Shown piece by piece: positions 1-64,000 of a stretch of 64,000 nucleotides of DNA. The stretch covers positions 4,192,001-4,256,000 of the forward strand of contig CBDCJO010000002.1 of NCBI GenBank assembly GCA_965217865.1, read 5' to 3'. The notes beneath the pieces were generated by a model. That model was not told where the DNA came from. It made no database searches and saw only the letters and a list, made by a program, of their open reading frames with translations. The position numbers and the translations under genes are program-made. The stretch comes from Candidatus Latescibacterota bacterium (GTDB lineage: Bacteria; Latescibacterota; UBA2968; SICM01). The first letter of the stretch is position 1. Each line of letters opens with the position of its first letter.

Positions 1-2
1 TC

Positions 3-1493
3 AAAAAAACATCCTATCCCAGTTGAACGCAATCCATGGGCTTCTGCCTCTAGGTATAATATTTGTCCAATTATTCCAGTCTCCCAAAACAGATCCTTAT
101 AGATAAATGGGTGGCTCTCAATTGGATTTTTAAACCAACTTAGCATTCCCAATGAAAAGGCGCTACTACCTGCAATGGATTGACCACAACTGACCATTTC
201 GGCCATTCCCTGAAAATCACCGGTTTTAAGGAGATAAAGAGGTAAACCATTTTCTGTCTTTTGCCATTTTAAATGGGGGTCGGTTTTCTGTTTGAATTCA
301 TTTAGATGACGAGGATTTCTGTTAAACAAATATAAACCGGCATCTAATCCTTCTACTCTGTGAACAAAAATTAAGAGGTCAACATTTTCACCAACCACTT
401 CAACATCGTATGGTGCGCAACCTCTTCTTGGCAACGTTTTATCAAGCATTGCATAAAATTGTTGTTTTGTAACTGAGGTTTCACCGTCAAAGTCGACTGC
501 ACTTCTTCTCTGCCGGAATATTTTGACTGCTTCAATTTCCGAAATTTCTTTTTCCACGAAATCTTCTAAAGCTAAGTTTAACGCTATTTGCTCTGTCAAT
601 GGTTTTCTTGTTAATTTCCTGACGTTTTCAATGACTTCCCATTCAACATAATCATTGCTCAACCGGTTAGGAGTCCCCTCAATAGGAAAGGATTTAAAAT
701 CTTCAATTATTTCATGCGGTATATTTCTAGGGATTAGTGTTTTATCTGACGGGTGTACATAAAAGAGAACCTCTGCACATTCTTGTTCCAGATCATGCCA
801 TTTTGTTTTGTCAAATCCCAAAAGAGTTTCAATTGTGTCATCGGATTGTGAATTAAGACAAGTGACTTTCCATCCCAAAAGGTTTGCCGAAAAAGAAAAT
901 GAAGCTATTGCATGCCCTATATCGTGCTGGCAATATCTAAATGCTCTCTCTCCATACTTCCATGCTTCCCTCCAGTAAATGCTGCTTAATGCCGCAATAA
1001 ATCCTTCAGATTTAAAATGCTCATTAATTTTATTCCAAGTTTCTTTTCCTGCTGATGCACGTTTCTCTAGAATATGAAGATAAGGGTTATAATGATATAC
1101 CCCTCCGGATAATGTTTCATTAATATCAGGAAGAACAAGGTATGCTTCGGTAGGATGAAGATTTCCACTTGATGGGTTGATACGGAGAGCCCATCGAGAA
1201 CCAGGCAATTCTTTCCAGGCAGAAAGCCCAAGTGATAATTCAAGAAAAGCACCTACTAAATCCGGTGTTAAGGCTTCTATTTTATTTAATTCTCTGTCGT
1301 AGATTCCATGGTAATTTGTTTTAAGATCATTTTTTATAAACGGGAGCTGGATTGAAGTTGCCCCCTTATATTCTCTATATGGGATGGGCTGATTCGCCCA
1401 ATCCATGTAGCCAAGTGATGGTGCAAACCTATTGAGATGATGTTTTGTTCTTTCGTGGTAGGCAACAACTTGGTCTGAAAGGCTTAGATTCAT
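3..1493 (-). CDS. SagB/ThcOx-family nitroreductase-like dehydrogenase (3' end runs off the window)
   Basis: Not in the ORF track. Translated by hand at both motifs from ATG at 1493: MNLSLSDQVVAYHERTKHHLNRFAPSLGYMDWANQPIPYREY and WALRINPSSGNLHPTEAY, typical of the family. AT-rich. Confidence 0.85.
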   Translation of the reverse strand, partial: MNLSLSDQVVAYHERTKHHLNRFAPSLGYMDWANQPIPYREYKGATSIQLPFIKNDLKTNYHGIYDRELNKIEALTPDLVGAFLELSLGLSAWKELPGSRWALRINPSSGNLHPTEAYLVLPDINETLSGGVYHYNPYLHILEKRASAGKETWNKINEHFKSEGFIAALSSIYWREAWKYGERAFRYCQHDIGHAIASFSFSANLLGWKVTCLNSQSDDTIETLLGFDKTKWHDLEQECAEVLFYVHPSDKTLIPRNIPHEIIEDFKSFPIEGTPNRLSNDYVEWEVIENVRKLTRKPLTEQIALNLALEDFVEKEISEIEAVKIFRQRRSAVDFDGETSVTKQQFYAMLDKTLPRRGCAPYDVEVVGENVDLLIFVHRVEGLDAGLYLFNRNPRHLNEFKQKTDPHLKWQKTENGLPLYLLKTGDFQGMAEMVSCGQSIAGSSAFSLGMLSWFKNPIESHPFIYKDLFWETGIIGQILYLEAEAHGLRSTGIGCFF

Positions 1494-1706
1494 GAGAGGG
1501 GGATTATTAATTTAGTTTATATACTTTCTGAGAAGTTCTAGTATTTAAAAATACTACAATTATTCAAAAGCCCCCAAATTAATTTAATCCTGGAATTGTG
1601 TAATTCTACTTGCTACGTGCTTAGAAAATGCAAGGGCCCAGACCTACCTGAAGTGATGAACTCTCCCCGCACGACCGGCTATCACCCCTGTGCTTAGGGA
1701 TGCCTT

Positions 1707-2708
1707 ATGCGAATCCTGATCATTGGTGGAACAGATTTCATTCGATCCTCTATCGTAAAAAGGCTAAACGAGATGGGCAACGAAGTAGCCTTGTTTAACG
1801 GGGAACAAACCCAAGCCTTGCCAGCTGGTGTCAACAGAATCGAAGGGAAAAAGGAGAACCTCTCTGACTTTAGAGAAGAGTTCAAGGCTTTTGATCCACA
1901 GATAGTTGTTGACATAGTTCCTTTTGCCGAAGGAGAATCTCGCAACTTAATCAGGACGTTTGAGCGAACGGTAGATCGGATCGTGGCTGTGACCAGCCTG
2001 GATGTTTATCGTGCCTGTGAGGTCTGGGAACGGGATGCACCTGGACCAATAGAGCCAACTCCAATAACAGAGGAGTCACCGCTGAGGCAAAGCCGGGTTG
2101 GGGACGAAAATCCGGATCAGTCCCATTGTGAAACCATGATCGAAAAGGCTGTAATGAATGAATCCGAATCACCGGGTACTGTTTTGCGCATACCGAGGGT
2201 GTACGGTCCAGGGAGTCATAACCTGTTTTCGTACTTGAAGCGAATGGACGACAGCCGGCCTGCTTTTCTGATCGGGAAAGGTTTTGACCGGTGGCGCTGG
2301 ACCAGAGGATACGTAGAAAATGTCGCGGATGCCATAGCCACTGCGATCATAGACCGTCGAGCCGAAGGCAGGACTTACAATCTGGGTGAACCGGATGCTC
2401 TTCCTCAAGCAGAATGGGTGAGAGAGATCGGGCAAGCAGCGGGATGGAAGGGTGAAATCGTTGTCGTACCCACGGATGTCCTGCCCGATCATATGAGGGA
2501 CAACGACAACCCTGAACAAGACATGTTTGTTGACACAAGCCGGATAAGGAAAGAACTGGGATACACTGAGATATTTTCCCGGAAAGAAGCGCTAAAGCGA
2601 ACGATTAATTGGCTTCGAGCAAATCCACCTGATCGAGTTGATCCCAGGGAGTTCGACTACGCAGCAGAAGATAAGATATTAGACGGTTTGAAGCAGCACG
2701 GACATTAA
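1707..2708 (+). CDS. NAD-dependent epimerase/dehydratase (extended SDR)
   Basis: N-terminal MRILIIGGTDFI Rossmann-like motif; VLRIPRVYGPG; RGYVENVADA. Confidence 0.85.
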   Translation: MRILIIGGTDFIRSSIVKRLNEMGNEVALFNGEQTQALPAGVNRIEGKKENLSDFREEFKAFDPQIVVDIVPFAEGESRNLIRTFERTVDRIVAVTSLDVYRACEVWERDAPGPIEPTPITEESPLRQSRVGDENPDQSHCETMIEKAVMNESESPGTVLRIPRVYGPGSHNLFSYLKRMDDSRPAFLIGKGFDRWRWTRGYVENVADAIATAIIDRRAEGRTYNLGEPDALPQAEWVREIGQAAGWKGEIVVVPTDVLPDHMRDNDNPEQDMFVDTSRIRKELGYTEIFSRKEALKRTINWLRANPPDRVDPREFDYAAEDKILDGLKQHGH

Positions 2709-2750
2709 CGTGTAGGTCACGGCTACGGCGCGCTCCGCACCAACTCGCCA
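2703..2750 (+). other. attC half-site remnant
   Basis: taacgtgtaggtcacggctacggcgcgctccgcaccaac overlaps the stop codon and matches the reverse complement of one arm of the attC sites at 41942-42020 and 37850-38011. Confidence 0.6.
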
Positions 2751-2920
2751 AATCCACCCACACCGAAGACGGCCGTGGGTTTTTCTTTTTCCCTTACTAC
2801 CAATTCCATATCTTAATCTATACACGGCCACTTCTACAACCTCTGAAATCGTTCGCCGCAAGCCAGGTTCGCCTGGGGCCAGACCGGACACACTCTTAGA
2901 TTCTGAGGAGAACGAGAATA

Positions 2921-3411
2921 GTGGACGCACACATCAGAGTAGGCACAAAGGCCCTCATTCTTCGAGACGACGCCATTCTGCTTGTTGAATACAATGACGA
3001 ATCGGGAATCCACTACAACATGCCAGGAGGTGGGATTGAGCCCGATGAGACTTTGGAGGAAGTACTTATAAGAGAGGTGAAAGAAGAGACTTGCGCCGAA
3101 ATCGAAGTCGGTCGACCACTCATCATTACGGAGTACGAGCCGAAGAGAAACTCATTCTGGGGAGGCCCTCTCCACAAGCTCACAGTGATTTTCGAGTGCA
3201 GTCTCAAAGGTGGCAAAGAACCCCGAATGCCACAGACACCTGACCCCATCAGACAGCGGTCAAGTGGATCCCCCTGGTTGATCTCGAAAACGTGGAATTG
3301 CTTCCACACGTTACAGATAAAGTTCTGGCCTACGCGAACAAACAGACAACTCTCTACCCAATCTATCTATGCGAACCCATAAACCCCGACAAAGTTCAGA
3401 AGTACCTTTGA
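2921..3411 (+). pseudogene. NUDIX hydrolase, frameshifted near 3247
   Basis: Nudix box GGGIEPDETLEEVLIREVKEET; plausible C-terminus (HQTAVKWIPLVDLENVELLP...VQKYL*) lies in another frame after a C run. Confidence 0.8.
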
Positions 3412-3748
3412 TGTTCTTTGAAGAAAATTGTAGTAGGAGCCCTATTACGTGGGTACTACCGGCTAACACGCGCTTGCGGCTCGTCCTGCCAGCCTAGTTT
3501 AAATATGGGAGGAGAGACTTCAGAATTGCTGGCGGATAGCACAAACTTAGCTGGTCTGAAAAGGCTTCTGTCTTCACGTCAAGCCTTATATGGACGACCG
3601 TTTCAAGCGGGTCGGCGCTACGAAACTCTGGGTTTGCCAACAACAACAAAGGGTTTGTATCCACCTCAATCTCTTCAGCTTTTACTTCGAGCTCCGTTTC
3701 CCAGGTGGGACTAAGGTTTTCCGCAGCACGAATGAAAAATGAACCTAG

Positions 3749-5274
3749 CAGCCTGTTGAAAAAGTGCGTTTATGCCAAGATGACTGTTGTCTTTCCTTGT
3801 GGTTTGGTCCTATGATATATCAGGTTCAAACTGAGAAGGGAGGACGAGCAAATGGCAATGGGAAAACGAGGACGACAGAGACAGGAAAACCTGTTCATCG
3901 CATCGAACACTTTGGTGAAATCTCCGGGTCATCCGTTCTACGAGAAGCTGAATCAGGTATTGGGGGCGAACGGCTTCGACGAGTTCGTCGAGGGGCTTTG
4001 CCAGCGGTATTACGCTCCTCATATGGGTCGCAAGGGCATTCCGCCCGGGGTTTATTTTCGGATGCTTTTGATTGGGTATTTCGAGGGACTTGATTCGGAA
4101 CGTGGGATCGAATGGCGTGTATCTGACTCGCTGACGTTGCGCCGGTTTTTGGGGTATGCCCTTGACGAACAGACCCCGGATCATTCCAGCCTGTCTCGCA
4201 TCCGGCATCGGCTTCCCTTGGAAGTTCACGAAGCGGTTTTCAAGTGGATCCTGAGGGTCTTGTGCAAAGCGGGTCTGGTGAAGGGGAAGACGTTGGGCGT
4301 GGATGCTACGACACTGGAGGCCAACGCCGCGATGCGCAGCATTGTACGCCGTGACACGGGTGAAGGCTACCAGGCATTCCTTGAGAATCTGGCCAAGGCC
4401 TCGGGCATTGAAACGCCTACCCGCGAGGACTTGTCCAAGATCGATAAGAAGCGACCGAAGAAGGGATCGAACCAGGACTGGGAGCACCCGCACGACCCGG
4501 ATGCCAAGATCGCTAAGATGAAGGACGGTCGCACGCACATGGCGCACAAGGTGGAGCACGCGGTGGATCTGGACACCAATGCCATTGTGGCAGTGGCGTT
4601 GTCGGGAGCAGATGAAGGAGATACCGAGTCGTTGCCCTGGACGCTGCTCGAGGCGCCGCTCAATCTCAAGCAGGTCGCGAAGGACGAAAAAGCTGCCAAA
4701 CGTTTGCACAGACAGCGTATACGGGAGGTGGTTGCGGACAAAGGATATCATAGCAACGATGTATTGACCAGTCTGAAGCAAGGCGGCATCCGGAGTTACA
4801 TTTCAGAACCGGATCGGGGACGCCGCAAGTGGAACGGCCGACGAGATGAGCAGGCCGCGGTATATGCGAATCGACGCCGGATCAAGGGAGATCGCGGCAA
4901 GGCCTTGCGCCGAAGTCGTGCAGAACGGGTGGAAAGAACCATCGCTCACACATATGATACCGGTGGCATGCGCAGGTTGCACTTGAGAGACCGCGGCAAT
5001 ATCCTCAAGCGTTTGCTGATCCACATCGGGGGCTGCAACCTGGCTCTGCTCATGCGCAAAGTGATGGGCGTAGGTACTCCGAAGGCCCTCCAGGACCTGG
5101 CCAAGGCCTTGCAGCGTCTACTGCTCGTCCTACAATCACGTTTGCTGCCCTCGGTCACCTTTTTAACCTCTTATCAGCGTCTCCTGCTCAATCTCCTTAC
5201 CTTGATTTATCTGACCCGCACTCCAGGCGTCTTTTCCGTTTATGTGCGTTGAAAGGTAGTTCTTCAACGGGCTG
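3749..5274 (+). mobile_element. IS1182/IS5-like insertion sequence, copy 1 (1526 bp)
   Basis: Terminal IRs cagcctgttgaa / ttcaacgggctg; CTAG on both sides; near-identical to 24598-26123 and 28922-30447. Confidence 0.92.
3852..5252 (+). CDS. DDE transposase (DUF772-like N-terminus)
   Basis: TPDHSSLSRIRHR, GVDATTLEANA, VVADKGY, RVERTIAH motifs. Confidence 0.92.
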   Translation: MAMGKRGRQRQENLFIASNTLVKSPGHPFYEKLNQVLGANGFDEFVEGLCQRYYAPHMGRKGIPPGVYFRMLLIGYFEGLDSERGIEWRVSDSLTLRRFLGYALDEQTPDHSSLSRIRHRLPLEVHEAVFKWILRVLCKAGLVKGKTLGVDATTLEANAAMRSIVRRDTGEGYQAFLENLAKASGIETPTREDLSKIDKKRPKKGSNQDWEHPHDPDAKIAKMKDGRTHMAHKVEHAVDLDTNAIVAVALSGADEGDTESLPWTLLEAPLNLKQVAKDEKAAKRLHRQRIREVVADKGYHSNDVLTSLKQGGIRSYISEPDRGRRKWNGRRDEQAAVYANRRRIKGDRGKALRRSRAERVERTIAHTYDTGGMRRLHLRDRGNILKRLLIHIGGCNLALLMRKVMGVGTPKALQDLAKALQRLLLVLQSRLLPSVTFLTSYQRLLLNLLTLIYLTRTPGVFSVYVR

Positions 5275-5556
5275 CTAGGGGCTTTATCTCTCCCCAGACA
5301 ATTTTCTGTTCTCTGTGCCATCTTTGGGCCGCATCTGGACGATTCAAATGGTCCAGGATCACCCAAGTCATCGACATCGGGATATTGAATGTTACTCTAC
5401 CTTCTGACGGTGCTAGTTTAAATGTCAAAGCGCATGTGGGATTGGGCAGAGATTGGATGAAATCGACATATGCCTCCTGACTCACTGATCCGACTTTCAC
5501 CTGCTGTATCTATTCTGAGATAACAAGAGAAAAGCAGATAAAGGTCCAAGCAAGAT

Positions 5557-6588
5557 TCAGGCAGCCTTGTGGATGGTCTGGGATGTTCTTTGCCGATTGA
5601 TTTCTATGCGGCGCTGCCGAGCCTCCTCCTTTCGACCTTGTCGGTGGTGAAGAATCTTTTGATGCTGGCCTTTATGCCTCTGAAGAGGCGTGACATACTG
5701 TATTGCCCCGTGATAGCGTTCGGCGTTGTAGCTGTGAATGAAGGAATCAATCAGGCCTTCCAGTTGATGGAATGTGAAGATGTCCTGGAAGCGCAGCCAG
5801 TCGTATTTGAATGTCCGGAAAAAGGCTTCGATCCAGGCGTTGTCCGTGGGTGTTTGATATCGGGCAAACAGCTGCGAGATGCCCAGGTCCTTGAAGAATT
5901 GGGCCATCGATTTGGCCTTCATCTGAGATCCGTGATCTGAGAGGGCTGTCAAGCTTATGGGCCCAGTGTCCAGGTCCAGCAGTCCTTCGTTGGCAAGGGC
6001 TTGATCCCAGGCCTGTTTGACCTGCTCCACGGTCGCGTTGAAGGAGAGCTTCCATCCTACGATCTTCCTGGAATACACGTCGAGAATGGCGGTAAAATAC
6101 AGGAACAAACCGAAAAATGGGATGTAGGTCAGGTCCCAGCTCCAGACCTGATTAGGACCTTCAGGTTTGACCTGGGGCTTGCTCTGCTTGACCGGCGTCC
6201 TCACCTGTTTCCTGCGTGCCAGACGTTCTTTCCTGGCCTGTCGGTAGAAGCTGGAGGCCGAGGCCTGCACTACCCCCTTCTCTGAGGCTACCACCGCCAG
6301 CTGATGGGGAGGCAGATCGGCATAGGTCTCATCCCTTAAGAGGGCCGGGATTTGCTCTTTCTCCTCCCTCAGCAATCCGTGTGGGGCCTCATCAGGGGCG
6401 GGCCCGGGCTTCCCATCCAAAAGCGGGTCCGACACCCCATCCAGCTTCTCTTCTCGATCTCGCCGGCTCCAGGCACAATACCGCTGGAGGGGAAGCTGTA
6501 GGATCTCGCAAGAACGGGTGAGTTTCACCCCTTTCTCCTTGGCCCGATGGACCATTAAGAGGATCTCGCGTTTGACCTCAGCTTGCAC
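5557..6588 (-). CDS. Transposase OrfB (rve integrase core)
   Basis: PNQVWSWDLTYI, ILDVYSRKIVGW, SDHGSQM, DNAWIEAFFRTFK, YNAERYHGAIQY. Confidence 0.9.
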   Translation of the reverse strand: MQAEVKREILLMVHRAKEKGVKLTRSCEILQLPLQRYCAWSRRDREEKLDGVSDPLLDGKPGPAPDEAPHGLLREEKEQIPALLRDETYADLPPHQLAVVASEKGVVQASASSFYRQARKERLARRKQVRTPVKQSKPQVKPEGPNQVWSWDLTYIPFFGLFLYFTAILDVYSRKIVGWKLSFNATVEQVKQAWDQALANEGLLDLDTGPISLTALSDHGSQMKAKSMAQFFKDLGISQLFARYQTPTDNAWIEAFFRTFKYDWLRFQDIFTFHQLEGLIDSFIHSYNAERYHGAIQYVTPLQRHKGQHQKILHHRQGRKEEARQRRIEINRQRTSQTIHKAA

Positions 6589-6611
6589 CCGGTGGCCCTT
6601 GATCGGGCCTG

Positions 6612-6947
6612 TCAGATCCCATTCACACTTTTTTTTAGCAGGGAAAGTTCCACAGATTGCTCAATGATCGTTTGCTCCAGGCGTGCCCGCTCTTTGCGCA
6701 GCTGCTCCACCTCCTCAGCCGATACCATCGGCTTGCGGCTCCGGCGACCCTTGAACTCCTTGAGGGCCCCGGACTTGACCGACTCACGAATACGCTTTAG
6801 ATCCGAGGAATGAATGCCCCATTTCCGCAGCACCTGTGCAATGGGAACATCTCCCCGGCTGGCTTCAAGGAAAATCTCATACTTCTGTTCCGGGGACAAG
6901 CTCCTGCGCTTCTTGACCGGGTCACTGTTTGAGGACAGTTGCTCCAT
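6612..6947 (-). CDS. Transposase OrfA (HTH plus coiled coil)
   Basis: KRRSLSPEQKYEIF...LRKWGI HTH; AAAAAAAAG slippery site (6628-6636, minus strand) would give a -1 shift into orfB. Confidence 0.85.
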   Translation of the reverse strand: MEQLSSNSDPVKKRRSLSPEQKYEIFLEASRGDVPIAQVLRKWGIHSSDLKRIRESVKSGALKEFKGRRSRKPMVSAEEVEQLRKERARLEQTIIEQSVELSLLKKSVNGI

Positions 6948-7826
6948 CTTTACTCCTCCTGTGAGGTCAGGGATATCCCAAAATATGTATCCCTTCTCAA
7001 CCCTACAGGCAACCAGGATCTTGCTTCGACCTTGCCCCCGTTTTTTCGGGCGATCTCAGACAAAAGATACCTGCGTGCTGCTTCCCAATCCATTTGAAAT
7101 GAGCATTCCCATCAAATTCGCCAACTTGACGTGAAGTTTCTCCAAGCCCTTCAAGTGTTTCTGAACTTTTTCGGCAAATTCCTGATTTGCCGAAAGTCGT
7201 TGGTTCTTGCCAGCCATGTTCATCAACTCCTTTCTCAATCGGTTCCTGGAAGTATGGAGCTGATTGTTAACTTTCGTCACGGCGATCTCCAGGAAGGAGG
7301 CTATTTCCTTCTGAGAGAGCTCGGCGATATAGAAGAGAATCACAACAGTAAGTTCAGGCTCTGAAAGTGCTTCGATTGCGGTCAGCACCTCTTCTTTTCG
7401 ATTCCTTTCATCCAGAAGCTCGTCTGGACTTTTTTGGTCCGAGGCCACATCCCGGGCCTCATCTAATTGTTCAGTTGGAACTTGCTTTCCCCGAGTGAGC
7501 CGATCACACTGAGTCAAGATCACTCTGCGAAACCACCCTGGAAATGCGGAAGGCACTTTCAGGTTGCGTAGATTTACGAAGGCACCAATAAACGCTTCCT
7601 GAGCAGCATCTTGTGCCAAATGCCAATCCCTGAGTTGCGAGAAAGCAAAGGCCACTGCCATGTCCTGGAACCGCCGAACAATTGTGTCAAAAGCGTCCAG
7701 ATCGCCATTTTGAGCCCGAACTACGACGGCATCTAGCTCTTCCATCTCCCATCCTATCTTATTAGAAGGCCTTCTACGTATAAAGACCCAACCTGGCGCC
7801 AATAGCTTTATAGAGAACTTTCTATC

Positions 7827-8728
7827 ATCTAAAAAGGCCCATCGCCAGTGCCCTCTTACAGGGAATGTAAGTAATTGTGCTATGGAAACAGAAGAGGTTT
7901 ACGAGCTTGCCGAGAAATTGGGGTGTGCGCAGGCAAGGATCGCTGACCGTTCGCCTTCGCCGGGAACTGTCGACACGTCCGTTCCTGGATTGCGGCTGAC
8001 GATTGTCCCGTCGCATGATACACCATATCCTTCGAGCAATCAAAACCGCGCACAGACTCTTCCTGGCGGAGTCGGCTGGCAGAAAGACTCCGCAGCAAAA
8101 TGCGTCGACCGCTACGTGGACGCGGGCGTGGAACGCTTTTTTGTATGGGTCAACGCGTGTCCTGATTGTGAGCGGATTGTACGTGATCTAAAGAGTGCGG
8201 GATTCAGGAGTTTTACAGGCGCCGGTTATCCAGTCTTGGCGCGCTCAGCCGACCGGATCCCGCAACCCGACACGTCATTCGTCGTCCGGCCCTTCAACCC
8301 TTCCCGGGATCGCAAGCGAATTGGTGACTACCCCGATTCAGAACGCCGTGAGGCCATCGTGCGTTCGCTTAAGCATGGCGACGAGCAGTATTTTATTGCT
8401 TGGGAGGGGAAGACCCCAGTTGCAACCGCTTCGGTAGTCGTGAACGGCCTGCTGGGCTATCTTTATGGCACTTTCACACTGGAGCCATATCGTGGCAGAG
8501 GAGCACAGACGGCCCTGATCGCAGCTCGCGTAAACTACGCAGTTGAACTAGGCTGCAAGTGGGTCGCCTCTGAGACGGTAAGTCGAGCCAAGACCTCCTT
8601 GGGGAATCTTAAGCGTCAGGGATTTCGCGTCATATACAAGAAACGAGTCTTCTCCTGGAAGGAGAAGCTCAAATAACGAGTCCCCTTCGGCCATCAAGGA
8701 CGGGCACTGGTGATGGGGCTTTTTAGAT
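7827..8728. repeat. 27-bp inverted repeats (7827-7853, 8702-8728) bracketing a GNAT gene
   Basis: atctaaaaaggcccatcgccagtgccc vs gggcactggtgatggggctttttagat, 25/27 complementary. Confidence 0.8.
7882..8676 (+). CDS. GNAT-family N-acetyltransferase
   Basis: TLEPYRGRGAQTALIAAR acetyl-CoA motif; SLGNLKRQGF. Confidence 0.8.
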   Translation: METEEVYELAEKLGCAQARIADRSPSPGTVDTSVPGLRLTIVPSHDTPYPSSNQNRAQTLPGGVGWQKDSAAKCVDRYVDAGVERFFVWVNACPDCERIVRDLKSAGFRSFTGAGYPVLARSADRIPQPDTSFVVRPFNPSRDRKRIGDYPDSERREAIVRSLKHGDEQYFIAWEGKTPVATASVVVNGLLGYLYGTFTLEPYRGRGAQTALIAARVNYAVELGCKWVASETVSRAKTSLGNLKRQGFRVIYKKRVFSWKEKLK

Positions 8729-8761
8729 CGACGAAGGAGATTCGTTTAATTCGACGACACG

Positions 8762-10198
8762 TCAATTTACCCTGGGAAAGAGCACGGCTCCCTGACGAAT
8801 CTCCGGTCCAGAAAATCTCTCCTTGATTTCTTGCCCGGTTCCGGGTAGAAATGGGGCCAGCCCCTCTCCCACCGATCTAATCGAATCCACCCACCTGGTC
8901 AGGTGCCCTCGAAGGGCGGAAATTCTACCTTCCTTAAGGAGGTCCCACGGTCTGACACTTTCTATTTGCCGGTTCAGATCTGTCACACCCCCTTGTAGGA
9001 TTTCCAAGCATTTGTGATACAGAAATCGATCCGCATAATACGCAACATCAGCGGGCGGATTTGAACCCCTGCCTGGCGTCACTTTGATTCTCGCCCTTTC
9101 ACATAGAGTTTCGAGGCGTCGGACGAGGTTGCCAATACCATTCGCCAGCTCGGACGAGTATACCTCCCGGAACCTGGTGAGCGAAAAGTCCCCATCCGCT
9201 CCGCTGGGGATCGCCCTCAGAAGGAAATAGCGGAGGGGGTCCGGTCCGTACTGGTCGATGATCGGGAAGGGATCGACCGCGTTGTGGCTGGATTTGCTGA
9301 TCTTTTCGCCGTCGACCGTAAGGAAACCGTGCACCACCAACTTATCGGGAAGAGGCAGCCCTGCGGACAGCAGCATCGCCGGCCAGTAGATTGCGTGGAA
9401 GCGAAGGATGTCCTTGCCGATCACGTGTATCTTGCAGGATTGGTCGTTCCAGAAACGCTCGAAGTCTTCGTCGTTTCGGCCAAAGCCGATTCCGGTAAGG
9501 TAGTTTGTCAAAGCATCAAACCAGACATAGAGCACCTGGGATGGGTCCCCCGGAACAGGGACTCCCCAGCCGCCGGACCTCTCGCAAGGCCTGGAAATGC
9601 TGAAATCCACCAGTCCCCGGCGAACGAACTCCAGGGCTTCGTTCTCTCTTGCTTGAGGAAATATCCGGAGCCGCCCGGATGATATCAGGTCTTCGAGTTC
9701 TCGCTGGTAGGCAGAGAGTCGGAAGAAGTAGTTCGTCTCTTCCACAACCTCAGGTTTGGTGGAGTGGATCGGACAACGGCCTTCATCCAGCTCCTCTTCT
9801 TCATAGAAGCCTTCGCAGCCTGCGCAATAGAGCCCCTTATAACGGTGGGGAAAAATGTCACCTTTTCGACAAAGTTCCCAGAATTTCGAAGCACCCAGAT
9901 GATGCGCCGTCAAGGATGTTCGGATGAAGTTGCCGTTTGAAATAAGCAACTCTGCGGACAACCTCTTGAACACGTCCGCGTTTCGATCACAGAGCGCTTG
10001 AGGCGTTAGGCCTGCTTGTTCAGCGGACCGAACGTTCTTCAGGGCATTCTCGTCCGTTCCGGTGAGCAAGAAGGTTTCATTCCCTCTTAGACTTTCCACT
10101 CTGGTAATCACGTCAGCCAGAACGAGTTCAAACGCAAATCCGACGTGGGGGTCCGCGTTTACGTAGGGAATGGATGTTGAGACAAAGGTGGTATTCAT
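8762..10198 (-). CDS. metG: Methionyl-tRNA synthetase, short form
   Basis: STSIPYVNADPHVGF (HIGH variant), LTGTDEN, YVWFDALTNY, GKDILRFHAIYWPAML, KISKS. Confidence 0.93.
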   Translation of the reverse strand: MNTTFVSTSIPYVNADPHVGFAFELVLADVITRVESLRGNETFLLTGTDENALKNVRSAEQAGLTPQALCDRNADVFKRLSAELLISNGNFIRTSLTAHHLGASKFWELCRKGDIFPHRYKGLYCAGCEGFYEEEELDEGRCPIHSTKPEVVEETNYFFRLSAYQRELEDLISSGRLRIFPQARENEALEFVRRGLVDFSISRPCERSGGWGVPVPGDPSQVLYVWFDALTNYLTGIGFGRNDEDFERFWNDQSCKIHVIGKDILRFHAIYWPAMLLSAGLPLPDKLVVHGFLTVDGEKISKSSHNAVDPFPIIDQYGPDPLRYFLLRAIPSGADGDFSLTRFREVYSSELANGIGNLVRRLETLCERARIKVTPGRGSNPPADVAYYADRFLYHKCLEILQGGVTDLNRQIESVRPWDLLKEGRISALRGHLTRWVDSIRSVGEGLAPFLPGTGQEIKERFSGPEIRQGAVLFPRVN

Positions 10199-10325
10199 GG
10201 CACGTCCTTTCCTTATCGAATGCTTTATGAGAGGTGACCGATTTTGACGTGCGCATCCGTTCCAATCCGCCGTTGCTACCTGCCGAAAAGCACTTCATTT
10301 TGCCTCCAGTTTGCCCAAAGAGGGC

Positions 10326-10362
10326 AAAAGAAAAAGCCCGCTGCCAAATCCTGACAGCGGGC
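10326..10362 (-). terminator. Intrinsic terminator/attenuator hairpin upstream of metG
   Basis: Minus strand GCCCGCTG-tcaggatttgg-CAGCGGGC followed by TTTTTCTTTT. Confidence 0.8.
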
Positions 10363-10387
10363 CCTTAGATCGATAGATTGAATCAGT

Positions 10388-10528
10388 TTATGTTCTATAG
10401 TCCAGAGGGTATTCCACTGCCGCGGAAACTCTATCTCGCATAGACATACCCATGCCATTCCGGACAGTGGAGGTGCTTTGCCAATCTTGACAAACTGATT
10501 GAAAACCAAACGTGGCCTTGATTGCCAT
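10388..10528 (-). CDS. Putative 46-aa leader peptide with an MGMSM cluster
   Basis: AAGGAG RBS; MAIKATFGFQSVCQDWQSTSTVRNGMGMSMRDRVSAAVEYPLDYRT*; ends 26 nt before the terminator. Confidence 0.6.
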   Translation of the reverse strand: MAIKATFGFQSVCQDWQSTSTVRNGMGMSMRDRVSAAVEYPLDYRT

Positions 10529-10757
10529 GAAATTCTCCTTTTGCAGCATAAATAAATCTACCTTAATACCGATCCTCTGTCAAGTGGGGAGGTTTTGCTG
10601 CAACGCCTAACAAGCTTTTGCGGCTCGGCGTATCCACACCCCTCGACGACTTCTCCCTCTCACTGATCCCAGCTGGCCACGAAGTCGTCGATGTCGAAAT
10701 CCGCTGGCATTTCGTAAAAGAAGTATTTCATCGGTTAACTCACAAGAGGCAAATCTT

Positions 10758-11696
10758 ATGAAGGTTGATGAGATCAAGCGAATAGCCGTTGTCGGTGCCG
10801 GCTTGATGGGCCACGGGATCGCCCAGGAATTTTCCCTCGCCGGTTATGAAGTCCACCTGCAATCTCGTACCGAAGAGAGTCTGCAAAAAGCCATCTTGGA
10901 TATTCAGAAAAACCTCGAGTTCCTAACGGGGCTTGGACAGGTGACCCCTGAGCAGGCCGAGCCCGTTCCGGCCAGGATCCATACCACTACGGAGTTCGAA
11001 CAGGCGGTCGAAGACGCCGATGTGGTCATCGAGTCCGTCTTCGAGGATCTTGCGCTCAAGCAAAAGATCTTTCAGGACCTTGACAAAGTGTGCCCGGAAC
11101 GCACGATCCTGGCGAGCAACACCTCCAGCTTGATGCCGAGTGCGTTCGCGTCCGGCACCCGCAGGCCTGAAAAGGTGCTCGTGGCACACTACGCCAACCC
11201 GCCTTATTTAATCCCGGTCGTCGAAATCGTCCCGAGTGGGGAGACATCCGACGAAACCGTGACGACCATATCTGATCTCCTCACAAAGATGGGAAAGCGC
11301 CCCGTCATCGTACAAAAAGAAGTCCCGGGTTTCGTCCTCAATCGCCTTCAGGGAGCGCTTCTTCGGGAGGCGCTTTGGCTTGTAGAAAACGGCATTGCGA
11401 GTCCACAGGATGTGGATATCGCCATAAAGAACGGCATCGGACGACGATGGGCGGCGGCCGGAATCTTCGAGGTGTTTGAGATCGCAGGATGGGATTTATT
11501 GATGGCGATGGCTTCAGGCCTTCTCCCCCATCTTGCATCTTCGCCGGAAGTACCTTTGGTGCTGAAAGAGAAAGTCGAACGCGGCGAACTCGGGGTAAAG
11601 ACCGGGAAGGGGTTCTATGAGTGGACTCCGGAGTCGGCCGAGGCCCTGAAACAAAGAATTGCGGAAGCCCTGGTCAAAATAGAGCGGTGGTCCTGA
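10758..11696 (+). CDS. 3-hydroxyacyl-CoA dehydrogenase family protein
   Basis: VVGAGLMGHGIA, ILASNTSS, HYANPPY, PGFVLNRLQ, GVKTGKGFYEW. Confidence 0.92.
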   Translation: MKVDEIKRIAVVGAGLMGHGIAQEFSLAGYEVHLQSRTEESLQKAILDIQKNLEFLTGLGQVTPEQAEPVPARIHTTTEFEQAVEDADVVIESVFEDLALKQKIFQDLDKVCPERTILASNTSSLMPSAFASGTRRPEKVLVAHYANPPYLIPVVEIVPSGETSDETVTTISDLLTKMGKRPVIVQKEVPGFVLNRLQGALLREALWLVENGIASPQDVDIAIKNGIGRRWAAAGIFEVFEIAGWDLLMAMASGLLPHLASSPEVPLVLKEKVERGELGVKTGKGFYEWTPESAEALKQRIAEALVKIERWS

Positions 11697-11812
11697 ACAT
11701 CCTAGTTTCGGTCGGTTCGCAAAACCTGAGAACGTCAAGGCAAGTTCTGCTTTGATCACGAAAAGCCGGCACTGTCCTGGCCCCGCAAGTGAAGGCTCTT
11801 GGAGGATTGTTG

Positions 11813-12993
11813 ATGTCGAAGACCTCAACCAGAAAAGCGAAGTTCATCTCTGAATTGAGAAAACAATTCGTTGATATGCTTTATGCCACCCAGGCCCTTA
11901 AAACAAAAGAAGTCGAAGCAGCCTTGCGATTTGTCCCGAGACACCTATTCGTTGATCGATTCTATGATTTTCAGAAGAAGAAACAATATCGTATAAAAGT
12001 GGATCCTGAAAACCCTACACCTGCACAATTGAAAAAGATATACTGTGACGATGCCCTGGTATCTCACCTGAGTCCGCACCCAACCAGTTCCACATCCCAG
12101 CCCAGTCTTGTTGCTCAGATGCTGGAGGAACTTCAGCTCAAGCCTGGTATGAAGGTTCTCGAAATTGGTGCCGGAACAGGTTGGAATGCTGCTTTGATGG
12201 GACATATTGTTGGTTCCAACGGCCACGTATGCACTATCGATATACAAACGGATGTTGCTCGAGGCGCCCGTCAGAAAATTCGTCGCTTTGACGCTAAGAA
12301 TGTGACGATTATTACTGCCGACGGTTGGAACGGATATCGAAAAGGAGCTCCTTACGACAGAATCATTACGACGGTAAGCTGTCCGGACGTTTCTCCTCAC
12401 TGGACCAGTTGAAGGGAGATGGGGCACTGTTGATAACGCTTCAGGACATACCGGGGGCATGTGATTGTCTTATGCCATTCTTGTGGAAAAAGAAAGATCA
12501 TCTGGAAGGTGAAGTGGTTGGATCGCCTGGATTTATGGTATTGCAGGGAAAGTATGGGATGGAGGTCGTGTTACCTGATGTGGCGAAGGAACGATTGACT
12601 CGTGCAAGAGCCGACAGAAAAGCGCATAAGAAGACAGCACCGTGGATTTGCTGGAATCCAGGCATACGCAGATGGACGGCGCTAGAGCTATTGTTTTTTA
12701 CCACTCTGGAAGGGATGTTCGTTGAGCCTGCATTAAGCCATTGTATTCTTTCCTACAAAGATTCGGAGAGTATCTGTATCACTGATACAGGTGAGGAACA
12801 CATTGAAGTGTATGGCGGCGAAGAAACCTATCGGGCTTTTGAGGATGTGGCTCGAAAATGGATCGAATTAGGGGCTCCGCGAAGAATCGCATACCGTATG
12901 GAAGTTTGGCCGAAGCAGGCTAAGAAGCGTAAACCAAAGAACGGCTGGTTGATGCAGCGTGTTCATTCACAGTTGATTTTTCGATTGAAATAA
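11813..12993 (+). pseudogene. Protein-L-isoaspartate O-methyltransferase-like protein with C-terminal extension, frameshifted near 12405
   Basis: VPRHLF, SSTSQPSLVAQML, VLEIGAGTGWNAA, APYDRII; continues as LDQLKGDGALL in another frame. Confidence 0.8.
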
Positions 12994-13080
12994 GGCTATC
13001 TTCGCATACTCACAACAAGAGGCCGTCCGTCTAAGCTGTACATACAACTCCACCTGAAACCTTTTACAGGAGAACAGGTC

Positions 13081-13629
13081 TTGATAGAGTTGAAAGGAGA
13101 GCTTGTTAAACTTAAAGCTTTAGAGAGAGATCATTGTCACACTTTGTGGGCACAAACTGAAGTGATTGGTGACTTGCCGACACAGGCCTTTCAGCCAAGT
13201 CTTGCTCGGGAAAATGCCGACAAATGGTTTGACGAAATGCAAGAAAAGCAGGGAAAATCACACTTTGATTTTGGCATTTTCGATGCGGAGGGTAATGTTA
13301 TCGGGCACATCCAGCTTCACAGCATCGACTGGCAAATGCGTTCAGCCGAACTGGGGTTAGGTCTGGTCAGTGAATCGAATCGGGGCAAAGGTTACGGCAC
13401 GGATGCCACACGGGTCATTATTCGTTATGGGTTTGACAACCTCGGATTACATCGCATTATGGCTGATCCAGTGGAATTCAACAAACCGGCGATCCGAGTT
13501 CTGGAGAAGTGCGGGTTTTCCGAAGAAGGCCAAGAACGCGAGGCCTTTTACTTCGGCGGTCGTTGGTATGACAGGGTTATATATGCAATCCTGGACGAGG
13601 AATTCCGAGAATCCTCACCGAAAGAATAG
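13081..13629 (+). CDS. GNAT acetyltransferase (RimJ/RimL type)
   Basis: NRGKGYGTDA, LGLHRI, NKPAIRVLEKCGF; AGGAG RBS. Confidence 0.88.
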   Translation: MIELKGELVKLKALERDHCHTLWAQTEVIGDLPTQAFQPSLARENADKWFDEMQEKQGKSHFDFGIFDAEGNVIGHIQLHSIDWQMRSAELGLGLVSESNRGKGYGTDATRVIIRYGFDNLGLHRIMADPVEFNKPAIRVLEKCGFSEEGQEREAFYFGGRWYDRVIYAILDEEFRESSPKE

Positions 13630-13658
13630 TCCCTAATTCGAAGGAGTTGAGGTTCAGT

Positions 13659-14774
13659 ATGAAGACAATCAAAAGCCTCAGACGATTAGAGGAAACAACA
13701 ATCCGCCTCGGCGGTGCCGGTGACGACTGGCACATGACCTGGAGCGACAACGACAAACAGTATTTCAGCCTGAACGATGGAACCGGCTTCCCCGGAATGC
13801 CGCAAAAGAAGTACAACAGCCGCGCCTACGCAGTGTCCGGCGATCCCCCTGAAGTGACCTTCGAATATCTCTCCGGATATCCCGACCTGGTTACCACTCC
13901 AGGATCTGACGATTCGAATCGCTATTACAATTTCGGTATCCTTGCTCTCGACGGCAGGATCTATCAGTTCCTGAGCACCCCGAACCACCCCTTCCGCGAA
14001 CCCGGACCCAGATTTGTGGGTGCGAAGCTGATCTATTCGCCGGACAACGGCCAGACTTGGCGCAATCAGGACGGCTCTGCGCCGGTCAGATGGGAACCCT
14101 GGGAGCAGAGAAGCCGCGAGAACATGCTGTTCTTCTACGAGCCGAACGACGCCTTTTCGCTCCTGACCGTTCTGCAGATGGGAAGGAACTACGAGCACAA
14201 CAGGGACGGATTCGTCTACCTCTATGCCCCTAACGGCAACACGGAAGGGACGATGAACCAGCTTGCGATGTGCCGTGTGCCGAAGGACCGCATAAGCGAC
14301 CGCGGCGCGTATGAGTTCTTCGCGACGCAGCGCTCGGACGGGGGTGCGGAATGGTCGGAAAGGATCGAAGACAGAGGTGTCATTCACACCTTTCCATCCG
14401 GTTGGGTGAACAAAACGGTCCATCCCTGGTCCTGGCAGCCGAGCCTGGTCTACTACCCCTCGACCGGCCAGTACCTGATGGCAAATTGGGGTACGGGCTG
14501 CTCAGCGGAAGGGGAATGGTTTGGAAAACCGAGTTATCTCGGATTCTGGACTGCGCCGGAGCCCTGGGGACCCTGGACCCAGATTCACGAGGAGCAGGAG
14601 TGGACCCCGAAGGGAGACCCAAACGCGTGTGCCTACGAACCCCACATCGCGCCCAAGTGGATTTCCGACGACGGCAGGTCGTTCTGGTTGGTCTGGAGCG
14701 ACTTCCAGGAATTAGGGGGCAACAGACCCTACTACGCGTTTAACGTTCAGAAGGTTGAGGTGCGTCTGGACTAG
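13659..14774 (+). CDS. Hypothetical protein, DUF4185-like/beta-propeller
   Basis: Long ORF with GC3 bias; GDDWHMTW, SPDNGQTW Asp-box-like motif, APEPWGPW, PKWISDDG. Confidence 0.6.
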   Translation: MKTIKSLRRLEETTIRLGGAGDDWHMTWSDNDKQYFSLNDGTGFPGMPQKKYNSRAYAVSGDPPEVTFEYLSGYPDLVTTPGSDDSNRYYNFGILALDGRIYQFLSTPNHPFREPGPRFVGAKLIYSPDNGQTWRNQDGSAPVRWEPWEQRSRENMLFFYEPNDAFSLLTVLQMGRNYEHNRDGFVYLYAPNGNTEGTMNQLAMCRVPKDRISDRGAYEFFATQRSDGGAEWSERIEDRGVIHTFPSGWVNKTVHPWSWQPSLVYYPSTGQYLMANWGTGCSAEGEWFGKPSYLGFWTAPEPWGPWTQIHEEQEWTPKGDPNACAYEPHIAPKWISDDGRSFWLVWSDFQELGGNRPYYAFNVQKVEVRLD

Positions 14775-14961
14775 TAGTGGATTGTTACATACACTATGAT
14801 ATTTCCTGCCTGTCTGAACTGAGAGAATTCTTTTGACTGTGATCGCTATACGGAGTTACATTGCAGGTTGTAGTGAGACAAACAAAGGACCACGACAATC
14901 GTCATCCTGAAGTGTTGATGTTCTCTGACAAGGCAGACGTTTCCGGAAGGGAGAATCAGGT

Positions 14962-15804
14962 ATGGCTGCAAGCGACATCCGTCAACACGGGAAACTCATT
15001 GAGCGGCTCAAAGCCCAGGCTCTAGAGACCCGTCGGTTCCTCGTGGGACACACAATTCGCCACGGAACCCATCTGGGCGGCGCTTTATCAGCCACGGACC
15101 TCCTTACAGCGCTCTACTTCCACTTCATGAGGATACAACCCGAGAATCCGGATTGGGTGGATCGGGACATGTTCATTCTGAGCAAGGGGCATGTGGGCAT
15201 AGCGCTTTACTACCTGCTAGCAAAGAGGGGCTTTTTTTCCATCGAGGATCTCGACAGCTACGAGAAGACAGGAACCATATTTGGCACGCACCCCTCCAAT
15301 AAGATTCCAGGCGCGGAAGTGACCACCGGGTCACTCGGCCACGGCCTCTCCGTAGGTGTGGGAATGGCCATCGTGGGTAAAAGGGATGCAAAAGACTACA
15401 GAGTCTTTGTAATGCTCGGCGACGGCGAGCTCCAGGAGGGATCTGTCTGGGAGGCGGCCATGTCCGCCTCTCACCACAGACTGGACAATCTCATCGCCAT
15501 AGTGGATCGCAACCGGTTCCAGGGGGGAGAAGCGACCGAAGAAATACTCTCTCTCGAGCCCATAGACCGCAGGTTCGCCGCCTTCGGCTGGTCGACGGCC
15601 ACGATCGACGGCCACGATATGGATAATATCGTTCAGACCATGGGAGCCTTGCCCTTCGAGAAGGGCAAACCATCGCTCATCGTTGCCAATACGATCAAAG
15701 GCAAGGGCGTCTCCTTCCTGGAGAACAAAGCTGAGTCCCATATCCTCATTCTATCCAAGGAACAGGGAAAGGAGGCCCTTAAGGGACTGGAGGTGCCCCA
15801 ATGA
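14962..15804 (+). CDS. Transketolase, N-terminal (TPP-binding) subunit
   Basis: RDMFILSKGH, TGSLGHGL, GDGELQEGSVWEA. Confidence 0.92.
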   Translation: MAASDIRQHGKLIERLKAQALETRRFLVGHTIRHGTHLGGALSATDLLTALYFHFMRIQPENPDWVDRDMFILSKGHVGIALYYLLAKRGFFSIEDLDSYEKTGTIFGTHPSNKIPGAEVTTGSLGHGLSVGVGMAIVGKRDAKDYRVFVMLGDGELQEGSVWEAAMSASHHRLDNLIAIVDRNRFQGGEATEEILSLEPIDRRFAAFGWSTATIDGHDMDNIVQTMGALPFEKGKPSLIVANTIKGKGVSFLENKAESHILILSKEQGKEALKGLEVPQ

Positions 15805-16742
15805 GTGCTTATTCATCGTCCACACTCTACGAAGTGTGGGACAGGCAGCTCACAGAGCTGGGGGAGGAAAACAAAGACATTTACACCGTGGACGCCGAGG
15901 CGCTTTTTATGGTGGCGAACTTCAGGAAGGCCCATCCGCAGAGAGCCATTCAGGTGGGCATCGCTGAGCAGAACATGATCGGCGTCGCCGCAGGTATCGC
16001 GGCCAAAGGAAAGATTGTCTTCGCGCACACGATGGCAAATTTCCTGACACTCCGGGCCTGCGAGATGGTCCGGGACGACATCGTCTACAACGGCTTCAAT
16101 GCAAAGATCGTATCCTCCTACGCCAGCGTCCTGGGCGGCCCCTGGGGGTCGACGCATCACGGCTTAGAGGATGTGGCTGTCATGCGGACAATTCCCGGGA
16201 TGACGATCGTTGTGCCGGCCGACGGCTACCAGGTGAAGCAGGCAGCGAGGGCCGCGGCGGGGTTCGAGGGACCGATGTACATCCGCCTTGAATCTGACGT
16301 GCCTGTCGACCTCGACAAATCTGACTTCAAAGTGGGGGGTTCGATAGTGCTCAGGGAAGGCACGGATCTCATCTTGATGGCGTGCGGGGCGATGGTAGGG
16401 CGCTCGCTCGAAGCCGCCCGGATCCTCTCAGAGAAGGGTGTCGATGCGGGTGTGGTGAACATGCACACCGTCAAACCCATTGACAAACAGGCGATTCTCC
16501 GGTCGGGAACGCAGACACGTGGAATCGTCACCGTAGAGGAGCACAGCATCATCGGCGGCCTTGGAAGTGCGGTGGCGGAATTCGTCGCGGAAGAAGTACC
16601 TAACACCAGGGTAAAAAGGATCGGGTTCGAAGACACCTTCTCGATTCTGGGGAAATACGAGGATATCCTCACACACTACGGGCTTGATCCCTCAGGCATC
16701 GCTGAGAAGGCATTGGAGTTTCACAGGGTTCTGACAGAGTGA
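15801..16742 (+). CDS. Transketolase, C-terminal subunit
   Basis: GIAEQNMIGVAAG, THHGLED, TVEEHSIIGGLGS; ATGA overlap with the upstream gene. Confidence 0.92.
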   Translation: MSAYSSSTLYEVWDRQLTELGEENKDIYTVDAEALFMVANFRKAHPQRAIQVGIAEQNMIGVAAGIAAKGKIVFAHTMANFLTLRACEMVRDDIVYNGFNAKIVSSYASVLGGPWGSTHHGLEDVAVMRTIPGMTIVVPADGYQVKQAARAAAGFEGPMYIRLESDVPVDLDKSDFKVGGSIVLREGTDLILMACGAMVGRSLEAARILSEKGVDAGVVNMHTVKPIDKQAILRSGTQTRGIVTVEEHSIIGGLGSAVAEFVAEEVPNTRVKRIGFEDTFSILGKYEDILTHYGLDPSGIAEKALEFHRVLTE

Positions 16743-16844
16743 TCCAGATCTGACCCTGGTGTGAAAATCCCATCTATCCTTCATGAGAAAGAAATCGGCC
16801 TTGCCATCCCGGCAAGGCCGTTAAGTTATAAGGCCGCGGCAGGC

Positions 16845-16964
16845 GCATAACACGACCGTCTGCGGCTCCGGCGCATTCGCCTTAGCCCAACCCGGCTTCC
16901 TCCTCCGTTGCGTTGCAGCTTCGGAGGATAAGCCACAGGTTCGCAGCCCGTGAACGCGTTATTC
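16845..16964 (+). other. attC-like site (plus strand)
   Basis: GCATAAC...ctgcgg...cgcagc...GTTATTC imperfect hairpin. Confidence 0.6.
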
Positions 16965-17131
16965 CGACACTGGCTCCCAAGTAAGAGAGTAAGCGGATTC
17001 GCATGATGTGGTGAGGTTCGGCGTAGATGCAGTAGATATATGATGGGAAAACAAGAATCAGAACCTACGGGGTATATCTCCAGAATACAGGGAAATATGT
17101 TGCTTATACCTAATAGAAAGGAGAACTTTTA

Positions 17132-17278
17132 ATGGAAGCATTAGGAATAGTTGGAGTGACCTTTGGGATTATCGCTTGGGGTCTTATAGCCAGCTTAAGG
17201 AAAGACTTTGAAGAGTTGAAGAAGAACCTACAGGACTCTGGAGTCCTGAAAGAACAACCGAAATCTGAGGATAAATAG
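17132..17278 (+). CDS. Small membrane-anchored hypothetical protein (48 aa)
   Basis: AGGAG RBS; MEALGIVGVTFGIIAWGLIASLRKDFEELKKNLQDSGVLKEQPKSEDK*, one TM helix plus coiled coil; below the ORF-track cutoff. Confidence 0.6.
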   Translation: MEALGIVGVTFGIIAWGLIASLRKDFEELKKNLQDSGVLKEQPKSEDK

Positions 17279-17341
17279 ATTCTATTATTTGCCCAACAAT
17301 TGTTGCAACCAACTATAGCTATAACAGTTTCACCCATCAGT

Positions 17342-17707
17342 TTATTCGTTGGCAGCGATAAAGTCGTCATCGGTAAAATACAGTTCATTACCATCCATAT
17401 CGGCGATTTTCATTACTGGCATGCCCCAATGTTTATTGGATACTTCTACGCCGGAACTCTGGAATTCGTCGGATAAAGCTTCTGTTTCCCCCGGGCCAAT
17501 TGACATGAAAATTCTCCCGTGGCCAGGTTCTTGGCTGCCCTTGTTCAGTATTATTTCGAGTCCGTTGCAGTTAACTTGAGCCGCTATAATCCTACCTTCC
17601 TCATCGTGTTGCCATTTCTTTGTGAATCCGAGATCATTCTCATACATTTGAAGCGATTTCTCGACGTCCTTGGTAAAGAACACAGTACGACAATACCACC
17701 CTGACAT
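17342..17707 (-). CDS. Glyoxalase/bleomycin-resistance (VOC) family protein
   Basis: DVEKSLQMY...LGF and HWGMPVMKIADMDGNELYF; AAGGAG RBS. Confidence 0.8.
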   Translation of the reverse strand: MSGWYCRTVFFTKDVEKSLQMYENDLGFTKKWQHDEEGRIIAAQVNCNGLEIILNKGSQEPGHGRIFMSIGPGETEALSDEFQSSGVEVSNKHWGMPVMKIADMDGNELYFTDDDFIAANE

Positions 17708-17789
17708 GTCTTTCTCCTTTACAAATTGAATGAGTTCGGCCCAACTGTCGAACCCATACTGGGAGGCAACGACAAACTGAGCGTCTGCA

Positions 17790-18100
17790 CCCCTTCTCCC
17801 GCCCTTCGACAGGCTCAGGACAGGCTCCGCAGGAGAAGGGGGACGATGACATTCAATTTCTATATATTAAGGATCTCGCCTTTCCCTTCATTAAACGATT
17901 AGATCATTTTCGATCTTCCCCTCTCCCGGCACCCGGGAGAGGGGTGCCGAGCTTGTGAGGCGGGGTGAGGGAGCACGACGGCGTTCCAAAAAGGTTGCAA
18001 AACTAAAGAAAGTGTTGCACGGAAAGCAATGATTCAAATCTGAGAATACAGAGATCCTTCGACTACGCAGAGCTGCAGCTCTGCTCCGCTCAGGACGTGG
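17790..18100. repeat. Cluster of REP-like palindromes
   Basis: cccctctcccgg..ccgggagagggg; cttcgacaggctcaggac; gatccttcgactacgc...gctccgctcaggac, which recurs inverted near 56757, 57078 and 61083. Confidence 0.65.
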
Positions 18101-18135
18101 CTTTCGGAACAATTCACTGGTGGTTCAAATTAGCT

Positions 18136-18638
18136 ATGAAGAGTGGTGTTTTCGTCGTTGTATTCAACGAGCACAAGACACAGGTATTGCTTCACAAGCA
18201 GGCGGACATCCGCATCTGGTCACTTCCGGGAGGAGGAATTGAATCGGACGAAACATGGGAAGAGGCCGGAGTGCGAGAAGTATACGAGGAAACAGGTTAT
18301 CAGATCAAGATCGAACGGCTGATTGGAGAGTATTCAATCCCCCAAATTGACGGATTCGAATACGCATGTCTTGGCTGCGTTGTTGGCGGAGAGGCGATCA
18401 AAAAGGGACCAGAAACACTGGCTGTCATGTGGTTCGCCACGGACGCCCTGCCCAGAAGCGTGGGAAGTTCGACCGAAAGTACATAAAAGATGCAGTGGGC
18501 AACTCGCCGGCGCCTGTGAAGAAAACCTTGTACATGTCGCCCCCTGAACTCGTTCTGATTCGCACCTTGTTTTTCCTACGGAACCTTCGCATTCGTATCA
18601 GGGAGCTGTTGAAACCTGCTGCTGAGGAGCGATGCTGA
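18136..18638 (+). pseudogene. NUDIX hydrolase, frameshifted near 18470
   Basis: PGGGIESDETWEEAGVREVYEETG; C-terminus in a second frame. Confidence 0.75.
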
Positions 18639-18697
18639 GCTTGAGCACAAGATCCAGGGCTTACTCCTTGAATCCGGTAAGGTTTTCGGAATTTAGT

Positions 18698-20187
18698 TCA
18701 TTTTCTCCTTGCATTTTCCCATAGATGCCGAAACCCGTTCTGTTCTCTTCGCGTCAATATTTTCCATAGAATCAAATTATCCTTAAAATAATTCGAGTCA
18801 TTCAAATGATAATTTTTAAGGTAATTAAAAGATAAAGGCTTGACAAGTGGACCCATATTGTGTATATTATATACACACTTAAGGAGGTTCACAATGAACT
18901 TGTTTGATATTATGACCCGCTTTCCAGACCAGCAGTCATGCATCGATCATCTTGAAAGGATCAGGTTTGGAAACGAGCCTTACTGCCCGCTTTGCGGGGA
19001 TATGGACGTTGCTCGCAAGAAGGAACGAAACCTTGTGGGCCGTTGGAACTGCCACGGTTGCAATTCCAGCTTCAACGTATTGTCCAAGACCATCATGCAG
19101 AAAACGAAGGTGCCGCTTCAGAAGTGGTTCTGCGCAACGTGGTATTTATGTTTGTAATTCCCATAATAATATACCCAATACCAGCCAGGCCGTCAAGCCT
19201 TTATCTTTTAATTACCATTTTTAATTTCTTCAGGCGTTAATCGATCCTTAATTGAAAGATTGACTGGAAATTGTCCAATATTCCGAACATATCCCACTTG
19301 CATCTCTGGGCCAATTGAATAATTGATCCACTCTTCCGCAATGCGTATCATCTTCCGATTATTTTCTAAGGAGCAACCGATCATCCAATTATCCACCCAT
19401 CCGGTTACCCCTTCTTTAGGTTGCGAGAATTTCCAAACCTCCCCCCTTTTTTTAAGCTCATGAAAAGAAAAACCCCACGCTGTCGCCAGAGTAAGACCTT
19501 GTAATTGGTCGGCTTTATCAACACCTACCCAAAATGATTTTGCATTATGTGCAAGGATCTTCAAGTGATGTTGAAACTTTTCATTTTTTCTAAGAAATTC
19601 AAAGTCAAAGATCTGTTCCTTATTAAAACCTAAAGCAAGTGCGGTAATATAAATATTAGCCTCATGGTAATCGGAACTTATTATATAAGCACCAGCGTAT
19701 TTTTTTCCCAAAAAACATTCCAGCTTTTGGGTTCTTTTTTCACGAGACTTGTGTTGTAAGCAAGTCCATAAGGCCCATATACGATAGGGACACCATATAT
19801 CTTATCATCTTGTGTAATATATTCTGCCTTCTTTAAAGCAGGTATGATGTATTGATAATTCGGAATATTTTCCAGGTTAATTGGTAATACAAGCTTTCCG
19901 CGAATTAAATTCCATTGGTGTGATTTTGGAATGTTATGGGCCGGGCTAATAAGATCAACGTTTTTTGCTCGAATTTCATAAAAAAACTCTTTAGGATCGG
20001 AAACGTCTTTAACAACAACCTTTAAATCTATATCATATCTGTTTTTGATGAATTGTTCGAATTGTTTGGTATGCGTCCCTGGAGCGTATCCCTCCCAACA
20101 TAAAATCCTCAATTCTTCAGAATAACAATAGGGAGTAAGAACGATACAAAAAAACAGGATCACGATAAGTCGTGTTAAGATATGCAT
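18698..20187 (-). pseudogene. ABC transporter substrate-binding protein (PotD/PotF-like), frameshifted and IS-interrupted
   Basis: Signal peptide, LRILCWEGYAP, YGVPIVYGPYGLAYN, PKEGVTGWVDNW; frameshift near 19705; last codons (YHLNDSNY...NARRK*) lie beyond the IS1595 remnant. Confidence 0.8.
18820..19216 (+). mobile_element. Internally deleted IS1595-family element (397 bp, MITE-like)
   Basis: 25-bp IRs ggtaattaaaagataaaggcttgac / gtcaagcctttatcttttaattacc; 8-bp DR ATTTTTAA; encodes only the Zn ribbon (CPLCG, CHGC...FNVLSKTIM...KWF). Confidence 0.88.
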
Positions 20188-20375
20188 TCTTTGATCCTCT
20201 CTTGCGAATGCCGCCACCATTCACAGGGTGTTACCATTCTCAGATTTTCACCTCAATTTGCATAGACAAGATAAACGCTAAATAAGGAGGGGGCAAGAGA
20301 TTCCGGTTACAACTGGGAAATTCCGGATCCTGCATGAGCGATAGGTAGGTAACAGGAAATTATAAGGAAGGTAAT

Positions 20376-20831
20376 ATGGAAGAAACAAAATGGCACATCA
20401 GACAGGCATCCATTGAAGATTCTATAAACCTGAAGAACTGTATGGAATCCGCCTACTCGGTTTATCTGCAAAGACTTTGTGATAAACGGCTGCCGCCTAT
20501 GGATGCGGACTACGAAGATGAAATCAGATCTTTTCCGGTTTGGGTTGCAGAATCAGATAAGAAGATAGTGGGTGGTTTAATACTAATGTTTGAAGAGCAC
20601 TATGCTTCAATCGCAAACATCGCTGTGCATCCTGAATTTCAGGGTAATGGTCTTGGCCGAGGTCTTATGGAGTTTGCAGAATCCGAAGCAAAGCGTATGG
20701 GATACGCTGAAATGCGCCTTTCAACCCATGTTTCATTAACTGAAATTGTGTCTTTGTATCTGCATTTGGGGTGGTCAGAAACCGATCGTGATGATGTTCG
20801 AGTATACATGATGAAAAAGCTCGATAGATAG
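20376..20831 (+). CDS. GNAT-family N-acetyltransferase
   Basis: NIAVHPEFQGNGLGRGLM. Confidence 0.88.
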   Translation: MEETKWHIRQASIEDSINLKNCMESAYSVYLQRLCDKRLPPMDADYEDEIRSFPVWVAESDKKIVGGLILMFEEHYASIANIAVHPEFQGNGLGRGLMEFAESEAKRMGYAEMRLSTHVSLTEIVSLYLHLGWSETDRDDVRVYMMKKLDR

Positions 20832-20975
20832 TTCCGCGCTATTGTTTCCTAAGGAGGACACGATGATGCTGAAATCCCATTCGCTCCTTGGAAACCCGCT
20901 TCGCGCGGTTCGTGCCCCCTCTTGACCGTTTTCTGAAATGTCTTTTCCAGCCACTCGCAATCGGTAAACTGTCCC

Positions 20976-21773
20976 GTGGATATTCCAGATCTTCCTGATC
21001 CACTGTATCCTCATCTCGTGGGCTACACATCAGATGGTGAGAACCTGAAAACAGGGTCTTGCGCAGACGTCTTCCATTTCGTTCACCCAACGAAGCAGGG
21101 GTTGTTTCTCAAAATCAGGGATTTGGGGATTGCTCCGAATGAGTGTACTCTTGGCGCGGAGAAGGCCGCGATGTCGTGGTTGAAGGGAAAGCTGAGTGTG
21201 CCTCGCATTGTTTGTTTTCACAACGAAAGAGACACCGAGTACCTCCTTATGACTCAGGTGCATGGCGTTTCTGGAGTCCACGAAGAGTCGTTGAATAATG
21301 GAGCTAATCTCATGCGTGAATTCGCGTTGGGCATGCGTGAGATCCACTCGCTGGGATTCGAGTCGTGTCCATTGGACTGGCGCCTGGAAAACCTTCTTGT
21401 ATGGGCTCAAGATCTGATTGAGACTCTAACAGAGGCCGAAATCCCGAATCGAAAGACAAGGAATTCTCTCAAGCTCGAGCTGCAGGAGCTCAGGGACCGG
21501 CAGCCGTGTCAGGAGGATTTGGTATTTACTCACGGCGACTATTGTCTGCCTAATATTCTGCTGCGCGACGGACGTTTGAGCGGATTTGTCGATTGGGGAT
21601 ATGCTGGAGTCGGTGACCGATACCTGGATATCGTCGAAGCACGAAACACTATTCACCAGAATCTTGGCGCGGATTGGGTGCCGTTGTTTCTCCAGGAGTA
21701 CGGTCTTCAAGAGCTGGACAAGGAGAAAATGGACTATTATCAAAGGGTTTTCGATCTCTTCGAGGTAGCGTAG
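20976..21773 (+). CDS. APH(3')-like aminoglycoside phosphotransferase family kinase
   Basis: LFLK, DLVFTHGDYCLPNIL, GFVDWGYAGVGDRYLD. Confidence 0.85.
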   Translation: MDIPDLPDPLYPHLVGYTSDGENLKTGSCADVFHFVHPTKQGLFLKIRDLGIAPNECTLGAEKAAMSWLKGKLSVPRIVCFHNERDTEYLLMTQVHGVSGVHEESLNNGANLMREFALGMREIHSLGFESCPLDWRLENLLVWAQDLIETLTEAEIPNRKTRNSLKLELQELRDRQPCQEDLVFTHGDYCLPNILLRDGRLSGFVDWGYAGVGDRYLDIVEARNTIHQNLGADWVPLFLQEYGLQELDKEKMDYYQRVFDLFEVA

Positions 21774-21789
21774 AGTAGGAGGACAATCA

Positions 21790-22524
21790 ATGACCCCGAT
21801 TGACCAGGCACGTGAAGCGATTAAACAAAGTGATGTTGACAAGCTCAAGGCGTTGATCGAATCGCATCCCGACCTGCCCAATCAGAGGTCCGAGGACAAC
21901 GACCGAACCCTGCTGCAATCTATTGCGGATTATCCCGGAAACAGACCGAGGGGCGTCGAGATGGCGAGGTTGGTCATCGACGCGGGCGCTAACGTGAACG
22001 TCGGTATTGAAAGTGGGAATGAGACCCCTTTGCACTGGGCGGCAGGCAATGACGACCTCGAATTGACCGAACTACTGCTCGATGCAGGCGCAGAGATCGA
22101 TGTCTACGGCGGTGTGATTGAAAACGGAACGCCGCTCTGGGGTGCGGTCTTTTTTCGCTGCGTGAACGTCGCCAACTTGCTGATCGACCGTGGCGGGGCT
22201 GTAAATCTCATGATCATTGCCGGAGCTGGAAGAAGAGACCTCGTCGACCAGTTCTTCGACGATGAGGGAAATGTAACCGAAAGTGCAGGTGCACTGCCAT
22301 GTTGGGACAAGCCGAAGCCGCCAAAGAGAGCGCTGAACAGTGCGTTCGGTCTCGCGTGTCGAAACGGCCACGTCACCCTTGCGAAAATCCTCCTTGAGCG
22401 CGGAGCCGATCCGGAATGGGTGAACTCGGGAGGGGAAACTGCTTTGCAGCAGGCGAAGAGTGGCAATCACAAGATCGTTGTGGACTGGTTGAAGGAGCGT
22501 GGCATCGCGTCCTCCGATACTTGA
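21790..22524 (+). CDS. Ankyrin-repeat protein
   Basis: ETPLHWAA...LLLDAGA, GTPLWGA, ETALQQA repeats. Confidence 0.88.
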   Translation: MTPIDQAREAIKQSDVDKLKALIESHPDLPNQRSEDNDRTLLQSIADYPGNRPRGVEMARLVIDAGANVNVGIESGNETPLHWAAGNDDLELTELLLDAGAEIDVYGGVIENGTPLWGAVFFRCVNVANLLIDRGGAVNLMIIAGAGRRDLVDQFFDDEGNVTESAGALPCWDKPKPPKRALNSAFGLACRNGHVTLAKILLERGADPEWVNSGGETALQQAKSGNHKIVVDWLKERGIASSDT

Positions 22525-22602
22525 GTCTGCGGCTAACATCAATAGGCGAAGAACAGGAGCCAACGAACAGGGTTTCGAGGTCTTAAAAAGAAAGGAACAG
22601 AA

Positions 22603-23504
22603 ATGGTCCCTATGATCAGCAGTATATGCAAAGGCAGCCTCGGCGTCTGTCAGCTTCCCCGAACCTGGTGGAAAACGTTGACACGTGCCGTAAACCTCCT
22701 CGATTCGGCTTATCCGGATAACAGTGGAGGACTGGACACCTGGTGCCTCCAGGCAATCGAGTTGGACATCGATGAGACATACGACTATCTCCGTTCCGAA
22801 CTCCCCGACTATGTGACCTTCGAACGTTGGATACTCGACAGGAAAAACAATCAATTACCGGCTGCCCGAGTTGAACGATTCAACGAAATTGTAAAATATC
22901 GGCGTCACATTCGCCCACACAAGATCACGGAAACGTACGCGGATATCGGGTTTGACCCAGACGTGGACACCTATACCTCGGCCCTGCTTCTCAACACGCT
23001 GCAGGACTGGCATCTTTTTCACGCCAATGACTATAACTCGGACCAGCACGACATCCCTGCCAATATCTCCCCTCTCGTCAGCAGTATCGAGCAGGTCCGC
23101 TCGATGTCATGCAGCTTCCACGCACCTGGTACAAGGTCATTCTCGAAGCGAAGGGATTGCTCAACAGCGACTATCCTGCCTGCGGCGGCGGCTTGGATCA
23201 AAAAGTTCTTGACGCGCTTGGTCTCGACCGCGAAGAGACCCTTGCTTTTATCCGCGATAACCGACCCACGTACATGGAATTCGAGTTTTGGGTAATCGAC
23301 CGGATCAAAGAAGTCGATCGCGCAAAGGTCGATGCTTTTCAGACCCTCATGCTCAACCGTGAACACGCTGAACCCAAACGCACGGATATCCACGAATTGA
23401 CAGGCTGCGACCGATCAATCAGCAGCGGAGTATTACTGAATCACCTTGAAGATTGGCGATATGCGTACGACGTCACCATCGTACCGCACAAACCCCGACG
23501 ATGA
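22603..23504 (+). pseudogene. Tandem-domain DUF5069-like protein, frameshifted near 23090
   Basis: Two homologous halves: PMISSICKGSLGVCQLPRTWWK...YPDNSGGLD...LLNTLQDW and PLVSSIE(AGPLDVM)QLPRTWYK...YPACGGGLD...LLNHLEDW. Confidence 0.65.
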
Positions 23505-23693
23505 ATTCTCAAAGTGAAAAATGAACCAAAGGATCAGTCAATGGCTATAGTAGGGCAATCTATGAAGGCAATTGTATATCACAAATTTCCTTCAAACCCT
23601 TATCTTTCAAGCTGACACGGCCACTTCTGCCACCCTTGAAGGTTATGCAAAACTTGCCAAAAGTCACATTCCGCCAAAAAAGGGGGAAGATAA

Positions 23694-24122
23694 ATGTCTC
23701 TTCACAAAGCGATTATAGAAGGGGATCAGGAGGCCATACGAGAGATCCTAGATCGTGAGCCAGCAGCTTCTAATGAGGTTAGCCCCGCCGGAGGGTTTAC
23801 AGGTGTAGCGCCGCTCCATCTCGCTGTGAAATACCGCCAACTGAATACAGTGGCCTTGCTAGTCGAAAAAGGGGCTGATCTCGAAATGAAGGATTTTGAA
23901 CATAATGCCTCACCTTTGGGATGGGCAGCCTTCTATGGAAATGCAGAAATGGCCCGCTATCTCATCGAACTAGGAGCGGACGTGAATCATGAGTGTGATC
24001 CCATCCATATCGCTGTCCACGGTCGTGATGGCGAGTGGCGTGAGTTTACCTCAACGACTCCGGAAGATTATCAAGCCGTTATCGATGTCCTTAAAGCGCA
24101 TGGGGCCAGCGACCCCCATTGA
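23694..24122 (+). CDS. Ankyrin-repeat protein
   Basis: APLHLAV...LLVEKGADL, SPLGWAA...LIELGADVN. Confidence 0.88.
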   Translation: MSLHKAIIEGDQEAIREILDREPAASNEVSPAGGFTGVAPLHLAVKYRQLNTVALLVEKGADLEMKDFEHNASPLGWAAFYGNAEMARYLIELGADVNHECDPIHIAVHGRDGEWREFTSTTPEDYQAVIDVLKAHGASDPH

Positions 24123-24206
24123 CGGAGGAGGGCCTACCTCGATAGACGATAATTTTATCCGACATTTTGTCCCTATCTTTAATACTATCTTTTCTCAGTT
24201 ACAAAC

Positions 24207-26528
24207 GTGACTAATCAAATACCAAAGGAAGTAGCAAAACTACTAGATCGACTGGCAATAGGCTGTCAGAAAATCTTAAGTGATACATTTGTTGGTTTTT
24301 ACGTTCACGGTTCATTAACCATGGGATGTTTCAACTTTGAACAAAGTGACATTGATTTCTTAGTCGTCGTAAACGAACCTTTAGATAGGCAAACCAAGAA
24401 AGCATTAGCGGATATGTTGATTCAATTATCTGATGAGGCACCCCCTAAAGGATTTGAAATGAGTATTGTTCTGGAAAAGAACATGCAAAACTTCATTTAT
24501 CCAACGCCATTCGAATTACACTTTGGAGATAATCACATAGAGAAATATAAAGCTGATCCAAATTATTTATGTGAGAATGGAGAAGATCCGGACCTATCAG
24601 CCCGTTGAAGAACTACCTTTCAACGCACATAAACGGAAAAGACGCCTGGAGTGCGGGTCAGATAAATCAAGGTAAGGAGATTGAGCAGGAGACGCTGATA
24701 AGAGGTTAAAAAGGTGACCGAGGGCAGCAAACGTGATTGTAGGACGAGCAGTAGACGCTGCAAGGCCTTGGCCAGGTCCTGGAGGGCCTTCGGAGTACCT
24801 ACGCCCATCACTTTGCGCATGAGCAGAGCCAGGTTGCAGCCCCCGATGTGGATCAGCAAACGCTTGAGGATATTGCCGCGGTCTCTCAAGTGCAACCTGC
24901 GCATGCCACCGGTATCATATGTGTGAGCGATGGTTCTTTCCACCCGTTCTGCACGACTTCGGCGCAAGGCCTTGCCGCGATCTCCCTTGATCCGGCGTCG
25001 ATTCGCATATACCGCGGCCTGCTCATCTCGTCGGCCGTTCCACTTGCGGCGTCCCCGATCCGGTTCTGAAATGTAACTCCGGATGCCGCCTTGCTTCAGA
25101 CTGGTCAATACATCGTTGCTATGATATCCTTTGTCCGCAACCACCTCCCGTATACGCTGTCTGTGCAAACGTTTGGCAGCTTTTTCGTCCTTCGCGACCT
25201 GCTTGAGATTGAGCTGCGCCTCGAGCAGCGTCCAGGGCAACGACCCGGTATCTCCTTCATCTGCTCCCGACAACGCCACTGCCACAATGGCATTGGTGTC
25301 CAGATCCACCGCGTGCTCCACCTTGTGCGCCATGTGCGTGCGACCGTCCTTCATCTTAGCGATCTTGGCATCCGGGTCGTGCGGGTGCTCCCAGTCCTGG
25401 TTCGATCCCTTCTTCGGTCGCTTCTTATCGATCTTGGACAAGTCCTCGCGGGTAGGCGTTTCAATGCCCGAGGCCTTGGCCAGATTCTCAAGGAATGCCT
25501 GGTAGCCTTCACCCGTGTCACGGCGTACAATGCTGCGCATCGCGGCGTTGGCCTCCAGTGTCGTAGCATCCACGCCCAACGTCTTCCCCTTCACCAGACC
25601 CGCTTTGCACAAGACCCTCAGGATCCACTTGAAAACCGCTTCGTGAACTTCCAAGGGAAGCCGATGCCGGATGCGAGACAGGCTGGAATGATCCGGGGTC
25701 TGTTCGTCAAGGGCATACCCCAAAAACCGGCGCAACGTCAGCGAGTCAGATACACGCCATTCGATCCCACGTTCCGAATCAAGTCCCTCGAAATACCCAA
25801 TCAAAAGCATCCGAAAATAAACCCCGGGCGGAATGCCCTTGCGACCCATATGAGGAGCGTAATACCGCTGGCAAAGCCCCTCGACGAACTCGTCGAAGCC
25901 GTTCGCCCCCAATACCTGATTCAGCTTCTCGTAGAACGGATGACCCGGAGATTTCACCAAAGTGTTCGATGCGATGAACAGGTTTTCCTGTCTCTGTCGT
26001 CCTCGTTTTCCCATTGCCATTTGCTCGTCCTCCCTTCTCAGTTTGAACCTGATATATCATAGGACCAAACCACAAGGAAAGACAATAGTCATCTTGGCAT
26101 AAACGCACTTTTTCAACAGGCTGCTAGCCGCACACGCAATGATTACAAAAGAACGTGGGTTGTGCCTTCTTAGTAAACCCATCAGTGAAGTATTTTTCAA
26201 TATTCCGAAAAAATACTATTTGAATTCTATTATTCACGACTCTAGATGGAGTTTTGATAACATCTCCAAAGGTCCAGATTCTGGAACATGTTCTGTACCA
26301 ATGTATGGCGTATTGAATTTTTGCAGAGCACTTGCATTCACTAATAATGGACTAATTACATCAAAACATGAAGGTGGACAATGGGGACTGAAAAATCTTC
26401 CAAAAGAATACTCAGAACTCATCCAACAGGCCTTAAACAAATATTCAGGTGGTAAAAATGCTCAAGAAGTAGAAGCGTCTACACTTAAGAAGTTTGCTAT
26501 TTATGCTATTAATAGATTAGGATCATAA
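24207..26528 (+). pseudogene. Aminoglycoside adenylyltransferase-like nucleotidyltransferase (DUF4111/AadA_C type) interrupted by IS
   Basis: YVHGSLTMG...SDIDFLVV; removing the IS restores GEDPDL|AAHAMITKERG; YGVLNFCR, SKHEGGQW. Confidence 0.85.
24598..26123 (-). mobile_element. IS1182/IS5-like insertion sequence, copy 2
   Basis: Same IRs and length as copy 1; transposase 24620-26020 differs at two residues; CTA duplicated. Confidence 0.92.
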
Positions 26529-26586
26529 TCCCAGAGAAAATGATGCTTCGGATTACGACTATCTGACGAACATTTGAGAGGCCCGG

Positions 26587-27135
26587 ATGGCATTCGACTT
26601 CAAGGAATTCCCAACACTCGAGACGGACAGGTTGATTCTGCGAGAGTTAACCCAGGACGATGCGCAGGATTTCTTCGACATTTGGACCGACCCTGCGATT
26701 GAGGATGGCTTCGACGCAACAGGATTCAAGAATCTAGAAGGCGCACGCAAGCACCTTCAAGTCAAAAGCAATGCTTTCAAGAGGAAACAGCTCCTCACGT
26801 GGGGTATCGAGTCAAAAGACAGTTCACGTCTTATGGGCGCCTGTTTATACGGTAATTTCGCCCGACGAACAAAGGCGGATATATCCTACTACCTTCTGAG
26901 CGAATTCTGCGGACAGGGTATTATTTCCGAGGCCCTCGAACCGGTTGTCGAATTCGGCCTGGAAGAAATGGGATTGCACAGAATACAAGCCCTCATAAGT
27001 CCGGACAATGTGGCTTCTATTCGTGTGATCGAAAAGCTCGGATTTCACAGGGAAGGCTGTCTAAGGAGGTTCCACTACTCACAGCAGCGTGACTGGGTCG
27101 ACAAGATCTCTTATTCACTTCTCTCAACCGATTAA
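26587..27135 (+). CDS. GNAT acetyltransferase (RimJ type)
   Basis: FPTLETDRLILREL, GQGIISEAL, NVASIRVIEKLGF. Confidence 0.88.
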   Translation: MAFDFKEFPTLETDRLILRELTQDDAQDFFDIWTDPAIEDGFDATGFKNLEGARKHLQVKSNAFKRKQLLTWGIESKDSSRLMGACLYGNFARRTKADISYYLLSEFCGQGIISEALEPVVEFGLEEMGLHRIQALISPDNVASIRVIEKLGFHREGCLRRFHYSQQRDWVDKISYSLLSTD

Positions 27136-27296
27136 TCGTCGCCCGATCAAACCTTCACCCTTTTTCTTAGGGATGTGAGTTGCGAGCAAGCGAGCAACGG
27201 TTGGGTGGTAGCAAGAAAAAGGGCGACCTTGGGGGGTGGGGTTGGAAGCAAACAATGAATTGGGGGTCACTTGCGGTTCATAGAGTGAAAGGCAAT

Positions 27297-27935
27297 ATGA
27301 AGAAAGTAGAAAACCACTTTTCAAAACCCTCCTCAGTGGATGAGATGGATAAAAAGCTGGCGCGGGGCATGAGGGAGTGGGAGGAAGACGTCATTCAGAA
27401 GCGTTTCCCTCAAACGGGCAGGATTTTGGATGTTGGCTGTGGCTGTGGTCGAGAGGCCATCCATTTGGCAAAGAAAGGCTACGATGTTGTTGCAGTGGAT
27501 GTTTCGGAGCCTCAGATAGATCGTGCCAGAGAGAATTCCAGGAAGATGAACGTCAAGATCGCATTCGAAAAAACAGATGGGCTGAATTTACCACCTGGAG
27601 ACTTTGATGTCATTATCTTATGGGCACAGGTTCTTGGCAACATCGAAGCCTAACAGGATCAACTGACACTTTTAAGCAATTGCAGGAAGTCACTCACGGA
27701 TTCCGGTCTGATTTCAGGTTCAGGCCACGAGAAGGCGTTTTGCCAAAAGGATTCTCCTGAATATACGGACGAGAATTGGCTTTACCCCTGGGGAAGAGGG
27801 AACTTGAAATATCATCTTTTCACCAAAGAGACTTTGGAGGAATTGTTTGTCCAATCGGAGTTTCACATACTCGATACAGAAGTTCCAACCTCATTGCCGG
27901 CAATTATTCATACTGCTGCTCGAAAAATCACGTAA
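27297..27935 (+). pseudogene. Class I SAM-dependent methyltransferase with an internal TAA at 27651-27653
   Basis: ILDVGCGCGREA; the same frame stays open after the stop to 27935. Confidence 0.75.
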
Positions 27936-28087
27936 TCTTCGAATAACGCAGAACTCATCGTTTGCATCCCTGACACGCTCGTTCATCTAAAGTCGAAAAC
28001 AAAAGTTCTTTCGCTTTTCAATGAAGTGATGGATTCTTTGGACGAAACCGGTAGATTTATCATCCCGTTATTGCCGACAAGAAGAAT

Positions 28088-28133
28088 ACCTAACAAAGCA
28101 AATACACACGGCCGGTGATTTGCAGCGTTAGGT
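28088..28133 (+). other. Short attC-like site (plus strand)
   Basis: ACCTAAC-aaagcaaat...atttgcagc-GTTAGGT, perfectly complementary cores; 46 bp, shorter than typical attC. Confidence 0.55.
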
Positions 28134-28309
28134 TGAATGGTAGCAATGAAATGAACGACAGTAGCTCACGCCGCTTCTTTTTGCAGGAAATCTAAGACAT
28201 TACCCACTGGAATTGTCTTTCCCTCTCCCGGGCCAAGTACCATATTTCCATCGTCAGTAGACATGGTTTGTTCTCCTTTCTTAATGGCCTAAATGGAACA
28301 CTTCTCGCA

Positions 28310-28920
28310 TTACCCCAACAGTATTGGGTTTACGGTCAAACCTCCATCAATGATGTATTCAGAACCAGTGATGAACCAGGCATCGTCTGATGCCAAAAAC
28401 GAAACGAGTTTGGCGATTGCCTCTGATGTACCGAACTCCTTTAACGGAACTCTATTTTGCATGGCTGAGGCAAATCCCTGGATTTGCTCATCACTCATTC
28501 CTGTTTTTCCAAAGATTTCAGTGGCAACAGGACCTGGATTCACCGAATTGACTCTAATCTTTCTAGGGGCCAATTCTGTAGATGCCGTACGCGTATATGA
28601 GTTTAACGCTGCTTTACTGGCGGCATACGCTGCCGTATTGGCCATACCGGTATAGGCGTTGATCGATGAAAGGTTGACTATCGAGGCACCATCGCTCAGA
28701 ACGGGCAGAAATTTCTCTATGGTAAATACTGCACCTTTGAAATTAATGTTCATGATGGTGTCGAACGTAGTGTCATCAATTGATCCTACAGGGGTAGGGT
28801 AGAAGACACCCACATTAACAAATAATATGTCAACTTTGCCGTACGTGTTTTTTACCTCAGCAACCAGGTTATCTGTGTGCTCGAGGTTCCCCTGGTCAGC
28901 CACAATTCCCTTCACCCCTA
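28310..28920 (-). pseudogene. Short-chain dehydrogenase/reductase, 5'-truncated at IS copy 3
   Basis: YAASKAA, RVNSVNPGPVAT, ITGSEYIIDGG; the TGxxxGIG N-terminus is missing. Confidence 0.85.
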
Positions 28921-28921
28921 T

Positions 28922-30447
28922 CAGCCTGTTGAAAAAGTGCATTTATGCCAAGATGACTGTTGTCTTTCCTTGTGGTTTGGTCCTATGATATATCAGGTTC
29001 AAACTGAGAAGGGAGGACGAGCAAATGGCAATGGGAAAACGAGGACGACAGAGACAGGAAAACCTGTTCATCGCATCGAACACTTTGGTGAAATCTCCGG
29101 GTCATCCGTTCTACGAGAAGCTGAATCAGGTATTGGGGGCGAACGGCTTCGACGAGTTCGTCGAGGGGCTTTGCCAGCGGTATTACGCTCCTCATATGGG
29201 TCGCAAGGGCATTCCGCCCGGGGTTTATTTTCGGATGCTTTTGATTGGGTATTTCGAGGGACTTGATTCGGAACGTGGGATCGAATGGCGTGTATCTGAC
29301 TCGCTGACGTTGCGCCGGTTTTTGGGGTATGCCCTTGACGAACAGACCCCGGATCATTCCAGCCTGTCTCGCATCCGGCATCGGCTTCCCTTGGAAGTTC
29401 ACGAAGCGGTTTTCAAGTGGATCCTGAGGGTCTTGTGCAAAGCGGGTCTGGTGAAGGGGAAGACGTTGGGCGTGGATGCTACGACACTGGAGGCCAACGC
29501 CGCGATGCGCAGCATTGTACGCCGTGACACGGGTGAAGGCTACCAGGCATTCCTTGAGAATCTGGCCAAGGCCTCGGGCATTGAAACGCCTACCCGCGAG
29601 GACTTGTCCAAGATCGATAAGAAGCGACCGAAGAAGGGATCGAACCAGGACTGGGAGCACCCGCACGACCCGGATGCCAAGATCGCTAAGATGAAGGACG
29701 GTCGCACGCACATGGCGCACAAGGTGGAGCACGCGGTGGATCTGGACACCAATGCCATTGTGGCAGTGGCGTTGTCGGGAGCAGATGAAGGAGATACCGA
29801 GTCGTTGCCCTGGACGCTGCTCGAGGCGCCGCTCAATCTCAAGCAGGTCGCGAAGGACGAAAAAGCTGCCAAACGTTTGCACAGACAGCGTATACGGGAG
29901 GTGGTTGCGGACAAAGGATATCATAGCAACGATGTATTGACCAGTCTGAAGCAAGGCGGCATCCGGAGTTACATTTCAGAACCGGATCGGGGACGCCGCA
30001 AGTGGAACGGCCGACGAGATGAGCAGGCCGCGGTATATGCGAATCGACGCCGGATCAAGGGAGATCGCGGCAAGGCCTTGCGCCGAAGTCGTGCAGAACG
30101 GGTGGAAAGAACCATCGCTCACACATATGATACCGGTGGCATGCGCAGGTTGCACTTGAGAGACCGCGGCAATATCCTCAAGCGTTTGCTGATCCACATC
30201 GGGGGCTGCAACCTGGCTCTGCTCATGCGCAAAGTGATGGGCGTAGGTACTCCGAAGGCCCTCCAGGACCTGGCCAAGGCCTTGCAGCGTCTACTGCTCG
30301 TCCTACAATCACGTTTGCTGCCCTCGGTCACCTTTTTAACCTCTTATCAGCGTCTCCTGCTCAATCTCCTTACCTTGATTTATCTGACCCGCACTCCAGG
30401 CGTCTTTTCCGTTTATGTGCGTTGAAAGGTAGTTCTTCAACGGGCTG
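28922..30447 (+). mobile_element. IS1182/IS5-like insertion sequence, copy 3
   Basis: Transposase 29025-30425 translates identically to copy 1; same IRs. Confidence 0.92.
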
Positions 30448-30461
30448 ATAGCCCAACATCG

Positions 30462-31235
30462 TTAGTCGTCGTTCCGCACGAAGCAATATGTTTGTCCGAT
30501 ATCTCGAAATCCTAGCCGCCGGTATAGGTGTTGGGGCCAGTCGTCGGCCTCGGTGAGAAGAAAAATGAAATCACATCCTTGCTTTCGAGCATGGTCAGTC
30601 GCTGTATTGATGACGGCGGTCCCATAACCTCGTCCCTCAAAAAGAGGATCAGTCGTTATCTCGTCAATTTGCGCCGTCGCCCCCCTCCGGTATAACACAC
30701 AGCGGGATACGAAAGCATCATCTATTCGAACGGCAGAATACGCAAGTTCGCAGCACTGTTGGTACGTTATCGCACGATCCGTGAGGCGCCGAGCGCCCTC
30801 TTCAGATTTGCCCATGTGTCGCCAAAACCCTTCGATACCCGGCCTGGCCTCATCGAAAGTCACAATTTCTGCCTCAATACCTGGCTGCCGCGTTGGTGCG
30901 TCAATTAAGGCCATGTACAAGTCCGATGATAGCTCATAGTTATCCTCTTGCAAAGCAGGTGCCAAAGCGTCAACCAGACTTTTGTCGTCAATTGAGATGA
31001 CACGAAACGCTACTCCGACTTCATCGAATACGCGATCGAGTTGTAAAAGCAAGTCCCCCGGCGGCACGTCGTGATCGACACGTGCGAAATTATGAGAGAG
31101 CGCATTGAGATGGTCGGTGTTCAGAACGATGCTTCCAAATTGAGTCTTCACAATTTCAGTGGCGGCTCCGTCCAATAGTGCCCTCTCGTGTTCCAAGGCT
31201 CGCGAAAGCATCTTGTTGGCGGTGCCGTTGGTCAT
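30462..31235 (-). CDS. GNAT acetyltransferase (cassette gene)
   Basis: TDPLFEGRGYGTAV, LYRRLGF; GAGGAGG RBS just after an attC. Confidence 0.85.
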   Translation of the reverse strand: MTNGTANKMLSRALEHERALLDGAATEIVKTQFGSIVLNTDHLNALSHNFARVDHDVPPGDLLLQLDRVFDEVGVAFRVISIDDKSLVDALAPALQEDNYELSSDLYMALIDAPTRQPGIEAEIVTFDEARPGIEGFWRHMGKSEEGARRLTDRAITYQQCCELAYSAVRIDDAFVSRCVLYRRGATAQIDEITTDPLFEGRGYGTAVINTATDHARKQGCDFIFLLTEADDWPQHLYRRLGFRDIGQTYCFVRNDD

Positions 31236-31519
31236 CTATATCCCCTCCTCATATGTCAGTTAACGTTTGGCACCCCCGAACCTGCAGCGGGCGCGGCACT
31301 TGCCCTTAAGGACTTTCACAAAAGCAGCAAGCGCCGTGTCCGCGATAGCAGGTTTGGTCGAGGGCCGTCAGGCCCGAGCTGGGGGTGCCTTGTTACACGA
31401 CGTGGTTGCTGTTAGATGTTTTGTTTCGTTGCGTCCAATCAGTTCGAAGAAGCCCATATACGACTCGATCCTTCCAAACCCCCTCATGAAGCGAATGCAT
31501 TCTTAGATCGCCTTCTTTA

Positions 31520-31763
31520 CTCATTCCACACTACTTGACAGTGCTCTAGAAAGCGTGTGAGCCAACCGCATACTGATGAAGAACAAATGCGCAGACAGCT
31601 CTGGCAGATTGTTTATTGTCACGACGTGCTCATTCGGAATGACGAACATATGCCCCGGATTAGCGGGATGCAGTGCCATCAGTCCGGTAACCAACTCGTC
31701 GGCATAGACAATACTTGCTGGCGCTTCTCGCCGAGCGATTTAGCAGAAGATACATGATTTCAT
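31520..31763 (-). pseudogene. HIT-family protein pseudogene
   Basis: MKSCIFC*IARREAPASIVYADE...HPANPGHMFVIPNEH; early stop, C-terminus lost; end coordinate approximate. Confidence 0.7.
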
Positions 31764-32192
31764 GGCTCTGATATTCCTGTTACGAGAACGACCGCTCTGC
31801 TCATGGTCGTTGGATGAGGAGATTGGCAGGAAGGCGACTATCTGACCGCCCAACCTGCACAAAGCGCTCTCGTCCTTGACCAACTCAGTGCCTCATCTGG
31901 CCACGTTCAATCCCACCATCTCTCCTCCCCACACTTTCTCGAACGGTAACTCGTTATTGAACTCAAGAATGCAGTATATCCTCTTCTATTCTGGAAATAT
32001 GCTGCAAGTGTGTTTGTCCCATCTCGTCCCATGTCATTTAACGTCTTCGCCACTTGCGAACCCGCCACCGGCGGGTTGCCGGAGGCCAAGGCGCGAATGC
32101 GCCGCAGCGCAAGTCGCGCTGTTAGAAGATGTGGTATACCCCCATCTATCCAAACTGTAAATCAAATGAAGACTTTACTACGGTTTATAAGC

Positions 32193-32672
32193 TCACCAAG
32201 AGTCAAGAAAATTCTTACTGCGCTCGTGAAGTCTGGCGCCTTTCGGCGGCATAAGGAATCTGAACCCAGACTTCTCGTGTGTCTGCCATTTGTATGGAGT
32301 ATCGCATCGTGGACACTTGATAGCATTATTCTCCGGTTCGCATCCCCGCATTGTCGCATGGCAGACTTTACAAAACGTCACACAACCGTAGCTATCTATG
32401 TCTCGCGATTGTTTCTCGCCAGAGAAATCGTCATGGACAGTCTTGCAATTCAAGCAGACGAATAGCCCATGTCTATCAGGTTTCCTTCCTTCATATTCAC
32501 GGAAATACCGCAGTATGGCCTCCTGTGCTTCGATGCTGATTTGACGAAAGGATTTCACTTTGGCTTCGCAGAACTGACATGGAAAGCTAATCCACTCCAC
32601 CAGTTTCTTCAGACCAAAAGCAAACACCACCAGTCCCGCGAGGCCAAATCCAATAAGAAGTGCTGGATGCAT
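32193..32672 (-). CDS. Hypothetical membrane-anchored protein with four CxxC pairs (cassette gene)
   Basis: N-terminal TM helix; CQFC, CLNC, CKVC, CPRC. Confidence 0.7.
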   Translation of the reverse strand: MHPALLIGFGLAGLVVFAFGLKKLVEWISFPCQFCEAKVKSFRQISIEAQEAILRYFREYEGRKPDRHGLFVCLNCKTVHDDFSGEKQSRDIDSYGCVTFCKVCHATMRGCEPENNAIKCPRCDTPYKWQTHEKSGFRFLMPPKGARLHERSKNFLDSW

Positions 32673-33017
32673 GGTTCATCTCCAATTTCGGACCTGCAAT
32701 TGAGCAGCGACAACGCAGTATATCCCGATCTATTCCGGAGCTATACTAAACAGGTCTCTATCCCTTCCATTTCTTCTAACGTCCGCGCACTTGCGAACTG
32801 CCGGCCTGTCCTCCGGAGCTGCGGCCTGTCCTTCCGAAGCTCCGAAGGAGCGAAGGAGGAAGGAGCGAAGGAGGGAGGAAAGTTGGGTCGAGGGCCGTCA
32901 GGCCTGAGCCGCAAGTGCAGTTGTTATGGGAAGTTCCAGCCGGCTTCTTGACTATCTTCCCAAAAAGCATCAACTTCAGAATCGGATATTGGGTCTTAAT
33001 TTCAGAAGAGCGATCCT

Positions 33018-33668
33018 ATGGAAGATCTACAATCACTCATTAGACAGACGCGAGAAGGCAATCTCCGCGCATTTGGCTATGTAGTCCGAAGATTTCACGA
33101 CATGGCGGTCGGATACGCCTTCTCCATCCTGAACGATTTTCATTTGGCGGAAGATGTCGCTCAAGAAGCCTTTGTGCAGGCTTTCTCCAGGCTCAGTCAG
33201 CTTACGGCCCGCAGGAAACTGAAGGACATCATCACCAGCAAATTCGATGAGTTGTTGCCAGAAACTTCGCCAACACACACCTATCAAGGAGCCCAGCATA
33301 TGTTCAAAACGATGTTTCCCGAGCTGCACGTATCCGACGTCGAAAAGGCGGCGACCTTTTTCTCAGAGGCGCTTGGTTTCAAAAGAGGATTTACATACGA
33401 GGAGGAGGGGAATCTGGACTTCGTTGTAATGTCCCACGGAGACAAGACCATATACCTCCACCACATGCTTCCTGATGTTGAGTCCGAGCAACCACGTCGG
33501 ATGAGACTCTACTTCCAGCCGTACGACATTGATCGCCTTCACACAGAGCTGAAGTCAAAGGGGTTCCAGGTTTCGCAGCTTGAAGATGAGAGCTACGGGG
33601 CAAGGACGTTCACTCTGAAAGGACCTGACCAGTACGAGATTTGGTTCCAGCAATGGACATCGAACTAG
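33018..33668 (+). CDS. Internally deleted ECF sigma factor fused to a VOC/glyoxalase domain (inverted within its cassette)
   Basis: VRRFHDMAVGYAFSILNDFHLAEDVAQEAF jumps to TARRKLK; then PELHVSDVEKAATFFSEALGF...YGARTFTLKGPD. Confidence 0.75.
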   Translation: MEDLQSLIRQTREGNLRAFGYVVRRFHDMAVGYAFSILNDFHLAEDVAQEAFVQAFSRLSQLTARRKLKDIITSKFDELLPETSPTHTYQGAQHMFKTMFPELHVSDVEKAATFFSEALGFKRGFTYEEEGNLDFVVMSHGDKTIYLHHMLPDVESEQPRRMRLYFQPYDIDRLHTELKSKGFQVSQLEDESYGARTFTLKGPDQYEIWFQQWTSN

Positions 33669-33792
33669 AGTTACCTTGGGCTGGAATTTCCCATAACGTC
33701 TCGCGCATGTCCGCAGCGAGGATTTGGGAGGAAGCCGGTGGTTTTCTCCGGCTGTAGCCGGACATGCGCTGTTATATGAAGTTCGACCCCAT

Positions 33793-34539
33793 TCAATTAT
33801 ACTTTGTAGATATTTCATTGTACGATAAATTTCCCCCATAGATGTCAAGGGCAGAACCAACCGTAAAATTGATTTTGCTATTTCCATGCTTCTCTACTAA
33901 TGATATATCATTATATGATTTTATTCCTCCTGCATATGTTGTAGTAATAGGAGAAAATTCACCAAGCATTTTTATCAAATCTACTTCAACGCCTGACATT
34001 TTCCCTTCAACATCAACAGCATGCACTAAAAATTCATCACAATATTCTGATAAAAACAATAAGCAATCTTTATCAATTTTACAGTTTGTGAACTTGCTCC
34101 ACTTGTCGGTCATAATATAATAATCTGTCTCCTTTTTCCTTGAACTCAGATCTAATACAATATTATCTTTTTCAACAACCTTTCGGAGTTTTTTAAGATT
34201 ATTTAGATCAATTTCACCATTATTAAACACAAATGATGTTACAATTATATGTGATGCTCCTTTTGAAATATAATAGTCAGCATTTTCGTCATTAATCCCA
34301 CCGCCAACTTGAAGCCCTTTTGGGAACACTTCAAGGGCCTTTATTACTTGAGATTCATTTCCAGGGCCTAGCATCATAATATGACCGCCATATAGATTGC
34401 TGTTTTTAAACATTGTAGCATAATAGGTTGCTGGTTGAGTAGAAATAAAATTCTGTTTAATTTCATTGTCTTTTAATGTACTGCCAATAATCTGTTTTAC
34501 TAATCCATTATGAAGGTCAATACATGACCTGAATTTCAT
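33793..34539 (-). CDS. hisA: ProFAR isomerase, His6-like HisA type (cassette gene)
   Basis: KFRSCIDLHNGLVKQIIGST, LQVGGGIN, EFLVHAVDVEG, TYAGG, TVGSALDIYGG; very AT-rich. Confidence 0.88.
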   Translation of the reverse strand: MKFRSCIDLHNGLVKQIIGSTLKDNEIKQNFISTQPATYYATMFKNSNLYGGHIMMLGPGNESQVIKALEVFPKGLQVGGGINDENADYYISKGASHIIVTSFVFNNGEIDLNNLKKLRKVVEKDNIVLDLSSRKKETDYYIMTDKWSKFTNCKIDKDCLLFLSEYCDEFLVHAVDVEGKMSGVEVDLIKMLGEFSPITTTYAGGIKSYNDISLVEKHGNSKINFTVGSALDIYGGNLSYNEISTKYN

Positions 34540-34747
34540 TTATCATTACCTATTAGAAATATTATACAATGGGGTCGAATTTCATATCACGTTTCGGCTG
34601 TCCTGAACCGCGAAGCGGTTGGGTCGGAAGGAGCGAAGCGACTGGAGCCAGGAACAGCCTGATATTAATATAAAGGCCCTCGTTGTCAGGAGAGGTTATA
34701 ATTGAGATCCGGATATCTCAATCACCTTTCTCCCACAGGAGGGCCTT

Positions 34748-35791
34748 ATGCAATACGCAAGGATCGACTCGAACTATTTCTGTGGCATCGATCTCCACGC
34801 CAGAACGATGTTTGTCTGCATCATGGACAAGATGGGAGAGATTGTGTTCCAGCGCAACCTGAAAAACGACTTCAAGCTCCTGCTGCAGGTGCTGGAAACT
34901 CACCTCGGTAGCATCGCCGTCGGGGTGGAGTCAACCTTCAACTGGTACTGGCTGGCTGACGGGTGTCACAAGGCCGGGATTCCATTCTACCTGGGACACG
35001 CCCTGTATATGAAGGCGATCCATGGGGGCAAGAAAAAGAACGACCGTCTCGATTCCAGAATGCTGGCTGAGCTGATGCGCTGCAACCTGTTCCCGATGGC
35101 CTATGCCTATCCGCAAGAGATGCGGGCAACCCGGGACCTGCTCCGGCGAAGACACCGGTTTGTGGCCTTACGGGCTGAGTGTTACACCCACATCCAGAAC
35201 ACCTTCTCTCAGCAAGCTATCCTGGATCCTCTCAGCGACCAGGTCAAAAAGAAGAGCAACAGGAGAAAGCTGTGCGAACGTCTGGCCGACCCAGATCTGA
35301 GTATGTCTGTGGACTGCGATCTGGACCTGGTTGACTCCCTGGACAAAATGATCTACAAAGTCGAGAAGCAAGTCTTGGCACAGGCCAAACATCACGATCG
35401 CAATGTCCTGTCTATCCTGATGACGGTTCCCGGACTTGGGGAGATGTTGGCCATGACCATCCTGTATGAAATCCACACGATTGAACGGTTCAAATCCGCT
35501 TCAGCCTTCTCCTCCTACAGCCGGCTGATCAAAGTCGAGAGAGAGTCCGCTGGAAAGAAGACAAAGGACGGGAATAACAAAATCGGCAACCCACACCTAA
35601 AGTGGGCCTTCTCAGAAATCATCCTCGTCGCCCAGCGATGGTCAGAACCGATCAATAGATACTACGAGAAGCTCAAAAGCAAACAAGGTCCGGGAAAAGC
35701 CAAGAGCGTCATCGCTCACAAATTCGGCGTGGCCGCCTACCAAATGCTCAAAAACGGCCAGGCATTCGACGAGAAACGGTTTGTAGCATAA
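34748..35791 (+). CDS. IS110 DEDD recombinase/transposase
   Basis: GIDLH, VGVES, KNDRLDS, TVPGLG, ESAGK, KIGNPHLKWA. Confidence 0.93.
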   Translation: MQYARIDSNYFCGIDLHARTMFVCIMDKMGEIVFQRNLKNDFKLLLQVLETHLGSIAVGVESTFNWYWLADGCHKAGIPFYLGHALYMKAIHGGKKKNDRLDSRMLAELMRCNLFPMAYAYPQEMRATRDLLRRRHRFVALRAECYTHIQNTFSQQAILDPLSDQVKKKSNRRKLCERLADPDLSMSVDCDLDLVDSLDKMIYKVEKQVLAQAKHHDRNVLSILMTVPGLGEMLAMTILYEIHTIERFKSASAFSSYSRLIKVERESAGKKTKDGNNKIGNPHLKWAFSEIILVAQRWSEPINRYYEKLKSKQGPGKAKSVIAHKFGVAAYQMLKNGQAFDEKRFVA

Positions 35792-36270
35792 TGGGTGGGG
35801 CGGTTAACCCGGCGCCTAACTGGCAGGGCAACGTCCGGACAATAGCCCAGCTCATCGGCTTGATTGGGAAGCCGCCTTCACCCCTTATTTAGAACATAGA
35901 TGAGCGGATCTGAGACAGTCAGTCCGTCTGCCCCCGCGATGAACCCGAACCTAACTGGCGTTCCCCCTCATAAAAGGGGAGAACAGCCATCCTTCTTGAT
36001 TGGGACTCAAGGGGTACCGATTATTTTCTGGAGGGAGAGGACAATGCCTCTCCCAGGGCGCTCCACAGTATACCGTGAGAGGCGCTTGATTCCCGATACG
36101 TGTTTGGTGCAGATGGCTCACATCTAGCCCGGTTTGTGAAAATCAAGTCAGACCGACGACTGACAAAGATCCGAACATCGCCAAACCTCTTCGGATCGGC
36201 TCATTGCACGCCCCGAACGTTAGGGTCGCAAAAAAACGGTGAAAATCGTGATGGAGGAGTCTTTTTTTCT
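35792..36270 (+). ncRNA. Putative bridge/seek RNA region of the IS1111-type element
   Basis: ~480-nt non-coding right end with two copies of an aacccg..cctaactggc...cttgattggga framework; boundaries uncertain. Confidence 0.55.
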
Positions 36271-36366
36271 TGACCCGGGGCCTTTAATATGTGTTATGTG
36301 TCTGTGGCAGTTTTGCGATGAGTCAAAACAATAAAGGGGACACCATCAACTTCCCTGGTTTTTCTT

Positions 36367-36888
36367 TTAATCTATCACAATTCTCAGTAGGGTTTCAAAA
36401 CGCTTCTCCATATAGTGGACCTCAGGTGCATCTTCTCTTGGCCCCAAATCCTTCCATCCATACTTCAAATAAAATCTCGCCGCAACAGCATTCGACGGAC
36501 TGACATTAAGTCGGGCTCTCTTACATCCAAGCTGTTTAAAAAATAATCCTACATGCTTGTCGAGCAAATAACCCATACCTTTCTCTCGATATTCCGGAAT
36601 CAGATAATAGAGGTTGACATATCCTACAGCGGGGTCAATCCTCCATCTGCCCATCTCGATCTGACCAATGATCTTATCATCCTTCCAGACGTGGATACAG
36701 CTATTAGGAATCTCACCCATGCGCTGTCTGAGCCAGTTAATATATCTTTCGGCTCCTTTTCCATCGACCTCATGGAATCTCTCTGCCGATCCGAAACTGC
36801 AGATGTAAGAATCCTCTCTGAACTTGATGCACAAATCGGCATGTCGCTCCAAATCAATAGGAATGAAATCCAGATGGTCAACCTTCAT
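36367..36888 (-). CDS. GNAT acetyltransferase (cassette gene)
   Basis: LIPEYREKGMG, NAVAARFYLKYGW. Confidence 0.85.
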   Translation of the reverse strand: MKVDHLDFIPIDLERHADLCIKFREDSYICSFGSAERFHEVDGKGAERYINWLRQRMGEIPNSCIHVWKDDKIIGQIEMGRWRIDPAVGYVNLYYLIPEYREKGMGYLLDKHVGLFFKQLGCKRARLNVSPSNAVAARFYLKYGWKDLGPREDAPEVHYMEKRFETLLRIVID

Positions 36889-37256
36889 ACTTTTGTTCCT
36901 ACGACTATAAAATGGTCTTATTCACTGTCGAACAGGCATATCTGAATATCAAGATCGAATTGTGGCAAACCGGGCAAGGATGATGGGAGAACTGATTTTG
37001 TCCCCCTTGTGTTTTTCAGATCGACCCCAAAACTGCCATTGCACATAACGTCTGAACACTCCCGAAGGGGCCGTGTATCGGAAAAGGAAGCAGTGTTTTT
37101 TGCCATCAGCCAATGAATCAGTCACGGCCCTTTTGACCGAGCGCAGCGAGTCGGGAGTGGGTTGTTAAATGCTGGTGGCGCGCCCCCTTCACGGCGAAGC
37201 CCTAAACGGGGCGGAAATACAGCGCACCCCTTCACCTTGTTTTCCCTACTTCGATC

Positions 37257-37853
37257 CTAATCCAACTTCTCCCTCGCAATCTCCACAATCCGGCCTCGCA
37301 CCACCTGTACGTCCTGTTCTCGAACTGTCCCCAGAGATCCTATCTCATCTCGAATCAGGCCTGCCACACGCTCCGTCACATTCTGGAAAATTCGATCCTG
37401 CACGGCCTGGCTAGCCCCATTCAGCGCAACTGCCAAATCTCTCGTATTCAGCTCACGTAGCATCCCTTGTATTTCCCGGTCGCTCAAATTTATAAGATCC
37501 TCAAACGTGTTCACCTCACGTATCCGTTCCGATAACCGACTTACCTGCTCCATCTCTTCGGCCGAAAGCGACCAGTCGAACACATCCATATTCTCTTTCA
37601 GATGCCCCTCTGAACTCGCCTTGGGAATCACCACCATCCCCTGCTGCACCAACCACCGCAGTCCCACCTGCCCGGGGGTCTTACTGTGGCACTGGCCAAT
37701 ATTGATCAGAGCAGGCTCTCCCAGAATGCGACCCCTTCCTAACGGCGTATGTGCTGTCACCACCACGTTGTGTTCTCGACACCATCGCAACACGTCCCGC
37801 TTCTCCTCCCCGGGATGGTACCTGATCTGGTTCACGCTAATGGGTACCTCGCT
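37257..37853 (-). pseudogene. 5'-truncated aldo/keto reductase fused to a FliG C-terminal domain
   Basis: NQIRYHP, AHTPLGRG, IPKASSEGHLKENMDVFDWSLS, then TFEDLINLSDREIQGMLRELNTRDLAVALNGAS...IFQNVTERVA. Confidence 0.82.
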
Positions 37854-38075
37854 AACGTCCGAAGCTGCGCTTTGCCCACCATAGCTTCCATGGCCACCGA
37901 AGCTTCCCTGGCCACCGAAGCGTCAGCGAAGGTGGCAGAGTAGGTGGGCAGCAGCGGAGGAGGAAGTGGGTTGGTGCGGAGCGTAGCGGAGCCGTGAGCC
38001 ACATGTTAAATGCAGTGCAGGTTTAGCATGCACATTACCTGACGGGGCAAATCTTTGACTCTGCGTTGAAGAAAA

Positions 38076-39401
38076 CTACCCTTCCTTCGGTTTCTTGAAC
38101 CACCACGTGGCTTCAAGGTGTTTTGGAGGAGGGGGGTGGGGCAGCGGGATCCAGGCCCCGACATCCACATCAGGACCCGTAGTCCCAGAGGGCCGGATAT
38201 CATCAGACGGACTCCCGTCTCCGGAATACTTGATATATAGCTTTAGAAATTTCGTCTTTTGTGTAACAACATCAGTTCCAAGGAAATTGCGGATCGGGAA
38301 GAAAAGCTTTACCCGTGCCTCACGTGGGGAATATGTATAAGCTCCTGTTGATTCCTCAAGGGAATCGGTACCGGGAGATAAGCGCCACCCTTTCCTCCAG
38401 ACGATCTCTCCTGTATGGCGGACCTGCATTGGTTCGTGAGGCCGAACGATACCCATCTCCTCTACTTCAATGGGCTCATAGGCAGTTCCCTCATTGTCCT
38501 CCAAATAAATGGTCCAGTTCTTCAACGAAAGAAAAGAGGGCGCGTAAGGTGTTCTCACCTTAAGGCGGATGAAAATGGCGTTCTCAATCCGGTTTTTCGA
38601 CCAGTAAGCCTCACGGATCGTAGATAAGTTCCGACCCTTTGGATTGTAGTATTTGCAGATATGGTGGACTTCTGCCTCGACCAGGTCGGGCGACATCAGG
38701 GTGGCGGCCACGGTGAGGGGTGAACGAACAAGACGATTCTCCAGCCCTGGCCCATGCTTTCCACGGGTCGGCTGCCATAAATCGTCTGTAATGTGCGACT
38801 CACCTCGCAGGGGATCGTTTAAGGGCGCGTACGTTCTAACTATCCAAGTCTTCAGGAGGTCGGAGTAGGACTTCGACTGATCCTGCTTCTGGGGCTTGGT
38901 AAAACTGACATAGTAAACATCCGTTTGATTTGGTTCGTGCAGCCCAGCCCAGGTGTCAATGTAACAGAAAGGCATCTTTTGGTTAAACCGAAGGTCCAAC
39001 AGGCGATCCTTGCGTTTCGTCATATCATCCAGACGGTCCTGCTGCCGGCTGTCGAGACTTCCTCTGAAGTTGTTCAAGACTCTGTCGACTTCTGCGATTG
39101 CTTTCTTCTTTCTATCCCTTACCTCGTTGAGGTCTCCACTCATCCCTTTCCAGATAGCTGCTTCAGATGTCATCCTCGCATAGTCCCACTCGAAGGCCTT
39201 CAAAGTATTTCGGATCTGGGAAATCTTCCACCTTGCTGAATCCTGTTGCGCTGGGGATAGCTTTAGTTTCTTTGTGAGCTTTCGAAGGTCCAACAGATCT
39301 TCCGGTCCTCGACCATGACCATAGGCAACCAAAGCCGGAAAAATGATACAGAGCGCCACAAAGAACCGAGGCCAATGTGTGGTAGTACTTTTTCTCACCA
39401 T
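38076..39401 (-). CDS. Secreted hypothetical protein, 441 aa (cassette gene)
   Basis: Signal peptide; helical N-region (LKLSPAQQ...LDSRQQ); no recognised family. Confidence 0.75.
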   Translation of the reverse strand: MVRKSTTTHWPRFFVALCIIFPALVAYGHGRGPEDLLDLRKLTKKLKLSPAQQDSARWKISQIRNTLKAFEWDYARMTSEAAIWKGMSGDLNEVRDRKKKAIAEVDRVLNNFRGSLDSRQQDRLDDMTKRKDRLLDLRFNQKMPFCYIDTWAGLHEPNQTDVYYVSFTKPQKQDQSKSYSDLLKTWIVRTYAPLNDPLRGESHITDDLWQPTRGKHGPGLENRLVRSPLTVAATLMSPDLVEAEVHHICKYYNPKGRNLSTIREAYWSKNRIENAIFIRLKVRTPYAPSFLSLKNWTIYLEDNEGTAYEPIEVEEMGIVRPHEPMQVRHTGEIVWRKGWRLSPGTDSLEESTGAYTYSPREARVKLFFPIRNFLGTDVVTQKTKFLKLYIKYSGDGSPSDDIRPSGTTGPDVDVGAWIPLPHPPPPKHLEATWWFKKPKEG

Positions 39402-39858
39402 TCCCCCCTACCCTTGCTGTAGGTTGAATACCTGCATTGCATTTAATGTTCAGGGTTGCAGAAGTGGCCGTGCATTGGTAAAGATAAAAAAGTTTTACAG
39501 GAAAGTATAAAAGAAAAACCTACGGCCATTTTTGGGGTGGGTGGAAGGTGAGGTGGGGAACTGCAACCCGGTGTTAGACGCCGCGGGCTCCGCTTTTCAC
39601 ATCCTCATGATTTATTTAAGAGAGGCCTCAGTTCCCTTCGCGTTTCCACGGCAGTGCGCTTTGCTCAACGGCTTTTCGGACATTACCGAGCCAAATTGGC
39701 CATAACCAATCCGTCTCGCACCCGAGGGGCAGATACTTCTTGTCAATAATGTGCTTCTGCTCGCGGTCAACTTTGGCTTGGACATAGCGTTCAACCTGAG
39801 AGAAGGGAATCCACGCATAGGGTCCACTCTCAAAGTAGGATCTGTCATTTTTAGGTGT

Positions 39859-40059
39859 TCAAAGGCGACGGTGAGGAGCGCAGAACAGCATTTCGACACC
39901 ATTCCACATCCTCTCGCGGTCGGAGGTCAATCGGACATCAAGCTCGACGGCATCCACGCCAAGGTCAATTGCACGCTGAAAAGCTTGAATAGTATTCTCA
40001 GGTGCTTCACCAGGAGCACCTCTATGAGCTACGATCTCGAATTGATCCACTTTCTCCAA
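39859..40059 (-). pseudogene. Glycerophosphodiester phosphodiesterase N-terminal fragment
   Basis: IVAHRGA...PENTIQAF...[10 protein letters not shown], then similarity is lost. Confidence 0.75.
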
Positions 40060-40335
40060 GGCCGCTGTTTAATAACCGTTTATGAATTGCTCCCCCCCTT
40101 GCCCACTCTCGAATTACCACAAACCCTCATTTCGCCTAACGATTTCGCCGTGCCCGAACCGGCGGCTTGTCCACCGAAGCGGCGTCTTACCCACCGTAGC
40201 TTCCCTGGCCACCGAAGCGTCAGCGAAGGTGGGCAGCCGCGAAGGTGGAAGCCGGTTGGGCGAAGGGCGTAAGCCCGTAGCCGGGCACGGACGTGTTATG
40301 CGGCGTTAGCTTCCTCTCGTTCATCACAAGGGAAA

Positions 40336-40917
40336 TTAAGAATCCAACATTTTCCTCAAGTGCTGCAATACCAGTGTATCTCGTTTAGTCCAAAGCGGCG
40401 GATTCGCGGTCGGCGAATTAAGTAGAGCCGAGTTTTTCTGGATCGCATCATCGATTGTTACCCAGGTAGGAGTAAACTCCAGATCCTCTTCGTATTGATC
40501 CAAGGTTTGCTCTCCGAGCGTCGGCTCTACGTCACAGAGATAATAGTGGGATCTCATCTTAAAAACGTCGTAGTCTGCATCAGAAGCCGGACCGTAGGTT
40601 ACCATCTTTCCATAAGCACCACGAACAGCCGTAACCTTTGTCCCACACTCTTCACGTATTTCTCGAACAAGTGCCTCTTCGTGCGTCTCGCCAGACTCAA
40701 TGCCACCACCTGGAAACTTGAAATCGCCATTCTTGGGAGAGAATACCATCAGCAACTCACATTCACGAAGAATAATGCCCCGTACCGCATCTCTCAGACA
40801 TGTCCGACCACTGAGATCTAGGTCTTCCGGCCGAATCAGTTTTCCAATAACTTGCATATCGTATAACTCTTTAGTGATGTGATCGCGAGTTGATGCTACC
40901 AGAGGTTGATGAGTCAA
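40336..40917 (-). CDS. NUDIX hydrolase (cassette gene)
   Basis: KFPGGGIESGETHEEALVREIREECG; true start probably the internal MQVIGK. Confidence 0.85.
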   Translation of the reverse strand: MTHQPLVASTRDHITKELYDMQVIGKLIRPEDLDLSGRTCLRDAVRGIILRECELLMVFSPKNGDFKFPGGGIESGETHEEALVREIREECGTKVTAVRGAYGKMVTYGPASDADYDVFKMRSHYYLCDVEPTLGEQTLDQYEEDLEFTPTWVTIDDAIQKNSALLNSPTANPPLWTKRDTLVLQHLRKMLDS

Positions 40918-41219
40918 CTAAGTCTCTAACTAATGCCGCATAACGTTCGTGGATCTCTAAACCCGCCCGTGTTTTTTTGGCGGGTTGCCGAAGGCCGAAC
41001 GACCGAAGGGAGTGAGCAGAGATCCATTGTTATAGGATGTGCCAGCCCGGGGTGGGGTAGGGGCTTGCCAAGAACGGAAAGCTTCGGAGAATCTTCAAGA
41101 CGCAGATAGCATATCTCCTGGAGCATATGTCTCCACAGGGCCTCCTTCGCTACATCCAGCCCCCCTCATGTCCTGGTTAAACAGCGATCTCAGCCTGGGC
41201 TCTCCGAGGTTGCCTACAG

Positions 41220-41870
41220 TCAATATAGGACATTGAGCTTCTGCTCAACAATATGGGGGTTGTCACCGCTTTGAATCGACTTGATGCCCTCAAGGACTTT
41301 CCGATATTTCACCTTCTGTTCATGTAGCAAAGACTCCATCCAGGTGCTAAGAATTGCCTGAACCAGTTCTGGTTCCGTTCCATCCACGGCTAGCCGAACA
41401 GCCGTAGTCAAAAACTTATCGCCCGGGCTTTGCACCATATTTTCCAACGTCATGATGCCTTCTCTCCGAGCTATCTCGGCAAACCCGACAAACAGCCTGT
41501 TAATCTCATCGGAACCGAGCTCAGAGAGCGGACGCTTGATGGTGGTTCTTATCGCCCGTTTCGTAGCGAGGTATTTCTTCCCAAGCTTGGGCTTTTTAAG
41601 TTGCCTTACAGTTTTCACGATGGACAACTGCACATCCTCCACATCGCGCATTGGAATCGGATCGGAAATTTCCATTTCCTCTCTGACCATCGTCCGCACA
41701 CGCTTCGACATATTGCCAAATATTCGACCTTTCAGCTCCTTTGTCGCACCTTTCAGTGCAACAGCCAGGTCTTTCGTGTCCACCTCCCGTAGCATCAGCT
41801 GGATCTCCCGATCCGTTAGTTTCGAGAGATCGTCAAAGGTGATTTCATGGGTTGCTTGCGTCGCTGACAT
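41220..41870 (-). CDS. FliG C-terminal domain fused to the cytoplasmic part of MotA, no TM helices (cassette gene)
   Basis: AAGGAGG RBS; TFDDLSKLTDREIQLMLREVDTKDLAVALKGA...NMSKRVRTMVREEM (FliG_C); AEIARREGIMTLE...FLTTAVRLAVDGTEPE and LEGIKSIQSGDNPHIVEQKL (MotA). Confidence 0.85.
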   Translation of the reverse strand: MSATQATHEITFDDLSKLTDREIQLMLREVDTKDLAVALKGATKELKGRIFGNMSKRVRTMVREEMEISDPIPMRDVEDVQLSIVKTVRQLKKPKLGKKYLATKRAIRTTIKRPLSELGSDEINRLFVGFAEIARREGIMTLENMVQSPGDKFLTTAVRLAVDGTEPELVQAILSTWMESLLHEQKVKYRKVLEGIKSIQSGDNPHIVEQKLNVLY

Positions 41871-42054
41871 GATTATGTCCTCCTTATGAGTCGTTAAGGG
41901 TGGTCTGGGATGGCCGCCTCTTGTTTTTGGGCTGGCATTTCCTATAACGTTCAGTGGCTCACGAACCCGCGCCAGCGGGTTGGTGCGGAGCGCAGCGGAG
42001 CCGTGAGCCACATGTTATGAGAAGTGCTGCCCGAAGATACTTCCACAGCATCGC

Positions 42055-43031
42055 TCATCGAGCACCGAGGGACGCATATCCGCTTCGCTCCCAAATCTGC
42101 TCTGGGGGGTACTTGTAGAAGTCCAGCCAGGAGTCCTTCCCGTGCCGATTCGTGTATGCCTCACAGAGTCGGAATCCCAAAAAGTAGGCAAGTCGATCGA
42201 CGGCGCCGTCCCAAGGATAGACGTGCCACTGGTGGAACTTGCTTATCGTCTCCCAATCACATGAGCCGAGATCCGGAACCGCAGCTGACACTACCTCCCG
42301 CTCATGGGCTAGTGCCCATTTCCACGCTTCCTCGCTGAACGATATATGCTTCGGCGAAGAGCCGCGTCCCTCCCAGCATATCCGGTTCAGAAAGCAGCAG
42401 AATCCTTCCTCCACTATCGACCTGACGAGTGTTATCGGAACTGAGGGATGAGCCGTGTTGTAGACTTGATGGTTCAGCTCGTGCGGCAGCATGAACCTGA
42501 AATGCTCTTCCGGCTTTTCCCCAAGATTGGACAGATTTGCCCACATCGTACCTTGGGTCCCTCCAAGATCTCCGCCAGCCAAGTAAACCAGGTACCAGTC
42601 CCCATGGGGCTTGCGTCCCGTGGTCCGAATGAATATCTCAGCAACCTCGCTGAACATATCGGTGAAATTGAGCCGGAAAGGGAGTTGGAAGGCCGGGTTC
42701 CCGACATCAGAGATCTCGGGAATCCCCGTTTCGGCCCACTGGCGGAGGTTTTCCTCCCTGGGGAAGAGAAACTGCCATAGGTGAGGTGAATGGCCGGTAG
42801 GTGTCTACGACGAACTGGTGTGTTCGTCGAGCGAGGTCCTGACCATCAGTTCGCGCCACGGAGAGGATCTGCTCTTTCCAGACGTGGATGAGCCTCAGGC
42901 CGGTATTCGGAATGAATTCCTCAACTGCCGGCGATGCTTCCAGAATCCGGGTAGCTTCCTGCAGGCTCTGTGGAATCTGTGGTGCCAATGCCAGAACCTC
43001 ACTTTGGAGTCAGCAGTATGGGTTTGCTCAT
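42055..43031 (-). pseudogene. DUF2268-like putative Zn metalloprotease, frameshifted (first cassette)
   Basis: PHELNH, VEEG, AYFLGFRLC; several frame breaks upstream of 42700. Confidence 0.6.
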
Positions 43032-43048
43032 TTCACGGGCAGCATTTC

Positions 43049-43130
43049 TCATAACTTACGGTATTCCTGAACTCCTACGCAGATTCCATCATTTCGGCAC
43101 ATCTCCCGCCCTTCGCAGATACCTCCCCAC
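43049..43130 (-). other. Probable attI site
   Basis: GTTATGA core (43055-43049, minus) complementary to the end of cassette 1; no attC hairpin upstream; next to the integrase remnant; upstream boundary uncertain. Confidence 0.55.
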
Positions 43131-43207
43131 GAAGAACCAACCCGTATATGTTCGTAGATCCCTTGTTATTAGGAGAAATCGTTTTAGGACGAACCCACCT
43201 TTGACAA

Positions 43208-43343
43208 TTACATTATACTATCCAGAGCACTCTGAATCTTTCCGATATTTCGGGTTGTGACCCTGGGATAGATTTCGGTGGTCTTAGAACTCTTATCCTA
43301 ACAATTCTTGAATATAACGCAAATCCGTTCCACGTTCAAGCAA
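43208..43343 (-). pseudogene. C-terminal remnant of a tyrosine recombinase/integron-type integrase
   Basis: LLERGTDLRYIQELLG / frameshift / KSSKTTEIYPRVTTRNIGKIQSALD*; box II with the catalytic Tyr. Confidence 0.78.
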
Positions 43344-43576
43344 AGGCGCCTTCGAAACCCTGGCCTTTGGACGCTCCACACAGAATTTGGACACTCAGAA
43401 GCATTCAGGTCTTTATCGCATAAAAATAAACACACTTGCACGAACCCGGTCCATTTCCGTTGCAATTTAAGAGGGGTTTTCGCCAATCTCAATACGGACG
43501 CGAGTTTTGGTGGTAACCCCTCGTTTGTCATTGCTATGGATCGACTTTTGAGTTAGTATCCCTTTGTATAATTTTA

Positions 43577-44473
43577 GGTGATTGAGTAGATATTGGCACC
43601 AGCGTATATTAATAATATGCTGGTAATTAATCCACTTAAGTTAGCAAATGACTGCAAGATAAGTAGGGCCTATTTTCGTGCAGCCCGTTGGGGTGGAAAA
43701 AGGCGATGTCCAAGCTGCGATTATCAGCGCAGGTTGCCCTTATTAAAAGACGATCGGTTCAGGTGTTCACGGTGTGGATATCGGTTTAAAGATTTCACGG
43801 GCACTTATCTTGAAAGGCTTCGAATTTCATTTGACGAGCTTGCCCATTTACTTTATCTGTTTGTATTGGGAGTGCCCTCTTACCGATCCAGGCACTACCT
43901 GTCCGTATCGCTGAAAACGGCTCAGCGGATTTATACCACGTTTCGCCAGGCCATCTACGATCATAGCTTTACGGACCAGGTGCTTTGGGGTGAGATCGAG
44001 TTGGACGAGGCGATGTATGGAGGTCATCATAAGGGTAAGCGTGGATGGGGAGCAGCCGGAAAACACTTGGTTTTCGGGCTTTATCAGAGGAACGGAAAAG
44101 TCCTCACCTTTCCCATTCCGGATCGAAGTCGAAACACCCTTACACCGCTTGTGACCTCACACACCAAAGCAGGCAGTCTATACTACACCGATGACTGGCA
44201 CGCCTACACTTGGCTGTCAGTCAAAGGTGACCACGTGGTTGTTCGAAAAGAAGAAGGGGTGCCCAAAGGCAAAGGCCGACATCACATCAATGGCATCGAA
44301 GGCTTCTGGAGTTTTTCTAAAAATTGGCTATATCAATACAGAGGAATCCCTCGACATCATTTCCATTTATACCTGAAGGAAACAGAGTTCAGATTCAACC
44401 AGGAAGACGAGGATCTCTTCCCAATTATTGCTTCATATCTGGTGAATCTGGTACCAATATCTTCCTAATTACC
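43577..44473 (+). mobile_element. IS1595-family insertion sequence (transposase 43593-44468)
   Basis: IRs ggtgattgagtagatattggcacc / ggtaccaatatcttcctaattacc; 8-bp DR TAATTTTA; Zn ribbon, IELDEAMYGG, YYTDDW, HINGIEGFWS, YLKETEFRFN. Confidence 0.92.
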
Positions 44474-44642
44474 TAATTTTACAAGGTTTGGGAAACCTGC
44501 TACTACAAAATTTGGACATCTTTTGGGTCGTTAACTGTTGGTTTCCTTGAGTCGGTGCTCCACCGATAACCTTAATCTGGGGAAGACAGCAATAGAGCAC
44601 AAGTTTTACATCTATATAGGATTGGGGAAAGGGCTGAAAAAG

Positions 44643-46552
44643 ATGGGTGTCATGTCTGCCAGAGGAGCTTTTAAAGCGTTACTGTTCAATGTTTTTTTTC
44701 TTAATCTGCTATTAAATCCTGCCTTAGCGGACGACGAAAGTTCACAGTTAGTAGATGAGGATGAGTGGATCTTTGATCTCCCCCTGGAGGAGTTAGTAAA
44801 TGTACAAATTGTCTCGGCTGCAAAAACGTCCGAAAAAATTGAAGAAATCCCCGCCAGTGTTGTCCTGATAACGAGGGAAGAGATAGAATATTTCGGGTAT
44901 GCAACTTTGGCCGAATTGCTCGAACACATTCCGGGATTGTACCAGATCGATGACTACCAGGAAGGCTCTAAACTCGGTGTGCGGGGATTCTGGTCCGGTG
45001 TGCCAAAAAAAGTGATGATTTCCATTTTGTTTTCAACACTTCATACTACAAAACAGCCGGCATCGATGAGCCGTACAGTACATTACAAAGCTCACCTTCA
45101 CCTGGTGCTGTGGGTCTAAGCACAGGGAATAGGCTGGAAGACGAAGAAAAGTATCTCAAATTCTCCTGGGGTTATAAGAGCGTTTCAATCAACACCAGTT
45201 ACAGCCAGTCGAAAAAGGAATTCTTCTTTCCCCTACCGGCCGTTGTAGATGGGTCTTTGCGAAAAACTGAGGCCGTTAATATCTCTATCGGCACTCGAAA
45301 TCAGGTTTCTCAGCCGCTCACCCTAGAAGGACGATTTGTCTTTTCCACGAACAACGCCTCTCTAAAATACGACATCAGAAGACCGGGGTGGGTCGGAAAT
45401 CAAAACTGGAAATCCTCAGCTTACGAGTTTGAACTGAATGCTTTCTTTCAGCCAAATGAGCAGGTGAACGCAACTTTCGGTTTAAAAAACAGGTCTGTGT
45501 TCGATCTGTCTGATCGTTTTCACATACCTTCATCAGGTTTTCCAAGCACACAAAACGCGGCAAGACTTCTCGAAGATGGAGAGCAGATCCTTACGCAGGC
45601 GTTTTTCTCTCAGGTGAACGTTAGCCTTTCCAGTAATCTATTGCTGGTGGCTGGCCTCAGAATGGAAAGACAACTTCCGTACGGTTTGAGCGATTCAAAA
45701 GCGAGAGGGTTGCCTCAGTTCACGTTCGTGAGAGGTCGATTCGATAAGGACAAGGTCGCATTCATACCCAGAGCAGCAGCCATTTTCAAACAAAGCAGTA
45801 ACAACATCTTCAAAATGATGTATGGTGAGGCAATCAACCGGCCTTCCTTTTTGCAGAACATAACAAATACGCTTGACCCGGATCGAGATAGCCTGGAACC
45901 GGAGAAGATTCGGACCTTGGAGCTGAACTATATTTCTGTTTTAGCTAAGAAATACCGAGTGAATTTGAGCCTCTTCAGAAATTCCCTTACAAATCTGATA
46001 ACCCGTCAAGCATTGTTTGTCGACGGTGATTATGAGACGTTTTCGGATAACGGGGGCAGATTGGTTACCAAAGGGATTGAAATGACAGTTCGAGCCCGAA
46101 TCGCGGACAGGCTAACGCTTGAGCCTAGCGGCACCTTTCAGGCAACCCACGACGAAGATGCCGGCAACAGAAGTGTAGCTTATTCGCCCAATATACTTGC
46201 CTACCTGAAAGCCATTTACCGTATTTCAGAAAAAGCGAGTTTTTCTTTAACGAGCAATTATGTGGACGGTATGGAGCCATTCTATGACATTACCCTTGTT
46301 GATCCGACTCAGGGACCCGGCAGCGCCCTAAGGGGGAGAATAGGTGATAAGGTGGACGGTTACTTTACGCTGGGTACAAATTTCCGAATAGAAGACCTCT
46401 ACCTGAAAGGTTTATACCTCAACATAAGGGCCACAAACCTTCTGGATAAAACGATAAGGTATCCAAATTTCACAACCAATGCGTGGGCAGATAAAGGCAC
46501 ATTGGGCATAGGGAGATCCTTGTTCACCACTCTCGGTTGGAAATTCTGGTAA
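44643..46552 (+). pseudogene. TonB-dependent receptor, broken by a deletion/frameshift near 45010-45110
   Basis: DLPLEELVNVQIVSAAK...IPASVVLITREEI plug; LEPEKIRTLE; C-terminal LGWKFW. Confidence 0.8.
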
Positions 46553-46749
46553 GCAATCAACTGCGATGTGTTCCTCTAACATCAGAAAAGCTGTCTAGAA
46601 TCTGTTTGAAACCTACCGGTCAGCGATCTTAGTCCGCGCGGGTGGTGTCCAGCGGCATTCCCAACCGGAGGCGTCAGCCTGTGCGGGCTTGGTTTATGAG
46701 TTTTAGGGACTGGACACAGAGTTTGCGCCCAACACAGACACACGCTTGC

Positions 46750-47613
46750 CTGTTCGACGCCTTCGTCCAGACGGCTTCAGGTCAGAAGAAGCATGAGGGA
46801 ACGGGCCTGGGGCTGCCGATTAGCCAGCAGTTCGTCAGGCTGATGGGGGGGGAGTTGACGGCGAGCAGCGAGGTGGGCAAGGGATCCGTCTTCAGGTTCG
46901 ACATTCGGATGGGCATGGCGGAAGCGTCAGAGGTGCCTGTGGAACAGCCTGCACGGCGTGTGGTCGGTCTCGAGCCGGGCCAGCCGGTCTACCGCATCCT
47001 GGTGGTAGAGGATGTGTTTGAAAATCGAAAGCTGTTGCTGAATCTGCTGATCCCACTGGGGTTTGATGTTCGGGGAGCCGAGAACGGCCAGGAAGGGATT
47101 GAGGTGTGGGAAACGTGGGAGCCGCATCTGATCTGGATGGACATGCGGATGCCCGTGATGGACGGATACGAGGCGACAAGGCGAATTAAGGCGACACCAA
47201 AGGGACAGGACATTGTAATCGTTGCTTTAACGGCGAGTGCGTTTGAGGAGCAACGTCCTGAGGTAATGTCTGCAGGTTGCGATGGGTTTGTTCGGAAACC
47301 GTATCGGGAGCAAGAGATTGTCGAGGTGATGGCGAAACATCTGGGGGTCCGGTTTCTGTATGATCGGGAGGCCGAACCGGAATTGGAACGATCCGCCCAG
47401 AAGGCCCTTACAAGGGAGGCGTTGTCGGGTGTATCCGCTGTTTGGACGGCCGAGGTGCACCGTGCGGCCACGCAGGCGGATGGGGAGATGATTCACAGCC
47501 TGGTCGGAGAGATCGAAGGGGAGCACGAGCCAGTGGCCAGCGCCTTAAGAAATCTGGCCGACACATTCAGGTTTGACGAAATTATGGCTTTGACCGGACC
47601 TGAAGAGGTTTGA
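46750..47613 (+). pseudogene. C-terminal fragment of a hybrid histidine kinase (end of HATPase plus receiver)
   Basis: EGTGLGLPISQQFVRLMGG, ILVVED, IWMDMRMPVMDG, FVRKP; H-box and sensor absent. Confidence 0.82.
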
Positions 47614-47760
47614 CAAAAGGACTCAGACTGTTCGGCAAATGAAGATTGTGCATCTTGCGATGTCCCTATAACCTAGAGACGGCGCCGGGGGATTTTCTCC
47701 CAAGGACGCTTCCGCTGGCTGAAACTCATTTCGGATCTCCTTGATAATTATGGAGCTTGA

Positions 47761-49365
47761 ATGCAATATCATTCGTGGCCGTTGGTCATCATCGCCATCC
47801 TGATCCTGTCCGATTGTTCGGAGAGAACGAATACTGATCGCGTCCTGGTGATGGGACGCGGGGGGGATTCGGTGGGCCTCGACCCCGCCCTCGAGGATGA
47901 TGGGGAATCCTTCAAAGTGTGCGACAACATCTACGATACCCTCGTCGGCTACAAGCAGGAGACAACCGAGCTGCAACCCGGTCTGGCCGAGTCCTGGGAA
48001 GCCTCCCGGGACGGCCTGACGTGGACCTTCCATCTTCGAAAAGACGTTAAATTCCACGATGGGTCCGACTTCAACGCGGAAGCCGTCGTCTTCTCCATGA
48101 AGCGGCAATATGTGAAGGATCACCCCGCCCACAAAGTGGAAGGGACATTCAAATACTGGAAAGCCATGGGGATGAGCGATATCGTCAAAGACATCCGGGC
48201 CACGGATCCGCACACCCTTGTCATCGAGTTGAAACAGCCGAACGCCCCATTCCTGTCCAACCTGGCCATGAACTTTTGTTCCATCGTCAGCCCCACAGCC
48301 GTCCGGAAATATGGCGTGGACTTTTTTAAAAATCCCGTCGGAACCGGACCTTTTCGCTTCAAGACATGGATCAAAGACGATCGGATCGTCCTGGAGCGTA
48401 ACCCGGGCCACTGGCGGGGGAACCCCAGGCTTGAACGGTTGATATTCCGGAGCATCCCGGACCAGTCTGTCCGGCTGCTTGAACTGAAAAAAGGCACCAT
48501 AGACGGAATGGACAACCTGCACCCCGACTTCCTGTCTGAAATTCAGGGAGACCAAAATTTGAGGTTCGTCTCGCAGCCTGGCATGAACGTGGGATACCTT
48601 GCTATGAACACCGATGTTCCTCCGTTTAACGACGTACGGGTGCGGCGGGCCCTGAACCACGCCATCAACCGCCGTTCACTCGTCGACAATCTCTTTCAAG
48701 GCCTGGCCGAACCGGCAAAAAATCCGATCCCCCCGACCATGTGGAGCTACAACGACGATGTTCAGGATTATGAATATGACCCGGGGAGGGCTAAAAAGCT
48801 TTTGTCGGAAGCCGGATATCAAAACGGGTTTCAGACGGAACTCTGGACCATGTCGGTCCCCCGCCCCTACATGCCCCATCCCCTCAAGATCGCCCAGGCC
48901 ATTCAGGCGGATCTGGACGCAGTAGGAATCCAGGCCAAAATTGTTACTTGGGAATGGGGCACGTACCTGAACAAGGTGGAGAACGGAGAACACCCCATGG
49001 CCCTCCTTGGATGGATAGGCGACAACGGGGACCCGGACAACTTCCTGTACGTCCTCCTCGATAAAAGCGTGGCAACGTCCCGGCCGTCCCAGAACATCGC
49101 TTTCTATCGAAGCGATGAACTGCACGAAGTCCTGATCGAGGCACGCCGCGTGACCGACCAGGACCGCCGTACGGCCCTCTATCGGAAAGCCCAGGAGATC
49201 GTACACCGCGATGCGCCATGGGTCCCCCTCGTCCACACCACGCAGACCGCCGCCCTGCAAGCCGGGGTACGAGGTTTCCACCTCCACCCCACCGGACGCT
49301 TCTGGTTTTTTGAGACCGAAAAAGTGGCGGACATTTCGACATCTATTGCGCCCGCAACGAATTAA
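47761..49365 (+). CDS. dppA: Dipeptide ABC transporter substrate-binding protein
   Basis: LAESWEAS..GLTWTFHLRKDVKFHDG, PVGTGPF, GWIGDNGDPDNF. Confidence 0.9.
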   Translation: MQYHSWPLVIIAILILSDCSERTNTDRVLVMGRGGDSVGLDPALEDDGESFKVCDNIYDTLVGYKQETTELQPGLAESWEASRDGLTWTFHLRKDVKFHDGSDFNAEAVVFSMKRQYVKDHPAHKVEGTFKYWKAMGMSDIVKDIRATDPHTLVIELKQPNAPFLSNLAMNFCSIVSPTAVRKYGVDFFKNPVGTGPFRFKTWIKDDRIVLERNPGHWRGNPRLERLIFRSIPDQSVRLLELKKGTIDGMDNLHPDFLSEIQGDQNLRFVSQPGMNVGYLAMNTDVPPFNDVRVRRALNHAINRRSLVDNLFQGLAEPAKNPIPPTMWSYNDDVQDYEYDPGRAKKLLSEAGYQNGFQTELWTMSVPRPYMPHPLKIAQAIQADLDAVGIQAKIVTWEWGTYLNKVENGEHPMALLGWIGDNGDPDNFLYVLLDKSVATSRPSQNIAFYRSDELHEVLIEARRVTDQDRRTALYRKAQEIVHRDAPWVPLVHTTQTAALQAGVRGFHLHPTGRFWFFETEKVADISTSIAPATN

Positions 49366-49821
49366 AGCCGGATAACAGCTTTTTTCATGGCCTTGCCACT
49401 CGGCGTGACTCGGCACTACACGGCGTACCTGAGCGCCATTCTTCGTTCTGATGGTCAATATTTGGTCACCGAAAAGAGGAACCCAGCTTCTCGTTACTGC
49501 CTCACGGGAAACGGGGCGATTTTGGTAGTGTCCTAATTTCCCTTGACCGATTCAGGCTCAGTTGCCGATATTAGGGGGTGGTCAATTGAATCCGGAGAGC
49601 TGTGAATACTATATGAAGTATTCATCTTGGATAGATTGGTAACCTTCTCTGCTCTTTTCTTTCTCGCTTTGGCGTATGGTTTTTTGTCGCTCACAAAAGA
49701 GACTATGGAGTCGGACTGATCGGCATAGCTTGCTTTTTCCTAATTATGGGCGTACTGTTAAGATTGCTGTGTTTGTGGTTTTCTTTCAGGCTGTCTAATT
49801 ATATTGTGAACAAACGGAAAG

Positions 49822-50922
49822 GTGGCAATGGCAAAGATAAGTTTTCCAAATCGTGGTGAATTTAACAAGACTTTACAGAGTCGAGTCGAGCAGTATTTTA
49901 CAGAGCGAGGTTTATCGAAATATGGAGATTGGCGCATGCTTTCGAAGACGGCCATTATTCTGCCATGGCTGGTGGTCTCCTACGTATTGTTAGTGTTTTT
50001 TTCCACCTCTCTCCTCATGGCCGCCATCACGGCATTTGCAGTATGTCAGGGCTTTGTGCTGATCGGCTTTAATATCATGCACGACGGGAATCACGGCAGC
50101 TATTCAAGAAGCAAACGCATCAATCGAGTTATGGGCTTAACTTTGGATTTAATCGGCGGAAGCAATTTGCTGTGGCGACAAAAGCACAATATTTTACATC
50201 ACACATACACCAACATCGACCAGTTGGATGACGATCTTCATACATCCGGATTGCTGCGCTTGAGCCCCAATCAACGATGGCGTCCGTGGCATCGCTTTCA
50301 ACACTTATATGCGTTTCCGGTCTATAGTTTTTTAACGCTATCGTGGGTCACTTACAACGATTTCAGGAAATTTTTCGGGCGCCGTATCGGAGCGTATGAC
50401 CTTCGCAAGGTATCTGCCTCGGATGCCACCCTGTTTTTTCTGGCCAAGCTTTTCTACTTCGGGTATATGATTGCACTTCCCCTGTTTTTTCATCCGTTTC
50501 TGCATGTGCTTGTCACCTTTGTGTCGATTCATTTAGTGTTAGGCTTTACGCTTTCTATCATCTTTCAATTGGCGCATAGTCTGGAAGGGAACACATTTCC
50601 GAGCCCAGATGCTGATACTGGCCTTATCGATAATGAATGGGCTATTCATCAGGTTGAAACGACCGCAAATTTTGCCCCGAAAAACTGGATATTAACCAGG
50701 TATCTGGGAGGTCTGAATTTTCAAATCGAACACCATCTTTTTCCAAAAATCTGTCATATCCATTATCCGGAGGTTAGCAGAATTGTAGAAGAGAACTGTC
50801 GCTCCTTTTCAGTTTTGTACGTCAGTTTTCCGACAGTCAGATCTGCCATCGCAGCCCATCTTCGATTTCTAAGGACGCTTGGAACACCCCCGACAATCAC
50901 GCCTCGAAATAATCTCCATTAG
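49822..50922 (+). CDS. Membrane fatty-acid (acyl-CoA) desaturase
   Basis: His boxes HDGNH, HNILHH, QIEHH. Confidence 0.92.
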   Translation: MAMAKISFPNRGEFNKTLQSRVEQYFTERGLSKYGDWRMLSKTAIILPWLVVSYVLLVFFSTSLLMAAITAFAVCQGFVLIGFNIMHDGNHGSYSRSKRINRVMGLTLDLIGGSNLLWRQKHNILHHTYTNIDQLDDDLHTSGLLRLSPNQRWRPWHRFQHLYAFPVYSFLTLSWVTYNDFRKFFGRRIGAYDLRKVSASDATLFFLAKLFYFGYMIALPLFFHPFLHVLVTFVSIHLVLGFTLSIIFQLAHSLEGNTFPSPDADTGLIDNEWAIHQVETTANFAPKNWILTRYLGGLNFQIEHHLFPKICHIHYPEVSRIVEENCRSFSVLYVSFPTVRSAIAAHLRFLRTLGTPPTITPRNNLH

Positions 50923-51036
50923 TCGCATATAATTGTCGTTGTTTCCTCTTCGGCTTATTCCTTTTGGGACCGAAAAGGGGACTCCGGGATCATAAGTTTT
51001 TCTTCTGTATTCTGTCTCCTGTATTCTATAATCCCA

Positions 51037-52041
51037 TTGCCTTCTTTCATCCTCCATCGATTCCTCTCGCTCATTCCAACCCTGTTGGGAATCATCGTCG
51101 CAGTCTTCCTCATGGTCCATCTTGTTCCGGGCGATCCTGCACAGGTGATGCTGGGTGAGCGGGCGAGCGCGCAAAGCCTTGCAGAAGTCCGTGCCGAGAT
51201 GGGACTCGACCAGCCCCTCCACGTCCAGCTCGGGCGATTTCTTTCCGGCCTGGCAAAAGGCGATCTTGGACGGTCGATCAAGACGCACGAGCCGATCTGG
51301 GACGAACTGAAAACACGATTTCCGGCCACCGTCGAGCTTGCCCTCGCGAGTATGCTGTTCGCTTCGGTCTTCGGCATTACGGCAGGGGTGTTTTCCGCCA
51401 TACGGCGGGGATCGGCCATCGATTACACAGGAATGACCGCATCGCTGGTCGGTGTCTCCATGCCGATCTTCTGGCTTGGCCTGATCCTCATCCTCATTTT
51501 CTCCGTGAAGCTCGGCCTCTTTCCGATCTCGGGCCGGATCGATCCCCACGCCTTCGTCTCCCCAACAACTGGATTTCTGTTGATCGACAGCCTGCTTACC
51601 GGAAATCTCCGCGTCTTCGGGGATACCCTCCGTCATCTCGTCCTCCCGGCCGTGACCCTCGGGACCGTTCCGATGGCCGTCATCTCCAGGATGACACGAT
51701 CCAGCATGCTCGAAGTCTTGCACGAGGACTATATCAGAACCGCCCAGGCGAAGGGATTATCCGAATGGGCGACCGTCTCAAGGCACGCCATGCGCAACAG
51801 TTTTATCCCGGTGCTTACGGTCATGAGCATGGAGTTCGGCTACCTCCTCGGAGGGGCCGTAATCACCGAGACGATCTTTGCGTGGCCCGGTGTGGGACGT
51901 TGGCTACTCCTGGCCGTGGAAGCAAGGGACTTCCGGGCGGTGCAGGGCGGTGTCCTCCTTCTGTCAACCGTCTTTATCCTGATCAATCTCGTCGCAGATG
52001 TACTGTATGCCTGGCTGGATCCCAGGATCAAGTATCAATAA
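51037..52041 (+). CDS. dppB: Dipeptide ABC transporter permease
   Basis: PGDPA, FPATVEL, DYIRTAQAKG, DPRIKY. Confidence 0.9.
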   Translation: MPSFILHRFLSLIPTLLGIIVAVFLMVHLVPGDPAQVMLGERASAQSLAEVRAEMGLDQPLHVQLGRFLSGLAKGDLGRSIKTHEPIWDELKTRFPATVELALASMLFASVFGITAGVFSAIRRGSAIDYTGMTASLVGVSMPIFWLGLILILIFSVKLGLFPISGRIDPHAFVSPTTGFLLIDSLLTGNLRVFGDTLRHLVLPAVTLGTVPMAVISRMTRSSMLEVLHEDYIRTAQAKGLSEWATVSRHAMRNSFIPVLTVMSMEFGYLLGGAVITETIFAWPGVGRWLLLAVEARDFRAVQGGVLLLSTVFILINLVADVLYAWLDPRIKYQ

Positions 52042-52053
52042 CGGGAGATAGAG

Positions 52054-52962
52054 ATGACGCCCAATGATCCGAAAGAGCGGAGGATGGGGGGAACCGGGGA
52101 GGGCGGAAAAGGAGCTCCCTCCCCACGCCCTCACGCTCTCCTACTCCTCTGGCGCAGGATGCGTAGGAATCGCCTTTCCCTGGCCGGGGGGCTCCTGCTC
52201 CTTCTCTTCCTGGGTGTTGCGGCCTTCGCGCCTTGGATCGCCCCGATGGATCCCCATTCACAGGACCTTTATGGCCGGCTTTCTCCGCCATCTCTGAAGA
52301 ACTGGTTCGGAACGGATGATTTTGGCCGGGATATACTGAGCCGGATCATCTACGGATCACGCATCTCCCTCCGGGTTGGAGTGGCAGCCGTGGCCATCGC
52401 CCTTTTAATCGGCACGTTCATCGGCCTGATCGCAGGCTACTGGGGAGGCATTCTCGACAACCTTTTGATGAGGTTCATGGACATGATGCTCGCTTTTCCC
52501 AGCATCCTTTTGGCCATCGTCATCGTGGCCATACTCGGTCCGGGCCTTGCAAACGCGATGCTCGCCATAGGAATCGTCTCTATTCCGAAGTATGCCCGTC
52601 TGGTGCGTGCTTCTGTCCTTTCCATCCGTGAGAAGGACTACGTTGCCGCGGCACGTGCCCTTGGGGCCGGAGATGCACGGATCATCCTGACCGCGATTCT
52701 TCCAAACTGCATCGCCCCGCTCACTGTCCAATCAACTCTCGGCATGGCCAGCGCCATCCTTGATGCGGCCGGACTCAGCTTCCTTGGGTTAGGGGCGCAA
52801 CCCCCAATCCCGGAATGGGGGGCCATGTTGAGCGGAGGGCGGGACTTTATCACGAAGGCCCCCTGGGTACTGACCTTTCCGGGCCTCGCGATCCTGCTCA
52901 CGGTTCTCTCCTTCAATATGCTGGGGGATGGCCTTCGAGACGCCCTGGATCCGAAGGGTTAG
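52054..52962 (+). CDS. dppC: Dipeptide ABC transporter permease
   Basis: FGTDDFGRD, YVAAARALGA, LSFLGLG..PEWG, GDGLRDALDP. Confidence 0.9.
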   Translation: MTPNDPKERRMGGTGEGGKGAPSPRPHALLLLWRRMRRNRLSLAGGLLLLLFLGVAAFAPWIAPMDPHSQDLYGRLSPPSLKNWFGTDDFGRDILSRIIYGSRISLRVGVAAVAIALLIGTFIGLIAGYWGGILDNLLMRFMDMMLAFPSILLAIVIVAILGPGLANAMLAIGIVSIPKYARLVRASVLSIREKDYVAAARALGAGDARIILTAILPNCIAPLTVQSTLGMASAILDAAGLSFLGLGAQPPIPEWGAMLSGGRDFITKAPWVLTFPGLAILLTVLSFNMLGDGLRDALDPKG

Positions 52963-53375
52963 CAAGAAAAAGGGGGACCTTGGGGGGGGTTAGAAACAAA
53001 CAAAATGACTTTCCAATTAAAGAAGTCAACCTGTACTCTCAGTAACATAAATCATAATATCGGTTTTTGACGCGAAGCGAACTTGGGGGGAGTGGGGACA
53101 AACAAAATGACCCTTCAATTACGGAGTCTACCTGAACCCTCAATACCTCAGTCATATTATCGGTTTCTGGGCGCGACTCTGTCCCTCCTTATTAACGTTC
53201 CACCGGAGTCCGGTTAAGCCACGAGCCCTCTCGGTACAACACAAAATTCTGATTGCCATCTACATTTCGGCTTAGGCGCGCCCAGCCTCCGCGGCGTTTG
53301 AGCGGCATATGAGCAAGAAAAAGGGCGACCTTGGGGGGTGGGGTTGGATGAAAACAAGATGACTCTCGACTCTTG
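52961..53375. repeat. Interspersed composite repeat cluster
   Basis: Unit gcaagaaaaagggcgaccttgggggg..ggttggaagcaaacaaaatgactct..., also near 27209, 56210-57190 and 60590-61240. Confidence 0.85.
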
Positions 53376-53511
53376 ACACCCATCCCAGGCCAGCGATGGT
53401 GCCGCATTAAGGGTTAGGACACCAGCCTAACTTGACAGTCCAAACGGTTTCGCCTATATTCAATTTGAGGTTGAAATTCATAATTAATGGGAATTATTCC
53501 GTAAAATCGGG

Positions 53512-55266
53512 GTGAAATCACACTCAGGAAATTCAACGTTGCCCGCCTTCCGTGCCCTTATCTCCATTCTGATTTTTCTTTCCGGGGGCTGCGCCTCCAC
53601 CCTCCAGACCGTCTCTCCCGAACCCGAAACCGTAGTCCGAGAACCTGCGGATCCTCGCGCCGTGGAATTCCTGATCGCCGCAAAGGTCTATGAGTTTCAG
53701 GGGAAACACGCAAAGGCCGCTGCGGAACTCGAAAAGGCCGTGGCGATCGATTCATCCTCCGTGACACTATCCCGGGCACTCGTGGAAAACTATCTTCGAG
53801 CCAACAACCCCGGGGCGAGTCTTTCCGTTGCAAGGCGGGCGGTCTCTCTCGATTCATCCTCTGTTGAACTCCGATGGCTCTTCGTGACAGCGCTTCGGAA
53901 AACCGGGGATGACTCGACCGCCGCAGAGGAGATGGAATCGATCCTTGCCCTCGACCCCCAACAATTGGAGGCCTATACCCACCTGGCTGATTTCTACCGT
54001 CGAACAGCTCAACCCAATCGGTTGATCGCAGTCCTCGACCGCCTGAGACAACTGCCAAACCTGACGATTAACACCAGACTTCAAATAACCAGACAGTACG
54101 TTGAAGTCGACCTTCTCGACAAGGCGGAAGCCGAATGCAGGGCCATCCTTGAGGAACATCCTGAGACCGAACGGGCATGGCAGGCCCTTGGCCTGATCCA
54201 GATTGCCATGAAGGACTCCCTGGCTGCTGCGAAAACCTGCCGCAGGGCCCTATCCGCAACGCAGCTCAAGATGGACAGTCCTGTCCGCCAGTTCCTCGTT
54301 TCCCTCTATCGTACCAAAAACCTTCTTGACTCGACGCTCGAGGAGGTCCCTCCGGACACGACATTTCTTTCTGACCTGGGTCGCTCTTTCCTTGCTTCAC
54401 GGCTTTTTCCAGAGGCCACCCGGACCTTCGAAAGGATCATCTCTGCACCCCATCCATCCGTCCATCAATGGATCGACGCTGCGTTTGTATACGGGGCGCA
54501 GGGAAATATCGGGCGCTCTGCCGAGATACTCCGAAAAGCATTGGCCATGTTTCCGGACAACGACGGCCTGCTCTACCACTTCGGCCGAACCCTGATGGGG
54601 ATGGGGGAATTAGAGGAGGCGGAAGAGGCATTTCGGAAAGCTTATGCCCTCAACCCCGACCATCACGATTATCAATACGGTATCGGGCTTGTATACCAGC
54701 GACAGAAAAGGTGGTCGAATGCCGTCCAGACCTTTACCGATCTTTCGAGAAAGGTGCCGGAGCGGAGCATTCGGTATATCGATGTTCTCTTCGGCCTGGG
54801 GAGTAGCCTGGAACGATCCGGCCGGTTTGAAGATTCCGTGGAAGCATTCCAGAAGTTGATAAATCTTTCGCCGCGTCACGCGGAAGCCCTCAACTACCTG
54901 GGTTACATGTTTGCTGAAAAGGGAATACGCCTCGATGAGGCCGAAACCCTCGTCAAGCGGGCCCTTGCCGAAGATCCGGATAATGGGGCTTTCCTCGACA
55001 GCCTTGGATGGACGCACTACCAGCGAGGACAGTACAATGAGGCCGAGAAACTCCTGGATAAGGCGATTCACGCGGAGATCAAACGGAACGGAGATGAGGA
55101 CAGCATCTCCATCATATGGGAGCACATCGGGGACAATGCAATGACGCTCGGAAAACAACAAAAGGCCCTGGAGAGCTGGCAGAAGGCCATACAGGCAAAT
55201 CCCTCGAATAAAAAGATCGGGGAAAAGCTCCAGGCGTTGAAAAGGGAAATGCAAAATGGAAAGTGA
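53512..55266 (+). CDS. TPR-repeat lipoprotein
   Basis: Lipobox-like SGGC; TPR repeats; ALNYLGY...NGAFLDSLGW. Confidence 0.88.
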   Translation: MKSHSGNSTLPAFRALISILIFLSGGCASTLQTVSPEPETVVREPADPRAVEFLIAAKVYEFQGKHAKAAAELEKAVAIDSSSVTLSRALVENYLRANNPGASLSVARRAVSLDSSSVELRWLFVTALRKTGDDSTAAEEMESILALDPQQLEAYTHLADFYRRTAQPNRLIAVLDRLRQLPNLTINTRLQITRQYVEVDLLDKAEAECRAILEEHPETERAWQALGLIQIAMKDSLAAAKTCRRALSATQLKMDSPVRQFLVSLYRTKNLLDSTLEEVPPDTTFLSDLGRSFLASRLFPEATRTFERIISAPHPSVHQWIDAAFVYGAQGNIGRSAEILRKALAMFPDNDGLLYHFGRTLMGMGELEEAEEAFRKAYALNPDHHDYQYGIGLVYQRQKRWSNAVQTFTDLSRKVPERSIRYIDVLFGLGSSLERSGRFEDSVEAFQKLINLSPRHAEALNYLGYMFAEKGIRLDEAETLVKRALAEDPDNGAFLDSLGWTHYQRGQYNEAEKLLDKAIHAEIKRNGDEDSISIIWEHIGDNAMTLGKQQKALESWQKAIQANPSNKKIGEKLQALKREMQNGK

Positions 55267-56056
55267 AAAATGGAGATTGCAAAACAACCCCTTCCATTTT
55301 CCATTTTTCATTTTGCATGTTTCACTTTCCTTCCTCCTCCTCTCCTGCGCAGCTCCCAAGTCCCTCCAGCGGCAAGTCCCTTTCGAATCCGCTGCAGACC
55401 TCCTGCAGATCGTTTCCGACGACATCTCCCGGCTTCAGACCTTCGAGGGTGAAGCCCGGATATCCGTTCGCATCGAAGGGGTGAGACACAAGGCTTCGGC
55501 CATGGTCCTTTTCCGGCGGCCGGATCTGCTTAAGTTCGAGGTCACCGGGACCCTGGGCATGCGCCTCCTGACCGGGGTGGCCACTTCGGAAAGCCTCCGT
55601 ATCTTCCTCCCCCGAGTCGGCGATCTTTATGAGGGACCGGCGGACGGGGACATCCTTGAGCGGATCACAGGAGTGAACCTGAGCGCATGGCCTCCCTGGA
55701 AGGCCATGCTGGGTGTGGCCTCGTGCAATTCCCGCCCGGAAAGGGAAATCGAGAAACAGGGGGATCGACTCTTCGTGTGGACAGTTGGAGAAAAATTCAA
55801 ACGCCGGCTGACATTCGATAGGAAAAGTTTGACACTCGCGGCGGAGGAAATCTACGATGATGCTGGGGAAACGATCGCCAAAAGAACCATGTCGGACTAC
55901 CGATCGGTGAAAGGGGTGGTCCTTCCGCGACGGATCGCATTAATCCAGGGGGAGGACGAGATCAGACTCGATTACAAGACCTGGAAGATCAACGAAGAAA
56001 TGAGGGATGAAAGGCTGCGGCTGCGGTTGCCCAGGGAGGTGAATCGGGTTAAGTGA
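55256..56056 (+). CDS. Lipoprotein with LolA/LolB-like fold (DUF4292-like)
   Basis: LLSC lipobox; RPDLLKFE, DYRSVKGVVLPRRI; coupled to the TPR gene. Confidence 0.65.
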   Translation: MESEKWRLQNNPFHFPFFILHVSLSFLLLSCAAPKSLQRQVPFESAADLLQIVSDDISRLQTFEGEARISVRIEGVRHKASAMVLFRRPDLLKFEVTGTLGMRLLTGVATSESLRIFLPRVGDLYEGPADGDILERITGVNLSAWPPWKAMLGVASCNSRPEREIEKQGDRLFVWTVGEKFKRRLTFDRKSLTLAAEEIYDDAGETIAKRTMSDYRSVKGVVLPRRIALIQGEDEIRLDYKTWKINEEMRDERLRLRLPREVNRVK

Positions 56057-56089
56057 GGAGGAGCAGGGGCCGGGTTCCAGGTGCTAAGT

Positions 56090-57215
56090 GGATTGTTTCG
56101 AAAGCCACGTCCTGAGCCCTTCGGCTAGCTCAGGATGAACTCCGTAGCGCGTCAACGTTGCGGAGTCGAAGGAAGGCACTAAATTCTGATTGCATGTAGT
56201 GCCCGGCATGAGCAAGAAATTGGACGAACTTGGGGAAGGGGTTGGATGAAAACAAAATGACTCTCCAATCACGGAAGCCTAACGGTACTCTCATTGCCTG
56301 AATCATACTATTGGTTTTTGGGCGCGACTCTGTCCCTCCTTTGAACGTACCGCCCAGCCTCGGCTTCCGGTTTTGACTTTCCCGGCCTGACCTCTTGCCC
56401 CTGATCCGGCCTTTCCATGGTCCCCGACCTCTGGCCCCTGACTTTTCCAATTTTCTTTTTTCTTTTTTCATTTCCATGGCCTCCGCGGCGCTGCGAACTT
56501 AGGTGTTAGCTAGAAAAAAAGCGACTTGGGAGGAGTGGAGACAAACGAAATGACTCTCCAATCACGGAAGCCTAACGGTACTCTCAGTACCTGAATCATA
56601 TTATCGGTTTTGGGGCGCGACGCTGTCCCTCCTTATTAACCTTCCACCCAAAGCACGGTAAAGGCACAAGCCCTCTCGGGACCACACAAAATCCTGATTG
56701 CCATCTTACACTTCGGCTTCGGCGCGCCCAGCCTCCGCGGCGTTTGAGCAGAGCATGTCCTGAGCGGAGCGGCGGTTTTGCCGCGTAGTCGAAGGATCCT
56801 TCTTTTTCAGCCCTTTTTCTAGGATGAGCAAGAAAAAGGGCGACCTGGGGGAGGGGTTGGAAGCAAACAAAATGACTCTTCAATTACAGAAGTCTACCCG
56901 TACTCTCAGTACCTGAATCATATGCTCGGTTTTTGGGCGCGACTCTGTCCCTCCTTTTTAATGTTCCACTGGGGCCCGGTTAAGTCACGATCCCTCTCGG
57001 AACCACACAAAATTCTGATTGCTATCCTACATTCCGGCTTAGGCGCGCCCAGCCTCCGCGGCGTTTGAGCAGAGCATGTCCTGAGCGGAGCGGCGGTTTT
57101 GCCGCGTAGTCGAAGGATCCTTCTTTTTCAGCCCTTTTTCTAGGATGAGCAAGAAAAAGGGCGACCTGGGGGGAGGGGTTGGAAGCAGGACATCAATCCC
57201 AGGCCAGCGGTGTTG
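56090..57215. repeat. Tandem composite repeat/REP cluster
   Basis: 56726-56860 is repeated at 57046-57185; 56580-56750 recurs near-identically at 60690-60862. Confidence 0.88.
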
Positions 57216-57256
57216 TTAAATGAAAGGCTAATTCCGGTACACTCCACTGGTTCCCT

Positions 57257-58093
57257 TCACACCGCCATCTCCGCTTTAATCGCAGGATGATGCCGGTAAT
57301 CGATCAGTTCAAAATCATCAAAACCAAAATCTTCGATCGTTTTCTGTCCCCTCTCGTTGATCTGGAGTGCGGGCAGGGGGAAAGGGATCCGCTTCAACTG
57401 CTCCTTCACGGCATCGATATGGTTCAGGTAAATGTGGGTGTCCCCGAGGGTATGGATGAATTCGTGAGGCTCCAGGTTTGTGATCTTTGCGACCATATGG
57501 AGCAGGAGGGAGTAGGAGGCGATGTTCAAAGGAACGCCCAGGAACATGTCGCACGAGCGCTGGTACATCTGGAGAGACAACCGGTTTCCTTCAACGTAGA
57601 ACTGAAAGAAGGAATGACACGGAGGAAGCGCGACCTCCTTCGGGTCCGCCTCAGCGGCGTTCCAGGCATCCACGATGATCCGCCTCGAGTCCGGATTGTC
57701 CCGGATAGTGTCGATGGCCTCCTGTAGCTGATCGACCGTCCGGTCCACCCCCCGCCATTTCCGCCACTGCACACCGTAGATCCTCCCCATCGACCCGTCC
57801 CCCTCCGACCTCCCGGTTCTTTTCAAATAATCTCTGTAATTTCCGTCCCAGAGCTTGTTATGGGGATAGATCTTTTTGAGATCGTTGATGTTGTCGGATC
57901 CCGAGATGAACCAGAGCAGTTCGGAGACCATCGATTTCCATACCAGCCTTTTGGTCGTCACGGCCGGAAAGCCATCGCTCATAAGAAACCGATCCTGGAA
58001 GCCGAAGCACGAGATGACCCCCACTCCGGTCCGATCCTTCTTCTCAGTCCCGTGATCCAGAATATATCGCAACTGGTCTAAATAGGTCTTCAC
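57257..58093 (-). CDS. thyA: Thymidylate synthase
   Basis: DRTGVG, LPPCH, YQRSCDMFLGVPLN, GDTHIYLNH. Confidence 0.96.
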   Translation of the reverse strand: MKTYLDQLRYILDHGTEKKDRTGVGVISCFGFQDRFLMSDGFPAVTTKRLVWKSMVSELLWFISGSDNINDLKKIYPHNKLWDGNYRDYLKRTGRSEGDGSMGRIYGVQWRKWRGVDRTVDQLQEAIDTIRDNPDSRRIIVDAWNAAEADPKEVALPPCHSFFQFYVEGNRLSLQMYQRSCDMFLGVPLNIASYSLLLHMVAKITNLEPHEFIHTLGDTHIYLNHIDAVKEQLKRIPFPLPALQINERGQKTIEDFGFDDFELIDYRHHPAIKAEMAV

Positions 58094-58172
58094 GTTGCCC
58101 CCCCAAACCGCAGTTGCTGTCCGATCTATAGCTGGAACTCTTTTGACATTTCATCATCCCTCACCCTTTTCT

Positions 58173-59315
58173 TCATTTTTCCCTTCCATACCTCCTCCCC
58201 TTCCAAACAAATCCTCCAAAACTCCCAGCTATCCCTGCGAAGACGATATAAGGATATTGAAGAATCGTCCAGATCGGAAAGACCCACAAAAGATCGAAAC
58301 GCTTGAAAAGGGAAGCCCCGCGAACCAGGACGACGAAGTCCGCCAGCGATTTCGTCAGAAAGCAGAGGAGGGAAACGCTTAAAAAATTGCCCTGGTAGAG
58401 TGCATGGACCAGGGCAACCGGAATTAGAAGATGGGTGAGGAAAAGCGATGCGATATAAAGGAAAAAGGGTCTGTTTAATCGGACTTGATAGGCCGCGTTC
58501 GAAGCCCATCGCGACCGCTGCCCGAGGAATCCGGGGAGGGACTCGACCCGATCCGTGGTGTTAAACGACCCGGGGTCCGTGTTAAAAACGATCCGTCCAA
58601 GCCCTGTCCGGCGAAACAGCTGGAGAAGCAGGACGTCGTCCCCCGACGGCCTTTGCGCGATATCCCGGAACCCCCCCGAAGCCTCGAACAGGGACCGCAG
58701 GTATGCCAGGTTCTGGCCCGATGCTGCCCACGGAACACCGAGGTTCGCTGCTCCGGCTGCAGCGGACATGAGCGCCAGAAAATCGACCCCCTGCAATTTC
58801 TGGATCAACGTGTGGCTGTTCGAACGGTTGACTTGGGAGAACCCGATGACCCCTACGACCCCGGGTCCGAAACAGGCTGCGGTGGACGCAACCCAAGTCG
58901 GGGGAACCCGGCAGTCCGCATCGGTCGTCATCACCACCTCGCCCCGACTCCCCCGGATTCCCGCGTTCATCGGCCGCTTTTTGGCCTTCAGCCCCTCATC
59001 CTCAGGTCCGGGGGTCAACACCCGAACTTGAGCGTTCCGTTCGCGGAACCCCTCCACCACCTCCCGGGTACCGTCTTCCGAGTCATCGTCCACCACGATG
59101 ATCTCAAAACGATTCGCCGGATAGGTTTGCCGAACAAGACTCTCGAGACATTCGCCGATAAACGATTCTTCGTTCCGCGCGGCAACCACGACCGAAATAA
59201 ATGGTTGGGCGACCACCCCTCCCTTCCGGTTCCGGAACATTCCGATAACGAAAAACAACGAAGCAACAACAGTTAAACTTGTGACTGAGATCAGAACCTG
59301 ATCCAGAAGGGTCAC
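58173..59315 (-). CDS. Family 2 glycosyltransferase (membrane)
   Basis: SVVVAARNEE, VDDDSED, TTDADC, SGDD, QRSRW; GTG start overlaps the radical SAM stop. Confidence 0.88.
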   Translation of the reverse strand: MTLLDQVLISVTSLTVVASLFFVIGMFRNRKGGVVAQPFISVVVAARNEESFIGECLESLVRQTYPANRFEIIVVDDDSEDGTREVVEGFRERNAQVRVLTPGPEDEGLKAKKRPMNAGIRGSRGEVVMTTDADCRVPPTWVASTAACFGPGVVGVIGFSQVNRSNSHTLIQKLQGVDFLALMSAAAGAANLGVPWAASGQNLAYLRSLFEASGGFRDIAQRPSGDDVLLLQLFRRTGLGRIVFNTDPGSFNTTDRVESLPGFLGQRSRWASNAAYQVRLNRPFFLYIASLFLTHLLIPVALVHALYQGNFLSVSLLCFLTKSLADFVVLVRGASLFKRFDLLWVFPIWTILQYPYIVFAGIAGSFGGFVWKGRRYGREK

Positions 59316-60370
59316 TTTCGGATGTCCTCGATGTCGAAGAACTGGTCCTTCAACCCTTCGGAGCAGTTGCTGCACATCGGGATGCTCGCACGATCTGAGA
59401 GGACCCTGTTCCTGAAGTCCCGGTACGCCGTCCCTTCCCAAACCTCTGAAAGGCTCTGTCCCTGAACCGCATTGCCAAGGCTGTGCCTCCCGTCCTTGTC
59501 GAAACAACACGGAGATACAGAGCCGTCCCAGTTGACCACAGTGCTGTACCAGAGATGTTTGCAGCTGTTCACTACGGGTGCCTTGGTCACCAGCCCCTCC
59601 ACGCCATAGCGATAACGGCTGTGCCGCTCTTCCGTCGGGAGATAGAGATCCCGATCGGTTTCGGTATAGACCTGTGCAGTCTTCAGGGAGATCCGATCCG
59701 CCCCCAGCCGGCGGCCAAGGCTTCGCGCCTCGTCGATCTCTCCCTCATTATGCTTCATGATGATGAACTGTAGATGGATGACCGGGTGATCCGCCCTCAT
59801 GTCATGCTTTGCCTGGCACAGGGTGCGAATCCCCTCGACCACCCGATTGAAGTTCCCACCGACCCGGTACTTCGCGTAGGACGCTTCGGTCGTACCGTCC
59901 AGAGACACGATGATCTCGTCGAGCCCGGATGACACGATTTCGCGGGCGTCCTCCTGAGATCGAATGAAGTGGACATTCGTGCTCGTAATCGTCGGGATGC
60001 GTTTTGACTTTGCATACCGGACCATATCCAGAAGATCTTTGTTGATAAACGGCTCCCCCTGGTTCCAGAGCATCAGCAGAAAGATGTAGTCCGAGGCCTC
60101 GTCCAGGATGTGGTAGAAGTGTGTCAACGCCATATTCCCACGGCCTCGCCCCAGTGTATCGTTTCCGGACGGACAGAGGGGACACCGCAGGTTGCAGAAA
60201 CTCGTCGGTTCGATCATCAGCACGCATGGCCGTCCAAAACGAAGGTCCCGCCTGAACATTCGGGAGAGGCTGTATGAAGTCACGACCTTTCCGAAGTTCC
60301 ATGCCCTGCGCCACGTAAGGGAGCTACGGTAACGAAGGACCGCATCGGGAAGTAATTTCCAGGAGAACAT
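59312..60370 (-). CDS. Radical SAM protein with SPASM/Twitch domain
   Basis: CNLRCPLC; GEP; C-terminal CKHLW...GSVSPCC...CSNC. Confidence 0.92.
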   Translation of the reverse strand: MFSWKLLPDAVLRYRSSLTWRRAWNFGKVVTSYSLSRMFRRDLRFGRPCVLMIEPTSFCNLRCPLCPSGNDTLGRGRGNMALTHFYHILDEASDYIFLLMLWNQGEPFINKDLLDMVRYAKSKRIPTITSTNVHFIRSQEDAREIVSSGLDEIIVSLDGTTEASYAKYRVGGNFNRVVEGIRTLCQAKHDMRADHPVIHLQFIIMKHNEGEIDEARSLGRRLGADRISLKTAQVYTETDRDLYLPTEERHSRYRYGVEGLVTKAPVVNSCKHLWYSTVVNWDGSVSPCCFDKDGRHSLGNAVQGQSLSEVWEGTAYRDFRNRVLSDRASIPMCSNCSEGLKDQFFDIEDIRK

Positions 60371-60489
60371 AAGAAGATTGGTGAGTGGTGTACGGTGAGT
60401 GTTCAGTGGTGACACGTAATTCTTGAGTCATCACCGAATCAAGTTCGACATAAAACGCAGACGGGTCAACCCTATTCTTCTCTCTACTA

Positions 60490-61250
60490 GTGATTGTTTC
60501 GAAAGCCACGTCCTGAGCGGAGCAGCGCTTCAGCGCTGCGTAGGCGAAGGAGATCTTTCTTTTTGCGTCCTTTTTCTTAGGGATGTGGGTTGCGAGCAAG
60601 CGAGCACGGTGGGTGGTAACAAAAAAAAAGGACGACCTGGGGGAGAGAATGTAAGCAAACAAAAGACTCTCCAATTATGGAAGTCTACCTGTACTCACAG
60701 TACCTGAATCATATTATCGGTTTTTGGGCGCGACGCTGTCCCTCCTTATTAACCTTCCACCCAAAGCACGGTAAAGGCACAAGCCCTCTCGGGACCACAC
60801 AAAATCCTGATTGCCATCTTACACTTCGGCTTCGGCGCGCCCAGCCTCCGCGGCGTTTGAGCGGCATCCTTCTTTTTCAGCCCTTTTTCTAGGATGAGCA
60901 AGAAAAAGGGCGACCTTGGGGGGTGGGGTTGGAAGCAAACAAATTGCTCTCCAATTACGGAAGCCTAACGGCACTTTCAGTACCTGAGTCATATTATCGG
61001 TTTTGGGCGCGACACGGTTTCATTGCATTTTTCATTTTTCATTTTGCATTTCCATGGCCTCCGCGGCGTTTGAGCAGAGCCTGTCCTGAGCGGAGCGGCG
61101 CATCAGCGCCGCGTAGTCGAAGGATCTTTCATTTTGGCACTTTTTCTAACGAGCAAGAAAAAGTGCGAACTTGGAGGTAGGGTGAGATCAAACGAGCAAT
61201 GGTGGGGTGGTAGCAAGAGAAAGGGCGATCTGGGGGAGGGGTGTGGGGGT
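60490..61250. repeat. Composite repeat/REP cluster
   Basis: Same modules as 27155-27260, 52961-53375 and 56090-57215. Confidence 0.85.
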
Positions 61251-61284
61251 TAGGTCCGACCCCCGACGCCTGACCCCCGATTTC

Positions 61285-62442
61285 CTACCATTTGAATTTT
61301 TTCAACCCTCCCAGTATGCTGAAGACGACCACATACGGAATATACACGGCTTCCAGGAGGGGAAAATATCTCAACGTGCGGGAGGAACCCATCAGCCGCT
61401 TCGCCCGGAAAAGGAAGGCCAGGTCCACCGTGCACTTGGCCGTCATCCCGATGCCGACCGGGGTCAATATCCCCGATAAGAAAATGGCTGGAGGAATTCC
61501 AGCCAGGAGCAACAGGTGAAACAGGTATATCGCCCCCGCCAGATAAAAGATCGGCCCCCCATAGTGGCGGGCTTTGGAGGCATGTCGAGCCTTCTGATGA
61601 TAAAGATCCGTCGGGGAAATCGAACTGGGCGCGGTTGGCACAATCGTTTCCGATTCCGTGGCATAGCAGATCTTCCAGGGGGTATCCGTGGCGATCATAC
61701 GCATCAGAAGGACATCGTCACCCCCTATGATATGCCCGACTCGATCGAATCCTCCGACCGCTTCGAAGGCCGAGCGCCGATAGGCCAGGTTCCGCCCGGT
61801 GCAGGACAATGGAACACCGACCCCGATGCTCCCCGCGGCCAGTCCAGCCTTGGCCAAGGCCTCAAGCGCCAGGACCCCATAGGTCAATCCCCTCTGCGAT
61901 TCCGGAGGTGAATGACCGGCCACCATTCCGACATCGGGGTTGAAGTGTCTGACCATGCCTGCTAGCCATCCCGGGCCCGGCCTGCAATCTGAATCCGTCG
62001 TGAGTAAGATTTCCCCCCGGCTGCGGGAAATCCCGAGCGCCAGGGCATTTTTTTTCCGGCAGAAATATCCCTGCTCTTTCACCTGCAGGACCTGGACGCA
62101 GGACTGCAGACCTTCGTAGCGTCGCGCAATCTCAAGCGTACGGTCAACGGAACGGTCGTCTACCACGATCACCTCGAAGCGGTCCGCCGGGTAATCCTGT
62201 GCGATCAAGCCCTCCAGACACCAACCGATCCGGTCCTCTTCGTCCCGGGTTGCAACAACCACGGAGACGAAAGGGCCGTGCGAGGCCTTTCCCTGCTTGA
62301 GCCGGGACATCCCGAAGGCCAGTGCCAGCACTGAAAAGCAATATATCCCTCCGGAGATTCCGATCATCCAGGAAATCAACTCCAAGAGGGATATATGAAA
62401 AGGATAGCTCTCTAGAAATTGAAAAATGAAAAGGAATAACAA
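61285..62442 (-). CDS. Family 2 glycosyltransferase (membrane)
   Basis: SVVVATRDEE, VDDRSVD, TTDSDC, GGDD; paralog of 58173-59315; start uncertain. Confidence 0.88.
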   Translation of the reverse strand: MLFLFIFQFLESYPFHISLLELISWMIGISGGIYCFSVLALAFGMSRLKQGKASHGPFVSVVVATRDEEDRIGWCLEGLIAQDYPADRFEVIVVDDRSVDRTLEIARRYEGLQSCVQVLQVKEQGYFCRKKNALALGISRSRGEILLTTDSDCRPGPGWLAGMVRHFNPDVGMVAGHSPPESQRGLTYGVLALEALAKAGLAAGSIGVGVPLSCTGRNLAYRRSAFEAVGGFDRVGHIIGGDDVLLMRMIATDTPWKICYATESETIVPTAPSSISPTDLYHQKARHASKARHYGGPIFYLAGAIYLFHLLLLAGIPPAIFLSGILTPVGIGMTAKCTVDLAFLFRAKRLMGSSRTLRYFPLLEAVYIPYVVVFSILGGLKKFKW

Positions 62443-62526
62443 AGCTCACTCCAATTCATCACACGACCCAAGTTCCAAGTTAAACCCTTCATCCTCAACC
62501 CTTACCGTTCAACGTTTAAACCACTC

Positions 62527-63291
62527 TCATGTCTCCGACCCCTTATCTCCGATCATCTTTAAGATATCGATCGGAAGCGGGAATACGATCGTGGAGGTCT
62601 TGTCCATGGCGATCTCGGTCAGGGTCTGAAGGTATCTGAGCTGGATCGCCGCCGGGGCGCGGCCGATCACCTCCGCCGCCTGGGTCAATCGCTCTGAGGC
62701 CTGGAATTCACCTTCCGCGTGGATCACCTTGGCCCGACGTTCCCGCTCGGCTTCAGCCTGGCGCGCAATGGCACGCCTCATCCCCTCGGGCAGGTCCACA
62801 TCCTTCACCTCCACCGCCGATACCTTGACCCCCCACGGTGCGGTCCGTTCGTCGATGATCCGCTGAAGCTGCTGATTGATCAGCTCCCTGCTTGCCAGCA
62901 GATCGTCAAGTTCGTGTTCCCCCAGTACGCTCCGGAGGGTCGTCTGCGCCATCTGGGACGTCGCAAAGAAGTAGTCCTCCACGTTCACCACCGCGTCCTC
63001 CGCCTTTATCACCCGGAAGTATAACACCGCGTTCACCTTGATCGAGACATTGTCCTTGGTGATCACATCCTGAGGGGGCACATCCATTGCGAGCACCCGC
63101 AGGCTGACCCGGACCATCCGGTCAACGATCGGGATCAGAAGGATCAGACCCGGTCCCTTTTCCCTGAGGAGTCGACCCAGGCGAAAGATGACCCCGCGTT
63201 CGTATTCCCGAAGCACTTTGATCGCATTCGCGAGGATCATCACGGCAATCGTCAGTATGACGATGAATCCTGGAATCCAAGACGGTATCAT
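62527..63291 (-). CDS. SPFH/band 7 (slipin/stomatin-like) protein
   Basis: [41 protein letters not shown]. Confidence 0.93.
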
Positions 63292-63360
63292 ATCGAGTTC
63301 CTTTCGGGAAAAAGATAGAAATGGATCGAAATTTATTCGTTTAAATTCAGCAGATCTTTC

Positions 63361-64000
63361 TTAAACCCTTTCCACCGTAAGCGTCGAGCCATCCACAGCC
63401 TTGACTCGGACCTTCGAACCTGACTCCAACATCTCTTCCGAAACGGCATTCCAGTACTCCCCGTGCACGACGACCATGCCCTCCTCGTGGACGGCTGTGC
63501 GGGTTTTGCCGATCTTCCCCACCATGTCGTCCACACCGGTCACGGGTTTGCGTTTCTGGGCCCGGACTCCAAGCCCCAACGCAACCAGAATGAAAACCGC
63601 GGTACCGGCCACAGCAGGGACAATCACCGCCCAGGAGACCCGAAGGAACGGCTCCGGCGACTCAAACAGCATTGCGGATCCCAGGCCCATGGCCACGACC
63701 CCACCGATGGTTAGCGCCCCGTGCGATACGATCTGTACCTCCAGGATCAACATCACAACCCCGACGATAATCAGGATAAGCCCCGCATAGTTGATCGAAA
63801 GGGTCTGAAAAGAGAAGAACGCCAGGATGATACAGATGCTGCCGATCACACCCGGAAAGATCGATCCCGGGCTGTAGATCTCGAACAGGAGTCCGTAGAA
63901 TCCAAGCATCATCAAGACGTAGGCGACATTCGGGTCGGAAAGGGTGGCCAGAAACCGCTGCCGCAAACCCATCCGTCTGGTCACGACTTCCAGCCCGCTC
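63361..64000 (-). CDS. nfeD: NfeD-family membrane protein (5' end outside the window)
   Basis: DPNVAYVLM..G.YGL.FE..PG...PG; C-terminal OB domain G.V.VHGEYW.A; adjacent to the SPFH gene. Confidence 0.88.
   Translation of the reverse strand, partial: SGLEVVTRRMGLRQRFLATLSDPNVAYVLMMLGFYGLLFEIYSPGSIFPGVIGSICIILAFFSFQTLSINYAGLILIIVGVVMLILEVQIVSHGALTIGGVVAMGLGSAMLFESPEPFLRVSWAVIVPAVAGTAVFILVALGLGVRAQKRKPVTGVDDMVGKIGKTRTAVHEEGMVVVHGEYWNAVSEEMLESGSKVRVKAVDGSTLTVERV

Follow-up and report, generated by a model that had tools for sequence, protein, structure and literature searches.

What could a single soluble protein do with a surface of the flagellar rotor and a surface of the stator? The question is raised by a gene in the window (the whole 64,000-nt stretch of DNA that was analysed), whose product, P0001, carries the torque domain of FliG (G) and a membrane-less cytoplasmic domain of MotA (M). 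The latter is usually regarded as inseparable from the membrane ion motor, and here it is a free soluble domain that has no Pfam model. The gene, its domains and its flanks were as follows:

41220..41870, minus strand: ORF of 216 aa with an open frame, coding for FliG_C plus a membrane-less MotA cytoplasmic domain (G-M architecture; P0001)
41879..41884, minus strand: Shine-Dalgarno sequence AGGAGG, 8 nt before the ATG of the G-M gene
41598..41843, minus strand: FliG C-terminal torque domain, residues 10-91 (positions 19-101 of the 108 of Pfam FliG_C)
41535..41597, minus strand: basic linker, residues 92-112, which in the alignment lacks about 17 residues relative to the rest of the subfamily
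41307..41534, minus strand: MotA cytoplasmic loop (between TM2 and TM3), residues 113-188, with R135, E143 and D163, from structure and profile matches
41223..41306, minus strand: MotA C-terminal tail (after TM4), residues 189-216, continuous with the last helix of the loop, from structure, profile and model
40938..41035, minus strand: downstream attC-like site, the G-M cassette's own, a TAAC/GTTA-box hairpin (-18.4 kcal/mol on the opposite strand, -15.9 kcal/mol on the gene strand)
41942..42020, minus strand: upstream attC-like site, belonging to the preceding cassette (-26.1 and -22.3 kcal/mol, respectively)
41029..41048 and 41929..41948, unstranded: 20-bp inverted repeat closing the cassette, 90% complementary

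The two halves of the protein and their charges

The initial annotation had described an intact ORF with a strong ribosome-binding site, alone in a cassette, and this was borne out by the open frame, the AGGAGG and the one-gene cassette. An alternative in-frame GTG start at 42011 (263 aa) was rejected: that frame crosses the upstream attC-like site and the homologues begin at the ATG, so 216 aa is the correct length. Contigs from four of four runs, which belonged to four studies, spanned the ORF without a gap, and an assembly chimera was thus ruled out for the G-M gene. Two of these runs gave contigs with the same sequence as the window, which may itself derive from one of the two.

Residues 10-92 of P0001 matched Pfam FliG_C (PF01706) with an E-value of 8e-29, and the FliG half of the structure model superposed on FliG_C structures at Z 12-15.5 and an rmsd of 1.4-2.7, which agreed with the annotated FliG_C domain with its torque helix. 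This half had the fold of the FliG torque domain (PDB 1qc7, 1lkv, 8ucs_H, 8umd_B), kept the torque-helix charges and was 64-65% identical to the host genome's own FliG. Residues 11-95 of the model matched residues 239-323 of the FliG fragment docked between two MotA subunits in 8UCS, as far as the accessible description of that entry goes. Unlike FliG, P0001 had no FliG_N or FliG_M domain (the Pfam scan found FliG_C as the only FliG domain), had lost the equivalent of R297 and was fused to a stator-derived domain; against TIGR00207 (full FliG) it scored 78.2 bits, under the cut-off of 226.7 bits. The retained piece lacked the FliF- and FliM-binding parts as well as the last FliG helix. Because FliG_N and FliG_M are absent, P0001 cannot enter the C-ring via FliF or FliM as FliG does. 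The last helix was removed, together with a conserved Trp-Pro motif, by the deletion of about 17 residues in the linker. The short linker had the same length in the contigs of all four runs; it was found in P0001 and two near-identical copies, and the other members of the subfamily retained these residues.

In the second half, residues 120-181 matched five MotA/PomA/MotP NCBIfam models (E 1.5e-14 to 8e-9), four of the five in two stretches, and the Pfam scan gave no match to PF01618 (MotA). Residues 76-138 and 222-244 of Clostridium sporogenes MotA (PDB) corresponded to residues 119-181 and 190-212 of P0001. A profile-profile comparison with HH-suite (31 family rows against 16 membrane MotAs) gave a probability of 99.94 over 99 columns with a single gap, which covered TM3-TM4, and this confirmed that the loop is joined directly to the C-terminal tail, as had been annotated. 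In 12 membrane MotAs, two motifs are separated by 111-119 residues; in P0001 the distance was 40, i.e., 71-79 residues were removed. The absence of transmembrane segments that had been expected was also found: the maximal 19-residue hydropathy was 0.63, vs. 2.1-2.8 in three membrane MotAs. The MotA loop was 54-57% identical to Latescibacterota MotAs. Compared with the stator A subunit MotA/PomA with its four-helix torque-generating interface (TGI4 in the accessible text of PMC12505986; PDB 8ucs, 6ykm, 8brd), P0001 keeps the loop, the C-terminal tail and R135/E143/D163, but is without all four transmembrane helices, the ion path and an adjoining motB. The neighbours of the G-M gene were a NUDIX cassette and a DUF2268 cassette.

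By their defining features, P0001 is neither FliG nor MotA. A soluble or fused form of MotA is not mentioned in the accessible part of PMC12505986, which treats MotA structural classes, and no description of the architecture was found in the full-text literature, a body in which subscription journals are largely uncovered. Judged from sequence, the soluble FliG_C-MotA architecture is real and undescribed in the texts searched, and its function is putative.

In the available texts, the torque-interface charges of E. coli are given as R90/E98 and R281/D288/D289 (PMC12505986), PomA R88, E96 and D114 are termed indispensable for motility, and R232 is treated as a structural salt bridge (10.1101/2022.11.25.517900). 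Residues were mapped from the match ranges; FliG numbering followed an offset of 224 to Salmonella FliG (8umd_B), which had equal match spans. P0001 R57/E64/E65 corresponded to FliG R281/D288/D289, K40 to K264, and R135/E143/D163 to PomA R88/E96/D114. Among 29 subfamily members, R57, E65, R135 and D163 were conserved in all 29, and E64 and E143 were acidic in 26 each. The annotated retention of the R90/E98- and R281/D288/D289-type charges was therefore upheld. It did not extend to the position of FliG R297, which is Pro73, or to the tail arginine at the R232 position, which is His206 in P0001 and Arg in 26 of the 29 members. In a second, more distant subfamily (subfamily B, below), R57 was kept in 18/18 and R135 in 16/18 members, and E65, the second acidic residue of the torque helix, was mostly lost. 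Such conservation could equally stem from folding needs or recent descent.

Cassette array, host genes and strain variation

The G-M gene lies in an array (~32100-43100) of single ORFs flanked by hairpins that have TAAC and GTTA boxes at their ends and were identified with a scan of our own rather than a curated attC model. Like attC sites, both hairpins flanking the G-M gene were more stable when folded from the opposite strand than from that of the gene. The inverted-repeat pattern of this cassette recurred in five other array units. In four of four runs, other contigs diverged from the window sequence at 42017, a point where repeats can also break contigs, and runs X8 and X11 covered the G-M gene but not its upstream neighbour at 42048-43050 (traces only in X11). 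As in integron cassettes and CALINs, the latter being attC clusters without an integrase, the G-M unit is one ORF with a ribosome-binding site between attC-like hairpins, and its neighbours vary between strains at the attC boundary. The array differs in that the cassette ends are complementary over ~14-20 bp, where 7 bp is usual in integrons, and in the lack of an IntI over the cut-off: none of the 12 TIGR02249 matches in the assembly exceeded 265 bits. The best match to the integron integrase model, under the cut-off, was a split tyrosine recombinase (G000 C2:1657172-1658360).

Several units of the array were unusual. In six (window 32121-43055), 13-15 of 16 bases at the ends were complementary, and in some the complementarity extended over 20-34 bp. 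Contig C2 contained 32 such complementary end pairs at a threshold of at least 14, and its first 2 Mb contained 16, vs. 4 in a shuffled sequence. The unit at 37257-37835 (minus strand) encoded the C-terminal part of an aldo/keto reductase fused to FliG_C, and the cassette at 33018-33668 (plus strand), opposite to most neighbours, encoded a fusion of sigma-70 region 2 with a glyoxalase domain. The ORFs at 34748-35791 and 43593-44468, which resemble IS110- and IS1595-type transposases, were also found; the second sits within 34-bp inverted repeats.

The names of homologues suggest that the host belongs to Candidatus Latescibacterota. Its genome contained fliF, five Flagellin_N matches, three full copies of fliG and one motA-motB pair. 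Further FliG_M and FliG_C genes were present, and such expansions recurred through the class. Among the host's FliG_C genes, one encoded two FliG_C domains and a hydrophobic C-terminal stretch (L003:6787-8286), two stood alone (L005:5019-5402 and L004:5707-5994), and one was an ECF sigma-FliG_C fusion (L006:4667-5584). The only motA found in the genome was frameshifted by an extra base in a seven-G run (L002:10413-10419; G000 C2:3900412-3900418). The extra G was common to the contigs of three runs and absent in the related strain of run X8. A slip of this kind can be reversible, and phase variation of motility is possible.

Selection on the gene differed with the comparison. Against the homologue in locus L010, dN was 0.32 and dS 3.4; other gene pairs were saturated, with third positions changing most, and selection at the level of the family is purifying. 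Against two related strains, six of eight differences were non-synonymous, so the short-linker copy had no sign of constraint in this very small sample of eight sites.

Family members and the predicted domain swap

Among the 120 matches listed, 31 including the query covered at least 91% of P0001, with 43-99% identity and nearly all with a length of 227-237 aa. The initial annotation had suggested looking for full-length homologues, and at least 30 were found to share the architecture. P0004 was 99% identical to P0001 and had an unrelated C-terminus. The host genome carries a second G-M gene, P0122, which is 28% identical to P0001:

L001:7571-8700 (G000 C2:2803570-2804699): P0122 G-M gene, overlapping the 5' end of an ECF sigma gene in a conserved pairing; a shared upstream motif was seen by eye

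P0122 had 19 relatives among 404 candidates (subfamily B). A sigma-70-family gene was located directly downstream in 12 of 12 subfamily-B loci tested; in this count L014 equals L118, L124 and L127 are near-identical, L128 is not included, and L129-L131, with weak FliG matches, were dropped. The subfamily of P0001 had no conserved neighbour in the three loci compared (L008, L010 and the window) and no output domain, and no ECF sigma gene adjoined the gene in the window.

A profile of the M domain retrieved 727 representatives at E 1e-10 or better, ordinary MotAs included. Among the best 150 of the 727, 148 had the contiguous (spliced) form and two were membrane MotAs. The architectures in these 150 were G-M-M (46), G-M (33), M-M (30) and M (21), with rarer ones up to five M and two G, and many of the rows without G are fragments. 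Two multi-repeat clusters were labelled Treponema, and the five-repeat forms occurred there. On this profile evidence, the membrane-less MotA domain is a repeatable soluble domain of a widespread family, repeated up to five times and found in records labelled Latescibacterota as well as Treponema. Clusters of like proteins in the Atlas were commonest in Thermodesulfobacteriota, Spirochaetota and Bacillota, with few labelled members. When 51 chosen representatives were scanned, fusions to ECF sigma factors (4), SpoIIE (3), sigma-54 AAA (1), TPR (1) and LRR (1) were observed, and some members carried FliG_M or FliG_N. A crude screen flagged signal-peptide-like starts in 11 of the 150 top representatives, of which four were set aside as membrane MotA-like or doubtful and seven retained. 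In two SpoIIE fusions the M-M pair preceded the last transmembrane helix and was apparently outside the cytoplasm.

A genome scan with the subfamily alignment kept 80 loci, of which 4 were fusions and 76 ordinary MotAs. In a FastTree phylogeny of 321 domains and 102 columns, support was 0.997 for subfamily A, 0.982 for subfamily B and 0.911 for the multi-repeat forms; the tree, in which the MotA rows were without tails, did not resolve one origin from several. Some unusual relatives were also noted. P0271, from a cluster of 4, naturally combines a membrane MotA with a C-terminal FliG_C. In P0178, TM1-TM2 are combined with the spliced soluble tail; this protein could represent either an intermediate or a chimeric assembly. 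An N-terminal domain of ~80 residues with no Pfam match preceded many G-M and G-M-M modules (L011-L013, L017-L020; 20 of the 150 representatives).

The structure model of P0001 (pLDDT 82, pTM 0.63) contained one 34-residue helix, residues 167-200, that spans the splice. Its C-terminal half matched MotA at Z 5.1-5.5 and an rmsd of 5.6-6.0; the match stopped at MotA residue 205 and the tail was unmatched. Foldseek with this single-M model reached MotA at an E-value of 2.9 only. The model of a natural G-M-M protein, P0142 (52-row alignment), had a pLDDT of 94 and a pTM of 0.88, and its residues 129-361 superposed on MotA 72-250 at Z 16.1 and an rmsd of 3.5. In this model, one MotA domain is thus rebuilt from two repeats, of which repeat 1 supplies the loop and repeat 2 the tail. 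Nine other stator entries were matched at Z 10.5-16.6, some with high rmsd. According to the models, a lone membrane-less MotA domain thus needs a second copy to be complete.

The geometry of the splice points the same way. In MotA the helix into TM3 is antiparallel to the helix out of TM4, so a straight join should direct the tail away from its own domain. The junction was 38-39 residues long in 278 of 288 M domains, with little Gly or Pro, and a control segment had its modal length in 208 of 291. Since the tandem pair restores the MotA fold and the single domain does not, a helix-swapped homodimer is predicted for single-M proteins such as P0001. In place of the pentamer of stator MotA, the models of single chains predict a two-fold swapped pair or a tandem repeat. 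Neither within nor across 79 tandem pairs did the covariation of loop and tail speak for or against the swap. In the tandem relative, the FliG domain is predicted to hold a fixed place on the M-M pair; the packing was rigid (pTM 0.88 in P0142), and two Atlas models agreed over 347 residues at a TM-score of 0.90.

Flagellated hosts and the putative function

The distribution of the module was compared in 168 genomes of the phylum, 73 with and 95 without flagellin. A firm contiguous M domain was present in at least 19 of the 73 flagellin-positive and at least one of the 95 flagellin-negative genomes, a count that omits five borderline genomes, all flagellin-positive, and in which related genomes are non-independent samples. 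Among the matches listed, 94 of the 95 flagellin-negative genomes had no G-M profile match, including 15 of one genus at 92-100% completeness, and 54 of the 73 flagellin-positive genomes had no firm copy. Four genera contained both flagellin states, and none of their 33 flagellin-negative genomes matched. In this phylum, the module disappears with the flagellum. The one flagellin-negative carrier, G032 (one small contig), had a G-M-M gene and no match to flagellin, FliF or FliG_M. As this genome is 75% complete and lacks FliF and FliG_M, and its four family relatives had no match, contamination is possible. In genome G038, a G-M gene lay between a SpoIIE gene and fliM on one strand, directly upstream of fliM (L145:418-2169).

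The reading that we tentatively prefer, at a little short of an even chance, is that P0001 is a soluble mimic of rotor and stator that binds motor parts as a decoy or stand-in, or reports the state of the motor. The splice would fuse the helix into TM3 and the helix out of TM4 into a single helix of 34 residues; with the tail unable to fold back, two copies would exchange tails and rebuild two MotA-type globules in a helix-swapped dimer. The FliG domain may then occupy the inter-subunit cleft of the stator, or FliG may be capped by the MotA globules. Binding to real stators or to FliG of the C-ring would damp torque or titrate motor-linked regulators, and in relatives the same module may couple the motor to ECF sigma factors, SpoIIE phosphatases or a sigma-54 activator. 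The bias towards flagellated genomes, the G-M gene upstream of fliM, the conservation of both charge sets and the match to the fragment that docks between MotA subunits in 8UCS (accessible description) are consistent with such a mimic. Thus, of the annotated motor clutch or decoy, the decoy remains the best reading, and binding to the motor is putative. Several observations weigh against it. In a swapped dimer, an antiparallel helix pair would hold the two globules apart, one at each end, whereas those of the MotA ring form a pincer side by side; the dimer may therefore offer half-sites only. The FliG domain of 8UCS was covalently tethered to MotA (PMC11302681, accessible text), which suggests weak binding. 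In addition, E65 was mostly lost in subfamily B, covariation did not favour the swap, and P0001 itself has the linker deletion, His206 and the six non-synonymous differences in a host whose only motA found is frameshifted.

A self-contained signalling module is possible and rather less probable. Here the FliG and MotA parts would bind each other in the dimer and act on ECF sigma factors and phosphatases as a switch or an anti-sigma-type partner, without contact to the motor, and the charges would be kept for that internal contact. The downstream sigma-70-family genes of subfamily B, the fusions to ECF sigma, SpoIIE and sigma-54 AAA domains and the rigid G-M-M packing point to it. The non-pincer geometry, the exported-looking members, the SpoIIE topology and the flagellum-less G032, which all speak against the mimic, favour such a module, at least in other branches. 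It is opposed by the 94 flagellin-negative genomes without a match and by the subfamily of P0001, with neither a conserved neighbour nor an output domain. The autoinhibited switch of the initial annotation, pictured as a single chain that closes on itself, needs revision, since FliG binds between two neighbouring MotA domains (PMC11302681, accessible text) and a single M is incomplete in the models.

That the family is functional and the copy in the window a relaxed, slowly decaying passenger, in a host strain that may have turned its motor off, is unlikely. The loss of the last FliG helix and the Trp-Pro motif, the unrelated C-terminus of P0004, differences between strains as under neutral change, the extra base of motA in three runs and the lack of an integron integrase over the cut-off would fit. 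However, all four runs had the frame and ribosome-binding site intact, eight sites do not suffice for a measure of selection, dN was far below dS against L010, and a G-run slip that can reverse is absent in the X8 strain. Least likely of the four, and improbable in our judgement, is a role ahead of motor assembly as a chaperone or store, in which the protein would cover the stator face or the torque helix of surplus FliG paralogues: the fliG expansions and the members with FliG_M or FliG_N are compatible with it, but it explains neither the sigma-factor and phosphatase fusions nor the protein's own FliG domain, and the 54 flagellin-positive genomes without a firm copy argue against it.

MotI is a motor clutch or brake. 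As described in the accessible texts, FapA (10.64898/2026.10.14.759253), YcgR (PMC10140304) and EpsE (PMC3000366) share with the decoy the proposed outcome that a cytoplasmic protein masks the MotA-FliG contact. Their folds appear unrelated to P0001 (ferredoxin-like plus beta-solenoid in FapA, a c-di-GMP receptor in YcgR, glycosyltransferase-like in EpsE), and none of these three, as so described, is built from the motor's own two surfaces. No FapA, PilZ or EpsE fold was among the listed Pfam and fold-search matches of P0001, whose whole length was accounted for by FliG and MotA. The engineered MotA-FliG_C fusion of 8UCS (PMC11302681, accessible text) combines the same FliG fragment with MotA in one chain, but it is artificial and membrane-embedded and carries FliG at its C-terminus.

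If the binding of P0001 to the motor holds, it would be a clutch made of the motor's own surfaces and a candidate link from motor engagement to gene control, a long-open question of surface sensing. More speculatively, and with rather more doubt than hope, the torque contact may have been turned into a reusable signalling module, in which stator engagement would be read or set by sigma factors, phosphatases and free decoys through a soluble self-dimerising MotA domain and a FliG tip, with motor state passed on directly to transcription; such a module could travel on integron cassettes. Even without motor binding, the natural G-M-M proteins are a small soluble scaffold for the study of FliG-MotA contacts. 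New here are the test of the swap, the phylum-wide flagellin comparison and the cassette setting.

None of 56 pattern matches in IMG/VR indicated viral carriage, and none of 50,697 phage records had a match. One of 72,556 plasmid records had an M-domain match. Plasmid pTS2 of the cultured Treponema saccharophilum encoded a weak M-domain match (WP_002704070.1, E 2e-6, L152:3971-4516), which is a possible culturable system.
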